From positions 1,309 through 65,308 of the forward strand of contig JAJEJD010000012.1 of NCBI GenBank assembly GCA_022828125.1: DNA of 64,000 bases, in the 5' to 3' direction. Made by a program: the position numbers and the translations under genes. The notes under the pieces are model-generated. The model saw nothing but the letters and a program-made list of their open reading frames with translations. It made no database searches and had not been told where the DNA came from. This DNA is from a bacterium (GTDB lineage: Bacteria > UBA8248). Below, one piece after another: positions 1-64,000 of this stretch; position 1 is the first letter of the stretch; the number at the start of each line of letters is the position of its first letter.

Positions 1-1292
1 CCGCTCATCTTGACGGCCGTCACCTCCACCTCGGGGATGTAGTTCTTCGACCACCTCACGAACTCCTTGACCACCGGGTAGGGTTCTTCCACGCCCTTGG
101 TCTTGCAGACTTTCGCGTAGGCTTCCGGGCTTTCCGCCTGCATGCTGATGGATATCGCGTCCACGAGGCCGCGGAGTTCGGGCAGAATGTTCCTCTCGTG
201 CGTCTTGTTGGCGAGCCCGTTCGTGACCAGGCGGATCCGCCTGGCACCCCTGCGCTTGAGTTCGCCGGCCACCTCCTTCACCACGTCGAGCCTGAGCGTC
301 GGCTCGCCGAATCCGCTGAAGACGACTTCCTCGAAGCGCGACGGGTCGCCGACGGCGGCGAGAACCTCGCCCGCGTCCGGCTCACTTTCCAGCGCCAGTT
401 TGTGGCCCTTGTAGACGCAATCGCTCAGGAGCCCGCAGAAAAAACACGAATTCTGGCAATCGTTCGTGACGTTGAGATAGAGCTTCTCGCCGACCTGGTA
501 GGCGACGCTCCCCTCATCGTGCGCAGGCCCTACCCCGAACAGGCGGCGCACGTTCTCCGTGGTGAGGCGCGTCACCTCCTCTGACGTCATTCCGTGGAGT
601 TCCGCGAGAGTCTCCGCCACGCGCGCGACGTAGGCCGGTTCGTTTCGCTTGCCCCGGTGCGGCGGGGGAGCGAGATAGGGACTGTCCGTCTCGAGCAGAA
701 CACGCTCGATGGGAACCCGCTCGAAGATTTCCCGGAGTTCTTCCGAGCGCGAGAACGTGATGGCTCCGCCCGCGCCCAGATGAAAATCGATGCCCAGGAA
801 CTTAGCCGCCTGCTCGTCATCGCCCGTGAAGCAGTGGATGACGCCGCCCGCGCGCCACGCCTTTTCTTCCTCCAGAATCTCGTAGATGTCATCCGCAGAG
901 TCGCGGCAATGGACGATGATGGGCTTGCCCGCATCGACGGCCACTCTGATTTGCTCCCGGAACCACCTGCGCTGGCTCTTGCGCGGGGCGCCCTCCCGGT
1001 AGTAGTCCAGACCTATCTCGCCGACGGCCACCACCTTGGGCTCCGACGTGAGTCTGGCGATATCCTTGATGGTCCGCTCGTTCACGCCGTTCACGTCGCT
1101 CGGATGCACGCCGACCGCCGCGTAGACGCCCGCGTAGGACGCCGCGAGGTCCACCGTCTGGCGGCTCGACTCCAGGCAGGTGCCCATCGAGATGATGTAG
1201 TGCACCCCCTCCTCGATGGCGCGCTCCACCACTCCCTGCCGGTCCGGCTCGAACGCCTTGTCAATGAGATGGGCGTGGGTGTCGACCAGCAC
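1..1292 (-). CDS. tatD: TatD-family metal-dependent hydrolase fused in frame to a TatD-associated radical SAM domain (CxxxCxxC). The C-terminus runs off the window start.
   Basis: Minus-strand translation gives MLVDTHAHL...SPYLAPPPHRGKRNEPAYVARVAETLAELHGMTSEEVTRLTTENVRRLFG, a TatD fold. It continues without a stop into ...YLNVTNDCQNSCFFCGL...GFGEPTL..., radical SAM CxxxCxxC motif plus GxGEP motif. The GTG start at 1292 is chosen because it gives the typical MLVDTHAHL N-terminus. The frame stays open upstream to ~1680. Confidence 0.6.
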   Translation of the reverse strand, partial: MLVDTHAHLIDKAFEPDRQGVVERAIEEGVHYIISMGTCLESSRQTVDLAASYAGVYAAVGVHPSDVNGVNERTIKDIARLTSEPKVVAVGEIGLDYYREGAPRKSQRRWFREQIRVAVDAGKPIIVHCRDSADDIYEILEEEKAWRAGGVIHCFTGDDEQAAKFLGIDFHLGAGGAITFSRSEELREIFERVPIERVLLETDSPYLAPPPHRGKRNEPAYVARVAETLAELHGMTSEEVTRLTTENVRRLFGVGPAHDEGSVAYQVGEKLYLNVTNDCQNSCFFCGLLSDCVYKGHKLALESEPDAGEVLAAVGDPSRFEEVVFSGFGEPTLRLDVVKEVAGELKRRGARRIRLVTNGLANKTHERNILPELRGLVDAISISMQAESPEAYAKVCKTKGVEEPYPVVKEFVRWSKNYIPEVEVTAVKMS

Positions 1293-1681
1293 GGGCAGCC
1301 CGTTCGTATCCGGCAGATCGGCGATGATAACCTGCGGTTTGGGCCTTTGCCTCCGCTCCCCGCGCGAGCGGTTCCTGCCCTTGCGCCCGCCTCGCCTGCG
1401 CCGGGAGTCGGGGTCACGCGGGCCGCCGTTTTCAGAGCGCGCAACCGCCCTCTCTCCGTTCGGCGCGTGTGCGGCGGGTTCGGTCGACCCGGATGTATTC
1501 TGCCGTTCTTTGTGTTCCTGGCGTTTTCCGCCCCTGCGGCCTCGCCTGCGTCTGCGGCGATGGGGGCGTCCCTTTCTTTCGGAGTCTGGAAATGACTCCC
1601 TATCGCCTGATGAGTCCGTTCCGGACTCGTATGATTCATTCACTCCACAAACTCCAATCTCCCGTGCGGGGCGTCTTGTCC

Positions 1682-3631
1682 CTACCGGATCGGCGCGCCC
1701 GGCGTTACCGTCTCGTCCACGCCGAGAAGCACGAGATTCTTCCCGTCCTCGGCGGCGAGAACCATGCCCTGGGATTCCACGCCCATGAGCCTGGCGGGTT
1801 CGAGGTTGGCCACCAGTATCACCTTACGATCCACCAAATCCTCGGGCGCGTAGTGTTTCGCAATGCCCGCCACGACGGTCCGGGTTTCCTCTCCCAGGGA
1901 AACGGTCAGCTTGAGCAGGTTCTTCGATTTGGGGATGCGCTCGGCCTCCAGAACCTGCGCGGCGCGCAAATCCATCTTTTGAAATTCCTCGAAAGATATC
2001 TGTTCTGCCGCATCCTCTTCGGGCGCGGACTCCTCGCTGCCCGCGATGCGCCGGGCCACCTTCTCCTGAATGGCTTCTTTCGCTTCATCCTCGATGCGCG
2101 GGAAAAGGGGAGCGCCGATGTTGGTGACCAACTCATCCGGCAGCCCGCGCATATCCATCAATTCCGCATAGGGCGCACTCGCCCAGTCTTCGGCCAGGCC
2201 GATCTGTGACGCTATCTTCTCTGCCGAGGCAGGCATGACGGGCGATATCATGGCCGCGACGACGCGAATCGACGCCATGGCGTGCCAGAGCACCGAGCAC
2301 AGGCGGGCCTCCTCACCCTCTTTCGCCAGCGTCCAGGGGGCGTTCGCGTCGATATATTTATTCGCGCAGGAAATCACTTCCCAGGCGGCTCTCAGGCCAT
2401 GCTGAAAGTGCGTGGCCGCCATGCCGTCCTCGTATTTCGCGGCCGCATCGGCGACGAATTCGCAGAACGCGCGCTCCGCCTCGGTTTCGCCCGCCGGGGA
2501 GCACTCCAGCCGACCCTCTCTGTAGCGCTTCACCATGTTCAGGGTGCGGTAGAGCAGGTTGCCCAGATCGTTCGCCAGATCGCTGTTGATGCGGTCGATC
2601 AGCGCGCTGTGGGAGAAATCCCCATCCAGCCCGAAGGGAATCTCCTTGAGCAGGAAATAGCGGATAGCGTCGACGCCGTATTCCTCGATCAGCCAGTGCG
2701 GGTCGACCGCGTTGCCCAGGCTCTTGGACATCTTCTGGCCCTCGACCGTCCACCACCCGTGGCTGAAAACCTGCCCGGGCAGGGGGACGCCTGCGGAGAG
2801 CAGAAAGGCGGGCCAGTAGACCGCGTGGAACCTCAGGATGTCCTTGCCGATGAAGTGCTGGTCCGTCGGCCAGGCGCTTCCATCATGCACTCCGCTCTCA
2901 TCGAAGCCCGGAGCGGTCAGGTAGTTGCTGAGCGCGTCGAACCACACGTAGATGACGTGTTTCTCGTCCCCCGGCACGGGGATGCCCCACTGAAAGCTCG
3001 TGCGCGAGAGCGACAGGTCCTTGAGGCCGCCGCGCACGAAGCTCATCACCTCGTTCCTTCGGCTCTCGGGCTGAACGAACTGGGGGTTTTTCTCGTAATG
3101 CTCCAGAAGCGGCTCGGCGTACTTGCTCAGGCGGAAGAAATAACTCGGCTCCTCTACCCATTCAACCTCAGCACCCGTGGGCGCGAGTTTCACGCCGTCG
3201 GGGCCTTCGGTGAGTTCGCTCTCGGTGTAGAACGCCTCGTCACGGACGGCGTACCAGCCCGCGTAGGCGCCCAGGTAGATGTCGCCCGCGGCCTCCACGC
3301 GCCGCCAGAGTTCCTGCACGCCGCGAATGTGGCGCTCCTCGGTCGTGCGGATGTAATCGTCATAGGAGATGTCGAGCTTCTCCCAGAGCTCGCGGAACTT
3401 CGCGCTGTTCATGTCGCAGAACGCGAGGGGGTCCATGCCGGCCTCGCGGGCCGCGCGCTCGAGCTTCTGGCCGTGCTCGTCGGTTCCGGTGAGAAACTGC
3501 GTCGGCTCGCCCCTGAGCCTGTGGAAGCGCGCCTTGGCGTCGCACGCCACCGTCGTGTAGGCGTGGCCGAGGTGCGGCTTGTCGTTGACGTAATATATGG
3601 GCGTTGAGACGTAAAACGGTTTTTTGCTCAT
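1682..3631 (-). CDS. metG: Methionine--tRNA ligase with a C-terminal tRNA-binding domain
   Basis: 649 aa ORF. N-terminus MSKKPFYVSTPIYYVNDKPHLGHAYTT (class I HIGH motif). KMSKS motif present (GQKMSKSLGN). C-terminal EMAP/tRNA-binding-like domain. Confidence 0.92.
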   Translation of the reverse strand: MSKKPFYVSTPIYYVNDKPHLGHAYTTVACDAKARFHRLRGEPTQFLTGTDEHGQKLERAAREAGMDPLAFCDMNSAKFRELWEKLDISYDDYIRTTEERHIRGVQELWRRVEAAGDIYLGAYAGWYAVRDEAFYTESELTEGPDGVKLAPTGAEVEWVEEPSYFFRLSKYAEPLLEHYEKNPQFVQPESRRNEVMSFVRGGLKDLSLSRTSFQWGIPVPGDEKHVIYVWFDALSNYLTAPGFDESGVHDGSAWPTDQHFIGKDILRFHAVYWPAFLLSAGVPLPGQVFSHGWWTVEGQKMSKSLGNAVDPHWLIEEYGVDAIRYFLLKEIPFGLDGDFSHSALIDRINSDLANDLGNLLYRTLNMVKRYREGRLECSPAGETEAERAFCEFVADAAAKYEDGMAATHFQHGLRAAWEVISCANKYIDANAPWTLAKEGEEARLCSVLWHAMASIRVVAAMISPVMPASAEKIASQIGLAEDWASAPYAELMDMRGLPDELVTNIGAPLFPRIEDEAKEAIQEKVARRIAGSEESAPEEDAAEQISFEEFQKMDLRAAQVLEAERIPKSKNLLKLTVSLGEETRTVVAGIAKHYAPEDLVDRKVILVANLEPARLMGVESQGMVLAAEDGKNLVLLGVDETVTPGAPIR

Positions 3632-4566
3632 CGTTTCGGGCCGTTTTCCTTGGGCAAGACGTCTAGGGACACATCGTTCTGGACGCCGGTTTTAAGAGAA
3701 AACTGGCCTGTGGGCAAGCGCATCAAGTCCTCCGCGCGGACCGTCATGAAGTCTCCCGTCTCGAGAGCGAGGGTTACCTCTTCCTTGAGCAGGTCCTGGC
3801 GCACGACGGTCGCGCCGCAGTCGCAGCCGCCGACTTTCTTCTTGCACGCGGGCAATTTCTTCTTCACCGACACGTAGTGGGAATGCTCGAAGCGGAGGCA
3901 GCACTTGAGCCGCCCGCAGCCGCCGGAGAGCTTGACGGGGTTTAAGCTCAGGTTCTGATCCTTCGCCATGCGGACGGAAATGGGGTCGAACGATTTGAGG
4001 AAGGAGCTGCAGCAGTAGGTGCGTCCGCAATCCCCGCAGCCACCCTTCATGCCCGCCTCATCACGCACGCCGATCTGGCGCATCTCTACGCGAACCGAGA
4101 GGCGCTCGGCGAGCACCCGCACCAATTTGCGGAAATCCACGCGGCCGTCGGAGGAGAAATAAAACGTCGCCTTCTTGTTCGAGTGAATGTAGCGAACCTC
4201 GATGAGGCGCATGGGCAGTTTGAGTTCGGATATCTTCATGCGGCAAAAATCATAGGCGCTCTGCTCGTTCGCCTCGTTTCGGGCCACCTTTTTATCGTCG
4301 TCCTCGGTGGCTATCCGCAATACTTGGGGAAGCGGTTCGGGATAATAGCGAGAATCCATGACCCGGGGGTTTTCGGATATCTCGCCGAACTCCGTATCCC
4401 CGTCCTTGCTCTTGACCATGACCTTCGTGCCGACCCGAAGCCTGAGATCCCCATAGGTGTGATGAACCGGTTTCGCGCCGAAGCGCGTCTTGACCCCGAC
4501 CACGCCGATCTTGCGCGGCTCGGGCGGCGCCTCGATGGCTGCGCCGCCATTGGTTGTTTCACTCAT
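3628..4566 (-). CDS. PSP1 C-terminal domain protein (RicT/YaaT-like)
   Basis: 312 aa. Conserved Cys clusters GGCGDCGRTYCCSSFL and GGCGRLKCCLRFE typical of PSP1/YaaT. Sits between holB and metG as in Bacillus. 4-bp overlap with the metG start. Confidence 0.75.
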   Translation of the reverse strand: MSETTNGGAAIEAPPEPRKIGVVGVKTRFGAKPVHHTYGDLRLRVGTKVMVKSKDGDTEFGEISENPRVMDSRYYPEPLPQVLRIATEDDDKKVARNEANEQSAYDFCRMKISELKLPMRLIEVRYIHSNKKATFYFSSDGRVDFRKLVRVLAERLSVRVEMRQIGVRDEAGMKGGCGDCGRTYCCSSFLKSFDPISVRMAKDQNLSLNPVKLSGGCGRLKCCLRFEHSHYVSVKKKLPACKKKVGGCDCGATVVRQDLLKEEVTLALETGDFMTVRAEDLMRLPTGQFSLKTGVQNDVSLDVLPKENGPKR

Positions 4567-4575
4567 TCGTTCACC

Positions 4576-5598
4576 TCAAACCCCGGCGGGAACCGTCTCC
4601 CGCAGGGAATATACCAAAGTCTCGAGCGTCAGGGACGGGTTGGTATTCCCGCCGTCCACGTCGCGCATGGCCTCTCCCACCCTCTCGAGGGCACGGGTTA
4701 AGCCTGCGCTCCCCCAGCGCTCTCCCATGGCGGCCAACGCCGCCCGAATGTCCGTGTGCCACAAATCTATCGCCTCGGGCGCTTCCCGGGTGATGAGTAT
4801 ATCGCGAAGCAGTCCGCGAAGCATTTCCAAAAAGAGAATTGTTTCATTTCTGCCGGAAGCCCCGCTGCCCGCCCGCTCCGTCGCGAGCGTGATGAGGGCC
4901 ACCTCGTCCGCCCGGCCCGCCGGCGCGCTCAACTCCTCCAAAAAACGCATCGCCTCCTCCCTGCGCTCGGAGAGGACCTCAACGTCGGAAGTCATGGCGA
5001 CGCCCAGCCTCCCCATGCCGAGGGAGACGAGTTTGTCCACGTCGGCGTCGTCACCGAGTCGCTCCTCCAAAATAGCGGTCAGGTCCGCTCGCGCCAGAGC
5101 CTGGAACCTGAGTCTCCTGCAACGCGAGACGATCGTCGGCAGCAGGGTGTGGAGGTTCGGTGTCACCAGTATCAATATCGTGCCTGCGCCAGGCTCTTCC
5201 AGCGTCTTGAGCAGGACATTCTGGCTCACCCGCGTCAGCAGATGGGCGTCATCGACGATGAAGACCTGGCGCATCCCCTCGTTGGGACGCTGATGGGCGC
5301 GCCGGATCACCTCCTCCCTGATCTCCTCCGCCTTGATGGAGCGAGCCCCAGCGGCGGGGCCGATGGAGACGACGTCGGGGTGTACGTTCGCGCTCACTTT
5401 CTCGCACGCCGCACAGCCTCCGCACGGCGGCGCATCGCCCACGCATTGCAAGGCCTGGGCGAACAGGCGCGCCGCGCTCGCCTTGCCGACCCCGTCGGGG
5501 CCATAAAACAGATAAGCGCCCGCCACCTGGCCGGAGGATAAGTCCCTGCGCAGCAGGTCTAGGGCCGCGTCCTGGCCGCGGATGGATTCCCAGCCCAT
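4576..5598 (-). CDS. holB: DNA polymerase III delta-prime subunit
   Basis: 340 aa. AAA+ Walker A-like GPDGVGKAS. Zinc module CGGCAACEK. SRC motif IVSRCRRLRF. Position next to tmk. Confidence 0.85.
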   Translation of the reverse strand: MGWESIRGQDAALDLLRRDLSSGQVAGAYLFYGPDGVGKASAARLFAQALQCVGDAPPCGGCAACEKVSANVHPDVVSIGPAAGARSIKAEEIREEVIRRAHQRPNEGMRQVFIVDDAHLLTRVSQNVLLKTLEEPGAGTILILVTPNLHTLLPTIVSRCRRLRFQALARADLTAILEERLGDDADVDKLVSLGMGRLGVAMTSDVEVLSERREEAMRFLEELSAPAGRADEVALITLATERAGSGASGRNETILFLEMLRGLLRDILITREAPEAIDLWHTDIRAALAAMGERWGSAGLTRALERVGEAMRDVDGGNTNPSLTLETLVYSLRETVPAGV

Positions 5599-6242
5599 TC
5601 GAATCTTTCCTTTACGATGTTCACCACCTCTTCGTGCACCTGCTCAATCGCGCCCTCGCCCGGCATGCGGAACCGCCCGGGCTCGCGCTTCGCCAGCGCC
5701 TTGAAGCCCGCCTGCACCCTGCGGTGAAACGCCAGACTCTCGCCTTCGAGCCTATCACCCGCGCTATCGCCGCGCGCGCGGTCGAGGCCTTCCTCTATCG
5801 CTACGGAGAACAACAGCGTGAGGTCGGGGACAATCCCTCCGCTCGCCATGCGGTTCAACTCCAGCACCATCTCCTCGTCCAGCCCCCGTCCGAATGCCTG
5901 GTACGCCGTCGTGGAATCGAAGAACCGGTCGCAAAGAACATGGACGCCCGCTTCCAGGGCCGGCCGAATCACCTCGCTCACGTGCTGTGCTCTCGCCGCC
6001 TCGTAGAGCAGGAGTTCCGTGGCGGCATCCAGGCCCTCATCGCGTGGAGCGAGCAATAACTCGCGAATCCCCTCGCCGACCTTCGTACCGCCGGGCTCGC
6101 GCGTAGCGAGAACCGGGAGGTCCGCTTCTTCCATCCACGCCCGCAGACGCGCCATCTGGGTCGACTTGCCGCAACCCTCCACACCCTCGAACGTGATGAA
6201 ACGACCCCGCATGGGCAAACTCCCGGAAAATTCTCGCGCCAC
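5559..6242 (-). CDS. tmk: Thymidylate kinase
   Basis: 227 aa. P-loop FEGVEGCGKST. DRF motif (CDRFFDST). 40-bp overlap with holB. Confidence 0.9.
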   Translation of the reverse strand: MAREFSGSLPMRGRFITFEGVEGCGKSTQMARLRAWMEEADLPVLATREPGGTKVGEGIRELLLAPRDEGLDAATELLLYEAARAQHVSEVIRPALEAGVHVLCDRFFDSTTAYQAFGRGLDEEMVLELNRMASGGIVPDLTLLFSVAIEEGLDRARGDSAGDRLEGESLAFHRRVQAGFKALAKREPGRFRMPGEGAIEQVHEEVVNIVKERFEWAGNPSAARTRP

Positions 6243-6285
6243 ACCTTACCACAACCCGCTCATGGAGCGGGCGGCATGCGTGCGA

Positions 6286-7665
6286 TCAACTCCCGTCCAG
6301 CTTCCGGTAAATGGTGCGCGTGGCGATTCCCAGGAGGCGTGCGGCGGCGCTCTTGTCGCCGCCCGTATGCCGGAGCGTCTCCAGAATGACCCGCCGCTCG
6401 ACTTCCGCGAGCGGGGTGCCGACCTCGAGATTGATGAGCGGCGAGTCCGACGCCACGGACTGCTCTCCGTTCGTGGGCTCGCCCCGGGCGATTTGCGCAG
6501 GCAAATCATCCACCGAGAGAATCTCTCCGCGGCTCAGCACCACGGCGCGTTCCACCATGTTTTCGAGTTCACGCACGTTTCCCGGCCAGTGGTAGTTCGA
6601 CATCGCATCGAGCGCCTCGCGCGAAAACGCGAGAACGGGCCGGTTGTTCTTCGCGGCGAAGCGCTGGAGGAAATGCTCGGCGAGCAGCGGAATATCGCTG
6701 CGCCTGTCCCTTAGGGCCGGCATGTGGATGGTGATCACGTTCAGGCGATAGTAGAGGTCCTCGCGAAACCTCTTATCGGCCACGGCGGTTTCCAGGTCCG
6801 CGTTGGTGGAGGCCACGATACGCGCGTCCACCTTCAAAGTCTCCGTTCCGCCGACGCGCTCGAATTCGCCCTCCTGTAAAACCCGGAGAATCTTCGGCTG
6901 CAAAACGAGGGGCATATCCCCGATTTCGTCGAGAAACAGCGTGCCCTCGTGCGCTATTTTGAAACGACCCTCCTTCCGGCCCACCGCGCCCGTGAACGCC
7001 CCGCGCTCGTAGCCGAACAGTTCACTCTCGAGGAGCGTCTCGGGAAGCGCCGCGCAGTTCACCTTCACCATCGCCTTGCCCGCCCTCTCGCTTCCCTCGT
7101 GCAGGGCGTTCGCTACCAGTTCCTTGCCCGTTCCGCTTTCGCCCAGAATAAGCACTGTTGCGGAGGTGGGCGCGACCTGGCGAACCATGTCCTTCACCCG
7201 GCGAATCGAGGAGTGGTCCCCCATCATGCCCGAAGTGTCTCTCAGGCTCTGGAGTTGCGCCCGCAAATCCGCGTTCTCGCGCAGGAGGGCCTGTTTTTCG
7301 AGCGCCTTGTCTATCGCCTTGAGGACAACCACGCGCTCCAGGGGCTTTGTGAGGAAATCATACGCCCCCTCACGCATCGCCTCGACGGCCGACTCGATGC
7401 TCCCGGCGCCGGAGATCAGGATCACTTCCGTATCCGGGCTGAGACGCTTCACCTCCTTGAGCAGACCGATGCCGTCCATCCCGGGCATTCTGAGATCGGT
7501 GATCACCAGATTTGCGGGCTCTGCGCCGAACATTTCTGCGGCAGTTTCCGCGTCGTGCGCCATCGCGACGTCAAGCCCCTCTTTGGCGATCATCTTCTGG
7601 AGGGCCTCGCGGCTGCCGCGCTTGTCGTCCACCACCAGCACGCGCGCCCCGGCATGATCGCTCAT
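6286..7665 (-). CDS. Sigma-54-dependent response regulator (NtrC family: receiver, AAA+ and Fis-type HTH domains)
   Basis: 459 aa. Receiver domain (VLVVDD...ITDLRMPGMDG). Sigma54 activator motifs GESGTGKE and GAFTGA. ESELFGYE. C-terminal HTH. Confidence 0.88.
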   Translation of the reverse strand: MSDHAGARVLVVDDKRGSREALQKMIAKEGLDVAMAHDAETAAEMFGAEPANLVITDLRMPGMDGIGLLKEVKRLSPDTEVILISGAGSIESAVEAMREGAYDFLTKPLERVVVLKAIDKALEKQALLRENADLRAQLQSLRDTSGMMGDHSSIRRVKDMVRQVAPTSATVLILGESGTGKELVANALHEGSERAGKAMVKVNCAALPETLLESELFGYERGAFTGAVGRKEGRFKIAHEGTLFLDEIGDMPLVLQPKILRVLQEGEFERVGGTETLKVDARIVASTNADLETAVADKRFREDLYYRLNVITIHMPALRDRRSDIPLLAEHFLQRFAAKNNRPVLAFSREALDAMSNYHWPGNVRELENMVERAVVLSRGEILSVDDLPAQIARGEPTNGEQSVASDSPLINLEVGTPLAEVERRVILETLRHTGGDKSAAARLLGIATRTIYRKLDGS

Positions 7666-9890
7666 GCTTTCGCCTCCTGCGCAACCGGGAGCGGGAGTTC
7701 GACGATGAACGTGGCGCCCGCGCCCTCCCTGCTCTCGAAGTGAATGCCGCCGTCGTGCTCGGTGATGATTTGCCGGCTCAACACGAGGCCGAGGCCGGTT
7801 CCGTTCGCCTTCGTCGTGAAAAACGGCGTGAACAAGGAGGCCTGCTCCTCAAGGCTGATGCCCTTGCCGCTGTCCGATATACGGATGGCGAGGTGCTGAT
7901 TCTCCAGTTCGGTTTTCACCAGGAGGCGACCGCCGTCGGGCATTGCGTCGAAACCGTTGGTGATGAGATTCTGAATCGCGACGCGCATTTGCGTTTCATC
8001 CAGGACAACCTCGGGGATATCCCTTTCGAGTTCCTTTTCGATTCGGATTTTCCTGCTCGCCGCCACATCCGCGTGCAGGTCCAGCAAATCCACGAGCATC
8101 TCGTTGCAGTCGATAGGCGTCTTCTCCAGACTGGGCATCCGCACGAATTTGAGATAATCGGCCGTCACCTGGGTGAGGATATCCACCTCCGCCCTCACGG
8201 ATTTGAGCAACGTCCATGCCTCGGCGGTGTCCGACTCCTTGAATTGGGCCAATTCATCGCCGAGCAATTCCGAGTTCAGGTTGATGGCCGAGAGGGGATT
8301 ACGTATGGAATGCGCCACCTGATCGCTCATCTTCCCGACGATCGAGAGCCTGTCGCGCTGGAGAACCTCTTTTTCGAGCGCCTTGCGCTCCGTAACGTCC
8401 TTCAAATACAAAATCACCTGGAGGGTCGCTCCCGAGGCGTCGAGAATCGGATAGGTGTAGTATTCCATATCCATCAGACGCCCATCTTCCCACGAAATCG
8501 ACTTTTCGAAAAAACCCGGCTCGCCGGTCGCGAACGTGTCGACCACGATGGAGCGTTCGACGAATGACTCCGGCACCGGGGTGAGCGGCGATATCTCCCA
8601 TTTCTGATCCAGCAAATCGGACGGTTCGCGCCCGAAGAGCCTGCCCATCGAACGATTGAGCATCCGTATGCGGAAATCCTTGTCCAGAATGCCGATGGCG
8701 TCCGTGATGCCGTCGAACAGCGCCTGAAGCCTTCTGTTGCTCTCCAGCACCTGTTCGGACCAGTGGATTCTATCCTCGGCCCTTATGCGTTTGCGCTCGC
8801 GATCGAGAATCAAAAGAGCCGCCAGAACCAGGGCGATGAACCCGAAACCCGTTAACAGCCAACCTTTTCGGAAAAGCCGTCCAATTAACCCGACGAACTC
8901 GGTGGACGGCGCGGTGAGGGCGAAAGTCCACTTCTCTTTCCCAACGGGAAAGTTGCTGAAAGCCGTCAGGTAACGCATACGTTTTTCTTTTTCCCCGGGT
9001 CTCAAGTCGAGGTGCCAGTCGAAACCATTCACTTCTTTCTTCATGCGCCCGGCGAGTTTTTCCAGTCTCTCATCCCGCAACTCGCGCGCGAGGGTGGACA
9101 ATTGAACCCCTTCCAGCCCGGGGATGCCCGGAGGAAGGATGATTCTGCTCTCACCGTCCACGAGCCACGCCCGCTCTCGACCTCCCGATTGGACGGGCTC
9201 GACGAAGGCGCGCGCCAGATCCGTCATGGAAATTTGCGCGTAGAGCCAGTCGCGCTTTCGCTGCGCCTCCTCCCCCTCGGTCTCAACCCCTCTGGGCGCC
9301 ACGGGCACCGCCGCGAACAAAGAGGAGACCCTTCGAGCCTCGTCGCGAATCACGAGAAGACAGGCGCCCTGCGTCCAGGAGCAGTTCGCCAGTTTTTCGA
9401 GGTATTCCTTGGGAATCGTGGCGATCTGCTGACCCGCTCCCTGCAAGTAGCCCAGTTCGCTCACGCGAAACCTTCCGCCCAGTCTTTCATACAGCCCCAT
9501 CATCACTGCCATTCGTCCGGGATGATCAGGCTCGATGGTGCGAAGAAACCCCGCGCTGTAGCGCAAAGACGCCGTGAGCGCCTCCAGGAACGAGGCGATC
9601 CGGTCGCCGGCCTGCTCCACGAGAAGAAGCTGGCGGCGGTTGGACCTCTCCTCGGCCTCGGCCTTGGTGTCCACGTAGAGACGATAGGAGAGAAAACTCA
9701 ATATCACCATCAAGATGAACGCCGCGCCTATCGTGCAGTACTGGAACTTCCGGTTCGCCCGGCGTGAACGGGCGATGCGCGAACGCGCCGAATCCCCGGT
9801 TTCATGGATCGTATCGTCTCGCGGCGGCGTCCGCCGCCCGAACCATCGCCTCCATATGACTCGAAAGGCTCTCGTCAACGCGTTCGGCAT
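7662..9890 (-). CDS. Sensor histidine kinase (membrane, PAS-containing) paired with the NtrC-type regulator
   Basis: 742 aa. Two hydrophobic segments. PAS-like region. H-box (MSDQVAHSIRNPLSAI). HATPase_c G-boxes (NLITNGFDAM, GTGLGL). 4-bp overlap with the downstream response regulator. Confidence 0.78.
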   Translation of the reverse strand: MPNALTRAFRVIWRRWFGRRTPPRDDTIHETGDSARSRIARSRRANRKFQYCTIGAAFILMVILSFLSYRLYVDTKAEAEERSNRRQLLLVEQAGDRIASFLEALTASLRYSAGFLRTIEPDHPGRMAVMMGLYERLGGRFRVSELGYLQGAGQQIATIPKEYLEKLANCSWTQGACLLVIRDEARRVSSLFAAVPVAPRGVETEGEEAQRKRDWLYAQISMTDLARAFVEPVQSGGRERAWLVDGESRIILPPGIPGLEGVQLSTLARELRDERLEKLAGRMKKEVNGFDWHLDLRPGEKEKRMRYLTAFSNFPVGKEKWTFALTAPSTEFVGLIGRLFRKGWLLTGFGFIALVLAALLILDRERKRIRAEDRIHWSEQVLESNRRLQALFDGITDAIGILDKDFRIRMLNRSMGRLFGREPSDLLDQKWEISPLTPVPESFVERSIVVDTFATGEPGFFEKSISWEDGRLMDMEYYTYPILDASGATLQVILYLKDVTERKALEKEVLQRDRLSIVGKMSDQVAHSIRNPLSAINLNSELLGDELAQFKESDTAEAWTLLKSVRAEVDILTQVTADYLKFVRMPSLEKTPIDCNEMLVDLLDLHADVAASRKIRIEKELERDIPEVVLDETQMRVAIQNLITNGFDAMPDGGRLLVKTELENQHLAIRISDSGKGISLEEQASLFTPFFTTKANGTGLGLVLSRQIITEHDGGIHFESREGAGATFIVELPLPVAQEAKA

Positions 9891-10031
9891 GGACTTACCT
9901 CAAAAAGCGGCCTCTTTCGCTCAGCCCCCGCGCCGGGCCCTAATCTGCCGGTTACTTATTAGGGAAAATCCATTCCCCACCCCGGCGCAGCGCCCTTGAC
10001 ACGGGGAAAATCGCCCCATATCTTGCATAAA

Positions 10032-10058
10032 TTAGCACTCCATACGCCGGAGTGCCAC
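10032..10058 (+). promoter_or_regulatory. CIRCE operator (HrcA binding site) upstream of hrcA
   Basis: TTAGCACTC-N9-GAGTGCCAC, an inverted repeat matching the CIRCE consensus TTAGCACTC-N9-GAGTGCTAA at 16 of 18 positions, about 45 bp before the hrcA ATG. Confidence 0.65.
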
Positions 10059-10102
10059 ACCAAAATTCAGCGTGAAAGACGCCGAACCGGGAGACTCTCG
10101 AA

Positions 10103-11152
10103 ATGGACGCCCTGGAACTCGCCCGGAGAAACCGGGAAATCCTGCGCGCCATCATCAACATTTTCGTGGATACGGGCGAACCCGTGGGGAGCCGCACGCT
10201 CTCGAAACATACGGACATCGCCCTGAGCCCCGCCACCATCCGCAACATCATGAGTGATCTCGCCGATGCGGGCTTCCTCACCAAACCCCACGTCTCCTCC
10301 GGCAGGCTCCCCACCGACCTGGGGTACCGCATTTTCGTCGATGATTTGATGGATTCGCACACCCTCACGAGCGAGGAGCAGGAATCCATGCGACTCGGCG
10401 CCTCCGCGCAGGCCGCGCAAATCGAACAGGTGCTCGCCCAGGCCACGCGCATACTTTCGGAACTCACCAACACCGCCGGTCTCGTGCTGCTGCCCGCAGG
10501 GGAGCAGCTCCACTTCAAGCACATCAACTTCGTGAAGATGTCGGAGGAAAAAACGCTGGCCGTCATCGTCTCCATGAGCGGGGTGGTGCAAAACCGCGTC
10601 ATCCCGACCGAGACCCCCATGAGCCAGGATGAGCTGAACAGGATTTCGAACATGCTGAACGAAGAGTTCAGCGGCCTCGCCCTGAGAGAGGTGCGCGAGA
10701 AGATCGTCCAGAAAATGGCTCACGCGAGGGAGGGCCTCGACACCCTCTACCGCCAGGCCCTGGAACTCAGCAAAGAGGCGCTCACAGAAAGCGAAGAGGC
10801 GCAGGAATCTATTTTCGTCGAGGGGGCCTCGCGCGTGTTCTCACAGCCTGATTTCGCCACTAACGCCGAAAAGCTCCAGTCCCTCTACCGCACGTTCGAG
10901 GAGAGGGAGAAGCTCGTACGCCTGCTGGACAAGTGCCTCGGCTCAGAGGACATCACCATTCTCATCGGTTCGGAGAACGATTTCGAGGAGATGAAGGATT
11001 GCAGCGTCGTCGCCCAGCGCTACTACATGGACGACCGCCCGCTGGGCAGCATCGGCATCATCGGCCCCAAGCGCATGCGCTACGATCGCGCCGTGTCGCT
11101 CGTGGAATGGACGGCGGACTCGGTGTCGAAATTCCTCTCCTCGGGAAAATAA
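10103..11152 (+). CDS. hrcA: Heat-inducible transcription repressor HrcA
   Basis: 349 aa. N-terminal winged helix (ILRAIINIFVDTGEPVGSRTLSK). HrcA-typical length and C-terminal region. Confidence 0.9.
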   Translation: MDALELARRNREILRAIINIFVDTGEPVGSRTLSKHTDIALSPATIRNIMSDLADAGFLTKPHVSSGRLPTDLGYRIFVDDLMDSHTLTSEEQESMRLGASAQAAQIEQVLAQATRILSELTNTAGLVLLPAGEQLHFKHINFVKMSEEKTLAVIVSMSGVVQNRVIPTETPMSQDELNRISNMLNEEFSGLALREVREKIVQKMAHAREGLDTLYRQALELSKEALTESEEAQESIFVEGASRVFSQPDFATNAEKLQSLYRTFEEREKLVRLLDKCLGSEDITILIGSENDFEEMKDCSVVAQRYYMDDRPLGSIGIIGPKRMRYDRAVSLVEWTADSVSKFLSSGK

Positions 11153-11269
11153 CGGGCGAACAAGCATTTTTTCGGTTTTCTGACCGGTTCGGTATTCCAG
11201 AGAAAAAAAGGTTGTGGTAGTTTCCTCCGCGCGGACGGCATCCGTCCGGATGTCCCGAATTTTCCAGGC

Positions 11270-13501
11270 TTGCTCAAGCAAGCCATCCCCCGTCGCATCG
11301 CTTCGAGCTTGCGCAAGTCGATGACCCTGGACGGGGAAGGAGCCTGCCGAAAGATGAAAATCGCCATCGTCTACAACAGGGAAAGCAAGAACGTCATCAA
11401 CCTCTTCGGGATGCCGAACCAGGAGAGGATAGGTCTCAGGACCATCCGACGCCTGGCGACCGCGCTCCGGCGCGGGGGGCACGAGGTCGTCTCCCTCGAG
11501 GGAGACAAACAGTTGATCGACCGTCTCGAGGAATTCATGCCCCGCGTCGTGGAAGGAGAGCGTCCGGGCATGGTGTTCAACGTCTCCTACGGCATTCAGG
11601 GCCAAGCCCGCTACACGCACGTGCCGAGTATTCTGGAGATGGCCGGCATTCCCTATGTCGCCTCCGGGCCGCTCGGCCACTCTCTGGCGCTCGACAAGGC
11701 GGTCGCCAAGATCATCCTGAAACAGCACGACGTCCCGACGCCCGACTTCACGATGCTTGAGGCGCCGGATTCCCCCATCTCCGACATTCGCTTCCCTCTC
11801 ATCGTCAAGCCGAAGAACGAGGCCGTGTCGTTCGGCCTCAAGGTCGTTCACGACGAATCGGAACTGAGAGAGGCCTCCAAGGTCATCTTCGACAGGTTCC
11901 GGCAAGCCGTCCTGGCCGAGCAATACATCGAGGGGCGCGAGATCAACGTCGGGCTGCTCGGAAACGACCCGCCCGAAGCGTTCCCCCCGGTCGAGCTCGA
12001 TTTCGGCGAGGGTCCGAAAATCTATACGTATGAAGACAAGACCGGAAGAAGCGAACGCACGATTTCTCACGTCTGTCCGGCTCCCCTGTCCAGCGAGCAA
12101 ACCGCTCAAGCCTGTGAGATTGCCGCACAGGCGTTCAAGGCGCTCAACCTCTACGACTGCGCCCGCGTGGACATGCGGCTGGACGATGAGGGGAATTTCT
12201 ACGTGCTGGAAGTCAATAGCCTGCCCAGCCTGGGCGAGCACGGGTCGTATCTCGTGGGCGCGAGCGCGGTGGGGCTTGATTTCGAGAAATTCGCCAACCG
12301 CCTCGTCGAGGTCGCCAGCGCGCGATACTTCGGAATGCCTGAACCCGTCTCGCTCGACGTAAGCAAGGTCGACCCGAAGAATCACGCCGTCTCCTACATC
12401 ACCCAGCGCCGAAGGCAAATCGAGACCAGCCTCAGGCAATGGGTCGGCATTCCGAGCCGCACTTCCGACCCGATAGGAATCCGCCAGGCTACGGAGCACG
12501 CGACGCGGATATTCGAAAACCTGGGCCTCAAGGAAGCGGAGGAGTTCACCGACGAACCCGAAACCATCGCCTGGGAAACGCGGGCGGGCATGGAGGGAGG
12601 CGTGCTGCTCATCGCGCAACTGGATGTCCCGCTCGATCCATCCGCCGCGCATCAACCCTTCCGGCGGACTCCCGAGCACCTGTTCGGCGAAGGCGTGGGC
12701 CGCTCGCGCGCGCCTCTCGTGATGCTCGAGTACGCGTTTCGCTCCCTGAGAAGCCTGCGGCGCTTGCGCCACCTGAAGGCCGGGGTTCTCCTGTACGCCG
12801 ACGAAGGACGAAGCGCGCGCCACAGCGCGCGATTCATCCAGGCGGCCGCCGCAAAGGCGAAGGAAGTCTTCGTCCTGCGGCCCGGCACGACCAGCGGCGG
12901 CGTCATCACCCGCAGGAACGGCGTGCGGATATTCACCCTCAACGTAACCGGAGAGAGCCTCAGCCTGAGCAGCGGCGCCCGAAGAGAACCTCCGATACGC
13001 TGGACGATGGAAAAACTCCAGGACCTCTCTCGCGTCAACTCCCCGCAGGAACGCATTGCGCTCTCGATCTTCGACGTGCGGACACAAAGACACCCGATGC
13101 GGCTCCCGCACAAGGTGGTCGCAACGCTGGTGTTGAACTACCGGGATTCGGAAAACGCCGACCGGGCAGAAGAAGAGATGCGCGACATCCTGGGGCGCAG
13201 AGGGCCGAAATGGGATCTCTCCGTGCAGTCCGCCCGGCCTCCATTCGCCGGAACCGCCGTCCAGCGGCAATTGTCCGGCTCACTCACGCGCATCGCTTCG
13301 GAACTCTCGATTCCCCTGCGGACCAAAACCTCCGCATGGCCCAGCGTGGCGGGCCTGATACCTCGCGACACCCCGTGCGTCTGCGGAGTCGGTCCGACGA
13401 CCATCGATGCGGGCACGCCCCAGGAGGCTATCGAACGTATCAGCCTGGTGCAGCGCACCCTGCTGCTCGCAACGTTTCTCGCCTCCAAAACCAAGGGTTG
13501 A
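11270..13501 (+). CDS. Fusion protein: D-alanine--D-alanine ligase-like ATP-grasp domain plus a C-terminal M20-peptidase-like domain, apparently degenerate
   Basis: 743 aa. N-terminal half has Ddl-family motifs (KIAIVYN..., EQYIEGREINVGLLGN, CARVDMRLDDEGNFYVLEVNSLPSL). C-terminal half has M20 architecture (IPSRTSD, LIAQLDVP where M20 has HxDVVP, LLYADEGRS, dimerisation-like insert, CGVGPTTIDAG). Confidence 0.55.
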   Translation: MLKQAIPRRIASSLRKSMTLDGEGACRKMKIAIVYNRESKNVINLFGMPNQERIGLRTIRRLATALRRGGHEVVSLEGDKQLIDRLEEFMPRVVEGERPGMVFNVSYGIQGQARYTHVPSILEMAGIPYVASGPLGHSLALDKAVAKIILKQHDVPTPDFTMLEAPDSPISDIRFPLIVKPKNEAVSFGLKVVHDESELREASKVIFDRFRQAVLAEQYIEGREINVGLLGNDPPEAFPPVELDFGEGPKIYTYEDKTGRSERTISHVCPAPLSSEQTAQACEIAAQAFKALNLYDCARVDMRLDDEGNFYVLEVNSLPSLGEHGSYLVGASAVGLDFEKFANRLVEVASARYFGMPEPVSLDVSKVDPKNHAVSYITQRRRQIETSLRQWVGIPSRTSDPIGIRQATEHATRIFENLGLKEAEEFTDEPETIAWETRAGMEGGVLLIAQLDVPLDPSAAHQPFRRTPEHLFGEGVGRSRAPLVMLEYAFRSLRSLRRLRHLKAGVLLYADEGRSARHSARFIQAAAAKAKEVFVLRPGTTSGGVITRRNGVRIFTLNVTGESLSLSSGARREPPIRWTMEKLQDLSRVNSPQERIALSIFDVRTQRHPMRLPHKVVATLVLNYRDSENADRAEEEMRDILGRRGPKWDLSVQSARPPFAGTAVQRQLSGSLTRIASELSIPLRTKTSAWPSVAGLIPRDTPCVCGVGPTTIDAGTPQEAIERISLVQRTLLLATFLASKTKG

Positions 13502-13507
13502 GATAAG

Positions 13508-15187
13508 ATGAACGCGAATTCCCCCAAAAAAACGACCGCCCCCAAGAAAACCTCCAGAGCAACCACACGACGCAAACCCCGGCAGGAGGTCGATTCAGAA
13601 TTCCTGGAACTGAGCGACCACCGCATCCACGAGCCGCAGCGAGTCGCGGTCGCATCTCACGGGATGATCTCCACCGCGCACCACGGCGCGACGGCCGCGG
13701 GCGTCGAGGTGATGAGCGACGGCGGCAACGCCGTCGACGCCGCCGTCGCGGCCGCATTCGCCCTGGGTGTCTGTGAGCCTGCGGCTTCGGGCCTCGGCGG
13801 GCAGACGATGATGCTCATCCACCACGCGGCCACGGGCCGCACCATCGCCCTCGACGGCTCGTCCCGCGCGCCCAACCGCGCGAACATCGAGGAATTTCGC
13901 AACCTTCGGGCTGAACGCCGACGGGGACACCGCGCCACCACCGTCCCCAGCACGCCGGCCGTTCTCGAATACGCGCTCAGGACCTACGGGAAACTCGCGC
14001 TGCCCCGCATTCTCGAGCCGTCCATCCGCCTTGCGGAAAAGGGATACGAAGTCAGCGTCCTTCAATACCGCCTCACGCGGCGTGAACTGAAGTATCTACG
14101 CGATTCCTCGGCGGCGCCGCTCTTTCTTCGCGACGCGAGAAACGCATGGCGCGCGGGCAGCACGTTCCGCCAGCCCGTACTGGCCGAAACCCTGCGGCGA
14201 CTGGCGAAGCGGGGAGTCGAAGACTTCTATCAGGGAGAAATGGCGCGCTCCATCGAAAAGGACATGGAGCGCAACGGGGGCTTCCTTCGAATGGACGACC
14301 TCTCGCAGATACCCTGGCCCGTCGAGAGGAATCCTCTTTCGGGTCGTTTTCAGGGACACCGCGTGTTCACGATGCCGCCGCCCGGCGCCGGCCGCACCCT
14401 GATCGAGATGATGAACATCTACCAGCATCTACCCAAACCCATGCAGAACATCGACAGCAAGCTCGGCGCCGTGCTGTTCGCCGAAACCATACGCCGCGCC
14501 TTTCTGGACCGGCGAGATCGCCCCTTCGACCCGAATCTCTATTCCCAGGTCACGGAGAAGACCATGCTCAGCGCCAGGTATGCGACGAGGGTGGCGCACC
14601 AGATCCGTGAGCGCATCGTCGGAAAGGGCGAGACGACGCATCTCTCGGCCATGGATCAGGAGGGGAACGTCGTGGCGCTCACGCAGTCCATCGAAAACGT
14701 CTACGGCTCATGCGAGGCGAACCCCGAGCTCGGCTTTTTGTACAACAACTACCTGAGCGCATTCGAATACACCGATATGTCCCACCCCTATTATTTGCGC
14801 CCCAACGCCGTCCCGTGGGCGAGCGTGGCCCCGACAATCGTGTTTCGTGCCGACCGCCCCTGGCTGGCCATCGGCTCGCCGGGCAGCGAAAGGATTACAT
14901 CCTCCATCCTGCAGGTGCTCATCCGGCTGGAGGGGAAGGCCGAGCCACTCGCGGCGGTGGATGCGCCGAGGCTGCATTGCTCGGTAAACGGACGTGTCTC
15001 CCTGGAAGCATCGCGTATGCGAAGCGACCTGCCCGACGCCCTGCAAAGACACGGCTTCGAAGTGAATCACCTCGAGCCCTATTCGTTCTACCTTGGCTGC
15101 GTTCAGTTGGTGATGCGCCGCGGCGAAGAACTCGTCGGAGTCGCTGACCCGCGCAGGGACGGAGCCGCAGGCGGGGTGAACGGTTGA
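13508..15187 (+). CDS. ggt: Gamma-glutamyltransferase family protein (no obvious signal peptide)
   Basis: 559 aa. GGT-family motifs include the catalytic Thr context (GETTHLSAMDQEGNVVALTQSIENVYGS). 6-bp gap after the upstream gene. Confidence 0.8.
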   Translation: MNANSPKKTTAPKKTSRATTRRKPRQEVDSEFLELSDHRIHEPQRVAVASHGMISTAHHGATAAGVEVMSDGGNAVDAAVAAAFALGVCEPAASGLGGQTMMLIHHAATGRTIALDGSSRAPNRANIEEFRNLRAERRRGHRATTVPSTPAVLEYALRTYGKLALPRILEPSIRLAEKGYEVSVLQYRLTRRELKYLRDSSAAPLFLRDARNAWRAGSTFRQPVLAETLRRLAKRGVEDFYQGEMARSIEKDMERNGGFLRMDDLSQIPWPVERNPLSGRFQGHRVFTMPPPGAGRTLIEMMNIYQHLPKPMQNIDSKLGAVLFAETIRRAFLDRRDRPFDPNLYSQVTEKTMLSARYATRVAHQIRERIVGKGETTHLSAMDQEGNVVALTQSIENVYGSCEANPELGFLYNNYLSAFEYTDMSHPYYLRPNAVPWASVAPTIVFRADRPWLAIGSPGSERITSSILQVLIRLEGKAEPLAAVDAPRLHCSVNGRVSLEASRMRSDLPDALQRHGFEVNHLEPYSFYLGCVQLVMRRGEELVGVADPRRDGAAGGVNG

Positions 15188-15888
15188 AGCTCCCGCTTCT
15201 CCTCTCCGTGCCCCACACGGGCCTTCGCATTCCACCGGAGGCCGAACCCTATTGCCGCCTTACCCCTGCCCAGGTGGCCGAAGACGGGGACGTCGGCGCC
15301 GCCGAGATATTCGACGTCAGCGAAGAAGTCGAGGCCTTGGTTTTTTCCGACGTCGCCCGGGCGATCGTTGATCTGAACCGCTCACCGACCGACCGCCGCA
15401 GGGACGGCGTCGTGAAAACCCACACCTGCTGGGAGGTTCAGGTCTACGATCCGTTTCCGCCTGAAGAAACAATCGACGCCATGCTCGAATCATACTACTT
15501 TCCTTATCACCGCCGTCTCGCAGAACTCGGGAAAAGCGGTGAATTCCCGCTCGCCATGGATTGCCATACGATGGCCGCTTTCGGCCCGCCCGTCGGTCCG
15601 GACCCCGGGCAGGAACGCCCCCAGGTGTGCCTGAGCAATGGCGAGGGCACGTGTTCCGATGAATGGATCAGCTCCCTCCAAATCGCTTTCCAGCGGCATT
15701 TCGAGGGCGACGTGACCGTCAATACCCCGTTCCGGGGAGGCTACATCACGCGCAACCATGCCGCAGAGATGCCCTGGGTCCAACTGGAAATCTCAAGAGC
15801 GCCCTTCGCGACGGATCAGGAGAAAAAGCGGCGGTTTCTGGCCGCCATCGCCGATTGGTGCGAAGAAACGACGGCAGGCGCCTGCTGA
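15184..15888 (+). CDS. N-formylglutamate amidohydrolase (FGase) family hydrolase
   Basis: 234 aa. N-terminus LLSVPHTG...IPPE and an internal DCHTM motif consistent with the FGase/zinc-carboxypeptidase-like family. 4-bp overlap with ggt. Confidence 0.5.
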   Translation: MKLPLLLSVPHTGLRIPPEAEPYCRLTPAQVAEDGDVGAAEIFDVSEEVEALVFSDVARAIVDLNRSPTDRRRDGVVKTHTCWEVQVYDPFPPEETIDAMLESYYFPYHRRLAELGKSGEFPLAMDCHTMAAFGPPVGPDPGQERPQVCLSNGEGTCSDEWISSLQIAFQRHFEGDVTVNTPFRGGYITRNHAAEMPWVQLEISRAPFATDQEKKRRFLAAIADWCEETTAGAC

Positions 15889-16017
15889 GCCGAGGCGCAT
15901 TCCGCCAGGACACCATTGCTGATAAAATGAAGATTCGTTCGACCCGCAAATACCCGCCCCACGGATAGCGAGGGGCGAAAAACGCTTCATCCCCTCCCCG
16001 GCGGAGGTCATGATTCC

Positions 16018-17103
16018 TTGAAGGTCGCCGACGCCCTGAAAATTCTGGGATTAGAGAGAAACCCCTCGGGGTCCCAACTCAAAAGCGCCTATAAGAAGCT
16101 GGCCCTGGAATTCCATCCGGACAGAAACCCCGGCGACCCCGAAGCCGAAAGGCGCTTCAAGCAGATCGTCATCGCCCACGAAACCCTGAAAAACCCGAAA
16201 CGCTCCGCCGACCGCGCTACCCCTCGGGGGCGGAAATCCGCGCGACAAAGAGGCGAGTACGAGGAAAAATGGGAGGACATCTTCTCCCATATCTTCCGGA
16301 GCGCGCGTGAACCGGAGGATAAGCAGAAAAGCGCACCCGGGGACTTGCACGCCCAGGTCGAAGTGACGCTTGAGGAATTGACGCGGGACTCCGAAAAAGA
16401 GGTTTCCGTATCGCGCCGCGTCCGCTGCGCCTCATGCGAGGGAAGCGGCTTTGAGGCAGGCGCGCAGAGGAGCGCCTGCCCCGCGTGCAAGGGCGCGGGC
16501 GAGGTTCGCTACAGACAAGGACTCGCGGAGTTGTGGGTTCCCTGCTCGGCTTGCGACGGGAGCGGTGAGCACACGGGCGAGGCGTGCCGGGCCTGCATGG
16601 GAGAGGGCGTCACGAGCAGGCGGGAGAACGTGATGTTGGCGATTCCCGCCGCGGCCAAAGAGGGCGCTCAGATCAAGCTCAAGGGTAAGGGCGATGAGGA
16701 CGCGCGCACCGGCGAGGCGGGAGACCTCATCGTCACGGTGCGCGCGAAGCCGCACCCCCTTTTCCAAAGAGAGGGCAACGACATCCTCCTCGACCTGCCG
16801 GTGAGCTTCTCCCAGGCCGCACTCGGTCATGAAGCCCTTATCCCCACGCTCAAGGATGCGCGGAAAATCAAGATTCCCGCGGGAATCCAGTCGGGACGGG
16901 AATTTCGCCTGAAAGGAGAAGGGCTCTCACCGGCGGGCGGGCGGAATACGGGCGACCTGCGCATCCGGGTGATCGTCGAAACGCCCACCAAGCTCAGCGA
17001 GCGCCAGCGTGAAATACTGGCCGAGTTCCAGGAAATCTCCTCGCCGTCCACGCATCCCAGAACCCGGTCATTTCTGGAGAAGATGAGAGGACTTCTCGAA
17101 TGA
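16018..17103 (+). CDS. dnaJ: DnaJ-family chaperone: J domain plus four CxxCxGxG zinc fingers plus a C-terminal substrate-binding domain. No G/F-rich linker.
   Basis: 361 aa. HPD motif (EFHPDRNP). CASCEGSG, CPACKGAG, CSACDGSG, CRACMGEG. The conserved prmA-rsmE neighbourhood downstream matches Firmicute dnaJ loci. Confidence 0.78.
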   Translation: MKVADALKILGLERNPSGSQLKSAYKKLALEFHPDRNPGDPEAERRFKQIVIAHETLKNPKRSADRATPRGRKSARQRGEYEEKWEDIFSHIFRSAREPEDKQKSAPGDLHAQVEVTLEELTRDSEKEVSVSRRVRCASCEGSGFEAGAQRSACPACKGAGEVRYRQGLAELWVPCSACDGSGEHTGEACRACMGEGVTSRRENVMLAIPAAAKEGAQIKLKGKGDEDARTGEAGDLIVTVRAKPHPLFQREGNDILLDLPVSFSQAALGHEALIPTLKDARKIKIPAGIQSGREFRLKGEGLSPAGGRNTGDLRIRVIVETPTKLSERQREILAEFQEISSPSTHPRTRSFLEKMRGLLE

Positions 17104-17220
17104 GGTGGCCCGGGCCGCCTTGTTGCCCTCTCGAATTCCTGCTACATAACTCATCCAGAAATCGAAATTCACCGCACAATTCAATATACCCTCGTACATC
17201 AGACACAGGAGCATCCTACA

Positions 17221-18306
17221 TTGTCGAATCAAGCACGCATCGATGAGTTCATCGAGAAGACACAAGCACTGAACGGCAAGCCCGTGCGCGAGCGCGAGGC
17301 GTGGAACAACGAGGCGAGCGCCGACGCCATCCGCCATTTCGCCTACGGCATCGACGACGACAACCCGCTCTGGCTGGACGCCGGATACGCTTCGGGCACA
17401 TCACACAAGAACATCATGGCGCCGCCGGCGTTTCTTGTGTCGGTCCTCTACCCGATCCTCCACGGCGCGCCCATGGAAGTGCCCCTCTCCTCCCTCATCG
17501 GGGGCGTGGAATTCGAATGGGAAAAACCCGTCTCCCGGGGAACCAAGCTCCGCGCCGAGTCGGTCCAGAAAGACTCTTTCGTCAAGACGAACAAGGCGGG
17601 CCGGCAGCTCATCTTCATCATCTCGGAGTGCACCTACTGGAACGAGGCGGATGAGGTCGTCGCCAGGGGCATCGGCACGATGATCAGGACCCTGCAGGAG
17701 GGAAACACGCTCCTCTACGAGCGGCCCGTCAAGAAGTATGACGAGGCGGAATTCGCAGAAATCGAAAACGCCTATGTGTCGGAAGAAAGAAGAGGCGGGG
17801 AGAAGCGCCGCTTCACGGACGTATCCGTAGGCGATGAGCTCCCGTCCATGCTCCGCGGCCCCCTCACCATCGGCGACATGGTGGCCTGGAACGCGGGCAA
17901 CGGCCCCTCCTACAAGGCGGGCAGGCGCGGCTATCTCGACCTAAAAAAGGCACCACACAACGCCGTCCTGATCCCCCAGATCGGGATCCAGGTGAAAAAC
18001 TCCCAGCAGCACGAGGACTTCAACCTCGCCTCGGGACGCGGGATGCCCGGGCCCTTCGACAACGGCGTCATGCGCTTCGCCTGGGTGAGCCCCTTCATCA
18101 CGAACTGGATGGGAGACGATGCGTTCCTGAAGAATCTCTACGTCCAGGTGCGCCGTCCCATGATCTACGGCGACACCATCTGGCATAAGGGTGAGGTGGT
18201 CGAGAAAAACGAGGCCGAGCGCACCGTGAAGGTGGAGATCACCGGAACGAACCAGGAGGGCGAGCTGGCGACGGCGGGCTCGGCCGTGGTCCGCCTGCCG
18301 GAATAA
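17221..18306 (+). CDS. MaoC/FAS1-like double hotdog acyl dehydratase family protein
   Basis: 361 aa, two hotdog-like halves. Family assignment by overall pattern only. Confidence 0.5.
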   Translation: MSNQARIDEFIEKTQALNGKPVREREAWNNEASADAIRHFAYGIDDDNPLWLDAGYASGTSHKNIMAPPAFLVSVLYPILHGAPMEVPLSSLIGGVEFEWEKPVSRGTKLRAESVQKDSFVKTNKAGRQLIFIISECTYWNEADEVVARGIGTMIRTLQEGNTLLYERPVKKYDEAEFAEIENAYVSEERRGGEKRRFTDVSVGDELPSMLRGPLTIGDMVAWNAGNGPSYKAGRRGYLDLKKAPHNAVLIPQIGIQVKNSQQHEDFNLASGRGMPGPFDNGVMRFAWVSPFITNWMGDDAFLKNLYVQVRRPMIYGDTIWHKGEVVEKNEAERTVKVEITGTNQEGELATAGSAVVRLPE

Positions 18307-18319
18307 ATCGCGAGAGCCT

Positions 18320-19198
18320 GTGAAGAAAAAATGGCTCGAACTCATCATCGAGGTTTCTGAGACCCTGGCCGAGGACGCCTCCGCACGGATACTGGAGGCA
18401 GGCGCTTCCGCCGTGGAGGAGCGGGAAGGCGCTGCGGGCGCGTCCGTGCTCATCACGCACATCGCGTTCGAGGACGGCGCGACCAAAAAACTCCGCGCGA
18501 TAGAAGCGCTGCTCGCCGCCATGGGCGTCTCGAAGAGCGCCATCACGTTAAAAAATATCGAGGATCAGGACTGGATCGCCCAGTCGCGCGGTCATTTCAA
18601 AGGCGAAGCCTACGGGGAGAGACTCTGGGTGAGGCCCCCCTGGGATGAGAGCGAGACGCTGGATGGGCGCGTCGAGTTGCTCATCGAACCCGGCCTCGCC
18701 TTCGGCACGGGCAGACACCCCTCCACCCACCTGGCCCTGCTCGCAACTGAGCGACAATGCGCCACAGTTCCTCCCGAGCGCATGGTGGACTTAGGCTGCG
18801 GTTCGGGCATCCTGGGCGTCGCCGCCCTGCTCTACGGCGCAAGGCGCGTAACGGCGCTCGACCTCGACCCAAAAGCCGTGGAGGAGACCATCGCCCTGGC
18901 GGAACGGAACGGGGTGGGAGACCGCATGACGGCGCTGGGCGCGACACTTGCGCCGGGCGCGCTTGCAGACTGGTGGGGCCGGGTTGATTTCGTAGCTGCG
19001 AACATCTTCCTGGACGCTCTCAGGGAACTCGCGCCGCTCATCCACGGGGCGCTCGCGCCTCGGGGCCGGGCCGTTCTCGCAGGGATAGGCTACGAGGGGG
19101 CGGAAGCTCTCGCCCGCATCTACGAAGAAGCCGGTTTCTCCATCGAGCATACGAACCAGATCGAGGAATGGGCGAGCATCGAGGTGATGAAACCATGA
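18320..19198 (+). CDS. prmA: Ribosomal protein L11 methyltransferase
   Basis: 292 aa. SAM-binding motif VDLGCGSGILGVAAL. PrmA-typical N-terminal domain. Sits downstream of dnaJ as in Bacillus. Confidence 0.85.
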   Translation: MKKKWLELIIEVSETLAEDASARILEAGASAVEEREGAAGASVLITHIAFEDGATKKLRAIEALLAAMGVSKSAITLKNIEDQDWIAQSRGHFKGEAYGERLWVRPPWDESETLDGRVELLIEPGLAFGTGRHPSTHLALLATERQCATVPPERMVDLGCGSGILGVAALLYGARRVTALDLDPKAVEETIALAERNGVGDRMTALGATLAPGALADWWGRVDFVAANIFLDALRELAPLIHGALAPRGRAVLAGIGYEGAEALARIYEEAGFSIEHTNQIEEWASIEVMKP

Positions 19199-19965
19199 CG
19201 CGCGACGGACTGCGGCTTTTCTACGTTCCAACCGAAGCGGTCCAGGGTGAGCAGGTCGTTCTCGGGGCGGAGGAATCCGCGCACATCCGCCGCGTCCTCA
19301 AGATGGGGGCGGGGGCGATCTGCCGCGTCGCGACGGAGGATGGACGCGAGTACAAGGTGGAGCTGACGGAAATCTCCGCAAGCGAAACCACCGCCCGAAT
19401 CATCGAGCGCCTGCCCGGAAGACCGCCCTCCCCCTTGTCCATCTCCTTAGGGCTTCCCCTCCTCAAAGGGGAGCGCTTCGAGTGGGTCCTCCAGAAAGGC
19501 TGCGAACTGGGCGCCGATGCGTTCTATCCGCTCGCGCTCGAGCGGTGCGAAGTCAGGATTCAGGAGAAAAGAAGCGCAGAGCGTCACAGGCGCTGGCGGC
19601 GCATCGTCCTGGAAGCCGCCAAGCAGTGCGACCGTGTGCCGCCGCCTGCTGCGCATCCGCTCGGAGGGCTGGAAGGGTTTCTCGCCGCGGCGGAGGATTT
19701 CGACCTGAAAATCTTAGGATTTCTGGGAGAAGATGCGCTTCCGGTCAAAGAGGCTTTATCACGCGAGGCTGGAGGCAAAACCAACGCGCCGCTTCGCGTC
19801 GCCATCCTCACGGGTCCGGAGGGCGACTTTACGGACGAGGAGGCGCAACGAGCGATGGAAAGCGGCTTCCTGCCGGTGTCATTAGGCCCCAGAATCCTGC
19901 GCGCGGACACTGCGCCCGTCTCTCTCCTCACCATCGCGCAGCACGCCCTGGGCGACATGGGCTGA
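19195..19965 (+). CDS. rsmE: 16S rRNA (uracil1498-N3)-methyltransferase RsmE
   Basis: RsmE family (PUA-like N-terminus, SPOUT C-terminus LTGPEGDFTDEE...LGPRILRADTA). ATGA start/stop overlap with prmA at 19195. An alternative upstream ATG lies at 19168. Confidence 0.8.
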   Translation: MTRDGLRLFYVPTEAVQGEQVVLGAEESAHIRRVLKMGAGAICRVATEDGREYKVELTEISASETTARIIERLPGRPPSPLSISLGLPLLKGERFEWVLQKGCELGADAFYPLALERCEVRIQEKRSAERHRRWRRIVLEAAKQCDRVPPPAAHPLGGLEGFLAAAEDFDLKILGFLGEDALPVKEALSREAGGKTNAPLRVAILTGPEGDFTDEEAQRAMESGFLPVSLGPRILRADTAPVSLLTIAQHALGDMG

Positions 19966-20041
19966 AGTGCCCCCACTCGTTTGACACCTTTTTCGCGCCG
20001 CCTTAGGTTGTGGGCATCACCAATATCCAAGGGAACATCCG

Positions 20042-21322
20042 ATGAAGGTCATCATTGTCGGCGGGGGCGGTCGCGAGCACGCTCTGGCATGGAAGCTCAG
20101 CCAAAGCCCGGACGTGGAGGAAGTCGTCTGCGCGCCCGGCAACGCGGGCACCGCCCGGGTCGGGCGGAATGTATCCATTGGCGCTGAGGACATCGCGAGC
20201 CTCCTCTCGCTGGCGAAAGAAGAATCTCCGGGCCTGGTCGTCGTCGGCCCCGAAGCCCCCCTCGCCCTGGGGCTGGTGGATGAACTCGAAGCGCTCGGGG
20301 TTCCGGCCTTCGGCCCATCCGCCGAGGCCGCCCGCATCGAGGCGAGCAAGGCGTTCTCCAAGGCCCTGATGGACGAGGCGGGAATCCCCACCGCCGCCTA
20401 CGGCGTTTTCGAGGACGCCGGCGCAGCCAGGGATTTCGTCTCCGAGCGCGGCGGCGCGTGGGCGGTGAAGGCCGACGGCCTGGCCGCGGGCAAGGGCGTG
20501 CTTCTTTGCCCCGACGCGGCGAGCGCGCACGAGGCGATATCCCAAATCATGGAGGAAAGAGCCTTCGGCGATGCGGGCGCCGCTTGCGTGGTGGAGGAAT
20601 TCCTGGAAGGCGAGGAAGCGAGCTTTCTCGCCTTTGCGGACGGGGAAACCGCGCTCCCGATGGCCTCCGCGCAGGATCACAAGGCGGTCGGCGAGGGCGA
20701 CACCGGCCCCAACACGGGCGGCATGGGCGCGTATTCGCCTGCGCCCGTGCTCTCGGGCGCGCTCGAAGAGAAAGCCCTCGAAACTGTGGTCAAGCCCGCC
20801 ATCCGCGCCATGGCGAGGCGGGGCACCCCCTACCGGGGGATCCTCTACGCCGGCCTCATGGTGCAGGGCGATGATTTGAAGGTGCTGGAATTCAACTGCC
20901 GCTTCGGCGACCCCGAATGCCAGCCGCTGCTCACCCGCATGGAGGGGGACTTGCTGCCCGTCCTCATGGCGTGCGTCGAGGGGCGGCTGCATGAGACGAG
21001 CATCCGCTATTCGCAAGACGCCGCGGTCTGCGTCGTCATGGCGGCGGGCGGCTACCCGGACGCCTACCGAAGGGGCGACGCGATTCAGGGAATCGGGGAT
21101 GCCGACGCCCTCCCGGGCGTTCACGTCTTTCACGCCGGAACGAGCCTGAACGACGCAGGCGAGGTCGTCACCTCTGGTGGTCGCGTCCTGGGCGTCACCG
21201 CGCGCGGGCTGGACATCCGCGCCGCCATCGCGCGCGCCTATGAGGCGTGCGACCTGATTTACTGGGAAGACGTCTATTTCCGAAAAGACATCGGCGCCAA
21301 GGCTTTAAGGCGCCTGGGCTGA
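20042..21322 (+). CDS. purD: Phosphoribosylamine--glycine ligase
   Basis: 426 aa. MKVIIVGGGGREHALAWKL... is the canonical PurD N-terminus. ATP-grasp. Confidence 0.92.
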   Translation: MKVIIVGGGGREHALAWKLSQSPDVEEVVCAPGNAGTARVGRNVSIGAEDIASLLSLAKEESPGLVVVGPEAPLALGLVDELEALGVPAFGPSAEAARIEASKAFSKALMDEAGIPTAAYGVFEDAGAARDFVSERGGAWAVKADGLAAGKGVLLCPDAASAHEAISQIMEERAFGDAGAACVVEEFLEGEEASFLAFADGETALPMASAQDHKAVGEGDTGPNTGGMGAYSPAPVLSGALEEKALETVVKPAIRAMARRGTPYRGILYAGLMVQGDDLKVLEFNCRFGDPECQPLLTRMEGDLLPVLMACVEGRLHETSIRYSQDAAVCVVMAAGGYPDAYRRGDAIQGIGDADALPGVHVFHAGTSLNDAGEVVTSGGRVLGVTARGLDIRAAIARAYEACDLIYWEDVYFRKDIGAKALRRLG

Positions 21323-21344
21323 TTCGGCAGGCTCCCGGTTCCGC

Positions 21345-22451
21345 ATGCGCGCTCTCATCATCCTCATAGACGGCGGCGACCCCGCCTATTTCGAAGCCTC
21401 CCACACGCCGAACCTGGACAAAATCGCGAGCGAGGGCGCGCGCTACACCGTCTCGTGCCAGATGCCCTCGGTCACCAACGTGAACAACGTCTCGATGATC
21501 TGCGGCGCGCCCCCCGCCATGCACGGAATCACGGCCAACTACTTCCTGAACGCGGAGACGGGCGAGGAAGTCTATATGGAATCGGGGGATTTCGTCTTAG
21601 CGCCCACCCTCATGGAGACGGGCAGCGCGGCCGGGCGCGCGACCGCCGTCCTGGCCTCCAAGCAGAAACTCTGTGACATGATCGGCAAAGGGGCAGGCGC
21701 GGTCGTCACCGCGGAAGACCCGCCTGCGTGGCTCACCCGGAAAGCGGGTCCCAAAGAGGAGATATACAGCGGGGCCGTGAACCTATGGCTCTTGCGGGCG
21801 GCGCGGGCGGTACTGGAAGAGGAAAAACCCGATCTTCTCTACGTCACCACCACGGACTACCTGCAGCACAAATACGCGCCTGAGCACGCAGAAGCGCAAG
21901 CGCACCACGCTGCGCTCGATGCGGAAGTCGGAAGGCTCGTCGACAGCTGGTTGCGTATTCACAAGAATGGAACTGTCTTCATCACCGCCGACCACGGGAT
22001 GCTTGATAAAACACGAGCGCTGGACCCGGGCGTCATCCTGCGAAGCGAAGGTATAGACGCGGATGCCGTGCCCATCATCAAGGACCGCTACGTCGTCCAC
22101 CACGGAAACCAGGGCGGCGCGGCCTACGTTCACCTGGAAAACGGGGAGACTCTGAGTGAAGCCGTCGCCATCCTGAAAGCGCACTCCGGGATAGACGATG
22201 CGCTTTCGCGTCAGGAGGCGGCTGCGCGCTTCCAGCTGATGGCCGAGCGGGTGGGCGACATCATGGTGTTGGCGGATTCCGAGACCGTGTTCGGCGTGAT
22301 GGAAGATGCCGAGCGCGAAGTTTCACTCAGAAGCCACGGCTCTGTGCACGAAAGCATCGTTCCGCTATGGGCCCTGAACGCGCCTGATTTCAAGCCTTCT
22401 GATACGCCCCGCCATTTCGAGTGCGTCCGCTACGTGATGGACAATTTGTAA
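21345..22451 (+). CDS. Alkaline phosphatase superfamily protein (type I phosphodiesterase/nucleotide pyrophosphatase-like)
   Basis: 368 aa. N-terminal LIILIDGGDPAYF metal-site motif. ITADHGM motif typical of the PF01663 family. Confidence 0.55.
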   Translation: MRALIILIDGGDPAYFEASHTPNLDKIASEGARYTVSCQMPSVTNVNNVSMICGAPPAMHGITANYFLNAETGEEVYMESGDFVLAPTLMETGSAAGRATAVLASKQKLCDMIGKGAGAVVTAEDPPAWLTRKAGPKEEIYSGAVNLWLLRAARAVLEEEKPDLLYVTTTDYLQHKYAPEHAEAQAHHAALDAEVGRLVDSWLRIHKNGTVFITADHGMLDKTRALDPGVILRSEGIDADAVPIIKDRYVVHHGNQGGAAYVHLENGETLSEAVAILKAHSGIDDALSRQEAAARFQLMAERVGDIMVLADSETVFGVMEDAEREVSLRSHGSVHESIVPLWALNAPDFKPSDTPRHFECVRYVMDNL

Positions 22452-22549
22452 AAAGAAAACCGGACAGAAAATCCATTGCTCCGCAAATGCTGCGCCCAAA
22501 TGCGCTCCGAGCGATACGGCCCCGATCAAACGGCCTCCTGATTCCGCGA

Positions 22550-23566
22550 CTACCGCTGTTGCGCCGCGCGTTGTTCCACATAATCTTCCAATGAGAAAGG
22601 CGCGCCCGGTTTCTCCGGTGCGGTGGTCTCAATACCGGGGAAATTTGACGTCTCTTCGAACCAGGAGCGCTGCGCGGGCAGGCCCCATCCTCCCCTGTTA
22701 ATACCCGAAACGTCCCATTCCACCGGCTCTATTTCCATGTCCAGCATCTGATGCGGCGCATCGAGAAGTATTTCGCCCCGGTGGCCGTCGGGGTCCCGGA
22801 GGTAGACGTACTGGACGTGCCCCATCGTGTGCCGGCCCGGTCCACGCTCCACGGCGTCGCCGTAACCCATTTGCCCGGCGATATCGCAGGCGCGCATCAT
22901 GTTCTGAAACGAGCGCGTGACGTAAGCGAAGTGGTGCATGCGCGGCCCCCGGCCGGTCAGAAAGACGATATCCCAGGGAATGTCCTTGCGGTAGGAGAAT
23001 ATCCCCAGCACGTTCTTAGACCCCGGCGCCGTCATATAGTCGCTGATCCGAAACCCGAGCCTGTTGTAAAGGTCGAACGCGCTCAGGACGTCGGCGGCGT
23101 GGAGTTGCATGTGATCGAAGCGCAACCCGCAGGCCCCCTTGTGCGCGTTGTGAGCGGAATCGGCGCGATCGACGCGATCCATGCGGGCGCAGAATTCGAG
23201 CGGCACCCCGCCAGGGTCGGAAACCCGGAGCGTCCGGCCCTGAAATGGCGCGTCGACCCAGCGCGGGGCGAGGTTCTCCGCAATGAAGAATCGCTCCGCC
23301 TTTTCGAGTTCCTCCTCCGTCAGGACGCGAAAACCGACGACCTCGCAAAGCGGTTCGGTATCGGCGCGCTTGATAACGAGGCTGTGATGGCACGCCTCCT
23401 CGATACCACGAAGGTAGACGACGTCGCCCTCCTCCTCCGTCACCACCAGGCCGTACACTTCCGTATAGAAATCGCGGCTGCGCACGGTGTCGCGGCTGGT
23501 GATTACGGTGTGGCTGATGCGAGTGACGTTGAACGGCGGGTAGAACACCGGAGAGGGAATCGACAT
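22550..23566 (-). CDS. VOC-family extradiol ring-cleavage dioxygenase (catechol 2,3-dioxygenase-like, two-domain)
   Basis: Two glyoxalase/VOC modules with His/Glu metal ligands. Start placed at the internal ATG (MSIPSPVF...), which has an AAGGAG RBS 6 nt upstream. The ORF itself extends to 23608. Confidence 0.6.
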   Translation of the reverse strand: MSIPSPVFYPPFNVTRISHTVITSRDTVRSRDFYTEVYGLVVTEEEGDVVYLRGIEEACHHSLVIKRADTEPLCEVVGFRVLTEEELEKAERFFIAENLAPRWVDAPFQGRTLRVSDPGGVPLEFCARMDRVDRADSAHNAHKGACGLRFDHMQLHAADVLSAFDLYNRLGFRISDYMTAPGSKNVLGIFSYRKDIPWDIVFLTGRGPRMHHFAYVTRSFQNMMRACDIAGQMGYGDAVERGPGRHTMGHVQYVYLRDPDGHRGEILLDAPHQMLDMEIEPVEWDVSGINRGGWGLPAQRSWFEETSNFPGIETTAPEKPGAPFSLEDYVEQRAAQQR

Positions 23567-23588
23567 ATCTTGCTCCTTTCCATCGAGG

Positions 23589-24248
23589 TCACACGGCGCC
23601 GGGGTCACCCACGAATTGCGTTATCGGGGCGACGACGCGGCCATCTGTTATCGGCATGCAATCCGGCGAAATTTCCTGTGTGAACTCGATGCCGCGGTCG
23701 CGCGCCTCATCGATGAAGCGTCCGAGATGCCGCATGGCGCCGGTGGGAGTGTCGTGGAGGACTGTGACGGTCCACTCCTGGGCTTCGCAGTGTTTGAGCG
23801 CCGTCTCCACCCAGTCGTCCGGCTGCTCCCAGTCGCGCGGGATGCTGTTCCACAAAACCATGGTGAAACCATCTTCCAGGAGTATGTCCCGCGCTTTCGG
23901 GCTGAGGAGATGATCGCCCAACTGGCCGCCATCCCCTTTGGGGCGAAACATGCGGCGGTTCGAGCCGAGACTATCGATCAGCGCCTGCGTCCCGCGAATT
24001 TCGCGCTCGACGACCTCATCCGACGGCTGACGGCCAAACGGCGTCGAATGCGACCAGGTGTGGTTCCCGATCCAGTGTCCGGCCGCCGACACGCTTTCCG
24101 CAAGCGGGCGGCCATCGGGCAGCGCCAGCCTCTCGCCGAGCATGAAGAAGGTGGCCGGAACTTCTTTCTCCTCCAGCACGCGGAGAACCTGCGGGGTGAC
24201 TTCGGCGAAGGGGCCGTTGTCGAAGGTGAGAGTCAGAGATTTTGTCAT
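23589..24248 (-). CDS. Polysaccharide deacetylase (NodB homology domain) family protein
   Basis: 219 aa. LTFDNGP...TFFMLG...GNHTWSH motifs of carbohydrate esterase family 4. Confidence 0.7.
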   Translation of the reverse strand: MTKSLTLTFDNGPFAEVTPQVLRVLEEKEVPATFFMLGERLALPDGRPLAESVSAAGHWIGNHTWSHSTPFGRQPSDEVVEREIRGTQALIDSLGSNRRMFRPKGDGGQLGDHLLSPKARDILLEDGFTMVLWNSIPRDWEQPDDWVETALKHCEAQEWTVTVLHDTPTGAMRHLGRFIDEARDRGIEFTQEISPDCMPITDGRVVAPITQFVGDPGAV

Positions 24249-24251
24249 GGC

Positions 24252-24797
24252 TCAGAACGGCGCCGAAACGCCGGATGGGAGGTCGTGCTCGGCCGCGTTG
24301 AGAATCGCAGCGCCGACGATGTAATGCCCGATGATACCCGAAACCTCGATGACGCCGGGAACGCCGAATTTTTCCCGCACCGCATCGAACTGCGCGTCAG
24401 ATACGCGGCGCTTCTCGATCAGGGTCTTCACATAATCGTAAACGGCTGCTTCGGCGTCGTCTTCAAAATGCGGGTCGCTTCCGGCGCGAATCGCCTCGAT
24501 AACGTCGCCGCTCAAGCCGTTTTTCCGCGCAATCGGCTCGTGCACCAGCCATTCGTGGTAGCAGCGCCAGTCGCGGGCGACGATCAGGATAATCATCTCC
24601 CGGATGTTGCCGGGCAGCGTCGCTTTGAAGCGGAGGTATTCGCCGACTTCCTGAACGCGATCCGCATAATCGGGCTGATGGAGCCACAGCGCCATGAGTC
24701 CCCCGGCATGACCGCGTCCGCCCGCGATCATCCGATCCGCCACTTCCCGCTGGCGGGCGGTCATCTCTTTTTCATCGACACCGTAAAAGCGAGCCAT
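24252..24797 (-). CDS. Carboxymuconolactone decarboxylase (AhpD-like) family protein
   Basis: 181 aa. CMD-family pattern by overall similarity. 3-bp gap before the deacetylase gene. Confidence 0.6.
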   Translation of the reverse strand: MARFYGVDEKEMTARQREVADRMIAGGRGHAGGLMALWLHQPDYADRVQEVGEYLRFKATLPGNIREMIILIVARDWRCYHEWLVHEPIARKNGLSGDVIEAIRAGSDPHFEDDAEAAVYDYVKTLIEKRRVSDAQFDAVREKFGVPGVIEVSGIIGHYIVGAAILNAAEHDLPSGVSAPF

Positions 24798-24886
24798 GAA
24801 CCCTCCTCCCCGAATTCCGGCAAGAATGGAATCATCATGGAAACCTGCAGCCTTAGTTTACTGGAAGTTTCACGAACCGCCCATCA

Positions 24887-25270
24887 TCACGGATTGCGCT
24901 TCACCCACGGGAATTTCTCGTCGATCCCCGGCCAGATCTCGCGGATGGCGAAAAAGCATATCGCTACCCAGATGGCGAGGCCCACGTCGAAGCCCTCGAG
25001 TACCCGCACCATCCAGATGAAATCGAACACGCCCAGCACCAGCACCGAGAGGTAACAGCTCCACGCGATCCCCCGCAGTGTCGCCAAGCCAAAGGCGCAC
25101 AAGGCCGCCCCTGCCCCCAGCGTCGCCCAGCCGTAGCCCACCCTGCCCGGCTGGTCCATATACATCGCAGACACGGTGAAGACGATGAGCAACGCGCCGA
25201 CCAGCAGCGTGGTCCTGGCCGCGCGATTCGCGTCGAACACTCTTTCTTCACTTACGGGGGGTTCGTTCAT
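24887..25270 (-). CDS. Small integral membrane protein (3-4 predicted TM helices)
   Basis: Start taken at the internal ATG (MNEPPVSEE...). Hydrophobic segments LLVGALLIVFTV, GWATLGAGAALCAFGLATL, LSVLVLGVFDFIWMV, LAIWVAICFFAI. The upstream part of the ORF is GC-noise-like. Confidence 0.4.
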   Translation of the reverse strand: MNEPPVSEERVFDANRAARTTLLVGALLIVFTVSAMYMDQPGRVGYGWATLGAGAALCAFGLATLRGIAWSCYLSVLVLGVFDFIWMVRVLEGFDVGLAIWVAICFFAIREIWPGIDEKFPWVKRNP

Positions 25271-25400
25271 CTTCTCTCGCTTTCCCTTCGGACGCCGGCC
25301 CCGTGAGGGTACGCCATCCGCTCCTCGTTGCCTAGCCACTCGCCCGTGTGGTGTAATCGCGTGGCTGAAATCCCATTCATTTATTTGAGGAGGACGCCCC

Positions 25401-26441
25401 TTGAAGGCGATGGTGCTGAGAGAACCGGGAAAACCCTTTGTCGAGGAAGAATATCCGGACCCCGTGGCGGGGCCTGGGGAGGCGGTCGCGAAGGTACTGG
25501 CGTGCGGCGCCGGGCTGACCATCCACCACGCCCGCATGGGCCGCGTGCCGGACGTGGACTACCCCCTCATCATCGGCCATGAGATCACCGCCATCATCAC
25601 CGCCGTGGGCGAGGGCGTGGAGGGTATTCAGGAGGGCGACGCGGTGACCGCGCACTTCTACGTCACGTGCGGGAGGTGCAAGTGGTGCCTCATCAACCGC
25701 GAGACGCTGTGCGAGAACTTCACGGGCTATATCGGCCGCCAGGTGCAGGGCGCCTATGCCGAATACATCAAGCTGCCCGCGCGGAACTTCATCAAAATCC
25801 CCGCCGGGCTGGATTACGAGAACAACGCGGCGGAGGTCTCCGTCATCTGCGACGCGATAGCCACCCCGTATAAGGTAACGAAGCGCGCGCGCATCGCGCC
25901 GCTCGAGAACGTGGCCGTCATCGGCGCGGGCGGCGGCGTGGGCATCCACATGGTGATGATGGCGAAGTGGGCGCACGCGAGGGTCATCGCCGTGGACGTT
26001 GCGGCGAACAAGCTGGGCAAGTGCCGCGACGTGGGCGCGGACGAGGCCGTCGACGCTTCCCAGGGAGACGTCACGGGGGCGCTCATGGACTTGACGGGGG
26101 GCAAGGGCGTGGACGTGGTGGTCGATTTCGTCTCCTCCGCCGCCACGATGGAGGCGGGCGTTCAGTCCCTGGGAATCGGCGGGCGTCTGGTGACGCTGGG
26201 CGGTACGGGGCAGCCGTTCCAGGCCGCGGCGCGCAATATGGTGACGAAAGAGCTCGAACTCCTGGGCAGCCGATACTGTTCGAAACAGGAACTCAAGGAA
26301 TCGCTCGACCTGGTGGCGCGGGGCGACGTCTGGCCCGTGGTGACGGAAACCTACTCGTTCAACGTCGAAGAGGTGGAAAAGGTCCACGAACGGCTGGAAG
26401 CAGCGGCCGTCACGGGCCGCGCCGTCATCGTGATGGAGTAG
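25401..26441 (+). CDS. Zinc-dependent alcohol dehydrogenase (MDR superfamily)
   Basis: 346 aa. GHEITAIITAVGEGV catalytic zinc motif. Structural zinc Cys cluster CGRCKWC. Rossmann motif VIGAGGGVG. Confidence 0.8.
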   Translation: MKAMVLREPGKPFVEEEYPDPVAGPGEAVAKVLACGAGLTIHHARMGRVPDVDYPLIIGHEITAIITAVGEGVEGIQEGDAVTAHFYVTCGRCKWCLINRETLCENFTGYIGRQVQGAYAEYIKLPARNFIKIPAGLDYENNAAEVSVICDAIATPYKVTKRARIAPLENVAVIGAGGGVGIHMVMMAKWAHARVIAVDVAANKLGKCRDVGADEAVDASQGDVTGALMDLTGGKGVDVVVDFVSSAATMEAGVQSLGIGGRLVTLGGTGQPFQAAARNMVTKELELLGSRYCSKQELKESLDLVARGDVWPVVTETYSFNVEEVEKVHERLEAAAVTGRAVIVME

Positions 26442-26462
26442 GCTTTTTTAAGCGTCGGTTGG

Positions 26463-27212
26463 CTAGTTGGCGATCTTCCACTGCCCGTCGGGCTGCCTGC
26501 AGGCCGTGCCGTAGGCGTTTTGCTTTTTGCCGTCGATGACGATCGTCTGCTGGAACTCCCGGCAGTACTGGTCGAGTTCGTTCTTGAAGGCCGGCCTGGG
26601 AACGACGACGCCGCACACCCGCCTGTCGGGGTTGTCCCAAACGGTGCGCGTGCCGGAGCGCTGGTTCTCGAGCGCGTACTGCGTGGCGCTCGCGAGCCTG
26701 AGCCGCTCGGCCTCGTCCAGGTCGCGCCCGATCTGCCCTCCCACGACGCTGCCGAGAAGCACGCCCGCGAAGGTGGCCAGTCCACGGCCACTTCCCTTGC
26801 CGAGTTGATGGCCGATGACGCCGCCGCCGATCGCGCCGATCACCGAGCCGAGAACCTCGTTGTCGTTGTTCGCGTAATAGACCGCGCAATCATCACCCGT
26901 CGAACGATAGACGTAGCGCTCACGCGGGGAGGACCGATAGATGACGCGCGGGCCGGTCCAGACCGGATAGCCGTACCAGACCGGAGCGACGACGCTGGGG
27001 CCGACCCAAAAGTTATGGCGAATGACGACGCGGGGACGACGATGATGACGCCATTTGCGATGCTGACGCGCTCTGTGGCGCTGGTGCGATTTGTATTTAT
27101 GATGCCGCTTGATTCCGCCGCGCCGGCCTTCGCGCCTGTCCGCTTCCGCAACGCCTGCCAGAAAAACGACCGCCAAAACGCTCAACGCGATGATGACCCC
27201 ATAGCGCTTCAT
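26463..27212 (-). CDS. Secreted/outer-membrane glycine-zipper (17-kDa surface antigen family) protein with a His/Arg-rich N-terminal low-complexity region
   Basis: Signal peptide MKRYGVIIALSVLAVVFLAGVAEA. Glycine zipper GSVIGAIGGGVIGHQLG...GVLLGSVVGGQIG. C-terminal conserved Cys pair. Basic His-rich stretch HHKYKSHQRHRARQHRKWRHHRRPR. Confidence 0.5.
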   Translation of the reverse strand: MKRYGVIIALSVLAVVFLAGVAEADRREGRRGGIKRHHKYKSHQRHRARQHRKWRHHRRPRVVIRHNFWVGPSVVAPVWYGYPVWTGPRVIYRSSPRERYVYRSTGDDCAVYYANNDNEVLGSVIGAIGGGVIGHQLGKGSGRGLATFAGVLLGSVVGGQIGRDLDEAERLRLASATQYALENQRSGTRTVWDNPDRRVCGVVVPRPAFKNELDQYCREFQQTIVIDGKKQNAYGTACRQPDGQWKIAN

Positions 27213-27531
27213 CTGTCCGTCTCCCCTGTAACTTTACCCGTTTGCCGGGAAAAGACGTGAACCAGCGACCTGCCTATTATACTATTCGACGCCGCAGGGT
27301 TCCATCTCATATAACTTATTGATATTTATAAATTTATCTATTTCAAATGCAAAGCGGTTTTTATGCCTAAGCCAAGGGAATACTCATCCGTCCTCTTGAA
27401 AAAATGCGCCCCGCGCGCTCTCATACTTCATCCCAGCCAAGAGAACCCCCGCGAACTTTGAAGATTTCCGCCCTCGCCTGTAGAATCGCCTCCCGCGGAA
27501 TCACACAACTATTCGGGAGGTTTCAGGTTTC

Positions 27532-27987
27532 ATGAGCGAAGGCGTCGCGTTCGAAAAATGGAAAATCGGGAGCAAGTTCACCACCCGGGGCAGGACCATC
27601 ACCGAGACCGACGTGGTGAACTACGTGAACCTCGTGGGCTATACGGAAAGCCTGTTCCTCGACATGGAGTTCTTGCGGGAAAAGGGCCATGAAAGGCGCA
27701 TGGCGCCCGCCCTTTTCACATGCGGCATCGCGGACACGCTCATTGTCCAGACGGGCGTTTTGCATGATTACGCCATCGCGCTCCTGGGCGTGGACGGCCT
27801 CGTGGCGCGCGCGCCGGTCTACGTGGGCGATACGCTCACGGTCGAAGTCGAGACGACCGACGTGCGCGCATCAAAAAGCAGGCCCGATCGCGGCGTCGTC
27901 GCAACGCACCAGAAGGTGCTCAACCAGAACGGCGAGGTGGTGCTCGAATACGACGTGAAGCGCATGCTGCTCAGAAGCGACGCGTAA
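27532..27987 (+). CDS. MaoC-family (R)-specific enoyl-CoA hydratase/dehydratase (single hotdog)
   Basis: 151 aa. Hotdog fold pattern, MaoC-like. Confidence 0.65.
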   Translation: MSEGVAFEKWKIGSKFTTRGRTITETDVVNYVNLVGYTESLFLDMEFLREKGHERRMAPALFTCGIADTLIVQTGVLHDYAIALLGVDGLVARAPVYVGDTLTVEVETTDVRASKSRPDRGVVATHQKVLNQNGEVVLEYDVKRMLLRSDA

Positions 27988-27997
27988 GAAAAGCTCC

Positions 27998-28975
27998 CTA
28001 CAGCCCGAAAAACTCCCTCGCCGTGCCGCTCCAGATTCGTTCCGCGTCATCCGCGGAAATATCGAGCGCGTCCATCATGTCGGCGTGGCGCTTCACGGGC
28101 ACCCAGGGGGCGTCGCTCGCGAACATCATGCGTGACGCGCCCATCTCCTGTAAGGAGAACTCGAGCGCCGTCTGGGAATGGACCACCGTATCCGTGTGGA
28201 AGCGCGCGAAGTATTCGCTCGGGTCGCGTGTGATGAGGTCCTGATCGTCGCGGTAGCGCGAACTCAGATTGTCCACCCGCCCGATGAACAGTGGAAGCGA
28301 CGCGCCCCCGTGCGGCAGGAGCACCTTGAGATTCGGGTGGCGCTCCAGCACGCCGCTCAGGATGAGCCGCAGCGCCGCCAGACACTCATCGAACATGAAG
28401 CCTATCATCGGACCCAGCCAGTGATCCTCATAATGCGGCCCCGAGGGAGAAGGCCCCGGATGCAGCACGAGCGGAACCCCGCGCTCGGCCAGAAGCCCCC
28501 AGAGAGGCTCGTGGGCCGCGTCGTCGATGTAGCGTTCACCGCCGATGTAGGCGAACACCTGAAGGCCCACGAAATCGAGTTCGTCCACGCAGCGCTCCAG
28601 TTCGCGGCAGGTCGCGTCCATCTCACCGAAGCCGAGCGAGGCCACCCCGCGGAAGCGTCCGGGGTGAAGCGCCGCCGCCTCGGCGAGGCCGTCGTTTCCG
28701 ATTCGCGCGAGTTCGTCCGCATCTTTCGGGTTTTTGGCGAGGTCCGGGCCTGGAATGTTGATGCTGATTAGGGCAATATCGATTTCCTGCTCATCCATCT
28801 CGGCGAGCTTGATGTCGATGTCTAGGGCGGGAGAGCGCATCGGGAGTTTTTGTGTCGGGCTCGCCCACGCCCACCAGAAATCCTCCGCTCTTTCGTAGTG
28901 CGGGAAATCGGAACGGGCGGCGAGCGCCGTGACGTAGGCTTGTGGTACATGATGGGTCTGAACGTCGATGCGCAT
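27998..28975 (-). CDS. Amidohydrolase-2 family (ACMSD-like) metal-dependent hydrolase/decarboxylase
   Basis: 325 aa. N-terminal IDVQTHHVP. Internal LVLHPG...LLPHGG. C-terminal MFASDAPW. All TIM-barrel amidohydrolase_2 hallmarks. Confidence 0.7.
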   Translation of the reverse strand: MRIDVQTHHVPQAYVTALAARSDFPHYERAEDFWWAWASPTQKLPMRSPALDIDIKLAEMDEQEIDIALISINIPGPDLAKNPKDADELARIGNDGLAEAAALHPGRFRGVASLGFGEMDATCRELERCVDELDFVGLQVFAYIGGERYIDDAAHEPLWGLLAERGVPLVLHPGPSPSGPHYEDHWLGPMIGFMFDECLAALRLILSGVLERHPNLKVLLPHGGASLPLFIGRVDNLSSRYRDDQDLITRDPSEYFARFHTDTVVHSQTALEFSLQEMGASRMMFASDAPWVPVKRHADMMDALDISADDAERIWSGTAREFFGL

Positions 28976-29065
28976 GGAATTCTCCAGATATATGACGGGA
29001 ACCTTGATATTGGACAGAGGGGATTATTCCCCCAGAATGAACCGGATGCAAATTAAAGTGAGGAG

Positions 29066-30130
29066 ATGATTGTGAAAACGACAGGTGTAGCCGTCATCGG
29101 CGCGGGCGGCATCGGAACGCTGAGAGCGCATTCTTGCGCGCAAATCCCCCAGGTGGACTACCTCGCCGTGTGCGACATCGTGCCCGAGAAGCTCGATCGC
29201 CTCGCGGAGTCGGTGCGGGCCGACGTGGCGACGGAGAAATACGAGGTGGCGATACGGGACGAGCGGGTGGGCGCCGTCATCGTCTCCTCCGACGAGGAGT
29301 TTCACCACGGCCCGGCGGCCCTGGCGGCCGAACTCGGAAAGCCCGTGCTCATCGAGAAACCCTTCGTCCTCGACCTCGACGAGGCGGACGACATTCTCAC
29401 GAAAGCGGATGAGTCGGGTGCGGAGATTTTCGTGGGCTACACCCAGCGCTACAGGAGGCGCTTTCTGCTTGCGAAACAGGCGGCCTTCGCCGGACAACTC
29501 GGCGACATCGTGATGGCGCTCGGCAAGATCTACGTCACGCGCGCCGTGGGCGAGGCGGTGGCGAAGCGCTCGCCCAACACCACGCCCTCCATCAACACCC
29601 TCACCTACATGGTCGACCTCATCCTCTGGTACATGGAGGGAAAAAAGCCTGTCGAGGTCTACGCCCGCGCGGCGAGCTTCGTGTTCAAGAAATACAACCG
29701 CGACGATTTCCAGTGGATGATCGTCACCTTCGACGACGGGAGCGTGGCCACGCTCGGCACGAGCTGGCTCCCGCCCCACCACTGGCCCGCCTATACGGCG
29801 ACGATGGAGATCGACCTGCAAGGCACGAAAGGCTCACTGAACGTGGACGACGCGCACCGCGACGTCATCCTCGCGCCCGAGGATCCGATTCCCTGCCCCT
29901 ACACGCCCGAACACCAGGTGAACGTGGCTTTCCTGGGTTCCGCCATGCCGGGGGATTTCGTGATGGGCGAGTTCTTCGGCCCCATGAAGGAGGAAACCGA
30001 CGCCTTCGTGCGCCACATCCTGGGAATCGGCGGGGTGGGACTCGCCACGGGCGCGCACGCCAGAGAGGTGCTCGCCCTCACCATGGCGGCGGATCGTTCG
30101 TGTAAGGAGGGCCAGCCCGTCACGCTTTAG
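29066..30130 (+). CDS. Gfo/Idh/MocA family NAD(P)-dependent oxidoreductase
   Basis: 354 aa. N-terminal Rossmann VAVIGAGGIG. EKP motif (LIEKPF). GFOR-family C-terminal domain. Confidence 0.8.
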   Translation: MIVKTTGVAVIGAGGIGTLRAHSCAQIPQVDYLAVCDIVPEKLDRLAESVRADVATEKYEVAIRDERVGAVIVSSDEEFHHGPAALAAELGKPVLIEKPFVLDLDEADDILTKADESGAEIFVGYTQRYRRRFLLAKQAAFAGQLGDIVMALGKIYVTRAVGEAVAKRSPNTTPSINTLTYMVDLILWYMEGKKPVEVYARAASFVFKKYNRDDFQWMIVTFDDGSVATLGTSWLPPHHWPAYTATMEIDLQGTKGSLNVDDAHRDVILAPEDPIPCPYTPEHQVNVAFLGSAMPGDFVMGEFFGPMKEETDAFVRHILGIGGVGLATGAHAREVLALTMAADRSCKEGQPVTL

Positions 30131-30187
30131 GGCCCGGGTGAATAACGAATAGGTTTCCTGGATAGGTAGATTGCGCTCGCATTCCCG

Positions 30188-31681
30188 CTAGCGCGGCATG
30201 AGGTTCCTGATCTGCGCTTCGAGCGGCTCCGTTGTGAGCTTCTTGAAGCCTAAGTGGCGGGAGAGGGAATCGCCGTCGTGGCGCTGGCCGTCGCGCCAGA
30301 TTTCCGCCAGGAATCCGCCGCTCTTTTGGTTGGCCCACCACCTCCTGCCGAATTTCGTTTTGAGCACTTCCGACATCTGGGCCTGGAGCATCCACGCCCT
30401 CAGGTAATTCGCGCAGTAGAAAAACGGGTCCACGTCGTCGAGATAGGAGACTTGCGGGTATTCCACACCCGTCGCCATGCTCAGCTTCTCCCGGTACGCG
30501 GCGTCCTTGCCCCCGAGTTCCGCGCCCCGGTGAAGCGTGAGTTCATAGTCGATCTTCGCCGCATAGCGCCTGAGCATGTAGAGTTCGAAAAGCGCATGGT
30601 GCGCCAGAAACGCCACATAGTCCGACGCCTCCCCGCCCAGGGCGTCTTCCAACCAGAGCGGTTCAAACAACAGGTGATCGAAGAGCATGGCGAAGCCCTC
30701 CGTCACGGAGTTGTCCCCCAGGCGCTTCCACTCGAAAGGCGCGTCCGCCGCCACGCCTGCGAAATGGAGCGCGTGGCCGAGTTCGTGCCAGAACGCGCGG
30801 TAATCGTCATAACCGCCCCGGGGCCTGATGACGAGATAGACCTCATCCGGCACGCGCAAGGAGGCGCAAAACGCGCGGGGGCTCTTCAAGGGGCGATCCT
30901 CGATGTCGAGGCGCACCCTGCCCTCCGCCTGAAGATCAAGGCCCATCGAGGCGCAAACCTCCCGCGCCGAGGTTTCGATCTTCTCCGCCGGGAAAAGAGC
31001 GTCGTATTCGGCGCCCCGAAAACAGTACTGCGCGTCGTGTCGCTGCGCGGACGCCGGGGGAACCCCCGCCCGGCTCAGTTCCTCTGCCATCGCCTCGGCG
31101 TAAAGCGCTTCGGTGCGTCCAAGAAAGCGCTGCATCTCTTCGCGAACAGGCTCAAGCGGGTAGCGCTTCACCGCCGCCATCATCCCCAGGTAGCCCTCGA
31201 AACCCAAATCATCGGCCATCCCGTGGGTCGTGCGATGAATCTGCTCCAGAAATTCGTTCTTATCCACCAAGGCCTCACAGCGGGCGTTTTCCAGAAAACG
31301 CCGCTTCTCACGGTCCGGCTCGTTCAGGAGCGCGACGGCGCTTTGCCGGTAGGGGATGGATTCGCCCTCGGAAGTTTTCACGGTGGTTTTGGTTTCGAAT
31401 AAAAGCGCCTGCTCGCTCAATTCCCTCGTCGCGTCGCGTATGTGGGCCAGCGTCAAAAAGCCGCGCAACTCGGCCAATCGCAAGCGCTCGGCCTCGTCTT
31501 CTTCGGAACCTGCGAGAGACGCGAGCGCCTCGACGTTCTCGCGCGTGAAGAGGTCGGCGTATTCGGCGAAAATCTCGCTGATGCGCACGTCTTCCTTGAG
31601 ACCGGCGCCAACCTCGTACCACTCTTTTCGCGACTCGCCGAGGAAAGCCTCGGCGCGGGTTCGGATGTCCGCCAGGCGCAT
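30188..31681 (-). CDS. Zinc metallopeptidase, M3-family oligoendopeptidase-like (HExxH)
   Basis: 497 aa with WHELGHALH zinc-binding motif and a downstream Glu. M3 versus M32 not resolvable by eye. Confidence 0.55.
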   Translation of the reverse strand: MRLADIRTRAEAFLGESRKEWYEVGAGLKEDVRISEIFAEYADLFTRENVEALASLAGSEEDEAERLRLAELRGFLTLAHIRDATRELSEQALLFETKTTVKTSEGESIPYRQSAVALLNEPDREKRRFLENARCEALVDKNEFLEQIHRTTHGMADDLGFEGYLGMMAAVKRYPLEPVREEMQRFLGRTEALYAEAMAEELSRAGVPPASAQRHDAQYCFRGAEYDALFPAEKIETSAREVCASMGLDLQAEGRVRLDIEDRPLKSPRAFCASLRVPDEVYLVIRPRGGYDDYRAFWHELGHALHFAGVAADAPFEWKRLGDNSVTEGFAMLFDHLLFEPLWLEDALGGEASDYVAFLAHHALFELYMLRRYAAKIDYELTLHRGAELGGKDAAYREKLSMATGVEYPQVSYLDDVDPFFYCANYLRAWMLQAQMSEVLKTKFGRRWWANQKSGGFLAEIWRDGQRHDGDSLSRHLGFKKLTTEPLEAQIRNLMPR

Positions 31682-31686
31682 GGGAT

Positions 31687-32916
31687 TTATATGACCGGCC
31701 GGGTGAACCCGCGCGGCAGGACGATGATGCCGGAAGGGTCGGAGACGGCGCCGGGGAAGGATTCCGCCTCCTCTATCACCACCGAAGCGCCCGCTCCTAT
31801 CTGGTTGAACCTGTCGACGATCGCTTTTTCAAGCTTCGCGCCGGCTCCGATGCGGGTGTGATCCATGACGATGGAATCGGTGATCTCCGCTCCTTTTTCG
31901 ATGACCACGCCGCGACCGATGACGGAGCGCTCGATTCGCGCCCCCACAATCTGGCATCCCTCTCCAATCAGGGCGTCTTCCACCTGCGTGGATACGATGC
32001 GGCTGCCCGGCCCCGGATAGGCGCTGGTGTGAATCGGCCAGTCGGGGTTGCTCAAATCAAGGAGCGGCGTCTCCCCCAAAAGGTCCATCTGCGTCTCCCA
32101 GTAGCTTTTGATGGTGCCCACGTCGCGCCAGTAGCCCCTCTCTTCGGTGGGCTTTAACCCCGGGATATCGTTTTTCATGAAATCGTAGGCGTAGAGTTTT
32201 TTCCGCTCGCCGAGAAGGGCGGGTATAATCGTTCGCCCGAAGTCGTGCTCCCCCTCGCGCGCCGCATCGCTGATGAGGGCATCCATCAGAACCTGGGAGG
32301 AAAACACGTAGTTTCCCATGGAGCACAGAGCGCGCGAGGGATCGCCCGGCATGGGCCGCGGGTGGAGAGGCTTTTCGTCAAAACGCTCCACCCGTCCCTC
32401 CTCGTCCACGGCCAATACACCGAATTCCCGGGCGTCTTCGACCGGCGCGGGCAGGGCCGATATTGTCGCGTCCGCCCCGCTTTCGAGGTGAAAGCGGACC
32501 ATCTGGCTCACGTCCATGCGGTAAATGTGGTCCGCCCCGAACACCAGCACGATGTCGGGCGCATTGTCGGTCACCAGGTTTCTGTTCTGATGGATGGAAT
32601 CCGCCGTGCCCTTGAACCAGAACTCACCTGCGCGCTGCTGGGGCGGAACGGCCGTCACGAAATTCTTGCCGAGCGTTCCGCTGATGTTCCACGAGCGCCG
32701 CAAATGCTCGATGAGCGATTGTGCGAGGTACTGCACCAGTACGTAGATGGACTGATAGCCTGAGTTCACCAGGTTGCTCAGCACGAAGTCGATGATGCGG
32801 TATTTCGAACCGAACGGCACGGCAGGCTTGCCGCGCGCGACCGTGAGGGGGCGGAGCCTGTTTCCGGCGCCGCCCGCCATGACGAAGGATATGACTCTGG
32901 GATCGCGCGAATCCAA
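31687..32916 (-). CDS. glgC: Glucose-1-phosphate adenylyltransferase
   Basis: GlgC motifs (VISFVMAGGAGNRLRPLT, PAVPFGSKYRIIDF, left-handed beta-helix C-terminus). The ORF is open to 33051. The start is proposed at TTG 32916, which has an AGGAG RBS 6 nt upstream and gives a typical N-terminus without overlapping glgA. Confidence 0.85.
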   Translation of the reverse strand: MDSRDPRVISFVMAGGAGNRLRPLTVARGKPAVPFGSKYRIIDFVLSNLVNSGYQSIYVLVQYLAQSLIEHLRRSWNISGTLGKNFVTAVPPQQRAGEFWFKGTADSIHQNRNLVTDNAPDIVLVFGADHIYRMDVSQMVRFHLESGADATISALPAPVEDAREFGVLAVDEEGRVERFDEKPLHPRPMPGDPSRALCSMGNYVFSSQVLMDALISDAAREGEHDFGRTIIPALLGERKKLYAYDFMKNDIPGLKPTEERGYWRDVGTIKSYWETQMDLLGETPLLDLSNPDWPIHTSAYPGPGSRIVSTQVEDALIGEGCQIVGARIERSVIGRGVVIEKGAEITDSIVMDHTRIGAGAKLEKAIVDRFNQIGAGASVVIEEAESFPGAVSDPSGIIVLPRGFTRPVI

Positions 32917-32942
32917 TATCCGGCTCCTCTGTTCGATTCGTC

Positions 32943-34403
32943 TCAACGCGGCTGCGGGCGCATCGCCCTTTCGTACAAATCGACGTAGCGGGGAGCGACG
33001 CCGTCCCAACCGGAGTCCTTCTCCATCGCGTTGCACATCATCATACGCCAAAGGCCCCGATCCAAAAACACCCGGCGAATCCTCTCCATCCCGGCGAGGA
33101 AATCGGCAGGGGCGAACGCGTCGAAATGGAAGCCGGTGTCGACGTTCGGGTCGGGCGCGGGCGATGAGAAAACGGAATCCGCGAGTCCGCCGACCCGCCG
33201 CACGTAAGGCAGGGCGCCGTAGCGCATGGCGTACAGCTGGTTCAGGCCCGAAGGCTCATACCGCGAAGGCATGAGCAGGACGTCGCCGCCTGCGTACATG
33301 CGGTGGGAGAGCGCCTCGTCATAGGCGGACACGAATGCCACCCGGCCCGGATGGGCTGCGGCGGCCTCGGCGAGGCCTTCCTCCAACGCCTCCTCGCCGG
33401 TTCCCAGGACGGCCAGGCTTACGCCCAGGTCCATCAATTCATCCATGTTGTCGATAATCAGATCGATTCCCTTCTGATGCGCCAGCCGCGAGACGACGAC
33501 GCACAACGGCCCCTCCGCGTCCGAATCCAGGCCCAACTCAGCCTTTAGCGCAGACTTGCACTTCGCCTTGCCCTCCGGGCGCGCGAGCGAGAACGGCGCC
33601 GGAATGTGGGGGTCGGTCTCCGGGTTCCAGACCGCATCGTCGATGCCGTTCATGATGCCGAACAAAGAAGACGACCTGAGAGCGACCACGCCTTCCAGCC
33701 CCTCTCCCTGCTCTTCCGTCTGCATCTCCTGCGCATAGCGCTCGCTCACGGTGGAGACGGCGTCGCTGAACAAAATACCGCCCTTCATGAAGTTCAAGTC
33801 GCCGTAGAACTCCAGGCCGTCAACGCCCATCATTTCATCGGGCAGGCGCGTGTGCGTGAAATCATCCGGGTGGAAGCGGCCCTGGTACGCCAGGTTGTGA
33901 ACCGTGAAGACGGTGGAGACCCCACGCCATTTCGCATCGTCGGCGCAGCGGTATTTCAGCAAGGGCGGCACCAGGGCGCTTTGCCAGTCGTGGCAATGGA
34001 TGATGAACGGATACGCTCCCTCCTGTTCCATGTGGGAGAGCGCGCCTCTGGCGAAACGGGCGAAGCGCTCCGCGTTGTCGGGAAACGCCCCGCGCGCGTC
34101 TCCGTAGAATCCCTCCCTGTCGAACAGATCGTCGGCGGCGACGAGTCTGATCGAAACGCCCCCGTGTTCGAGCGAGAACACCTGGTAGCGCGCTTCGGCA
34201 AAGACGTCTGCCACCTGCGCGGGAGAACCGGGATCATGCTCATTGAGAACAGCGCGGTACGCGGGCAGATAGACGCAAACCCGGTGGCCCATCCTCGCCA
34301 GGGCCGCCGGCAGCGCGCCGACGACGTCGCCCAGTCCGCCCGATTTTGCGAAGGGGAACATCTCGCTCGCCACCATGGTGATTTCGATTGGTTTGTCCGT
34401 CAT
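32943..34403 (-). CDS. glgA: Glycogen synthase (ADP-glucose type, GT5)
   Basis: MVASEMFPFAKSGGLGDV, the canonical KxGGL ADP-glucose site. GT-B fold. The ORF's first ATG is at 34469; a start at 34403 (MTDKPIEIT...) is more consistent with GlgA N-termini. Confidence 0.85.
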   Translation of the reverse strand: MTDKPIEITMVASEMFPFAKSGGLGDVVGALPAALARMGHRVCVYLPAYRAVLNEHDPGSPAQVADVFAEARYQVFSLEHGGVSIRLVAADDLFDREGFYGDARGAFPDNAERFARFARGALSHMEQEGAYPFIIHCHDWQSALVPPLLKYRCADDAKWRGVSTVFTVHNLAYQGRFHPDDFTHTRLPDEMMGVDGLEFYGDLNFMKGGILFSDAVSTVSERYAQEMQTEEQGEGLEGVVALRSSSLFGIMNGIDDAVWNPETDPHIPAPFSLARPEGKAKCKSALKAELGLDSDAEGPLCVVVSRLAHQKGIDLIIDNMDELMDLGVSLAVLGTGEEALEEGLAEAAAAHPGRVAFVSAYDEALSHRMYAGGDVLLMPSRYEPSGLNQLYAMRYGALPYVRRVGGLADSVFSSPAPDPNVDTGFHFDAFAPADFLAGMERIRRVFLDRGLWRMMMCNAMEKDSGWDGVAPRYVDLYERAMRPQPR

Positions 34404-34545
34404 GCCGCCTGTTCCAAGGTTGATGGGTTCCTCGCCCTGCCGTCTCATGCCCTCGACAATCCGATGCATTCGGCAATCTATACATGAATCATATCCTGTA
34501 TGTTACAATCGAATGAAGGGTTCATGAAAAAGGCGTGGAGGTTCC

Positions 34546-34953
34546 ATGCGGTATCTGGTGCGCGGAAAAGTCATCGAGGGCAAAAGCGCCGCCCTGCTCG
34601 AAGCCATCGAATCGGGCGAACTCGGGCGAGGCTCCATCGCGCACAGAACTTTCCTGAAATGCATGAAAGAGGCGAGGCTCACCAGGGAGGGCCAGGTTCG
34701 CTGGCTCGAGGTCTGCTACTGCCGCGAGGCGTTTGGACCGGGTTATGAGTTGTATGAGGAACTACCCTACTGGGAGGCGTATTTCGAGGAGCTCGACGTG
34801 CGCTTCGCCCGCAAACCCGAAGACTGCGAAGGCTATCCCGTCTGCGGCGATTGCGACTGCACGGAAAAGCTCGAGGCGAAACTGGAAAAACTGGGGGTTC
34901 CCTTCTTCAAGCATCTGAAAGAAACCGTATCTCCCCCCAAAGCCTCAACCTGA
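34546..34953 (+). CDS. Hypothetical small Cys-rich protein
   Basis: 135 aa ORF on the opposite strand between glgA and the acyltransferase gene. Cys pattern CYC...C-x6-CGDCDC. No recognisable family. Preceded by an AT-rich putative promoter (TGTTACAAT). Confidence 0.3.
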   Translation: MRYLVRGKVIEGKSAALLEAIESGELGRGSIAHRTFLKCMKEARLTREGQVRWLEVCYCREAFGPGYELYEELPYWEAYFEELDVRFARKPEDCEGYPVCGDCDCTEKLEAKLEKLGVPFFKHLKETVSPPKAST

Positions 34954-36012
34954 ATCGGCCCACCGCGATCGTCCCTGGCTTTTGGTGAGCTTCCACCTGT
35001 CATGAATCCATAAATACTGCTCCGGTCCTTTCCGGACTAAATTTTCCGTCTCCTCGTTCACCAACTTTGTAAGCCTCTCCATTTCTTTCTTCGCGCTTTT
35101 TGCGTTCATATCGGGCGCAATCGGCTCGCTCAGCAAGATTTCATAGCGCCGGGCGTCGCCTTTCCTGAGGCACGAGATGAGAACGAGGGGCCGGTTGTAC
35201 AAAACAGCGAGTGCTGCGGGAGCGGGCGTCGTCCTGGCGGGCCTGCCGAAAAACGGCGCGTCAATCCCCTCGCCTCCCGCGTTCTGATCCGCCAGAATCG
35301 CCACCGAGCGGCCCTTGCGCAGCGCCTCGCGCAGGTGGAAGAAGGCGTTTTTCTTCGAAAGAATCTCCTGCCCCGACGAAGCGCGCATTTCATACAGCGT
35401 GGCTTCGAGCTTTCGGTTGTCCAGGGGACGCACGGGGACGGTGAGCGGAATCCCGGCCAGCGCGCCGGCATGGGCGAGGAATTCCCAGTTCCCCAGATGC
35501 GGCACGACGAACACGCAGCCGCCCGCATCTTCGTGAATCGCGCGCACCTTATCTATCGTCTCCTCCGCCTCGTCCACGATCTCGCGCACCGTTTTCTCCG
35601 CGCGTCGCAAGTCGAAACGGGTGAGAAACTTCGCTCCCTCCAGACAGGTGAGGATGAATGAGCGGCAGCTGCGCCTCGCAAGATTCAGGCGCTGCGCCTC
35701 GTCGAGTTCGGGGAACGCGATGCGCAGGTTGGCGCGCGCGATGCGCCTTCTCCTGGGAGCAAACCGGAAAATCGCCTCTCCCGCGGCGGCGGCAACCGCG
35801 CGGCAGACACCGTAGGGAAGCAGTCGGATCAGCCTCAGAAACGAAACGATCACGGCGTATTCCACCCATTGGTGAAACGCGCCTTTGTCCTTGCTGCGCT
35901 TTCTCCCGGGACGCTCCGCGGATTTGCTCACTGCGCGGCGACGATGGTCGCGGAGGATTGCCCGCCGATGCCGTGACTCAGGGACAGGAACGCGCTCCCC
36001 GAGACGGCGCAT
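34945..36012 (-). CDS. LpxL/HtrB-family lysophospholipid (lipid A-type) acyltransferase. Terminal gene of the FAS/PKS-like operon.
   Basis: LPLAT-family motifs (VPHLGNWEF HxxxxD-type site, ILADQNAG, FFGRPA). The first ATG overlaps the upstream KS by 85 bp, so the true start is probably a downstream non-ATG codon. Confidence 0.7.
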   Translation of the reverse strand: MRRLGERVPVPESRHRRAILRDHRRRAVSKSAERPGRKRSKDKGAFHQWVEYAVIVSFLRLIRLLPYGVCRAVAAAAGEAIFRFAPRRRRIARANLRIAFPELDEAQRLNLARRSCRSFILTCLEGAKFLTRFDLRRAEKTVREIVDEAEETIDKVRAIHEDAGGCVFVVPHLGNWEFLAHAGALAGIPLTVPVRPLDNRKLEATLYEMRASSGQEILSKKNAFFHLREALRKGRSVAILADQNAGGEGIDAPFFGRPARTTPAPAALAVLYNRPLVLISCLRKGDARRYEILLSEPIAPDMNAKSAKKEMERLTKLVNEETENLVRKGPEQYLWIHDRWKLTKSQGRSRWADSG

Positions 36013-37226
36013 TCTTCGGTGGGGATGTGGAGGGCCTCGAAGGCATCGTCTTTTTGCTCAAAGCCCGGCGTGGGCGGAAGGCGGCCCTCTTTGAGAGCGG
36101 ATAACCCCAACACGATCTCGGCCAAATCGCTGGCGGAGCCCATGTGCCCCGTATAGGGTTTCCAGCCGGCAAGCGGTACCGAGTCCTTCGCCATATCGCC
36201 GTATTCCAGCAAGGCGGAGAGTTCGCCCGCGTCTCCTTTGGGCGTCGCGCTCCCGTGGGGAAGAACGAAGGCCAGCTCATCGCTCGTGACGCCCGCCTCG
36301 GCCACCGCCGACTCCACCGAACGGCGCACCGCTCCGGTGGGAACGGGAATATAGCGTTCAGAGGAGTATTCCTGACAATTCGCCGTCCCCAGGACGCGGC
36401 CCAGCGGCTCGGCTCCCCGCGCCCGGGCGGATTCGGCGCTCTCGAGCAACAGGGCGGCGGCGCCCTCTCCGGGGAAGAATCCATCGCGCCTCTTGTCGAA
36501 GGGCCGAAATGACGCCGCCCCCTCTCTCGCCCGGGAGAGAATACCCAGCCCGTCGAGTTCCAGGAGCACCATGGGATGCGCCCAGCTCCCGCAGCCCACG
36601 ACCAGGCCGACGTCGGCCTCGTCGAAGCGAAGCACGCGATCGCAATTCTCGATCGCCTGCGCGCCGCAGGAAGACAGGCTGGAAAAACTGCCGTTCGGCC
36701 CCATGAACTCGTACATGCCCGACAGGTAGCTGAAAAGGTTGTTGGGCAGGCCCTCAAGCAGGAAAAACGGGCTTACCTTGTGGAGCGCCGCTTCGTTGAG
36801 GGAGGCGGGTTCGGGCGCGTCCCACGCATCGCCGGCCGTTTGTTTGAGCGCGGCATAAAAATCCACATAGCCCACCCTCGTGAAATCGCCCGAACCGACG
36901 TAGAGGGCTTTTCTCTCGGGCGCCACCTCTCCCGTGTCGAGACCAGAGCACGCCACCGCCTCGGCGGCGGCGTAAAGCCCCAGGATGGAGCTTCTGTTCA
37001 GGAATTTCCGTTGGCTCGCGAGTTTGGGCGGCACCTCGGGCGGGTCTTCATGGCCGGGGACTGCGCCATGGTAGGCGAAATTATCCGGAAGAGAGCCGTT
37101 ATCCTCGCTTGGATGATGGGCGATCCCGCATTTTCCGGCGCACAGCGACTCCCAGTTCTCCCCGGCATTCCCGCCTATGGAAGTCAGCAACCCCGCGCCC
37201 GTAATCCAGACTTCCTTGCCTCGCAT
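35928..37226 (-). CDS. Beta-ketoacyl-ACP synthase family protein (KS, active-site Cys present)
   Basis: 432 aa. SSLSSCGAQA active-site Cys region. HGSAT and TGHMGSASD His motifs. Thiolase fold. Confidence 0.75.
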   Translation of the reverse strand: MRGKEVWITGAGLLTSIGGNAGENWESLCAGKCGIAHHPSEDNGSLPDNFAYHGAVPGHEDPPEVPPKLASQRKFLNRSSILGLYAAAEAVACSGLDTGEVAPERKALYVGSGDFTRVGYVDFYAALKQTAGDAWDAPEPASLNEAALHKVSPFFLLEGLPNNLFSYLSGMYEFMGPNGSFSSLSSCGAQAIENCDRVLRFDEADVGLVVGCGSWAHPMVLLELDGLGILSRAREGAASFRPFDKRRDGFFPGEGAAALLLESAESARARGAEPLGRVLGTANCQEYSSERYIPVPTGAVRRSVESAVAEAGVTSDELAFVLPHGSATPKGDAGELSALLEYGDMAKDSVPLAGWKPYTGHMGSASDLAEIVLGLSALKEGRLPPTPGFEQKDDAFEALHIPTEECAVSGSAFLSLSHGIGGQSSATIVAAQ

Positions 37227-37229
37227 CGC

Positions 37230-37691
37230 TCATCCCGCCTGGCTCAACTGAATTTCGCGGTTCAGCACACGAAAATGATGACGCTGCTCCTCGGGATCCT
37301 CATAATCCGCGAGCGGCGCCACCCTTGCGCCAAATTCGGCGACCACCCGGCGTTCTCCCTCCACGGTGGCAACGCCCCTGAAGTTCTTGAGACCTTCTTC
37401 CTCTCCCCGCGCCTCCACGTTCAGGAGGACCTGATCCCCCGGAAAGGCGAATCCATAGTACCTGACGCTTCGAACCTTTTCCAAAAGAATCCACCGGGTG
37501 AAATCGGATTCCGCCGCTTCGAGCCAGCCTGCCAGCTGCACCAGGCCTTCGAATATCAGCGCGCCCGGCATGACGGGAAACCGGGGAAAGTGAAACTCGA
37601 GAAAATCCTCGCTCATCGTAATGTTCTTCACCCCTTCGATGGAGGCCCCCGCCTCCCACGCCGTTACCCTGTCCACAAGCATATATCTCAA
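37230..37691 (-). CDS. FabA/FabZ-like 3-hydroxyacyl-ACP dehydratase (hotdog)
   Basis: 153 aa. FPRFPVMPGALIFEGLVQLAGW matches the FabZ HxxxGxxxxP-type region (His replaced in context). ApeP/ApeI-like. Confidence 0.65.
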   Translation of the reverse strand: MRYMLVDRVTAWEAGASIEGVKNITMSEDFLEFHFPRFPVMPGALIFEGLVQLAGWLEAAESDFTRWILLEKVRSVRYYGFAFPGDQVLLNVEARGEEEGLKNFRGVATVEGERRVVAEFGARVAPLADYEDPEEQRHHFRVLNREIQLSQAG

Positions 37692-37700
37692 AACAAACTC

Positions 37701-38117
37701 CTAGCCGGCTTCTTCCGGCGCGTCTTCGCCCAGGAGAATCACCTGTGCCACCGCCAACTCCAGTGTATGGCTCATCGAAATCGTTAGCTGATTGATCTTC
37801 TTTCGTGCGCTCATGCGCTCCATCGAACCGCTGAGCTTGAGGCTGGGCTTTCCCGATGCCGCCGATTCCACTTCGATCTCGCGCAGCCGGCCCCTGCCGC
37901 CCAACCCTCCCGGTTCGGATATCCCGAGGCCGAAGGCCTTGAGACAGGCCTCTTTCGCCGCGAAGCGGGCCGCGAAATGTGGATAGGGGTTCCGGCGCTT
38001 CAGGCAATACGCCCGCTCGGCTTCGGTGAACACGTCTTCGCCGAACGCCTCGTGGCGCTCATAGGCTTCCTTCAAACGCGCCACCTCCACCAAATCCACT
38101 CCCTGGTACAGACGCAT
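37701..38117 (-). CDS. acpS: Holo-ACP synthase (4-phosphopantetheinyl transferase, AcpS type)
   Basis: 138 aa from the internal ATG: MRLYQGVDLVEV...RFAAKEACLKAFG...ISMSHTLELAVAQVIL. The listed 398-aa ORF is a spurious upstream extension running out of frame across fabG. Confidence 0.75.
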   Translation of the reverse strand: MRLYQGVDLVEVARLKEAYERHEAFGEDVFTEAERAYCLKRRNPYPHFAARFAAKEACLKAFGLGISEPGGLGGRGRLREIEVESAASGKPSLKLSGSMERMSARKKINQLTISMSHTLELAVAQVILLGEDAPEEAG

Positions 38118-38134
38118 CCTGAAATTCCCCCGCT

Positions 38135-38887
38135 CTAGCCGGTGAGCAGGCCGCCGTCCACGGCAATCGCCTGGCCGTTGATGTAATCCGACTCCGCCGA
38201 AGCCAGGAAGACCACGAGCCTGGCCACGTCCTCGGGCTCGCCGAAGCGGCCCGCCGGTATGCGCTGCATAATCAAGTCTCCGCCCTTCTCGCGCACGCGC
38301 TCGCTCATGTCGGTGACGATCATGCCCGGCAAGATGGTGTTGAACTGGATGCCCCTTTTTCCCATCTCGGCGGCGCAGGCGCGCATGAAAGCGATGATGC
38401 CCGCCTTGGCGGAGGCGTAGTTCGTCTGTCCGGCCCCGCCCGAAACCCCCATGACGGAGGAGATGCTGATCACCTTGCCGGATCGCTTCCTGAGCATGAT
38501 CTCGCCGGCCGCCTTCGTGCAGTGGTAAGCGCCGTCCAGGCTCACGCCGAGCACCTTCCGCCAGCCGTCGGGCTTCATGGTGAGCAGCAAGGTGTCGTGA
38601 ATCACGCCCGCGTTGTTCACCAGGATGTCGAGCGTGCCGAAATCTTCCTTTACCCGCTCGAACATCGCCGTCACGTCCTCGAAAGAGGACACGTCGGCCT
38701 GGTAGGCGCGCGCCTGCCCGCCGGCCGATTCTATCTCCCCCCTCACCTCCTCGGCGGCCTCCGCCGAGCGGCTGTAGTTGATGGCCACCGAAGCACCGGC
38801 CTCGGCCAGGGCCGTGCAGCAGGCGCGCCCGATACCCCGCCCGCCTCCGGTCACCAGCGCGATTTTCCCGCTCAAATCGATCTTCAT
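38135..38887 (-). CDS. fabG: 3-oxoacyl-ACP reductase
   Basis: 250 aa. TGGGRGIG Rossmann motif. NNAG. S...YxxxK catalytic triad (YASAKAG). Confidence 0.85.
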   Translation of the reverse strand: MKIDLSGKIALVTGGGRGIGRACCTALAEAGASVAINYSRSAEAAEEVRGEIESAGGQARAYQADVSSFEDVTAMFERVKEDFGTLDILVNNAGVIHDTLLLTMKPDGWRKVLGVSLDGAYHCTKAAGEIMLRKRSGKVISISSVMGVSGGAGQTNYASAKAGIIAFMRACAAEMGKRGIQFNTILPGMIVTDMSERVREKGGDLIMQRIPAGRFGEPEDVARLVVFLASAESDYINGQAIAVDGGLLTG

Positions 38888-38904
38888 TGCGAATCACCTC
38901 TCAT

Positions 38905-40170
38905 CTAGGCCGCCTTTCTCACGAGCAAGGTGGCGTTTTGTCCGCCGAAGCCAAAGGAATTCGTGATGGCGGCGGGCACGGGCATTTCTCTCGCCCCCTC
39001 GGCCACGTAGTCGAGATCGCACTTCGGGTCCGGATTCTCAAGGCACGTCGTAGGATGCACGATATCGCGCGCGACGCTCAAGGCCGTGAAGATGAATTCG
39101 GGCGCGCCGCAGGCGGCGATAAGATGCCCGATCATGGATTTGGAAGAACTCACCGCCAGCGAATCCGCCCGCGCGCCGAACACCTCGCGAATCGCCCCGG
39201 TCTCGACCGGATCATTGAGTTTCGTGCCCGTGCCGTGCGCGTTCACGTATGTAATGTCATCAGGACCAAGGCCCGCATCCTCCATCGCCTCGCTCATCGA
39301 GCGAACGGCGCCCCGGCCCGCCGGGTGCGGGGCCGTCACCTGGTGCGCGTCCATGCTCGCGCCATAGCCCGACAAAGCGGCGTAGGGCGCAGCGCCCCGC
39401 GCGCGCGCATGGGTTTCCGATTCGAGAACCACCACGCCCGCTCCTTCGCCCACGGCGAGGCCGGAGCGTTTTCTGTCGAACGGGCGGCATATGGGGTCTT
39501 TCGATTTGGACGCAGCGCCCAGGAGGAGGAATACGGCCATTCCGACGGGGTGGATCATCGAATCGGCCCCGCCGCAAAGAACCACGTCCGCCTCGCCTCT
39601 GCGGATCATGCGCATCCCGAGGCCTATCGCCTGGCCCGCCGCCGCACAGGCGGAGGTGATGGTGCCGGTAGGACCGGCGAGTTCGAACCACTCCGCCATC
39701 AGGGAGGTCGCCCGCTCGGGCGGGTTGTTGAAGTAACCGGAGGCGTGCGTCGCCTCAAGCTCTCTGGCGAAGCGGGCGGCGTCGAAACCGTTTTCAGGGT
39801 CCGCCCAGGCGGCGAAATCCTCGAGCCGGTAGCTGCTCAGTCCCGTCCCCATCACCACGCCCGCGCGTTCGGGGGCATAATCGCCGGGGCGCATTCCGGC
39901 GTCGGCCACCGCGTTCTGCGCGGCGTCGAGCGCGAACAACACCCTGCGCTCCCCCTCGCCCGCATATTCCTCGGGCAGCCTCTCCCGTATGGCGCGGAGC
40001 GTTTCCTCTGAAACCTCGCCCGCTCCGGCGACGGGCAGCGCCTGCGCGTCGAAGGACTGAATCGGCGCAAGGCCCGATTCGCCGGCCAGCGCGCACCGCC
40101 AGCAAGTCTCCACGTCGGCGCCAAGGGAGGTCACCATGCCGAGACCGGTGATGAAAACCGGCGCGCTCAT
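38905..40170 (-). CDS. Beta-ketoacyl-ACP synthase I/II-like (KS, Cys-His-His)
   Basis: 421 aa. ITSACAAAG active site. NAHGTGT. SKSMIGH. 4-bp overlap with the upstream dehydratase. Confidence 0.85.
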   Translation of the reverse strand: MSAPVFITGLGMVTSLGADVETCWRCALAGESGLAPIQSFDAQALPVAGAGEVSEETLRAIRERLPEEYAGEGERRVLFALDAAQNAVADAGMRPGDYAPERAGVVMGTGLSSYRLEDFAAWADPENGFDAARFARELEATHASGYFNNPPERATSLMAEWFELAGPTGTITSACAAAGQAIGLGMRMIRRGEADVVLCGGADSMIHPVGMAVFLLLGAASKSKDPICRPFDRKRSGLAVGEGAGVVVLESETHARARGAAPYAALSGYGASMDAHQVTAPHPAGRGAVRSMSEAMEDAGLGPDDITYVNAHGTGTKLNDPVETGAIREVFGARADSLAVSSSKSMIGHLIAACGAPEFIFTALSVARDIVHPTTCLENPDPKCDLDYVAEGAREMPVPAAITNSFGFGGQNATLLVRKAA

Positions 40171-40625
40171 GCCGTCTCCTCGAACGCCGGCCAGCCGTAG
40201 CTTCTGAAGCGCTCCCTTAAACCATCGGGGTCGTCGTTGGGAAAGTGGGGATACACGAACCGCTCGGCCTTGGCCACAGCGACGCCGTCCTTTTCAATAC
40301 GCGCGCGGCACAGGCTCGCCCGTTCGTTCGTATCGATCATCTCGCCGTGAATCTCCAGGGACACGCCCGGGCGCAGGTCGCTCGCCACCTCCACGTCGTC
40401 GATGAGCGATATGACGCACGAGGTCTTGAAATCATACGTGTAGATTACGAGCCACCCCGTAATCTGCGCCATCGCCTCGATGAGGATAGAGCCGGGCACG
40501 ATGGGGGCGCGGTTGAAATGGGCGTTCAGGTACGCTTCTGAAAGCGGAAACGTCTTGACGCCCACGACGCGCTCGCCGCGCACCATCTCCTTGATCTGAT
40601 CGAAAAAGAGAAACCGCAATTTCAC
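40167..40625 (-). CDS. FabA/FabZ-like dehydratase (hotdog), second copy
   Basis: 152 aa. NAHFNRAPIVPGSILIEAMAQITGW, FabZ-like motif with catalytic His. Confidence 0.7.
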   Translation of the reverse strand: MKLRFLFFDQIKEMVRGERVVGVKTFPLSEAYLNAHFNRAPIVPGSILIEAMAQITGWLVIYTYDFKTSCVISLIDDVEVASDLRPGVSLEIHGEMIDTNERASLCRARIEKDGVAVAKAERFVYPHFPNDDPDGLRERFRSYGWPAFEETA

Positions 40626-40634
40626 ATTCTCCCG

Positions 40635-41825
40635 TCAAGCGCCTTTTCCCACCACCAGCCCGGAGCATACGCCGTCGAAACCCTGGAGAAGCACGAGCGC
40701 GTTGTTGAGTTCATCCCGCCCGGAGCCGTCCGTCGTATCCCGGAATAACTCATCCTCCGCTGCGGAGGATGGGGGCGTCGCGCCTTCGGCCAGCGCTTTC
40801 ATCGCCATGATCAGGTCCAGCGCCGGGCTTCCCCCCCAAAGGTGGCCGAATACGCCCTTCGTCGCAAGCCCCCAAGGTTTGTGATGCCCGAAAACGGAGG
40901 AAATCGCTTCCGCCTCCGCGTTATCCGCCCGAGATTCGCCTTCTCCATGAATCACGAGGAGGTCTACATCCTCAGGCTTGAGACCCGCGCTGACGAGCGC
41001 TCCCCGGGCCGATTCCTGAACCGCGCGCGCGAGGCCGCCTCTTTTTTCTAATGCACGAACAGAACAATGCCCCTTGAGCCAGCCTAGTACTTTAGATGTG
41101 TCGGCGCCCTCAGGACTATTGAGGCGAATCACGCCCGCTCCCTCGCCCAATCCCCCCGCTTGGGGCCAGACGCCCCGCCGCACCGCGCGGGCCAGCATCC
41201 TTGCAGAAACCACCCCGCTCACGCCGGCGCAGAGAGCAAGCCTGGCCTTGCCTGATCCGACCGAGTCCGCCGCCTCGCATATAGCGCGCGCCGTCGCCTC
41301 GGCGCCCGCGCTGAAAACGGCGTTCTCGCCCCGCCACCTGTGCTGAATCGCCGCCTGGCTGAAGCCTATCGCGTTCAACATACCCAGCACCCATAAGGGG
41401 TGGATACTGTCCATCCCCTCGCTGAAGAAATGTTCGAGGTCCACCCGGCCCTCCGATTCCCTCACCGCGCCGAGCAAATCATCTCTCCCCGGATCGACCG
41501 AGTCCATGCCCGCGAAAAAGGCGATTTCCTCCTCCGCCATCTCCGGGTCGGCGGGGGCGTCGGCCATCACGTCCTGAACCGCCGCCAGGAGCATGTGGGT
41601 ATGCCGGCCCATGATCCGCGCCGCACGTCGATCCGTGCCGACCGATTCGGGGTCGATTCGCGCGCACCGCGCCGTTTCGATGGGGGGGAATCCGGCGAGT
41701 TCGGGGTCAGCGTCCGAAGCCAAAAGGGAGCGGCCCGCGCAAAGGGCCTCCCAGGCGGGCTCGACGCCTCGCCCCGCCGCCGTTACCAGGCCGACGCCGG
41801 TGATCGGAATGGGCGGAAAATTCAC
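40635..41825 (-). CDS. Ketosynthase-like protein lacking the active-site Cys (chain-length-factor / KS-beta-like)
   Basis: Thiolase fold with HGEGES and GHLWG motifs, but the Cys position reads ...VFSAGAEATARA. Proposed GTG start at 41825 overlaps the upstream KS TGA (GTGA coupling). The ORF's first ATG is at 41945. Confidence 0.65.
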   Translation of the reverse strand: MNFPPIPITGVGLVTAAGRGVEPAWEALCAGRSLLASDADPELAGFPPIETARCARIDPESVGTDRRAARIMGRHTHMLLAAVQDVMADAPADPEMAEEEIAFFAGMDSVDPGRDDLLGAVRESEGRVDLEHFFSEGMDSIHPLWVLGMLNAIGFSQAAIQHRWRGENAVFSAGAEATARAICEAADSVGSGKARLALCAGVSGVVSARMLARAVRRGVWPQAGGLGEGAGVIRLNSPEGADTSKVLGWLKGHCSVRALEKRGGLARAVQESARGALVSAGLKPEDVDLLVIHGEGESRADNAEAEAISSVFGHHKPWGLATKGVFGHLWGGSPALDLIMAMKALAEGATPPSSAAEDELFRDTTDGSGRDELNNALVLLQGFDGVCSGLVVGKGA

Positions 41826-43132
41826 GCGATCTCGGGACCACCCAGGCAAAGACAGGCGTTCTGCCCACCGAAACCGAAGCTGTTGGAGAGAGCCACGCGA
41901 TGGGGCTGCGTCCTCGTCTCGTTGGGCACGTAGTCGAGGTCGCACTTGGGGTCGCGGTTCTGATAGTTGATGGTCGGCAGTATCTCCGAGCGGCGCATCC
42001 CCTCCACGGCCAGAATCGCCTCGACGGCCCCCGCCGCGCCGATGGTGTGGCCGATCATGGATTTGTTGGAGCTGACGGGCATCTTCTCCGCGTGGGCGCC
42101 GAACACCTCCTTGATGGCCCTGGTTTCGGTGGAATCGTTCTTGGGCGTCGAGGTTCCGTGCGCGTTGACGTATTCGACCTGATCGGGCTTGAGCCGCGCG
42201 TCCTCGATCGCTTTTTTCATGGCGAACACCGCGCCGAGGCCCTTCGGGTGCATGTCGGTGATGCGAAACGCATCCGAGGAATCGCCGTAGCCGAGCACTT
42301 CGCCGAGTATCTCCGCGCCTCGCGCGCGCGCGTGTTCGTAGTTCTCAAGAACCATCGCGCCGGCGCCTTCGGACATCACGAAGCCGTTTCGCCTCCTGTC
42401 GAAGGGGCGAGACGCGCTCTGCGGGGTTTCGTATCTCTCCACGAGCGCGGTGAGCAGGACGAACCCGAGAAACCCCACGTACGTGATGGGCGCCTCGCAG
42501 CCTCCCGCCACCATGACGTCGGCCTTGGCGTCGCGGATGAGGCGCACCGACTCGCCGATCGCCTGCGCTCCCGCCGCGCAGGCCGAGCAAATGGAAACCA
42601 TGGGACCCCGGCAATCGAAATCGAGAGCCACGACGGAGGTCGCCACATCCGATTTTCTTCGGAAAAACGTCATCAGATCGTAAGCGCCGCGGTGTTTGAG
42701 TCCCTCGATGTCCCATCCGCCCTGCAAGGGATCTCCGTTTTCGGGCTTCCAGTAGGGAAAGATGCGGAGCAAATCTTCGATACCGGGCTGATCGCCGTGG
42801 GAGCCGAGCGCGACGCCGATTCGCTTACGCTCTGAAACTTCATCGAGACGCGCCGTCCGCGCCGCCTGGGATACGGCCACGCGCATCATGCGAACGCCCC
42901 GGGTGGAGAATTTATCGAGCCTGCGCCCCTCGCCGTTCTCCTGCGAGGCGAGCCACTCGTCGTCCACCTCGCCGGCGATCCGGCAGGGAAGTTTATCGGG
43001 GTCGAAGCGCCGCACCACGTCGATTCCCGAACGTCCCTCGCGCGCGGCGTCGAACGTGGAGGCGACGTCCCCGCCAAGGGGCGTCATCGCCCCGTATCCG
43101 GTGATCACGACCCGCCTGTCGTTACCGGCCAT
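41822..43132 (-). CDS. Beta-ketoacyl-ACP synthase II-like (KS-alpha partner)
   Basis: 436 aa. VSICSACAAGAQAIG. NAHGTSTPKND. NKSMIGHTIGAAGA. Confidence 0.85.
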   Translation of the reverse strand: MAGNDRRVVITGYGAMTPLGGDVASTFDAAREGRSGIDVVRRFDPDKLPCRIAGEVDDEWLASQENGEGRRLDKFSTRGVRMMRVAVSQAARTARLDEVSERKRIGVALGSHGDQPGIEDLLRIFPYWKPENGDPLQGGWDIEGLKHRGAYDLMTFFRRKSDVATSVVALDFDCRGPMVSICSACAAGAQAIGESVRLIRDAKADVMVAGGCEAPITYVGFLGFVLLTALVERYETPQSASRPFDRRRNGFVMSEGAGAMVLENYEHARARGAEILGEVLGYGDSSDAFRITDMHPKGLGAVFAMKKAIEDARLKPDQVEYVNAHGTSTPKNDSTETRAIKEVFGAHAEKMPVSSNKSMIGHTIGAAGAVEAILAVEGMRRSEILPTINYQNRDPKCDLDYVPNETRTQPHRVALSNSFGFGGQNACLCLGGPEIA

Positions 43133-43176
43133 TCACATGTTCTCCCGGTAAAACGGCTTGAATGAAACCGACGGCC

Positions 43177-43740
43177 TCAGGAGGAGAAGAGGCCCTTTTC
43201 CTCCTGCACCCGGTTCAGCCAGCTCTGGACCACTTCATCACCGCTGGGCAAAGAGGCGGGTTCGTTCGTCTCCGCGCATACGATGCGCGTTCCATCCTCG
43301 GCCTTCCAGTCCGCCCCCGCCGGGCTCTTCTCGGGCAGGCAGTTCAGCACGTCGCGCACCGCTCCCGCCAGCGTCTTCGGCGTGACGAGGGCCGGAAGCT
43401 CGTCCACGGGGGTTCCCGGTTCGAGATCGCCGGCCGCTTCGTTCAGGCGCAACCTCAAGACCTCGACCCCGGTTTCGGTCACCTCGCTCTCCTCGTTGAT
43501 GGCCACGCCCTCGCCGAACATCTCCTCCACGTGTTCCAGAACGAAATTGCGCGCCATCTTGATGCCGAACACCTGCTCGAGACGGAAATTCACGTCCAGA
43601 AAATCGAGCGACAAAACGCCCAGGTCGTCCACCAGGGAACTGTCCGGCTCGATGGTCTCCTCGTCGATCCCCGTTGTGTGAGCGATCGCCTTTTTCACTT
43701 CATCCAAAATCGTATCGTCTGATACCAGGTTTTGCGACAT
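43177..43740 (-). CDS. Acyl carrier protein domain with a ~100-aa C-terminal extension
   Basis: N-terminal 85 aa carry the phosphopantetheine site DDLGVLSLDFLDVNFRLEQVFG (ACP DSL-type). The remainder is acidic and unassigned. Confidence 0.6.
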   Translation of the reverse strand: MSQNLVSDDTILDEVKKAIAHTTGIDEETIEPDSSLVDDLGVLSLDFLDVNFRLEQVFGIKMARNFVLEHVEEMFGEGVAINEESEVTETGVEVLRLRLNEAAGDLEPGTPVDELPALVTPKTLAGAVRDVLNCLPEKSPAGADWKAEDGTRIVCAETNEPASLPSGDEVVQSWLNRVQEEKGLFSS

Positions 43741-43876
43741 TGCCGTCCTCTGTAGCGTTCAATCGCGCAGCCCGTCCTCGCGCATGGGCGCGCACGGAAA
43801 ATCCCAACTCATGCAAGCGTATACAACCAAGGAGGGAAGCGAAAATCAACCTTCCCCCGAGGCATCATACCTCATT

Positions 43877-44638
43877 TCATCGTTCCGGCGGGCGGCCTGC
43901 CCGGTTGCCGAGTCCCCTGTCGACCACGAGGGTCTGCCCCCGTATGGAAGCCGCGCCCGCGCCGGCGAGAAAATAAACCGATTCGGCCACTTCTTCGGGC
44001 GTCACGAAATAACGCTCCGGCAACTCTTCCAGCTCCGGTTGAATCATGCGCAGCGTCTTGAACGAATCCGTCTTCACCAACCCCGCGCAGACGGCGTTGA
44101 CCGACACGCCTCTCTCTTCGAAACTCTCCGCCCAATGCGTGACCGCCGCCTCCATGGCCGCCTTCATGGGCCCCAGCGGGTATTCGGGATGATAGAAACG
44201 GCTCCCCAGGCTCGAGATGAACACGACGGCCCCGCCCCGGCGCGAGAGCAGTGGAAGCGCTCCCTGCATACAGAAGACGTTGCCCAGAAAATTCGTCTCC
44301 ACCAGAAGCTTGAGGTCGCGCTCCAACAGCTTTTCCCACGGCTTGAAGGGCGCGCGCGCCGCGTTCAGGACGAGCGCGTCGAGCCGTCCGAATTCCTCTT
44401 CCACCTCCGCGAACATGGCCTTGACGGCGTCTTTTTTCGAAATGTCCGCAGGAACGGCGACCGCCCGCCCACCGGCGGCCTCGAACTCGCGGCAAAGCTC
44501 TGCCGCCATCCGGGCGGAGCCGCCTTTGGCGTCCCTGTGGTTCAGGGCCAGATGCGCGCCCTCGCGCGCGAAGCGCCTCGCAATGGCCGCGCCGATGCCG
44601 CGCGAGCCGCCGGTCACCAGGACGACCTTGCCCTTCAT
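43877..44638 (-). CDS. SDR-family oxidoreductase, FabL/FabI-like (Y-x6-K) putative enoyl-ACP reductase
   Basis: KVVLVTGGSRGIG. NAA. YHPEYPLGPMKAA gives Y-x6-K spacing. Start placed at the internal ATG (MKGKVV...); the ORF extends to 44704. Confidence 0.6.
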   Translation of the reverse strand: MKGKVVLVTGGSRGIGAAIARRFAREGAHLALNHRDAKGGSARMAAELCREFEAAGGRAVAVPADISKKDAVKAMFAEVEEEFGRLDALVLNAARAPFKPWEKLLERDLKLLVETNFLGNVFCMQGALPLLSRRGGAVVFISSLGSRFYHPEYPLGPMKAAMEAAVTHWAESFEERGVSVNAVCAGLVKTDSFKTLRMIQPELEELPERYFVTPEEVAESVYFLAGAGAASIRGQTLVVDRGLGNRAGRPPER

Positions 44639-44926
44639 ATCCCCCGATTCCGGGGCGTTCATAACCGCTCCCTCGCTTTCAACCCGCATTCGCACCGCTT
44701 CCATCCCGAAAAGAGAAAAACCCTCTCCCTCCCGGAAAACGCCGCGGGATCACGGGCTGAAAATTTATATCCCACGAACGCGCCTCCATCAAACGCCGCG
44801 CGGGAATCCCCGAAATAAAGGATTGAATCCCCACCCGAGACCTCATACAATGGTTTTCTTTCTTTTCTCCTTGAACCGATACAGTCTTTGTTCTTGGATT
44901 CATAAGGCGGACCGGGGGGCAAACAA

Positions 44927-45814
44927 ATGGAATATCTCGACATCAAGGAAACGCCGAAGCTCAGAGACCCCGCTTTACTCATGGCCTTCGCGGGCTGGAA
45001 CGACGCCAGCAGCGCCGCCACGACTGCCGCGAGTTTCATCACCGAGAAAATGGGGGGTGCGGAATTCGCCCGAATCGATTCCGACCCCTTCTATAATTTT
45101 CAGGACATGCGGCCCCACGTGAGCCTCGACGAGGACAGCCGCCGAAAGATCACCTGGCCCTCGAACACGTTCTACGCATGCGAGACCCCGAACCTCGAAC
45201 ACGACGTGGTGGTTTTCCTGGGCGTGGAGCCTCATCTGCAATGGGGGCGCTTTTCGAAAATCATATTGTCCATGGTCCGCGAATGCCGGGTGCGGATGGC
45301 CGTGACGGTGGGCGCCCTGCTCGCCGACGTCTACCACCGAAACCGCGTCCGGATAACCGGCACCTCCACGAACCCGGACCTGGCTTCTCAACTGGGCCTC
45401 AAGCCCTCGCGCTATGAGGGACCCACCGGAATCGTGGGAATCCTGAACAATCTGTTCCGCGACGAAAACCTGCCCGCCGTGAGCGTCTGGGCGAACGTGC
45501 CCCACTACGTGAACGTGACGCCCAACCCGAAGGCGGCGCTCGCCCTGGTGGAGCGGCTCAGCGAATTCCTCTCCTACCCCCTCAATCTGTCGGAACTCGA
45601 AGCGGGCGCGCATGAATTCGAAGAGAAGGTCGACGAGGCGCTCGAGAAGAACAAATCGGTGAGAGACTACGTGGAGCAACTCAAGCTCAGAGACGACGGT
45701 TTCGATGAAGAAACCCAGCCGGGCGAGCTTCCCTCGGGAGATGAGCTGGCCAGGGAACTGGAGCGCTTCCTGAGAAACCGGGGCGCCGATGAGGATGCGC
45801 CCGAGGAGAATTAG
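44927..45814 (+). CDS. PAC2-family protein
   Basis: 295 aa. N-terminal LLMAFAGWNDASSA resembles the PAC2-family (PF09754) hallmark AFEGWNDAG. Confidence 0.5.
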   Translation: MEYLDIKETPKLRDPALLMAFAGWNDASSAATTAASFITEKMGGAEFARIDSDPFYNFQDMRPHVSLDEDSRRKITWPSNTFYACETPNLEHDVVVFLGVEPHLQWGRFSKIILSMVRECRVRMAVTVGALLADVYHRNRVRITGTSTNPDLASQLGLKPSRYEGPTGIVGILNNLFRDENLPAVSVWANVPHYVNVTPNPKAALALVERLSEFLSYPLNLSELEAGAHEFEEKVDEALEKNKSVRDYVEQLKLRDDGFDEETQPGELPSGDELARELERFLRNRGADEDAPEEN

Positions 45815-45881
45815 GCAAAATACGTTTCACCCCGGCGCGGGATGACGCCGCAAACCCCATCATGAAAACCACGAGGCGCGC

Positions 45882-46484
45882 CTACGCGGATCTCCAGCGG
45901 TTCAGGACGGCTTCTTTCACCAGACTCCTGAGCCCCGCGGGGTCCACCGGCTTGGGGAAGCAATGCGCCGCGCCCATATCGAGAATGCGCTTGCGCCCTT
46001 CCCCATCGACGCCGCCGAGCGCCACGACGCACGTTTCGCCGCCGGTATCGCTCTGTTTTATCTGGCGGCACACCTCGTAACCATCCACGCTGGAATGATT
46101 CAGGTCGAGTATCACCACGTCCGGATGCGAGGTGGAATAGAGCACGCCGGCCCGGAACCCGTCGTGCGCCACCTGAACCTCATAACCGGGCTCATCGAAC
46201 GAGAGCGCCTCTTTGAGAGAGTCGGCGAGGCCCTGGTCGCCGTTTACGATGAGCACCCGGGGGACACTCCCCTTTTCACGAAAGGGATGGGGGATGTCGC
46301 GTGATTCCAGAAAAGAGAGAAGCGCCTCTTTTCTGACTCTTCGATGACCTCCGGGCGTTCGGTATGCGAGCAGCCAGCCCTTGTCTATCCAGTTTTGAAT
46401 CGTGACCGGCGTGACGTCGCAAATTTCCGCGACTTCGAACGTGGTGAACACTTTTTTTCTGGACAATTTTTCCGCGCTGGACAA
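45882..46484 (-). CDS. Response regulator with an N-terminal excisionase/MerR-type HTH and a C-terminal receiver domain
   Basis: FTTFEVAEICDVTPVTIQNWIDKGWL (Xis-family HTH). Receiver motifs VLIVNGD...VVILDLN...CFPKP. Confidence 0.55.
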   Translation of the reverse strand: MSSAEKLSRKKVFTTFEVAEICDVTPVTIQNWIDKGWLLAYRTPGGHRRVRKEALLSFLESRDIPHPFREKGSVPRVLIVNGDQGLADSLKEALSFDEPGYEVQVAHDGFRAGVLYSTSHPDVVILDLNHSSVDGYEVCRQIKQSDTGGETCVVALGGVDGEGRKRILDMGAAHCFPKPVDPAGLRSLVKEAVLNRWRSA

Positions 46485-46764
46485 TGGCCGCCCCCATTGT
46501 GGCTAAGGATATGGTGCCGCGTTCGCTATATGAATGAGTGGTGCGAAATATTTTGTAATTGATATGTTGCATATTGCTCCCCGTATTTCAACCAAGACCG
46601 GACCATACATGGAATATGATAACGCGGCGCGGGCCGGATGAAGTTCCAGAGCGTTGAATTTCAAGAGACTCGGCGTATATTCTGGAGCCATTGCCGGCGT
46701 GAAGTGGATACGGGAGATGGGTGCAGCCTGGAGATAATGAAATGACCCCGCAGGGTGAGCCAAC

Positions 46765-47214
46765 ATGAGAGCCGTCGTTCAGCGCGTGAGCGAGGCCTGT
46801 GTCCGGGTGGATTCCGAGGCAATCGGTGAAATCCGGGGCGGACTCCTCGTTTTCCTGGGGGTCGGGCGCGAGGATGGAGAAAAAGACGTCGATTTCCTCG
46901 CCGAGAAGATATCGAACCTGAGAATATTCCCCGATGAGGCGCAGAAAATGAACCTCTCGCTTTTGGACGCAGGAGGAGCGATGCTCGTCGTCAGCCAGTT
47001 CACCCTGCACGGCGACTGCCGGAAGGGGAGGCGTCCCGCCTTCATCGCCGCGGCCCCGCCGGAACGGGCGGAGCCTCTCTATGAGCGATTCGTGGCGCAG
47101 GTCGGCAAACTGGGTGTCCCCGTCGCGGCGGGCCGCTTCGGCGCGATGATGGAAGTCGAACTCGTGAACGACGGCCCCGTCACCCTGCTCCTCGACTCGA
47201 AGGGCGCTTTCTAG
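46765..47214 (+). CDS. dtd: D-aminoacyl-tRNA deacylase
   Basis: 149 aa. MRAVVQRV...SQFTL...NDGPVT motifs. Confidence 0.88.
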
Positions 47215-48131
47215 TGGCTCTCAGGACGAGAGACGTGCCGCTTCTCAAGGAGAAGCTCGACGCGCTCGCCCGAACCTATCACGACGCCTATCTCGCCACC
47301 GACCCGCTCGGCCTTGCGCACGCCTACCGCGGCGCGCGGGACCGCGAGGTCGCGGCGTTTCTGAGCGCATCGCTCGCCTTCGGCAACGCCGCCGCGATAC
47401 GGATGAGCGTAAAGCGCATCATGGAGCGCCTCGGCCCCCGGCCCGCCGACGCGCTGCGCAGCCATCGTCCCGAGGAGAGCGCCCGCCTCTTCGAGGGTCT
47501 CTACCACCGCTGGGTGGGGCCCGAGGCCATCGGTTTTTTCGCCCGGGCGATCGGCGCCGCCCTCAGGAGCGAGGGATCGCTCGAAGCCTTGTTTCTCAAA
47601 GGCTACCGCGCGGAGGAAGAAACCCTCCAGGAAGCGCTCAAGAGATTCAGGGAGCGTTTGCTGGGCTTCCTGCCTGACGCTCCCGCCAACGCAAGGGTCG
47701 AGCGCGGCGTCTCCTATCTCCTGCCCGACCCAGCGAGCGGCAGCGCGTGCAAGCGGCTCCACCTGTACCTCAGGTGGATGGTGCGGCCCGATGACGGCCT
47801 GGACCTGGGTCTCTGGACGACGCCGAAAACCCACCAGCTCATCATCCCGCTCGACACCCACATCGCGCGCATCGGGCGTCTGTTGGGACTCACTGACAGG
47901 AAGACGCCCAATCTCAAGATGGCGCTCGATATCACCAGAAACCTGAAGCGCATCGACCCCGACGACCCGGTGCGCTACGATTTCGCCATCTCGCGGATGG
48001 GCATCCTCAAGCATTGTCCGAGCAAAAGAGACATCAAACTCTGCGCGGGCTGCCCCTTGCAGGATGCCTGCCGCTACTGGCGGCGTCTGCCCCGGCGAAG
48101 AAAAGACGCGGCCATACAGGCGCGCGGGTGA
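47214..48131 (+). CDS. Conserved hypothetical protein (DUF2400/TIGR02757-like) with a C-terminal Cys cluster
   Basis: 305 aa. YLRWMVRPDDGLDLGLW...IPLDTHIARIG conserved block. CPSKRDIKLCAGCPLQDAC. Confidence 0.4.
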   Translation: MALRTRDVPLLKEKLDALARTYHDAYLATDPLGLAHAYRGARDREVAAFLSASLAFGNAAAIRMSVKRIMERLGPRPADALRSHRPEESARLFEGLYHRWVGPEAIGFFARAIGAALRSEGSLEALFLKGYRAEEETLQEALKRFRERLLGFLPDAPANARVERGVSYLLPDPASGSACKRLHLYLRWMVRPDDGLDLGLWTTPKTHQLIIPLDTHIARIGRLLGLTDRKTPNLKMALDITRNLKRIDPDDPVRYDFAISRMGILKHCPSKRDIKLCAGCPLQDACRYWRRLPRRRKDAAIQARG

Positions 48132-48204
48132 ACGGCGGGCGCGGTTGCCGGGGCGCAGACCCTGGGATACCTTGCCGGCGAAACTGATTCGGGAGATTCA
48201 ACAC

Positions 48205-49110
48205 GTGGCGACGAACATAGAACGCATCGCACTGACCGCATGGGCGGAGGCGCAAACAAGTCCGCTCGACTTCACCGGGCTGACGACCTGGCTCAAAGAG
48301 AGGGGCTTCGAGGTCCACCTCGATCTGGACACGGGCCGCATGGCGGGAGAGGAAGCGGGGCTGCCCCGCGAGGAAGTCGTGAAGCGCGCCGATCTGGTGA
48401 TCGTCTTCGGCGGCGACGGCTCCATGCTGCGCACCGCGCACAACATCGGGGCGGAATCCCCGCTGCTTTTGGGCATCAACACCGGGCATCTGGGCTTTCT
48501 GGCCGACGTCCCCCAGGCCGAACTCTACCCGGCGCTCGAGAGGATATTGATAAAAAAAGAGTTTTCCATCGAATCGCGCATGCGGCTCGGCGCGGAGGTT
48601 CAAATCAACGGGGGCGCCCCGCCTGCGCTGTCCGACTCGCTGAACGACATCGTGCTCACCACCGGGCCCCTGGCGCGCATGGTCGAATACGAGGTTCAGA
48701 TGGAAGGCAGGCATCTGGGCTATTTCCGCGCGGACGGCCTCATCGTCGCCACGCCCACGGGCTCCACGGCCTATTCGCTCTCCGCGGGCGGGCCGCTCGT
48801 GCTGCCCGACCTGAACGTGATGCTCATCAACCCGATTTGTCCGCACACGCTCAGCAACCGGCCCATCGTCGTGCCCGCCGAGACGGAGCTTGAAATCACC
48901 ATCTTCCCGGACACCGAAGCAGAAGGACGCGAGGTCCTCCTCACGCTCGACGGCTTTCCGGGGTGTGAGCTCGAAGCCGGCGATTCGGTGAAAATCCGGA
49001 AAAGCCGGACCCCCGTGCGGATCATCCGGCCCAAGGGGGCGGATTTCTTTCAAACCCTGCGTGAAAAACTCTTGTGGGAGACCCACCCGCGCGGCGGGCG
49101 GAAGACGTAA
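48205..49110 (+). CDS. nadK: NAD+ kinase
   Basis: GGDGSML (GGDG motif). NxGxLGFL. DGLIVATPTGSTAYSLSAGGP. The ORF is open from 48064 and overlaps the upstream gene; the GTG at 48205 is proposed as the start. Confidence 0.8.
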   Translation: MATNIERIALTAWAEAQTSPLDFTGLTTWLKERGFEVHLDLDTGRMAGEEAGLPREEVVKRADLVIVFGGDGSMLRTAHNIGAESPLLLGINTGHLGFLADVPQAELYPALERILIKKEFSIESRMRLGAEVQINGGAPPALSDSLNDIVLTTGPLARMVEYEVQMEGRHLGYFRADGLIVATPTGSTAYSLSAGGPLVLPDLNVMLINPICPHTLSNRPIVVPAETELEITIFPDTEAEGREVLLTLDGFPGCELEAGDSVKIRKSRTPVRIIRPKGADFFQTLREKLLWETHPRGGRKT

Positions 49111-49116
49111 AACCAC

Positions 49117-50832
49117 ATGCTCCGCCTGCTCAAAATCACGAATTTCGCCATCATCGACGACCTGGAAATCGCCTTCGGGGCGGGCCTGAACGTCCTGACG
49201 GGCGAGACGGGCGCGGGGAAATCCATCATCTTCGACGCCCTGAATCTCACCCTGGGCGCGCGCGCGGGAGGCGACATCGTTCGCGGTGGCGCAAAAGAAG
49301 CGATTGTCGAATCCGTCTTCGAGATACCCGATACCGCGGGCGGCCTCTCGGCCCGCTCGCTGCTCGAAGAAGCGGGCGTGGATTTGGAAGAAAGCGGCGA
49401 ACTCATCGTGCGCCGCCGTGTCGCGGAGGCGGGCAGAAGCCGCATCTACCTGAACGGCGTCCTCGGCACCGCCTCGCTGCTCTCGCAGGTGGGCGAGCGC
49501 CTCGTGAACATCCACGGCCAGCACGCGCACCAAAGCCTCCTGCGCCCAGCCTCCCACCTGGGGCTTCTGGACGACTTTGCGGGAACGAGCGGGGCGCGAG
49601 CCGCTCTCGGTGAGACGGTGCGCGAACTGAAAACCGCAGAGGAAAAACTGAGCGCGCACCGCGAAGGCGTGCGCGAGCGCGCCCAGAGGGCGGACCTCCT
49701 GCGCTTTCAGGTCGAAGAACTCGAAAAAGCCGCCCTGCGCGCAGGCGAGCTGGCGGAAATCGAGGCCGAACTGCCGAGGCTCAGAAACGCGGGCCGCCTG
49801 ATAGAAGGCGCGGCTTCGCTCTATGAGCGGCTCTACGAGGCGGAAGGCGCAGTGATCGAGAGAACGGGTGAAATCAGGCGCGAACTCGAAAGCATAGCCG
49901 AACTCGACCAATCCCTGGGTTCCCTTGCGGAGGAAGTCGCATCCGCACAGGCGCAGCTTGAGAACCTCGCCGATTCGCTCCGCGATTATGCGGAAGGAAT
50001 CGGGCACGACCCCGAGCGCCTCGAATCACTTGAGGCAAGGCGCGCGCAGGTTCGCGAGATGATCCGGAAATACGGAGCCGATGAGGCGGAATGCCTCGCG
50101 TATCTTGAGGAATGCAGAAACCAACTCGCCATCGTCTCGGATGAGGAGGGAACCGAGGCGCGCCTCCTGGACGCGTGCGACGCGCTCCAAAGCGACCTCA
50201 CGAAAGCCGCCCTCGCCCTCTCGGAAAAAAGAATGCGCGCCGCAGAAAGCCTCGATGCGCGCATGGAAGAGGCGTTGGGTGAACTGGGCCTCAGGGGAGC
50301 GAGGTTCCAGACGCTCATCACGCATCAGGAAGACCCCGAGGGCTTCATCCGCACAGGCGGGCGCACGGTGGCCGTTCGCGCCGACGGGGTAGACCGCGCG
50401 CAGTTCCACTTCTCGCCCAACCCGGGCGAGCCGCCGCGCTCTTTAAGCCGCGTCGCCTCGGGCGGGGAACTATCGCGGCTGATGCTGGCTCTGGAATCCG
50501 TCCTGAGGCGCGCGGACTTGATACCCACCCTCATCTTCGACGAGGTGGACGCAGGCATCGGCGGGGCCGTCGCCGAGGTGGTGGGCAGAAAGCTGAAAGG
50601 TGTATCGGCGAGCCATCAGGTGCTCGTCGTCACCCACCTGCCGCAGGTCGCGAGTCTGGGTGATCGCCATTTCCGGGTGGAAAAGCACGTCGCCGGGGAG
50701 CGCACGCAGACGCGCGTCGAGGTGCTGGATGACGATGAGCGCGTGGAGGAGATCGCCCGAATGGGAACGGGCCTCGAAATCACCGACGCCGCCCGAGAAC
50801 ACGCGAGAGAGATGCTCGGCAAGGCGGGGTGA
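49117..50832 (+). CDS. recN: DNA repair protein RecN (SMC-like ATPase)
   Basis: 571 aa. Walker A GETGAGKS. Coiled-coil middle. Signature and Walker B at the C-terminus (LIFDEVDAGIGG). Confidence 0.9.
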   Translation: MLRLLKITNFAIIDDLEIAFGAGLNVLTGETGAGKSIIFDALNLTLGARAGGDIVRGGAKEAIVESVFEIPDTAGGLSARSLLEEAGVDLEESGELIVRRRVAEAGRSRIYLNGVLGTASLLSQVGERLVNIHGQHAHQSLLRPASHLGLLDDFAGTSGARAALGETVRELKTAEEKLSAHREGVRERAQRADLLRFQVEELEKAALRAGELAEIEAELPRLRNAGRLIEGAASLYERLYEAEGAVIERTGEIRRELESIAELDQSLGSLAEEVASAQAQLENLADSLRDYAEGIGHDPERLESLEARRAQVREMIRKYGADEAECLAYLEECRNQLAIVSDEEGTEARLLDACDALQSDLTKAALALSEKRMRAAESLDARMEEALGELGLRGARFQTLITHQEDPEGFIRTGGRTVAVRADGVDRAQFHFSPNPGEPPRSLSRVASGGELSRLMLALESVLRRADLIPTLIFDEVDAGIGGAVAEVVGRKLKGVSASHQVLVVTHLPQVASLGDRHFRVEKHVAGERTQTRVEVLDDDERVEEIARMGTGLEITDAAREHAREMLGKAG

Positions 50833-50883
50833 GGAGACGGGTGAGGTAATACGCCTCGAAATCACTTCCCCTTAGCGGATCAA

Positions 50884-51249
50884 TTACCCGATCCCGTTTC
50901 CGGTGCGGCGGATGAGCTCTTTCAACGCGGCCATGTTTTCGGCATGTTGCCTTTCCATAGCCGCCATCGTCTTTTCGTGAGCCGCCATCGTTTCCGCGTG
51001 AGACGCCATGGTTTCTTCGTGAGTCGCCATGGTTTCCGTGTGAGTCGCCATCGTTTCGGCGCGCCGTGATTTCATGCCCGCCATCCTCGCCTCGCGTAAC
51101 TTCTCATACTCGCGCGAGTCCTCCCGCATCTGCCGGAGTCCGCTGAAGATCAGCAGGCATTGCGCGCCGCCGACGGCGAGCTCCACGACGGGACCGGCGG
51201 CCGTGGCCAGCAACATGTAGAACTGGTAATCCGTCATCTCTCGCCCCAT
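50884..51249 (-). CDS. Small membrane-anchored protein with five 7-aa tandem repeats (ETMA[TSA]H[TEAK])
   Basis: N-terminal TM helix YQFYMLLATAAGPVVELAVGGAQCLLIF. 21-bp tandem DNA repeats around 50958-51062. GC-rich like the host genome. Confidence 0.35.
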   Translation of the reverse strand: MGREMTDYQFYMLLATAAGPVVELAVGGAQCLLIFSGLRQMREDSREYEKLREARMAGMKSRRAETMATHTETMATHEETMASHAETMAAHEKTMAAMERQHAENMAALKELIRRTGNGIG

Positions 51250-51625
51250 CTCTTGGAATGAAGTCAGAATGAAGATTCAGATGGGTCGTTGAAGTCCTCG
51301 CGGACAGCCACGATACCATGTCCCCGCGCGCGCCGCCAAATCGCCGGGAACGCCCGGAGGAATCCTGTCTTGGCGGATGGAAGAGCGTCTCCCATCGAAA
51401 ACGCGCGGCCCGCCACTCCGCCTCACCCTGAGTAGCGGCGAAGCCGCGTATCGAAGGTCAAACGCGATTGATGAATGAGCGTTTGCAAATTGTTTTTCCC
51501 TCACCTGCAACCGCTCTTGATGCGCCCCGGCGAACCCTCCGCCATCGGGCTTTTTCAACAAACCTCTTAAAGGGGGAGGGAAAACTTTCTTAATCGCATC
51601 CTACGGCTTCAAGGGTTTCTAAGCG

Positions 51626-52801
51626 TTAGCGCTCAATCAGCTTCAACTGAGAACCGAATTTTACGCCTGCGACTTCGCAAGCGGTTTCGATTTTTTTCTT
51701 GATGTTCCTTGTGCTGAGATGGTGCCCTACCCACCATCCATTCCCTAAGTCCAAAGATGATCGCTCCACGAACTTGGGGTCGTCATAAAGGTCATTGCGG
51801 TCTCTTGCCACTAACCTCCGTTTCCTTCCTACTGTTTCCTTCGCAAGGCGGTCCATGAAGCCGGGATCACGGTCTTGTAACTTTTTTAATATTTCAGCCA
51901 GTGTTTCTCTCGCAGAGCTGGTATTAACAGATTCTTTTTCAAGGGAAAAACCAACAAGTTTGGATTTCTTGCCGACCGCTGATTGTGATGGGATGGAGGC
52001 TGATTTCTTCGATTGGGATGGTGAGGGAGTAGTTGATCTCCTCGACTTCGAACGGGAGGGTGCAGACATGGTATTGAAACGTAGATCCCTCAAAAACGAA
52101 TCCACCTCTTCTCGGGTATCAGCTAAGTTCGGTTTCGGCTTATGTTCGTTTTCAAACTTACTTCTCACTTCTCGCACCAGAAGATCCCTAAGAGCTTGGT
52201 TAGGAGTATCTAGCAGCTCTCGCCAGACGTCTGGAATCGCGTTGCCTATTTTCTTTTTCTCCAACTTCTTTTCGTAGACATCCTCTGCGACCTTCAAACT
52301 CTTGTAATTGATGACACGGTTTCTATCGAGGTATCTTTTAAAATCCGAGGCGTGCCCGGAAATCTCATCCTCACTCGTCAATTCCATCCGATGGAACAAC
52401 ATCTCATCAAAGGCCTCTTCATCCAGCCTAGCGAGATAAAAATCCCAGCGTCTACCGTCCGTGAGAATGAGAAACCTTGGTCTCCTATCGGCACGATAAT
52501 AGTTAAATAGCTGCTCCCTATCATCTTTGTCCCCAGGTTTTTTGGGTTCTTTTATGCCACCGATCTTTTTGGCTTCTATGAAAACTATCGGCGCATTTTT
52601 CCTGAGTAGCGCGTAGTCTGCCGAACCGTCTTTACCTTTTTCGACCTCAAATTCCGTCCTTACTTTTTCTGGATCTTGAACATCCCAACCCAACGCTTTC
52701 AGGATTGGATTGATAACTGTATCCCTGACTTGCATCTCTTTTCTAAGCAAGTCAGAATGGATATTCTTAATCGCTATTTTCAAAACTTCTTCCAGACTCA
52801 T
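51626..52801 (-). CDS. PD-(D/E)xK nuclease-domain protein (Mrr / type I HsdR N-terminal-like) with a Ser/Lys-rich linker and an unassigned C-terminal domain. Encoded on a low-GC island.
   Basis: N-terminal GSADYALL...IVFIEAKK (D-x(n)-E-x-K) restriction-endonuclease fold pattern. Gene GC ~42% versus ~65% for its neighbours. GGAGG RBS upstream. Confidence 0.5.
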   Translation of the reverse strand: MSLEEVLKIAIKNIHSDLLRKEMQVRDTVINPILKALGWDVQDPEKVRTEFEVEKGKDGSADYALLRKNAPIVFIEAKKIGGIKEPKKPGDKDDREQLFNYYRADRRPRFLILTDGRRWDFYLARLDEEAFDEMLFHRMELTSEDEISGHASDFKRYLDRNRVINYKSLKVAEDVYEKKLEKKKIGNAIPDVWRELLDTPNQALRDLLVREVRSKFENEHKPKPNLADTREEVDSFLRDLRFNTMSAPSRSKSRRSTTPSPSQSKKSASIPSQSAVGKKSKLVGFSLEKESVNTSSARETLAEILKKLQDRDPGFMDRLAKETVGRKRRLVARDRNDLYDDPKFVERSSLDLGNGWWVGHHLSTRNIKKKIETACEVAGVKFGSQLKLIER

Positions 52802-52837
52802 TCTTTAAGATACCTCCTCAACAAAATAATCGTGTTT

Positions 52838-52874
52838 GCCTCAATAAAAGTAAGGGACGCATAATATGCGTCCC
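52838..52874 (-). terminator. Rho-independent terminator downstream of acs
   Basis: Perfect hairpin GGGACGCAT-aat-ATGCGTCCC, followed on the minus strand by TTACTTTTATTGA. Confidence 0.6.
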
Positions 52875-52906
52875 CTACAAATGTTGCTCTATTTAGCTCG
52901 CCTGTC

Positions 52907-54862
<1,956 letters not shown>

Positions 54863-54975
54863 GAGAATACCTCCCGGCTCGGTCAGGTGAAATCATATCG
54901 GTGGCGATTTTTCGCTATTGTTGGATATTCGCGCGGATTTCTCAAGTAGCCGCACGGGGATATGGACAGGACGAA

Positions 54976-55602
54976 TCAAAAACGGAGCGCCGCGCGCACC
55001 TCCCGAGCCGCTCGGGCGGGGTCGTCCGCTCCAAGAATCGCGCCGATGAGGGCGACGCCGCGCGCGCCTCTCTCCATACACGCCGGAGCGTTCTGCGCCC
55101 CCACGCCGCCCAGCGCGTAGACGGGGCCGCCCGCGATTTTGAGTTCGCGCCCAAAGGCCTCCAGCCCCAGGAGGGGGCCGGATGAGAATTTGCTTTTCGT
55201 CGGGAATACGGGGCTGAGCGTCACGAAATCCGCCCCTTCTGAGAACGCGGACGCCGCTTCTTCTCCCGAATGGGCGGAATAGCCGATGAGGCCCGCATAT
55301 CCTCCCGCCCGCATTGCGGAAACGGATACCGTGCCCTTGCCGAGGTGTACGCCGTCCGCTCCCAGAGCATCGGCCAATTCCGGATCGCCGTTCACGATCA
55401 GGCGCGCGCCGTGTTCAGCCGCGCACGAGGCGACTTCTCTCCCGAGCTTCAGCCGCTCATCAAAAGGCAGATCCTTCTCCCGGAACTGAACGAAGCGCAC
55501 CCCGCCTCTTAAAGCGGCCTCCAGCGCGCTCGGGAGATCGCCCGACGGGGGAGCGTTCCTGTCCGTGATGAGGTAGAGCGGGTCGAGCGTGGATGATTCC
55601 AA
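54976..55602 (-). CDS. thiE: Thiamine-phosphate synthase
   Basis: 208 aa. ThiE TIM-barrel motifs (LYLITD, VQFREK, GADGVHLG, GGV). Confidence 0.85.
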   Translation of the reverse strand: MESSTLDPLYLITDRNAPPSGDLPSALEAALRGGVRFVQFREKDLPFDERLKLGREVASCAAEHGARLIVNGDPELADALGADGVHLGKGTVSVSAMRAGGYAGLIGYSAHSGEEAASAFSEGADFVTLSPVFPTKSKFSSGPLLGLEAFGRELKIAGGPVYALGGVGAQNAPACMERGARGVALIGAILGADDPARAAREVRAALRF

Positions 55603-55620
55603 TATCTTGTCGGGCGGGTC

Positions 55621-56397
55621 TTACGACCCGATGACGCCGGCCAGCGGACTCGACGCCGTGGCGTAGAGTTTCATGGGGATGCGTCCCGCCTCATACGCGA
55701 GCCTGCCCGATTCGACGGCAAGGTTCATGGCGCGCGCCATCTTCACCGGATCGTCGGCGCCCGCGATGGCCGTCTGCATCAGGACAGCGGCGGCGCCGAG
55801 CTCCATCGCCACCGCGGCGTCCGAAGCCGTGCCCACGCCGGCGTCCACGATGACGGGAACCGATACCTGCTCCAGGATGATCCTGAGGTTATAGGGATTC
55901 CGGATGCCGAGGCCCGAGCCGATGGGCGCCGCCAGCGGCATGACGGCATGGCAACCCAACTGTTCGAGCTTCTTGCAGATGACAGGATCGTCGATGCAGT
56001 AAGGCAGCACGATGAAGCCGTCATCGAGCAGAATGCGGCACGCCTCGAGCAGGCCCTCGTTGTCGGGGAAGAGCGTGTCTTCATCGCCGATGACCTCGAC
56101 CTTCACGAAGTCCGAGCCGGTGGCCTCGCGGGCGAGCCGCGCCGTCGTCACCGCGCTCTTCACGTCGTAGCAGCCCGCCGTGTTGGGCAGCATCGTGTAT
56201 TTGTCTTTATCGAAATGCGCCCAGAAGCCCTCGGAGGAATCATCTTCCAGGTCCACGCGGCGCACGGCGACGGTGACGATTTCCGTCCCGCTCGCTTCGA
56301 GCGAGTCGCGCATCACGGCGAAACTCGGATATTTGCCCGAACCCACCAACAGGCGGGAAGTGAACGTCCTGCCCCCAATCTCATACGTGCTCATCAC
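55621..56397 (-). CDS. thiG: Thiazole synthase
   Basis: 258 aa. ThiG family ([17 protein letters not shown]; Schiff-base Lys region). Confidence 0.9.
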
Positions 56398-56446
56398 ACC
56401 CCCTCCCGGCGCAGGCTCTCATGGCCGCGCCCGTTATCATTTATGA

Positions 56447-56647
56447 TCAGCCCCCGCCCACGGCGCGGACGATCTCGACCTCATCTCCGTCTGATAAACG
56501 CGTGTCCCCGTACTCGCCCCGGCGGACGATCTCCATGTTGAGCGCCACGGCGATGCCGTTCACTTCGAGCGACATCGAATCGAGAAGAGCGGCGACGCTC
56601 ACGCCTTCTTCCAGCTCCCTGTCCTCTCCGTTCACCCGGACTTGCAA
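56447..56647 (-). CDS. thiS: Sulfur carrier protein ThiS
   Basis: 66 aa ending in GGG (the C-terminal GG of the ubiquitin-like ThiS). Immediately downstream of the TPP riboswitch. Confidence 0.8.
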   Translation of the reverse strand: MQVRVNGEDRELEEGVSVAALLDSMSLEVNGIAVALNMEIVRRGEYGDTRLSDGDEVEIVRAVGGG

Positions 56648-56685
56648 GAACTCATCTCCTCAAGCGACACCCTGTAACATTCCAT

Positions 56686-56825
56686 CAAAAAAGCCGCCCC
56701 GCGATTCGGGAGCGGCCAGAAACACCCGGATTCTTCGGCCCGCTTCCCTTCGCTGGAATTACCCAGTGCAGGTTCCAAGGGTTGCCCGCGACTCAAGGCT
56801 CTCAGTACATACACCCCTAGCAGGG
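56686..56825 (-). ncRNA. TPP (THI-box) riboswitch with an intrinsic-terminator expression platform, leader of thiS-thiG-thiE
   Basis: The minus strand reads GGGGTG...CTGAGAG...AACCCTTGGAACCTG...GGGTAATTCCAGCGAAGGGAAG, matching the THI-element conserved blocks. It is followed by hairpin GCCGCTCCCGAATCGCGGGGCGGC plus TTTTTTG, directly 5' of thiS. Confidence 0.75.
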
Positions 56826-56986
56826 ACTTGCTCCAAAGAGCATATACGGATGCGCCCCGACTTGCAACGTCCGAAAGGAGGCGGCGTGTGCAATTCGCAC
56901 CTTTTTCAGGTATGAATACGGAAAACCACACGATATCGCCGGGTTCAATGAGCCTCGCGCATCCCCATCGACCGAGGAGCACCCCC

Positions 56987-58087
56987 ATGAAAGCAGCCAT
57001 CTTCCACGAAGTCGGCAAACCGATGACCATCGAACCCATCGAAGTGGCGCCGCCCAAAGAGGGCGAGGTGCTCGTGCACTACCGCGCGGGCGGCGTCTGC
57101 CACAGCGACCACCACGCCATCGCGGGCCTGTTCCCGGTGCCCACCCCCATCGTCATGGGGCACGAGGGCGCAGGCGTCGTGGAAGAGGTGGGACCCGGCG
57201 TAACCTCCGTGAAGCCGGGCGATCACGTGGTATCCGTGTGGCGCTACAGCTGCGGCGCGTGCGAGCTCTGCCTCTCGAACCGGCCCGCCATCTGCGGCGA
57301 GGGCATCCGCATGCGGGCCGACGGCACGCTCTCGGACGGCACGACGCGCTTTTCCATCAACGGCGAGAAGGTGCACCACTTCCTCGGCGTCTCCACGTTC
57401 AGCTCCCATTCGGTGATGTCCGAGAAATCGGTGCTCAAGATTCGGGAGGACATGTCGCTCGAGAAGGCGGCGGTGGTGAGCTGCGCCGTCATCACGGGCG
57501 TGGGCGCGGTGGTGAACGGCGCGCAGGTGCGTCCGGGCGAGAGCGTGGCCGTGTTCGGCGCGGGCGGCGTGGGGCTGAACGCGGTGCAGGGGGCGGCCTT
57601 GATCGGGGCGGAGCCCATCATCGCGGTGGATCTCATGCAGAACAAGCTCGAGATGGCGAAGAAATTCGGCGCGACGCACACGGTGAACTCCTCGGATGAG
57701 GACGCGGTGGAGGCCATCCGCGCGCTCACCGACGGCAAGGGCGCGCACTACGCCTTCGAGCTCATCGGCGTGCCCGAGGTGATGTCCACCGCGTTCGCGA
57801 GCGTGCGCACGGGCGGCACGGCGGTCATCGTGGGCATCGCGGACGTGAAATCGACAGTCTCGATACCCCCCGTCTCCCTGGTGACGGAGGAAAAGCGCCT
57901 CATCGGCTCCCTGTACGGCTCATCTAACCCGCGCATCTTCGTGCCCCGGCTCATCGACCTCTACATGGCCGGAAAGCTCAACCTCGACGACCTCCTCACC
58001 AAGGAATGGCCCATCGAGCAGATCAACGAGGCGTACGACGCGCTCTTAAACGGCGAGGTGGCCCGCAGCGTCGTCGTGCACGAGTAG
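56987..58087 (+). CDS. Class III-type zinc alcohol dehydrogenase (S-(hydroxymethyl)glutathione/formaldehyde dehydrogenase-like)
   Basis: Start at the internal ATG (MKAAIFHEVGKP), which has a GAGGAG RBS. GVCHSDHH. GHEGAGVVEEVG. Structural zinc CGACELC. The ORF extends upstream to 56828. Confidence 0.8.
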   Translation: MKAAIFHEVGKPMTIEPIEVAPPKEGEVLVHYRAGGVCHSDHHAIAGLFPVPTPIVMGHEGAGVVEEVGPGVTSVKPGDHVVSVWRYSCGACELCLSNRPAICGEGIRMRADGTLSDGTTRFSINGEKVHHFLGVSTFSSHSVMSEKSVLKIREDMSLEKAAVVSCAVITGVGAVVNGAQVRPGESVAVFGAGGVGLNAVQGAALIGAEPIIAVDLMQNKLEMAKKFGATHTVNSSDEDAVEAIRALTDGKGAHYAFELIGVPEVMSTAFASVRTGGTAVIVGIADVKSTVSIPPVSLVTEEKRLIGSLYGSSNPRIFVPRLIDLYMAGKLNLDDLLTKEWPIEQINEAYDALLNGEVARSVVVHE

Positions 58088-58141
58088 GGGCGTATGGGGC
58101 TGCCCCTCAAAGATGATGAACACTTGGAATAAGGACCTGCA

Positions 58142-58516
58142 ATGAAAGAACAGCTCGACCACTACGCGAACAAGCTGGCCTATGAAACCGATTCATGGGA
58201 CCTGAAAGAAGCACTCGACGGCGGCGAAAACGTCGTCGTCATCGATGCGCGATCACCCGAGGCGTTCGGGGAAGAACACATCCCCGGCGCGGTCAACATC
58301 CCGCACCGTCAGATGAACCCCGAGACCACCGGGCATCTCGATAACGATGCCCTCATCGTCACCTACTGCGACGGCATCGGCTGCAACGCCTCGACCAAAG
58401 GCGCGCTCAACATGACGCGGCTGGGCTTCCGGGTGAAGGAGCTCATGGGCGGGCTCGACTGGTGGAAGCGCGACGGCCACCCGACGGAAAGCGCCGCCGA
58501 ATCGCTTAAAACCTGA
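58142..58516 (+). CDS. Rhodanese-domain sulfurtransferase
   Basis: 124 aa. Active-site Cys loop YCDGIGCNAS. Confidence 0.75.
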   Translation: MKEQLDHYANKLAYETDSWDLKEALDGGENVVVIDARSPEAFGEEHIPGAVNIPHRQMNPETTGHLDNDALIVTYCDGIGCNASTKGALNMTRLGFRVKELMGGLDWWKRDGHPTESAAESLKT

Positions 58517-58608
58517 GGGGCCGCCCTCCCCGCCCCGAAAACCCCCGTTTGGACACTTGCGGGCGGTTTTTGATATTCTTCTACGACTTACCCCGCCGGA
58601 GGAGCGCC

Positions 58609-59238
58609 ATGGCCATCATCGACATATCCGTTCCCGTAGTGGAAGGCGAAATGCCCATCTATCCCGGAAACCCGGGGCTTTCGATGCGCTTTCACAAATC
58701 CTTCGACGCAGGGGACGACGTCTGCCTCACCGAAGTCACCTTCGGCGTGCACGCCGGCACGCATCTCGACGCGCCCATGCACTATCTCCACGACGCGGGC
58801 GGCATCGAGACGCTGAACCTCGAGACCCTCATGGGTCCCGCCCGGGTGATCGCGGTCGAAAACCACGAGTGCATCACGGCGGAAGAACTCGCCACCAAGA
58901 ACTTAGAAGGCGCCACACGCTTTCTCATCAAGACGCGAAACTCCGACGATCAGTGGTGGACGAAGCCCTACAGCCCCGACTACTGCCACATGACGGCAGA
59001 TGCCGGGCAACTCCTCTACGACCACGGCATGACGCTTCTGGGCGTGGACTATCTCGGCGTGGACGCGCCCGACCCCAACGTGCCCGTCCACTCCCTGCTG
59101 CTGCCGCTGGGCGTCGTGCTGCTCGAAGGCCTGAACCTGAGCGATGCGCCCGAGGGCGATTACGAGCTCATCGCCCTGCCCGCCCTGTTCCCGGGGCGCG
59201 ACGGCGCGCCCGCCCGCGCGGTACTGAGAACGCTCTAG
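58609..59238 (+). CDS. Cyclase-family protein (kynurenine formamidase-like)
   Basis: HAGTHLDAP metal motif. LLGVDYLGVD. Start at the internal ATG (MAIIDISVPV); the ORF extends to 58549. Confidence 0.7.
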   Translation: MAIIDISVPVVEGEMPIYPGNPGLSMRFHKSFDAGDDVCLTEVTFGVHAGTHLDAPMHYLHDAGGIETLNLETLMGPARVIAVENHECITAEELATKNLEGATRFLIKTRNSDDQWWTKPYSPDYCHMTADAGQLLYDHGMTLLGVDYLGVDAPDPNVPVHSLLLPLGVVLLEGLNLSDAPEGDYELIALPALFPGRDGAPARAVLRTL

Positions 59239-59314
59239 GCCGCTTGCCCCGAAACCGCTTTTCCGGGAATACTCCCCCCGCAAGCCGATATTCCAGTTCT
59301 CATCGAGGAGCCGC

Positions 59315-60094
59315 ATGGACACGTCCAGGGAGCAGCGAGAGGCCGTACAGAAGATTTACAACCAGGATTCGGACTACTACGTCACCAGCGCGCCGCACGC
59401 GCGGAGTAGCTCCCTCGCGCGCGCCGCCGAGGTGCTGAACCCGGGCGGCGGCGTCCATCTCGACATCGCCACCGGCGCGGGGCACACGGCCTACCAGATG
59501 GCCGGTAAATGCCGCCACGTGGTCGCGAGCGATTTGACCGCCGGCATGCTCGACTCCGCGCGCAGGCTGGGCGCCGAGAAGGGGATCGGGAACGTCTCTT
59601 ATCTCAGAACCGACGCCGAGAACATCGCCGTTCAGACGGGCGCGCTCGATTCCGCCTCCGTGCGCATCGCGCCCCATCATTTCCCGGACGTCCAGGCCTC
59701 GATGCGCGAGATGTTCCGCGTCCTGAAGCCCGGCGGCAGGCTCATCTACATCGACAACATCGCGCCCGAAGAACCCAAGGAACTCGACAGCTACAACGAT
59801 TTCGAACGCCTGCGCGACCCGAGCCACAACCGCTGCGACAGCCTGCCCGACCTCGTCGAGATGCTGGAAGCGGCGGGTTTCCGCGTCCTCTATTCGGAGA
59901 CGCTCCGGAAGAAGATGGTGTTCGAGGACTGGGTGCGGCGCCCCCACTTGACGGACGATGACAAGGCGGCGCTCCGCGCGTATCTCGAAGACGCCTCGCC
60001 CGCCATCGCCTATTGGCTCGACCCGCGCGAGGAAGACGGCGAATTCGCCTTCGACGAGCAGGAAGCCGTCATCCTCGCCGAACGCCCCGCATGA
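59315..60094 (+). CDS. Class I SAM-dependent methyltransferase (Methyltransf_11). Possible BioC-like, given coupling to bioA.
   Basis: LDIATGAGHTA motif I. VLKPGGRL. ATGA stop/start overlap with bioA at 60091. Confidence 0.7.
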   Translation: MDTSREQREAVQKIYNQDSDYYVTSAPHARSSSLARAAEVLNPGGGVHLDIATGAGHTAYQMAGKCRHVVASDLTAGMLDSARRLGAEKGIGNVSYLRTDAENIAVQTGALDSASVRIAPHHFPDVQASMREMFRVLKPGGRLIYIDNIAPEEPKELDSYNDFERLRDPSHNRCDSLPDLVEMLEAAGFRVLYSETLRKKMVFEDWVRRPHLTDDDKAALRAYLEDASPAIAYWLDPREEDGEFAFDEQEAVILAERPA

Positions 60095-61464
60095 GCAACG
60101 ACGAAGCGGGGCGGCTCCGACGCCTCGCGGACGCGGACAGGAAACACCTCTGGCACCCCTTCACCCCCATGGACGAATGGGAGAATGAGGACCCGCCGCT
60201 CATCGTCGAGCGCGGCGAGGGGGCGTATCTCATCGACGTGGAGGGAAACCGCTATCTGGACGGCGTATCCTCCCTGTGGGTGAACATCCACGGACACCGC
60301 AAGAAAGAGATAGACGAGGCCGTTCGCGCGCAGCTTGAGCGGGTCGCCCACACCACCCAGCTTGGCATGGCGAACCCCGCCGCCATCGAGCTTGCCGAAA
60401 AGCTGAACGATATCGCACCGGCGGGCCTCGCCAGAGTATTCTATTCGGACTCGGGCGCAACGGCGGTGGAAATCGCCTTGAAGATGGCCTTTCAGTACCA
60501 GAAGCAAAGAGAGAATCCAAAACCTGAAAAAGACAGGTTTCTCACACTCAATCTGGCCTACCACGGCGATACGGTCGGCGCGGTGTCTCTGGGCGGAATC
60601 GACCTGTTCCACCACATCTTCGGGCCGCTTCTCTTCCAGACCATGAGGGCCGAGACGCCCTATTGCTTCTGGTGCCCGAGGGGGGCCGAACGTCCGCCGT
60701 GTTCGGTGTGTTCGGGCGATGAGATCGCGCATCAGATCGCGGAAAACGCGCCGCACCTCGCCGCCGTGGTCGTGGAACCCATGGTGCAGGGCGCTGCGGG
60801 GATCATCGTCCAGCCGACAGGCTTTTTGCGTAAAATCCGCGAGGCGTGCACGGAGCACGACGTGCTCCTGATAGCGGACGAGGTGGCCACGGGCTTCGGT
60901 CGCACGGGCCCCATGTTCGCCTGCGAGCACGAGGGCGTGGCCCCCGACATCCTGTGCCTCGCCAAGGGCATCACGGGCGGCTACCTGCCGCTGGCGGCGA
61001 CGCTCGCGACCGAGGAGATATTCGACGCATTCCGCGGTCCGCCCGAGACGGGCCGCACGTTCTTTCACGGCCACTCCTACACGGGGAACCCTCTCGCCTG
61101 CGCCGCGGCGCTTGCGAACCTCGATATTTTCGAGCGGGAAAACACGATTCAAAACAACCAGGCGAAGATAGCCCACCTGTGGAGCGAACTCGAAAATCTG
61201 AAAGACTCATCTCACGTGGGCGAGGTGCGCGGCCTCGGCTGGATGGTGGGCGTCGAGCTTTTGAAGGAGAAGGCGACGAAGGAACCCTACACGCCCGCCG
61301 AGCGCAAAGGGCGCGCGGTCATCCTGGCGGCGAGAAGGCGCGGCCTCGCCGTGCGGCCCCTGGGCGACGTGGTCGTCCTGATGCCGCCTTACTGCTTAAC
61401 GAACGAGGAGATCAGGTGGATGGTGGGCGCTCTGGAGGAGTCGATAGAGGAGGCTTGCGCCTGA
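60091..61464 (+). CDS. bioA: Adenosylmethionine-8-amino-7-oxononanoate aminotransferase
   Basis: Class III PLP aminotransferase with BioA-typical N-terminus (DRKHLWHPFT), SGATAVE, and DEVATGFGRTG with the PLP Lys (LAKGITGGY). Start at the internal ATG 60091 (MSNDEAG). Confidence 0.88.
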   Translation: MSNDEAGRLRRLADADRKHLWHPFTPMDEWENEDPPLIVERGEGAYLIDVEGNRYLDGVSSLWVNIHGHRKKEIDEAVRAQLERVAHTTQLGMANPAAIELAEKLNDIAPAGLARVFYSDSGATAVEIALKMAFQYQKQRENPKPEKDRFLTLNLAYHGDTVGAVSLGGIDLFHHIFGPLLFQTMRAETPYCFWCPRGAERPPCSVCSGDEIAHQIAENAPHLAAVVVEPMVQGAAGIIVQPTGFLRKIREACTEHDVLLIADEVATGFGRTGPMFACEHEGVAPDILCLAKGITGGYLPLAATLATEEIFDAFRGPPETGRTFFHGHSYTGNPLACAAALANLDIFERENTIQNNQAKIAHLWSELENLKDSSHVGEVRGLGWMVGVELLKEKATKEPYTPAERKGRAVILAARRRGLAVRPLGDVVVLMPPYCLTNEEIRWMVGALEESIEEACA

Positions 61465-61512
61465 CGCGAGTTATCTGTCTGTTGAAAAACCTTCGTGATG
61501 GTTCTGTAGCAG

Positions 61513-61541
61513 GACAGGCACAGAGGCCTGTCTCTACTATT
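61513..61541 (+). terminator. Putative bioA terminator hairpin
   Basis: GACAGGC-acagag-GCCTGTC followed by TCTACTATT. 50 bp after the bioA stop. Confidence 0.4.
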
Positions 61542-61560
61542 GCCGACCTACTAGAGAGGA

Positions 61561-61900
61561 AATCAACTCCCCCCTTGAGGGGGAGTCGAAGAGCTAAGGG
61601 CGAAGCCCGCAAGCGATTCGGTGGGGGGACATGCCACAGGGTAAAGCTCCCCCCACCGCATCAGCCTTCGCACAAACCGCTCGGCTTCTGCGACTCCCCC
61701 TCAAGGGGGGAGTTGATCCTCCTTTTTCGTTGGTTGCGAATAACCCTCAAGGGGGGAGTGAATCTCTTCTCTACTCCGTCGCCAACTTTCCTCAAGGGAG
61801 GAGTGTATCTTGTTCGTTCATTGGTTTTTTTTACCCCCCTGACAAGGGGGGGTAGGGGGGGTTGCATTTATCCCCTGAGGAGGGGTTGTTGAAAAAGTCC
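61561..61900. repeat. Cluster of GC-rich palindromic REP-like hairpin units (left array)
   Basis: At least six units of the form ACTCCCCCC-TTGA-GGGGGAGT or CCCCCCTGACAAGGGGGG, in both orientations. 61604-61870 is an imperfect inverted copy of 63795-64000. Confidence 0.7.
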
Positions 61901-62015
61901 TGATTCAGCGGTTTGGTTCGACGGATATGAAGGCACGATGGGCCGCATATATGCGGCCCCTACACTCCCTTCAGTAAGGCGGAATGACGGCAATCCCGGC
62001 ATTGCTGGGCTTTTC

Positions 62016-62810
62016 TCAACGCCCCGCACCCGGCGCGCCCACGGCGCCCACGTCCGGCTTTTTCTGCGGCACGCCCACGGGATCGACCGGAGCGCTTCCC
62101 ACCGGCAGGAGGGTCTCCTTCGGCACGCCCACGGCGCTCGCGGGAGGCTGACCGGCGGCCGTCGCGGGCGCGCCGCTCACCGCCGCCTCAGTCGACGCTG
62201 CCGGGGGCGAGCCACCCGCCCCGGGCGCAGAAAACCTGTCCGCGATCAACTCCTCGCGCACCCGGAGCGGACCCGTGATGGCGAGCGAACCCGCGATGCT
62301 CAGCGCCTCCTGCCCCCCGATGAGCAGCACGACGCGATCGAAGAGGTCCGGGAAACTCTTGACCACGGTGCTCGCGACGCCGTAGGCGGTCATCAGCTCC
62401 GCCCACACGCCGCCGGGGTGCGCGTCCCTCAACGTCTCGTCGAAATCGACGTAGGCGATCCCGTCCGGCCCCGGAAAGACCGCGCGCAGCTTCGCACCCT
62501 TCGGGACAACCGGCGCGTATCCCTCCCCTTTGGGTCCCTCGATGAGAGCGGACAGCAGGTTGCGCAGGGTATCGACGTTGTCCTTTCCTATCTCCACCTC
62601 CACGGTATATGGAACCAGCAGATCTTCTTCCGCGCCGGTGAAATACAGCGTCTTCTTCACGCCAGGCGCGCGCGCTGCGTCTCGCCGCTCGGGGTCGAAC
62701 GCGGCGTCGCGGCCCCGCTCCAGGAAGTCCAGGACGGCTTCCTGAAAATTCCAGACGAGCGCTCCGCTCACGGCGACGATCAAGACGGCGAGCGCGAGTT
62801 TCTTCACCAT
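62016..62810 (-). CDS. GerMN-domain (sporulation/germination GerM-like) membrane-anchored protein
   Basis: 264 aa. N-terminal TM LALAVLIVAVSGALVW. GerMN-like core (TLYFTG...LVPYTVEVE...). Ala/Pro-rich C-terminus. 1-bp gap after the amidase gene. Confidence 0.55.
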   Translation of the reverse strand: MVKKLALAVLIVAVSGALVWNFQEAVLDFLERGRDAAFDPERRDAARAPGVKKTLYFTGAEEDLLVPYTVEVEIGKDNVDTLRNLLSALIEGPKGEGYAPVVPKGAKLRAVFPGPDGIAYVDFDETLRDAHPGGVWAELMTAYGVASTVVKSFPDLFDRVVLLIGGQEALSIAGSLAITGPLRVREELIADRFSAPGAGGSPPAASTEAAVSGAPATAAGQPPASAVGVPKETLLPVGSAPVDPVGVPQKKPDVGAVGAPGAGR

Positions 62811-62811
62811 C

Positions 62812-63714
62812 CTAGCGGCCCTCCCCCGCCGGGGCGGCGTTTTGCTCGACGGGCGCGTCCGGCTCTGACTGCGGCGACTCGCCCGCCGCGGCCCCGGTTT
62901 CAGGAGTTGCAGGCTGCTCTGACGATACCGGAGCCTGTGTTGACTCTACGGGTGCGGTTTCGGCCGGCGCGGGCGGTTTGGGCGGCAGGTCTTCCGTGAG
63001 ACCCGCGAACTTGAGCACCGCCCTGGCGAGCGCCGTGAGATAGGTGTCCTCTTCCGTTATCTCGCTCAGGCGCGCCTCGTCCTCAGGCGTGCTGATGACG
63101 CCCAGGCTCACGTAGGCCGCGGGCATGCGCGCGCCTTCCAGGTCGCGCACCGCCAGAATGCGCACCGGCGGTTTTTCGCCCGCTCGGATGGCGGCGAAGC
63201 GCCTCTGGAGGCTCAGGGCGAAGCGGCGGTTCGAGGCCAGATGGATGTTCTGGCTCCGCTGCCAGCGGAACGCCACGGCCCGGGCCGCCTCGCCCGCCAC
63301 GCGCGGCGGACGCCTGGGCGCCGCCACCATGATGGCCGGCCCGCGCGCGCCCGGCCGCCAGGAGGCGTCCGCATGAAGGGTGAGGAACAAGGAGGCGGCG
63401 TTGTAGTTCGCCACCGAGACGCGCTGCACGGCCGTCATCTCCGTGTCGGCCTCGCGCGTGAGGATGGCCTTCACCTCGGGGCGTCTTGCGAGGAGCGCGG
63501 CCAGCATCCCCGCCGCGCGGAGCGTGAAATCCTTCTCCAGGAGCAGCGCGCCGCGGCTCCCCGCATCCCGCCCCCCGTGGCCGGGGTCGATCACCACGAC
63601 GAAAGGAGCCGATGCCGAGGGGCCGCCCGGCTTCGCGGGTCCGGCGAGGACGTCGGCGCACGGGATGAGGCTCCCGAGCCACAGCGCTGGAATGATGAGG
63701 CGGAAATGTCGCAA
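62812..63714 (-). CDS. N-acetylmuramoyl-L-alanine amidase (Amidase_3 family, AmiC/CwlD-like) with signal peptide and Pro-rich C-terminal tail
   Basis: VVIDPGHGGRDAGS zinc-binding motif. SLFLTLHADA. Signal peptide MRHFRLIIPALWLGSLIPCADVLA. Confidence 0.8.
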   Translation of the reverse strand: MRHFRLIIPALWLGSLIPCADVLAGPAKPGGPSASAPFVVVIDPGHGGRDAGSRGALLLEKDFTLRAAGMLAALLARRPEVKAILTREADTEMTAVQRVSVANYNAASLFLTLHADASWRPGARGPAIMVAAPRRPPRVAGEAARAVAFRWQRSQNIHLASNRRFALSLQRRFAAIRAGEKPPVRILAVRDLEGARMPAAYVSLGVISTPEDEARLSEITEEDTYLTALARAVLKFAGLTEDLPPKPPAPAETAPVESTQAPVSSEQPATPETGAAAGESPQSEPDAPVEQNAAPAGEGR

Positions 63715-63789
63715 GGGGTCTCCTCCCGTTCAATCGGCACAAACTACCATTTCATGGAAGGGGAAACCAGACGGGGGTGGCGCAGGCTC

Positions 63790-64000
63790 TCGCCTTGAAA
63801 ACCAACCCCCCCTACCCCCCCTTGTCAGGGGGGTATGAAAAAGCAACCCCGCAAAAAAGAATCAACTCCCCCCTTGAGGGTTATCCCTTCACGCACGGGA
63901 TATACAATCAACTCCCCCCTTGAGGGGGAGTCACAGAGGCCGAGCGATCTGTGCGAAGGCCGATGTGGTGGGGGGAGTTTTTCTGTGGCATGTCCCCCCA
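63790..64000. repeat. Cluster of GC-rich palindromic REP-like hairpin units (right array, truncated by the window end). Inverted and mirror-ordered relative to the left array.
   Basis: Units CCCCCCTTGTCAGGGGGG, ATCAACTCCCCCCTTGAGGG and ATCAACTCCCCCTTGAGGGGGAGT. The last ~95 bp are an ~88% reverse-complement match of 61604-61716. Confidence 0.7.

Follow-up and report, generated by a model that had tools for sequence, protein, structure and literature searches.

The N-acetylmuramoyl-L-alanine amidase and GerMN genes near the right end of the window (the whole 64,000-nucleotide stretch of DNA analyzed here) probably form a fixed operon whose flanking spacers have been filled by nested small mobile repeats. 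The mirror-image frame around the genes would then result from this build-up together with local copying (probability about 0.75). We base this reading on the anatomy of the repeats, on synteny, on the presence or absence of elements at orthologous sites, on conserved structure and on insertion-sequence junctions. The parts of the locus, in window coordinates, are the following.

61479..61491, plus strand: solo IS1182-type terminal repeat CTGTTGAAAAACC directly after the bioA stop codon, found by a pattern scan
61506..61537, plus strand: GTAG...CTAC hairpin GTAGCAGGACAGGC-ACAGA-GGCCTGTCTCTAC of the classical REP shape, read from the sequence
61540..61565, plus strand: conserved 25-nt linker before hairpin H, the outer part of a 49-nt inverted repeat
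61566..61713, plus strand: element A, an inverted dimer of the structured unit U with 31-nt terminal inverted repeats (97%); its parts are H1 (61566-61586), stem-loop S1 (61587-61620), the central hairpin GGTGGGGGG/CCCCCCACC (61621-61656), stem-loop S2 (61657-61692) and H3 (61693-61713)
61739..61759, minus strand: unit B, a partial H hairpin CCCTCAAGGGGGGAGT, 46 bp from H3
61760..61804, minus strand: inverted linker copy and unit C, a degenerate H hairpin with CCTCAAGGGAGGAGT at 61790-61804
61834..61861, plus strand: module D, hairpin CCCCCC-TGACAA-GGGGGGGTAGGGGGGG, also present in 12 loci of other genomes
61872..61900, plus strand: small hairpin CCCCTGAGGAGGGG, then module E TTGTTGAAAAAGTCC, an IS1182-type terminal repeat
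61940..61963, minus strand: module F, GTAG plus the palindrome GTAGGGGCCGCATATATGCGGCCC, REP-like
62016..62810, minus strand: gene for a GerMN-domain protein of 264 aa (Pfam Germane, 1.9e-14)
62812..63714, minus strand: gene for an N-acetylmuramoyl-L-alanine amidase of 300 aa with a TTG start (Pfam Amidase_3, 2.8e-27)
63715..63790, minus strand: leader or promoter-proximal segment of the amidase gene, conserved and repeat-free
63806..63833, plus strand: module D', the reverse complement of D, from the inverted-pair search
63865..63884, plus strand: unit B', a partial H hairpin ACTCCCCCCTTGAGGGTTAT that mirrors B (20 nt, 100%)
63911..64000, minus strand: another copy of element A in the opposite orientation to 61566-61713, truncated where the window stops

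The GerMN gene call is identical on the source contigs, and the amidase gives weak AmiA/B/C-type matches to NCBIfam models. None of the 117 loci collected by the hairpin pattern held an amidase or GerMN gene, and relatives of the locus (L121–L128) were collected through GerMN homologues. All eight keep the order and orientation amidase (+), GerMN (+), bioA (−), with GerMN 92–57% identical. The wider order is permease (−), amidase (+), GerMN (+), bioA (−), methyltransferase (−), cyclase (−), with the permease gene absent from L122. The two most distant relatives, L126 and L127 (GerMN 64% and 57%), carry the genes but no repeats: GerMN there adjoins or overlaps bioA (spacer of 0–4 bp), and the upstream spacer of 158–171 bp contains no H or D modules. 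Judged by this conservation, the amidase and GerMN genes appear to be an ordinary, vertically inherited two-gene operon that is fixed in position. The analysis suggests that the host lineage is Nitrospinota, related to metagenome-assembled genomes (MAGs) whose names point to a sponge source.

The spacers on either side are far more changeable. Where repeats are present, downstream spacers vary between 219 and 797 bp and upstream spacers between 336 and 1089 bp, and each has a different set of modules. The closest relative, L121, shares the outer frame of the upstream spacer and has a different 70-nt centre; at this position the lineage of the window has about 300 nt consisting of C', B', A and B. 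Elements are thus present or absent at orthologous sites even between these two. In L123 and L124 a complete IS1182-family element lies inside the upstream spacer. The repeats are absent from about 75 nt before the amidase gene and about 170 nt beside the permease gene, and the segment 63715..63790 is nearly invariant across L001 (the source contig), L121, L122 and L128. Such repeat-free stretches suggest that the repeats avoid functional DNA.

The preliminary description had proposed that the genes and arrays together might be a non-autonomous, MITE-like mobile element with cell-wall remodelling genes as its cargo. Such an element would be a giant MITE or a composite transposon. Repeats of about 190–300 bp do bracket the genes, both inverted and direct, and their modules come from mobile families. 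Nevertheless, we consider this explanation hardly credible: gene order, orientation and neighbors are identical in the eight relatives, including those free of repeats, the amidase–GerMN pair was not found at any other site, and no transposase lies inside the segment. Furthermore, array content varies among close relatives as separate small insertions predict. The cell-wall genes are therefore not the cargo of a mobile element, which makes the result for the cassette ordinary and removes a false lead.

The two arrays had been described as reverse complements of each other, and this is borne out by the match of 61562-61869 to the reverse complement of 63798-64000 at 85–93% identity. The mirrored order of the sub-blocks is also real, as a MAFFT alignment of 61540-61900 with the reverse complement of 63770-64000 is collinear except for one 43-nt indel, which corresponds to unit C. 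A repeat search of the window gave the inverted pairs 61643-61717/63907-63981 (75 nt, 91%), 61821-61869/63798-63846 (49 nt, 90%), 61622-61652/63970-64000 (81%) and 61698-61725/63853-63880 (89%), with the hairpin units spaced 45–46 bp apart. ACTCCCCCCTTGAGGGGGAGT occurs four times in the 64-kb window at up to three mismatches, always at this locus, where shuffled sequences predict no occurrence; CCCCCCTGACAAGGGGGG occurs twice, once per flank. The hairpin 21-mer is likewise confined to this locus within the window. Some details had to be corrected. The units, called perfect palindromes before, have 8-bp stems with 5-nt loops, and the two genes cover 1.7 kb (62016-63714) rather than 1.9 kb. The arrays do consist of hairpin repeats, but of several different modules mixed together instead of one uniform kind.

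The right array is indeed cut by the window end, and on the source contig (window position = 72811 minus L001 position) the spacer measures 703 bp, most of it beyond the window. The second copy of element A continues there for about 56 nt and is 91.5% identical to the left copy. Further out lie units B'/C', a second D', module E and half an H hairpin. This array is palindromic in its own right and repeats the left array both ways: in inverted orientation over 187 nt (85%) and 44 nt (93%), and more faithfully in direct orientation over 144 nt (95.8%). Because direct and inverted copies coexist, the geometry is not the simple long terminal inverted repeat that had been thought to frame the cassette.

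The longest exact matches between the flanks are 53 nt (inverted) and 43 nt (direct), and exact matches of this length should suffice for homologous recombination. The segment might therefore be recombination-prone, inverting or being deleted in part of the population as a form of phase variation or copy loss, and the loss of the permease gene next door in L122, at direct copies of a D-bearing element, fits such an idea. On the other side, three assemblies from different samples (L001–L003) and all relatives show the cassette present in one orientation at the assembly level, and no recombinase or invertase domain was found among the genes predicted up to 10 kb away on each side, three of which have no Pfam match. 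Since the promoter region of the amidase gene is inside the segment, inversion would not obviously switch expression. We regard such inversion or loss of the segment as very unlikely. The repeats account for assembly breaks at this place: L002 and L003 both terminate within the arrays.

Of the three readings offered earlier, only a local repeat cluster duplicated around the cassette fits the data, as the flanks share lineage-specific linkers. In our proposed model, the spacers on either side of the operon would be permissive zones that accumulate two interacting families of non-coding mobile repeats. One of them consists of an IS1182-family insertion sequence and its short derivatives, which have common ends (CTGTTGAAAAAG.../...CTTTTTCAACAG) and carry the D hairpin. 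The transposase scores 361 bits on the NCBIfam IS1182 model (cutoff 270). The ends of the E/D-type elements are those of the full-length IS1182-family element in L080, L123 and L124, and module D is the inner part of elements with IS1182-type ends in other genomes. The solo repeat CTGTTGAAAAACC matches the ends of the IS1182-family element in L080 and L123, and relatives have the same motif at the equivalent position.

In the DNA collected for this analysis, every IS1182-type junction that could be read falls within an H or D hairpin, at both ends of three copies and at one end of two more. Mobility is also supported by the 234-bp element at 5463-5696 of L001, which has perfect 13-bp IS1182-type ends and lies inside a split H hairpin. 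IS1272, an IS1182-family member of Staphylococcus, was reported to target inverted-repeat structures, with no target duplications reported (PMC5678879). The insertions described here likewise enter stem-loop targets, but the targets are C-run/G-run hairpins of another repeat family and the loop is duplicated on both sides (compare PMC5678879). The hairpin loop region is directly duplicated around the insertion sequence in L080 and L123, whereas L124 and the site L001 5463 have inverted flanking loops, so simple target duplication is inadequate as an explanation.

According to the model, IS1182-type elements would insert into the C-run/G-run hairpins (H and D) and leave hairpin halves on both sides. 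Since the two families have palindromic interiors, and an insertion breaks a hairpin in two or duplicates it, arrays that are nested and mirror-ordered would follow automatically. The short derivatives carry more target hairpins, which would allow the arrays to nest within themselves. Hairpin-specific insertion thus offers a concrete and testable model for arrays that build themselves in mirror order. The same elements may also remove DNA: the breakpoints of the missing xanthine/uracil permease gene in L122 fall within two direct copies of the D-bearing element, which points to such repeats as probable mediators of deletions in this lineage.

In the lineage of the window, a block of about 150–190 nt (D', linker, C', B') would then have passed by copying or gene conversion between the two spacers, upstream and downstream, which would account for the direct as well as the inverted resemblance of the flanks. 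We infer this order of events, as well as an enzyme that moves unit U and any effect on expression. The main evidence for exchange is the 144-nt direct block, which is 95.8% identical including its linkers; the orthologous linker of L122 differs and L121 has no such linkers. Lineage-specific linkers on both flanks argue for a recent exchange of sequence between them. Alternatively, the flanks could resemble each other only through independent insertions of one composite family. The left element A shares 91.5% identity with the right copy, no more than it shares with those of L063 (94%) and L007 (93%), and L092 has a related composite of B', A, B and D at 71% identity. Two independent insertions of a similar composite are not fully separable from local duplication or conversion, but the linkers of the 144-nt block weigh against them, and independent insertion as the sole cause appears unlikely.

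The second family is built from unit U, which consists of ATC-ACTCCCCCCTTGAGGGGGAGT, a hairpin variable in sequence but constant in structure, and GGTGGGGGG. It can stand singly, be reduced to partial hairpins that are spaced by 46 bp and joined by a conserved linker, or, often, form the inverted dimer of about 150 nt, element A. GGTGGGGG follows the H hairpin within 140 nt in 150 of 167 cases. The linker consensus ..CCGACCGACGAGAGAGAAAAATC adjoins H in other genomes too, and the linker at 61540..61565 has an inverted-repeat partner at 61737-61785 (78%). The exact 21-mer was found in at least 117 stretches of species-representative genomes, so it is neither private to this locus nor restricted to one lineage; both the 21-mer and the full unit U are present in at least seven phyla (MAGs). 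A genome-wide scatter of the hairpin, raised earlier as a possibility, holds in so far as more copies lie at other places on the source contig, related genomes carry it at many sites, and other phyla have it too. Unit-type elements are 75–94% identical across Nitrospinota, Nitrospirota, Acidobacteriota and Latescibacterota. For non-coding sequences in four phyla, such identity implies horizontal spread between phyla of a non-autonomous element.

The structure of both forms is strongly conserved. In an alignment of 21 copies of element A, compensatory changes occur in 16 of 51 pairs, a number that none of 500 shuffles reached, and there are 73 double-change cells against at most 5 in slid controls. 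Unit U gives 134 double-change cells (4–17 in slid controls) in 76 copies from many phyla, again with none of 500 shuffles as high. As DNA, the two strands of element A fold with −54.6 and −55.0 kcal/mol (z about −9.7). A search of the window against Rfam at the gathering threshold gave no relevant match, nor did a search by E-value of the locus, 18 loci from other phyla and a long version from Gemmatimonadota; all that these searches returned was a chance match to a miRNA precursor, at 40 bits with a cutoff of 137.

Covariation of this strength across phyla raises the question of whether U and A are cellular elements, for example non-coding RNAs, transcript-end stabilizers, terminators or protein-binding hairpins, with arrays that regulate their neighbors. 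Stem-loop S1 has G..A tetraloops and tandem GA/GA mismatches, terminator-like matches are enriched (17 versus 3.2 expected), and in two cases the location is between convergent gene ends. However, the compensations are nearly all Watson–Crick with hardly any G-U, and the two strands fold equally well, which indicates selection at the DNA level. Proper T-runs are missing from the hairpins, copies lie in either orientation or are fragmentary, and they come and go between close relatives while the genes stay unchanged. Together with the lack of an Rfam match, this makes a cellular function quite improbable.

Element A behaves as a minimal MITE (miniature inverted-repeat transposable element, a small non-autonomous transposon) or REP doublet. 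A 325-nt composite (E, A, B and E, in inverted orientation) lies between convergent genes in L033, and no such insert is present at the orthologous site of the window, 30130-30178. For A and U, no clean target-site duplication was readable. The roughly 0.9 Mb of DNA collected yielded no transposase bearing U-type ends. When all ORFs of the 117 loci were clustered, the recurrent families encode ABC transporters, short-chain dehydrogenases, enoyl-CoA hydratases, a phage integrase (five loci) and DUF559, and the ORFs between inverted U pairs are ordinary ones (glycosyltransferase, PIG-L, ankyrin protein, PNP oxidase and others). Several candidates were rejected. A DDE_Tnp_1_4 element that adjoins a U copy in L038 is bounded by ends of a different, unrelated kind and is missing from the sister site in L070, and an ORF cluster from six loci was an antisense or repeat-derived artefact. 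A phage origin was set aside, the 21-mer having no match in a viral contig collection. A CRISPR-like array was dismissed because the units are degenerate, only three occur per array and the spacers are conserved linkers of 25–30 nt.

The repeat family U/A corresponds to no Rfam family, and a literature search on sponge symbionts, the hairpin sequence, Versatilivorator and Nitrospinota found no paper that describes unit U; the nearest kinds are REP/REPIN and MITE. REP families, as in Escherichia and Pseudomonas, are normally lineage-specific, and REPIN doublets are mobilized by RAYT transposases. REP/BIME and REPIN sequences are likewise short, GC-rich, extragenic hairpins in many copies, with alternating orientation, conserved linkers and inverted doublets, often located between convergent genes and used as targets by insertion sequences. 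The REP/BIME-like label given earlier is thus fair for the shape of the unit but not for a GTAG head or lineage restriction: H and U begin with ATCACTCC and only module F has GTAG, and the unit is common to several phyla. No RAYT (Y1 transposase) turned up near any copy among the recurrent or repeat-flanked ORFs of the roughly 0.9 Mb covered. Unit U also differs in having three parts, a hairpin, a covarying hairpin and a G-run. Insertion sequences such as IS1397 and ISKpn1 target REP sequences and are similarly specialized for repetitive palindromes of the host, although both the insertion-sequence family and the repeat family differ here. Like these elements, MITEs such as Correia of Neisseria, ERIC, RUP and Nezha are non-coding and 100–250 bp long, have terminal inverted repeats at their ends, fold strongly and exist in many copies whose presence or absence is polymorphic, and the D-bearing element shares the ends of its full-length insertion sequence. 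For U/A no parent insertion sequence was found, and the conserved structure extends beyond the terminal repeats to the internal hairpin.

A broader view is possible, though we hold it only tentatively. U and A might be an undescribed family of structured DNA that spreads horizontally across phyla through an enzyme acting on folded hairpin ends and provides landing pads for the IS1182-type element. The two would form a self-amplifying pair that constructs palindromic arrays and causes genes, for example the neighboring permease, to be lost and gained. Many carrier genomes appear to be sponge-associated, judged by MAG names, and the carrier phyla probably share the same animal host. If the link with sponges is true, the repeats would both mark genome plasticity in such communities and offer a mechanism for it.

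At the downstream end of the operon, L122 has a related hairpin at the position equivalent to 61506..61537. Module F lies about 55 nt beyond the GerMN stop codon and may act as a terminator hairpin; its exact 24-mer is found in eight loci, all of this lineage, and folds as DNA with −10.8 kcal/mol (z −4.0).

GC-rich hairpin units occupy both spacers flanking the GerMN and Amidase_3 gene pair (the cassette), the left array lying downstream, toward bioA, and the right array upstream of the amidase gene.

Features of the mirror-image arrays
62016-62810, minus strand: GerMN gene (gene call and Pfam)
62812-63714, minus strand: Amidase_3 gene (gene call and Pfam)
61643-61717 and 63907-63981: inverted pair, 75 nt, 91% (repeat search)
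61821-61869 and 63798-63846: inverted pair, 49 nt, 90% (repeat search)
61566-61713: element A, first copy; two head-to-head units U, G-run pairing with C-run
63911 onwards: element A, second copy, in the right array

Modules (a prime denotes the reverse complement)
B and C: partial or degenerate H hairpins with linkers
D: CCCCCC-TGACAA-GGGGGGGTAGGGGGGG, a C-run hairpin
E: TTGTTGAAAAAGTCC, terminal repeat of an IS1182-family element
F: GTAGGGGCCGCATATATGCGGCCC, classical REP shape, GTAG plus GC-rich palindrome

The repeat search also returned several shorter inverted pairs, as well as direct units spaced 45-46 bp apart. When the left array was aligned pairwise with the reverse-complemented right one, the two were collinear except for a single 43-nt indel. 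The 21-mer ACTCCCCCCTTGAGGGGGAGT and the 18-mer CCCCCCTGACAAGGGGGG, with about zero chance matches expected, are confined to this locus within the 64 kb. All the above bear out the mirror-image arrays proposed in the preliminary description.

Three contigs encode the GerMN protein, one of them the 209-kb metagenome scaffold L001. L001 carries the window in reverse complement, so that subtracting an L001 coordinate from 72811 gives the window coordinate. The scaffold completes the right array past position 64000 as a 703-bp spacer from the amidase gene to a divergent xanthine/uracil permease gene. Two copies of the left array lie in this spacer: an inverted one, in stretches of 187 nt (85%) and 44 nt (93%), and a closer-matching direct one of 144 nt (95.8%, L001 8607-8750 vs 10926-11068). 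The spacer is also palindromic in itself (D' at L001 8628-8667 vs D at 8969-9008, 95%). Between the flanks, exact matching extends to at most 53 nt in inverted and 43 nt in direct orientation. The contigs L002 and L003 terminate within these arrays, as expected for multi-copy repeats. The breaks fall exactly at repeat boundaries: position 1 of L002 coincides with the start of the 144-nt direct repeat, and L003, for which both ends were noted, terminates inside D and F. The breakpoints of independent assemblies show that the repeats fragment assemblies of this lineage from metagenomes.

The C-run/G-run hairpin H is ACTCCCCC-CTTGA-GGGGGAGT, preceded by a conserved 25-nt linker, and the structured unit U consists of ATC, H, C, a stem-loop S and GGTGGGGGG. 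GGTGGGGG lies within 140 nt after H in 150 of the 167 H occurrences in the fetched DNA; S closes with at least four Watson-Crick pairs in 88% of those 150 copies vs 14% after shuffling. In an alignment of 76 copies across many phyla, double-change cells in the S stem number 134 vs 4-17 in slid controls, a covariation reached by none of 500 shuffles. Element A, an inverted dimer of U of about 150 nt, shows compensatory change at 16 of 51 pairs among 21 full copies (73 cells vs at most 5). As these compensations are almost all Watson-Crick (three wobble cells only) and the DNA folds equally well on the two strands (-54.6 and -55.0 kcal/mol, z about -9.7), we read them as the mark of selection acting on hairpins in the DNA, or on the two strands alike, and not on a single RNA.

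Some copies of A carry a 26-nt hairpin (TCTGGCTTCCCGAGGGGAAAGCCAGA) in place of the last 5 nt of H (GGAGT), at L001 8750-8775, at L122 4975-5000 and 5090-5115, and in L092, L036 and L007; its stem shows compensatory changes between genomes (TCGAGC/GCTCGA, TCGGTC/GACCGA). The orthologous A copies of the window and L122 differ in this replacement. In L110 (Ca. Poriferihabitaceae, about 5340-5400), a full U follows tandem repeats of ATCACTCCCCCGCAACC, which joins the 5' half of H to a short spacer, so the hairpin half can amplify in tandem.

Exact 21-mer matches occur in at least 117 stretches of species-representative genomes, and none was found among viral sequences. Full A cores are present in Nitrospinota, Nitrospirota, Acidobacteriota (including Ca. 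Versatilivorator) and Latescibacterota; single U units occur also in Gemmatimonadota, Gammaproteobacteria (Pseudohongiella; Ca. Poriferihabitaceae), Alphaproteobacteria and a few MAGs with names pointing to lake, stream or gut. Mis-binning cannot account for this spread, because many matches come from chromosome-level MAGs several megabases long. Going by isolate and family names, many carriers appear to be sponge or coral symbionts. An ankyrin-repeat protein gene in the unclassified 'bacterium' MAG L108 (6687-7367, minus strand) is flanked by two U units; eukaryote-like repeat proteins are typical of sponge symbionts, and the gene fits such a habitat. A longer non-coding element of about 330 nt, conserved between Gemmatimonadota and Latescibacterota, has one U at its core (L012 about 1360-1760; also L022, L066, L088, L051 and L091); in it, S bears one to four copies of an CCCTGAGCNTGTCGAAGGG insert and about 80 nt to the left and 90 nt to the right are also conserved. 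This element had no Rfam match, nor did the repeats match any Rfam family in the window, the locus, loci from other phyla or the long Gemmatimonadota version. Literature searches found no paper on this repeat family. It is a new family of the REP/MITE kind, for which such cross-phylum spread and structural conservation are unusual.

GerMN homologues form a graded series by identity, from which we fetched eight loci (92% down to 57%). The order amidase(+), GerMN(+), bioA(-), methyltransferase(-), cyclase(-) is kept in 8/8. The two relatives at the low-identity end have GerMN and bioA stop codons that abut or overlap, an upstream spacer of 158-171 bp, and no hairpin modules in the spacers. The closer relatives have spacers of 219-1089 bp with a different module set in each, and in two of them a complete IS1182-family element precedes the amidase gene. 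The 75 nt conserved before the amidase start codon are untouched by repeats, and about 170 nt adjoining the permease gene are likewise spared. Because gene order is kept in all eight relatives, the most distant two are repeat-free and spacer contents vary, the cassette is ancestral and immobile and the repeats are later arrivals. Relatives with the same genes and no flanking repeats were among the points that the preliminary description had named as evidence against its proposal of a MITE-like mobile or invertible segment, and that proposal is rejected here: the mirror-image frame is real, and it reflects the nested accumulation of repeats, with local copying, on either side of an operon fixed in place.

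The upstream frame of the window lineage (half H, E, small hairpin, D', D) is shared by its closest relative, L121. The upstream centre is a different 70 nt in L121, about 300 nt of C', B', A, B in the window lineage, and one intact long hairpin in L122. Downstream, L122 and the window have an orthologous C', B', A array in common; in L122 its A has, at either end, the 26-nt hairpin in place of the final 5 nt of H. The likeness of the flanks might alternatively reflect two independent insertions of a shared composite, as A matches its copies in L063 and L007 at 94% and 93%, and L092 contains a composite of similar make-up. Because the downstream C' linker of the window agrees with the window's own upstream copy and that of the L122 orthologue differs, we infer that sequence was recently copied from one spacer to the other by duplication or gene conversion. 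Of the earlier suggestion that a local cluster duplicated around the cassette, only this copying between spacers holds.

The transposase of the E-ended element scored 361 bits against NCBIfam's IS1182 model, for which the cutoff is 270, and the element ends read ...CTGTTGAAAAAGCCCCGG and CCGGGTTTTTCAACAG....

IS1182-family insertion sequence, ends CTGTTGAAAAAG.../...CTTTTTCAACAG
L080 2972-4520
L123 1140-2700
L124 1390-2870
L063
L005

Every readable junction of the full element in the fetched DNA (both ends in L080, L123 and L124; one end in L063 and L005) lies within an H or D hairpin, as with IS1272, another family member reported to target inverted-repeat structures (PMC5678879). The hairpin loop region is repeated on both sides of the element, directly in L080 and L123 and inverted in L124. 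Inverted flanking loops are reverse complements (TTGA vs TCAA) at some IS1182-type insertions, for which a simple target duplication would not account. A complete 234-bp element at L001 5463-5696, in which D' and D lie between perfect 13-bp IS1182-type ends, is inserted within a split H hairpin with its linker. Between convergent genes in L033, a Nitrospinaceae MAG with 82-93% DNA identity to window 26.9-32.3 kb, lies a 325-nt composite of E, linker, A, B and inverted E; the orthologous window site (30130-30178) is empty. The repeat family appears to serve as a landing pad for a hairpin-targeting insertion sequence. Insertion into palindromic targets by elements bearing more targets would be a simple route to nested, mirror-order arrays.

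This IS1182-type transposase is the only one tied to the system, and its ends are module E, not U. ORF clustering and Pfam scans of repeat-flanked ORFs in the fetched DNA found neither a Y1/RAYT transposase nor any other transposase with U ends. The GTAG-palindrome family (F), which would be the natural candidate for a RAYT-type system, is multi-copy in this Nitrospinota lineage and distinct from the H/U family (window 61940-63 and 61506-37; L123 4950, L128 4980, L121 7425, L122 7646, L020, L063); an exact 24-mer of F is present in eight loci of the lineage. A promoter scan found nothing. Terminator-like matches are enriched (17 vs 3.2 expected), without proper T-runs, and the hairpins between GerMN and bioA, which are convergent, may possibly function at transcript ends.

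What differs in presence between genomes is the xanthine/uracil permease gene rather than the amidase cassette (L001 6888-9025 vs L122 2852-2990). The L001 segment, equivalent to about 63786-65923 and reaching past the window end, has the gene bracketed by two direct copies of a D-bearing element. L122 is without it, its sequence jumping from L001 6876 to 8978 through a single hybrid element, and the distant relatives L126 and L127 also lack it. This would fit a gene gain followed by deletion via inter-repeat recombination.

A further repeat cluster in the window (51405-51479 and 51550-51585) contains a CCCTGAG...CGAAGG motif related to the insert in other phyla, with 12 BLAST matches to other genomes, and, ahead of an H-like half hairpin, a solo IS1182-type end (CTTTTTCAACAA). 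It adjoins a low-GC stretch (51626-52801, minus strand; 0.46 vs about 0.63) that encodes a protein with HSDR_N, the N-terminal domain of the type I restriction enzyme R subunit, and was probably acquired horizontally. A TPP riboswitch (56728-56828, minus strand; Rfam RF00059, 56.3 bits) lies directly upstream of thiS, thiG and thiE-type genes.
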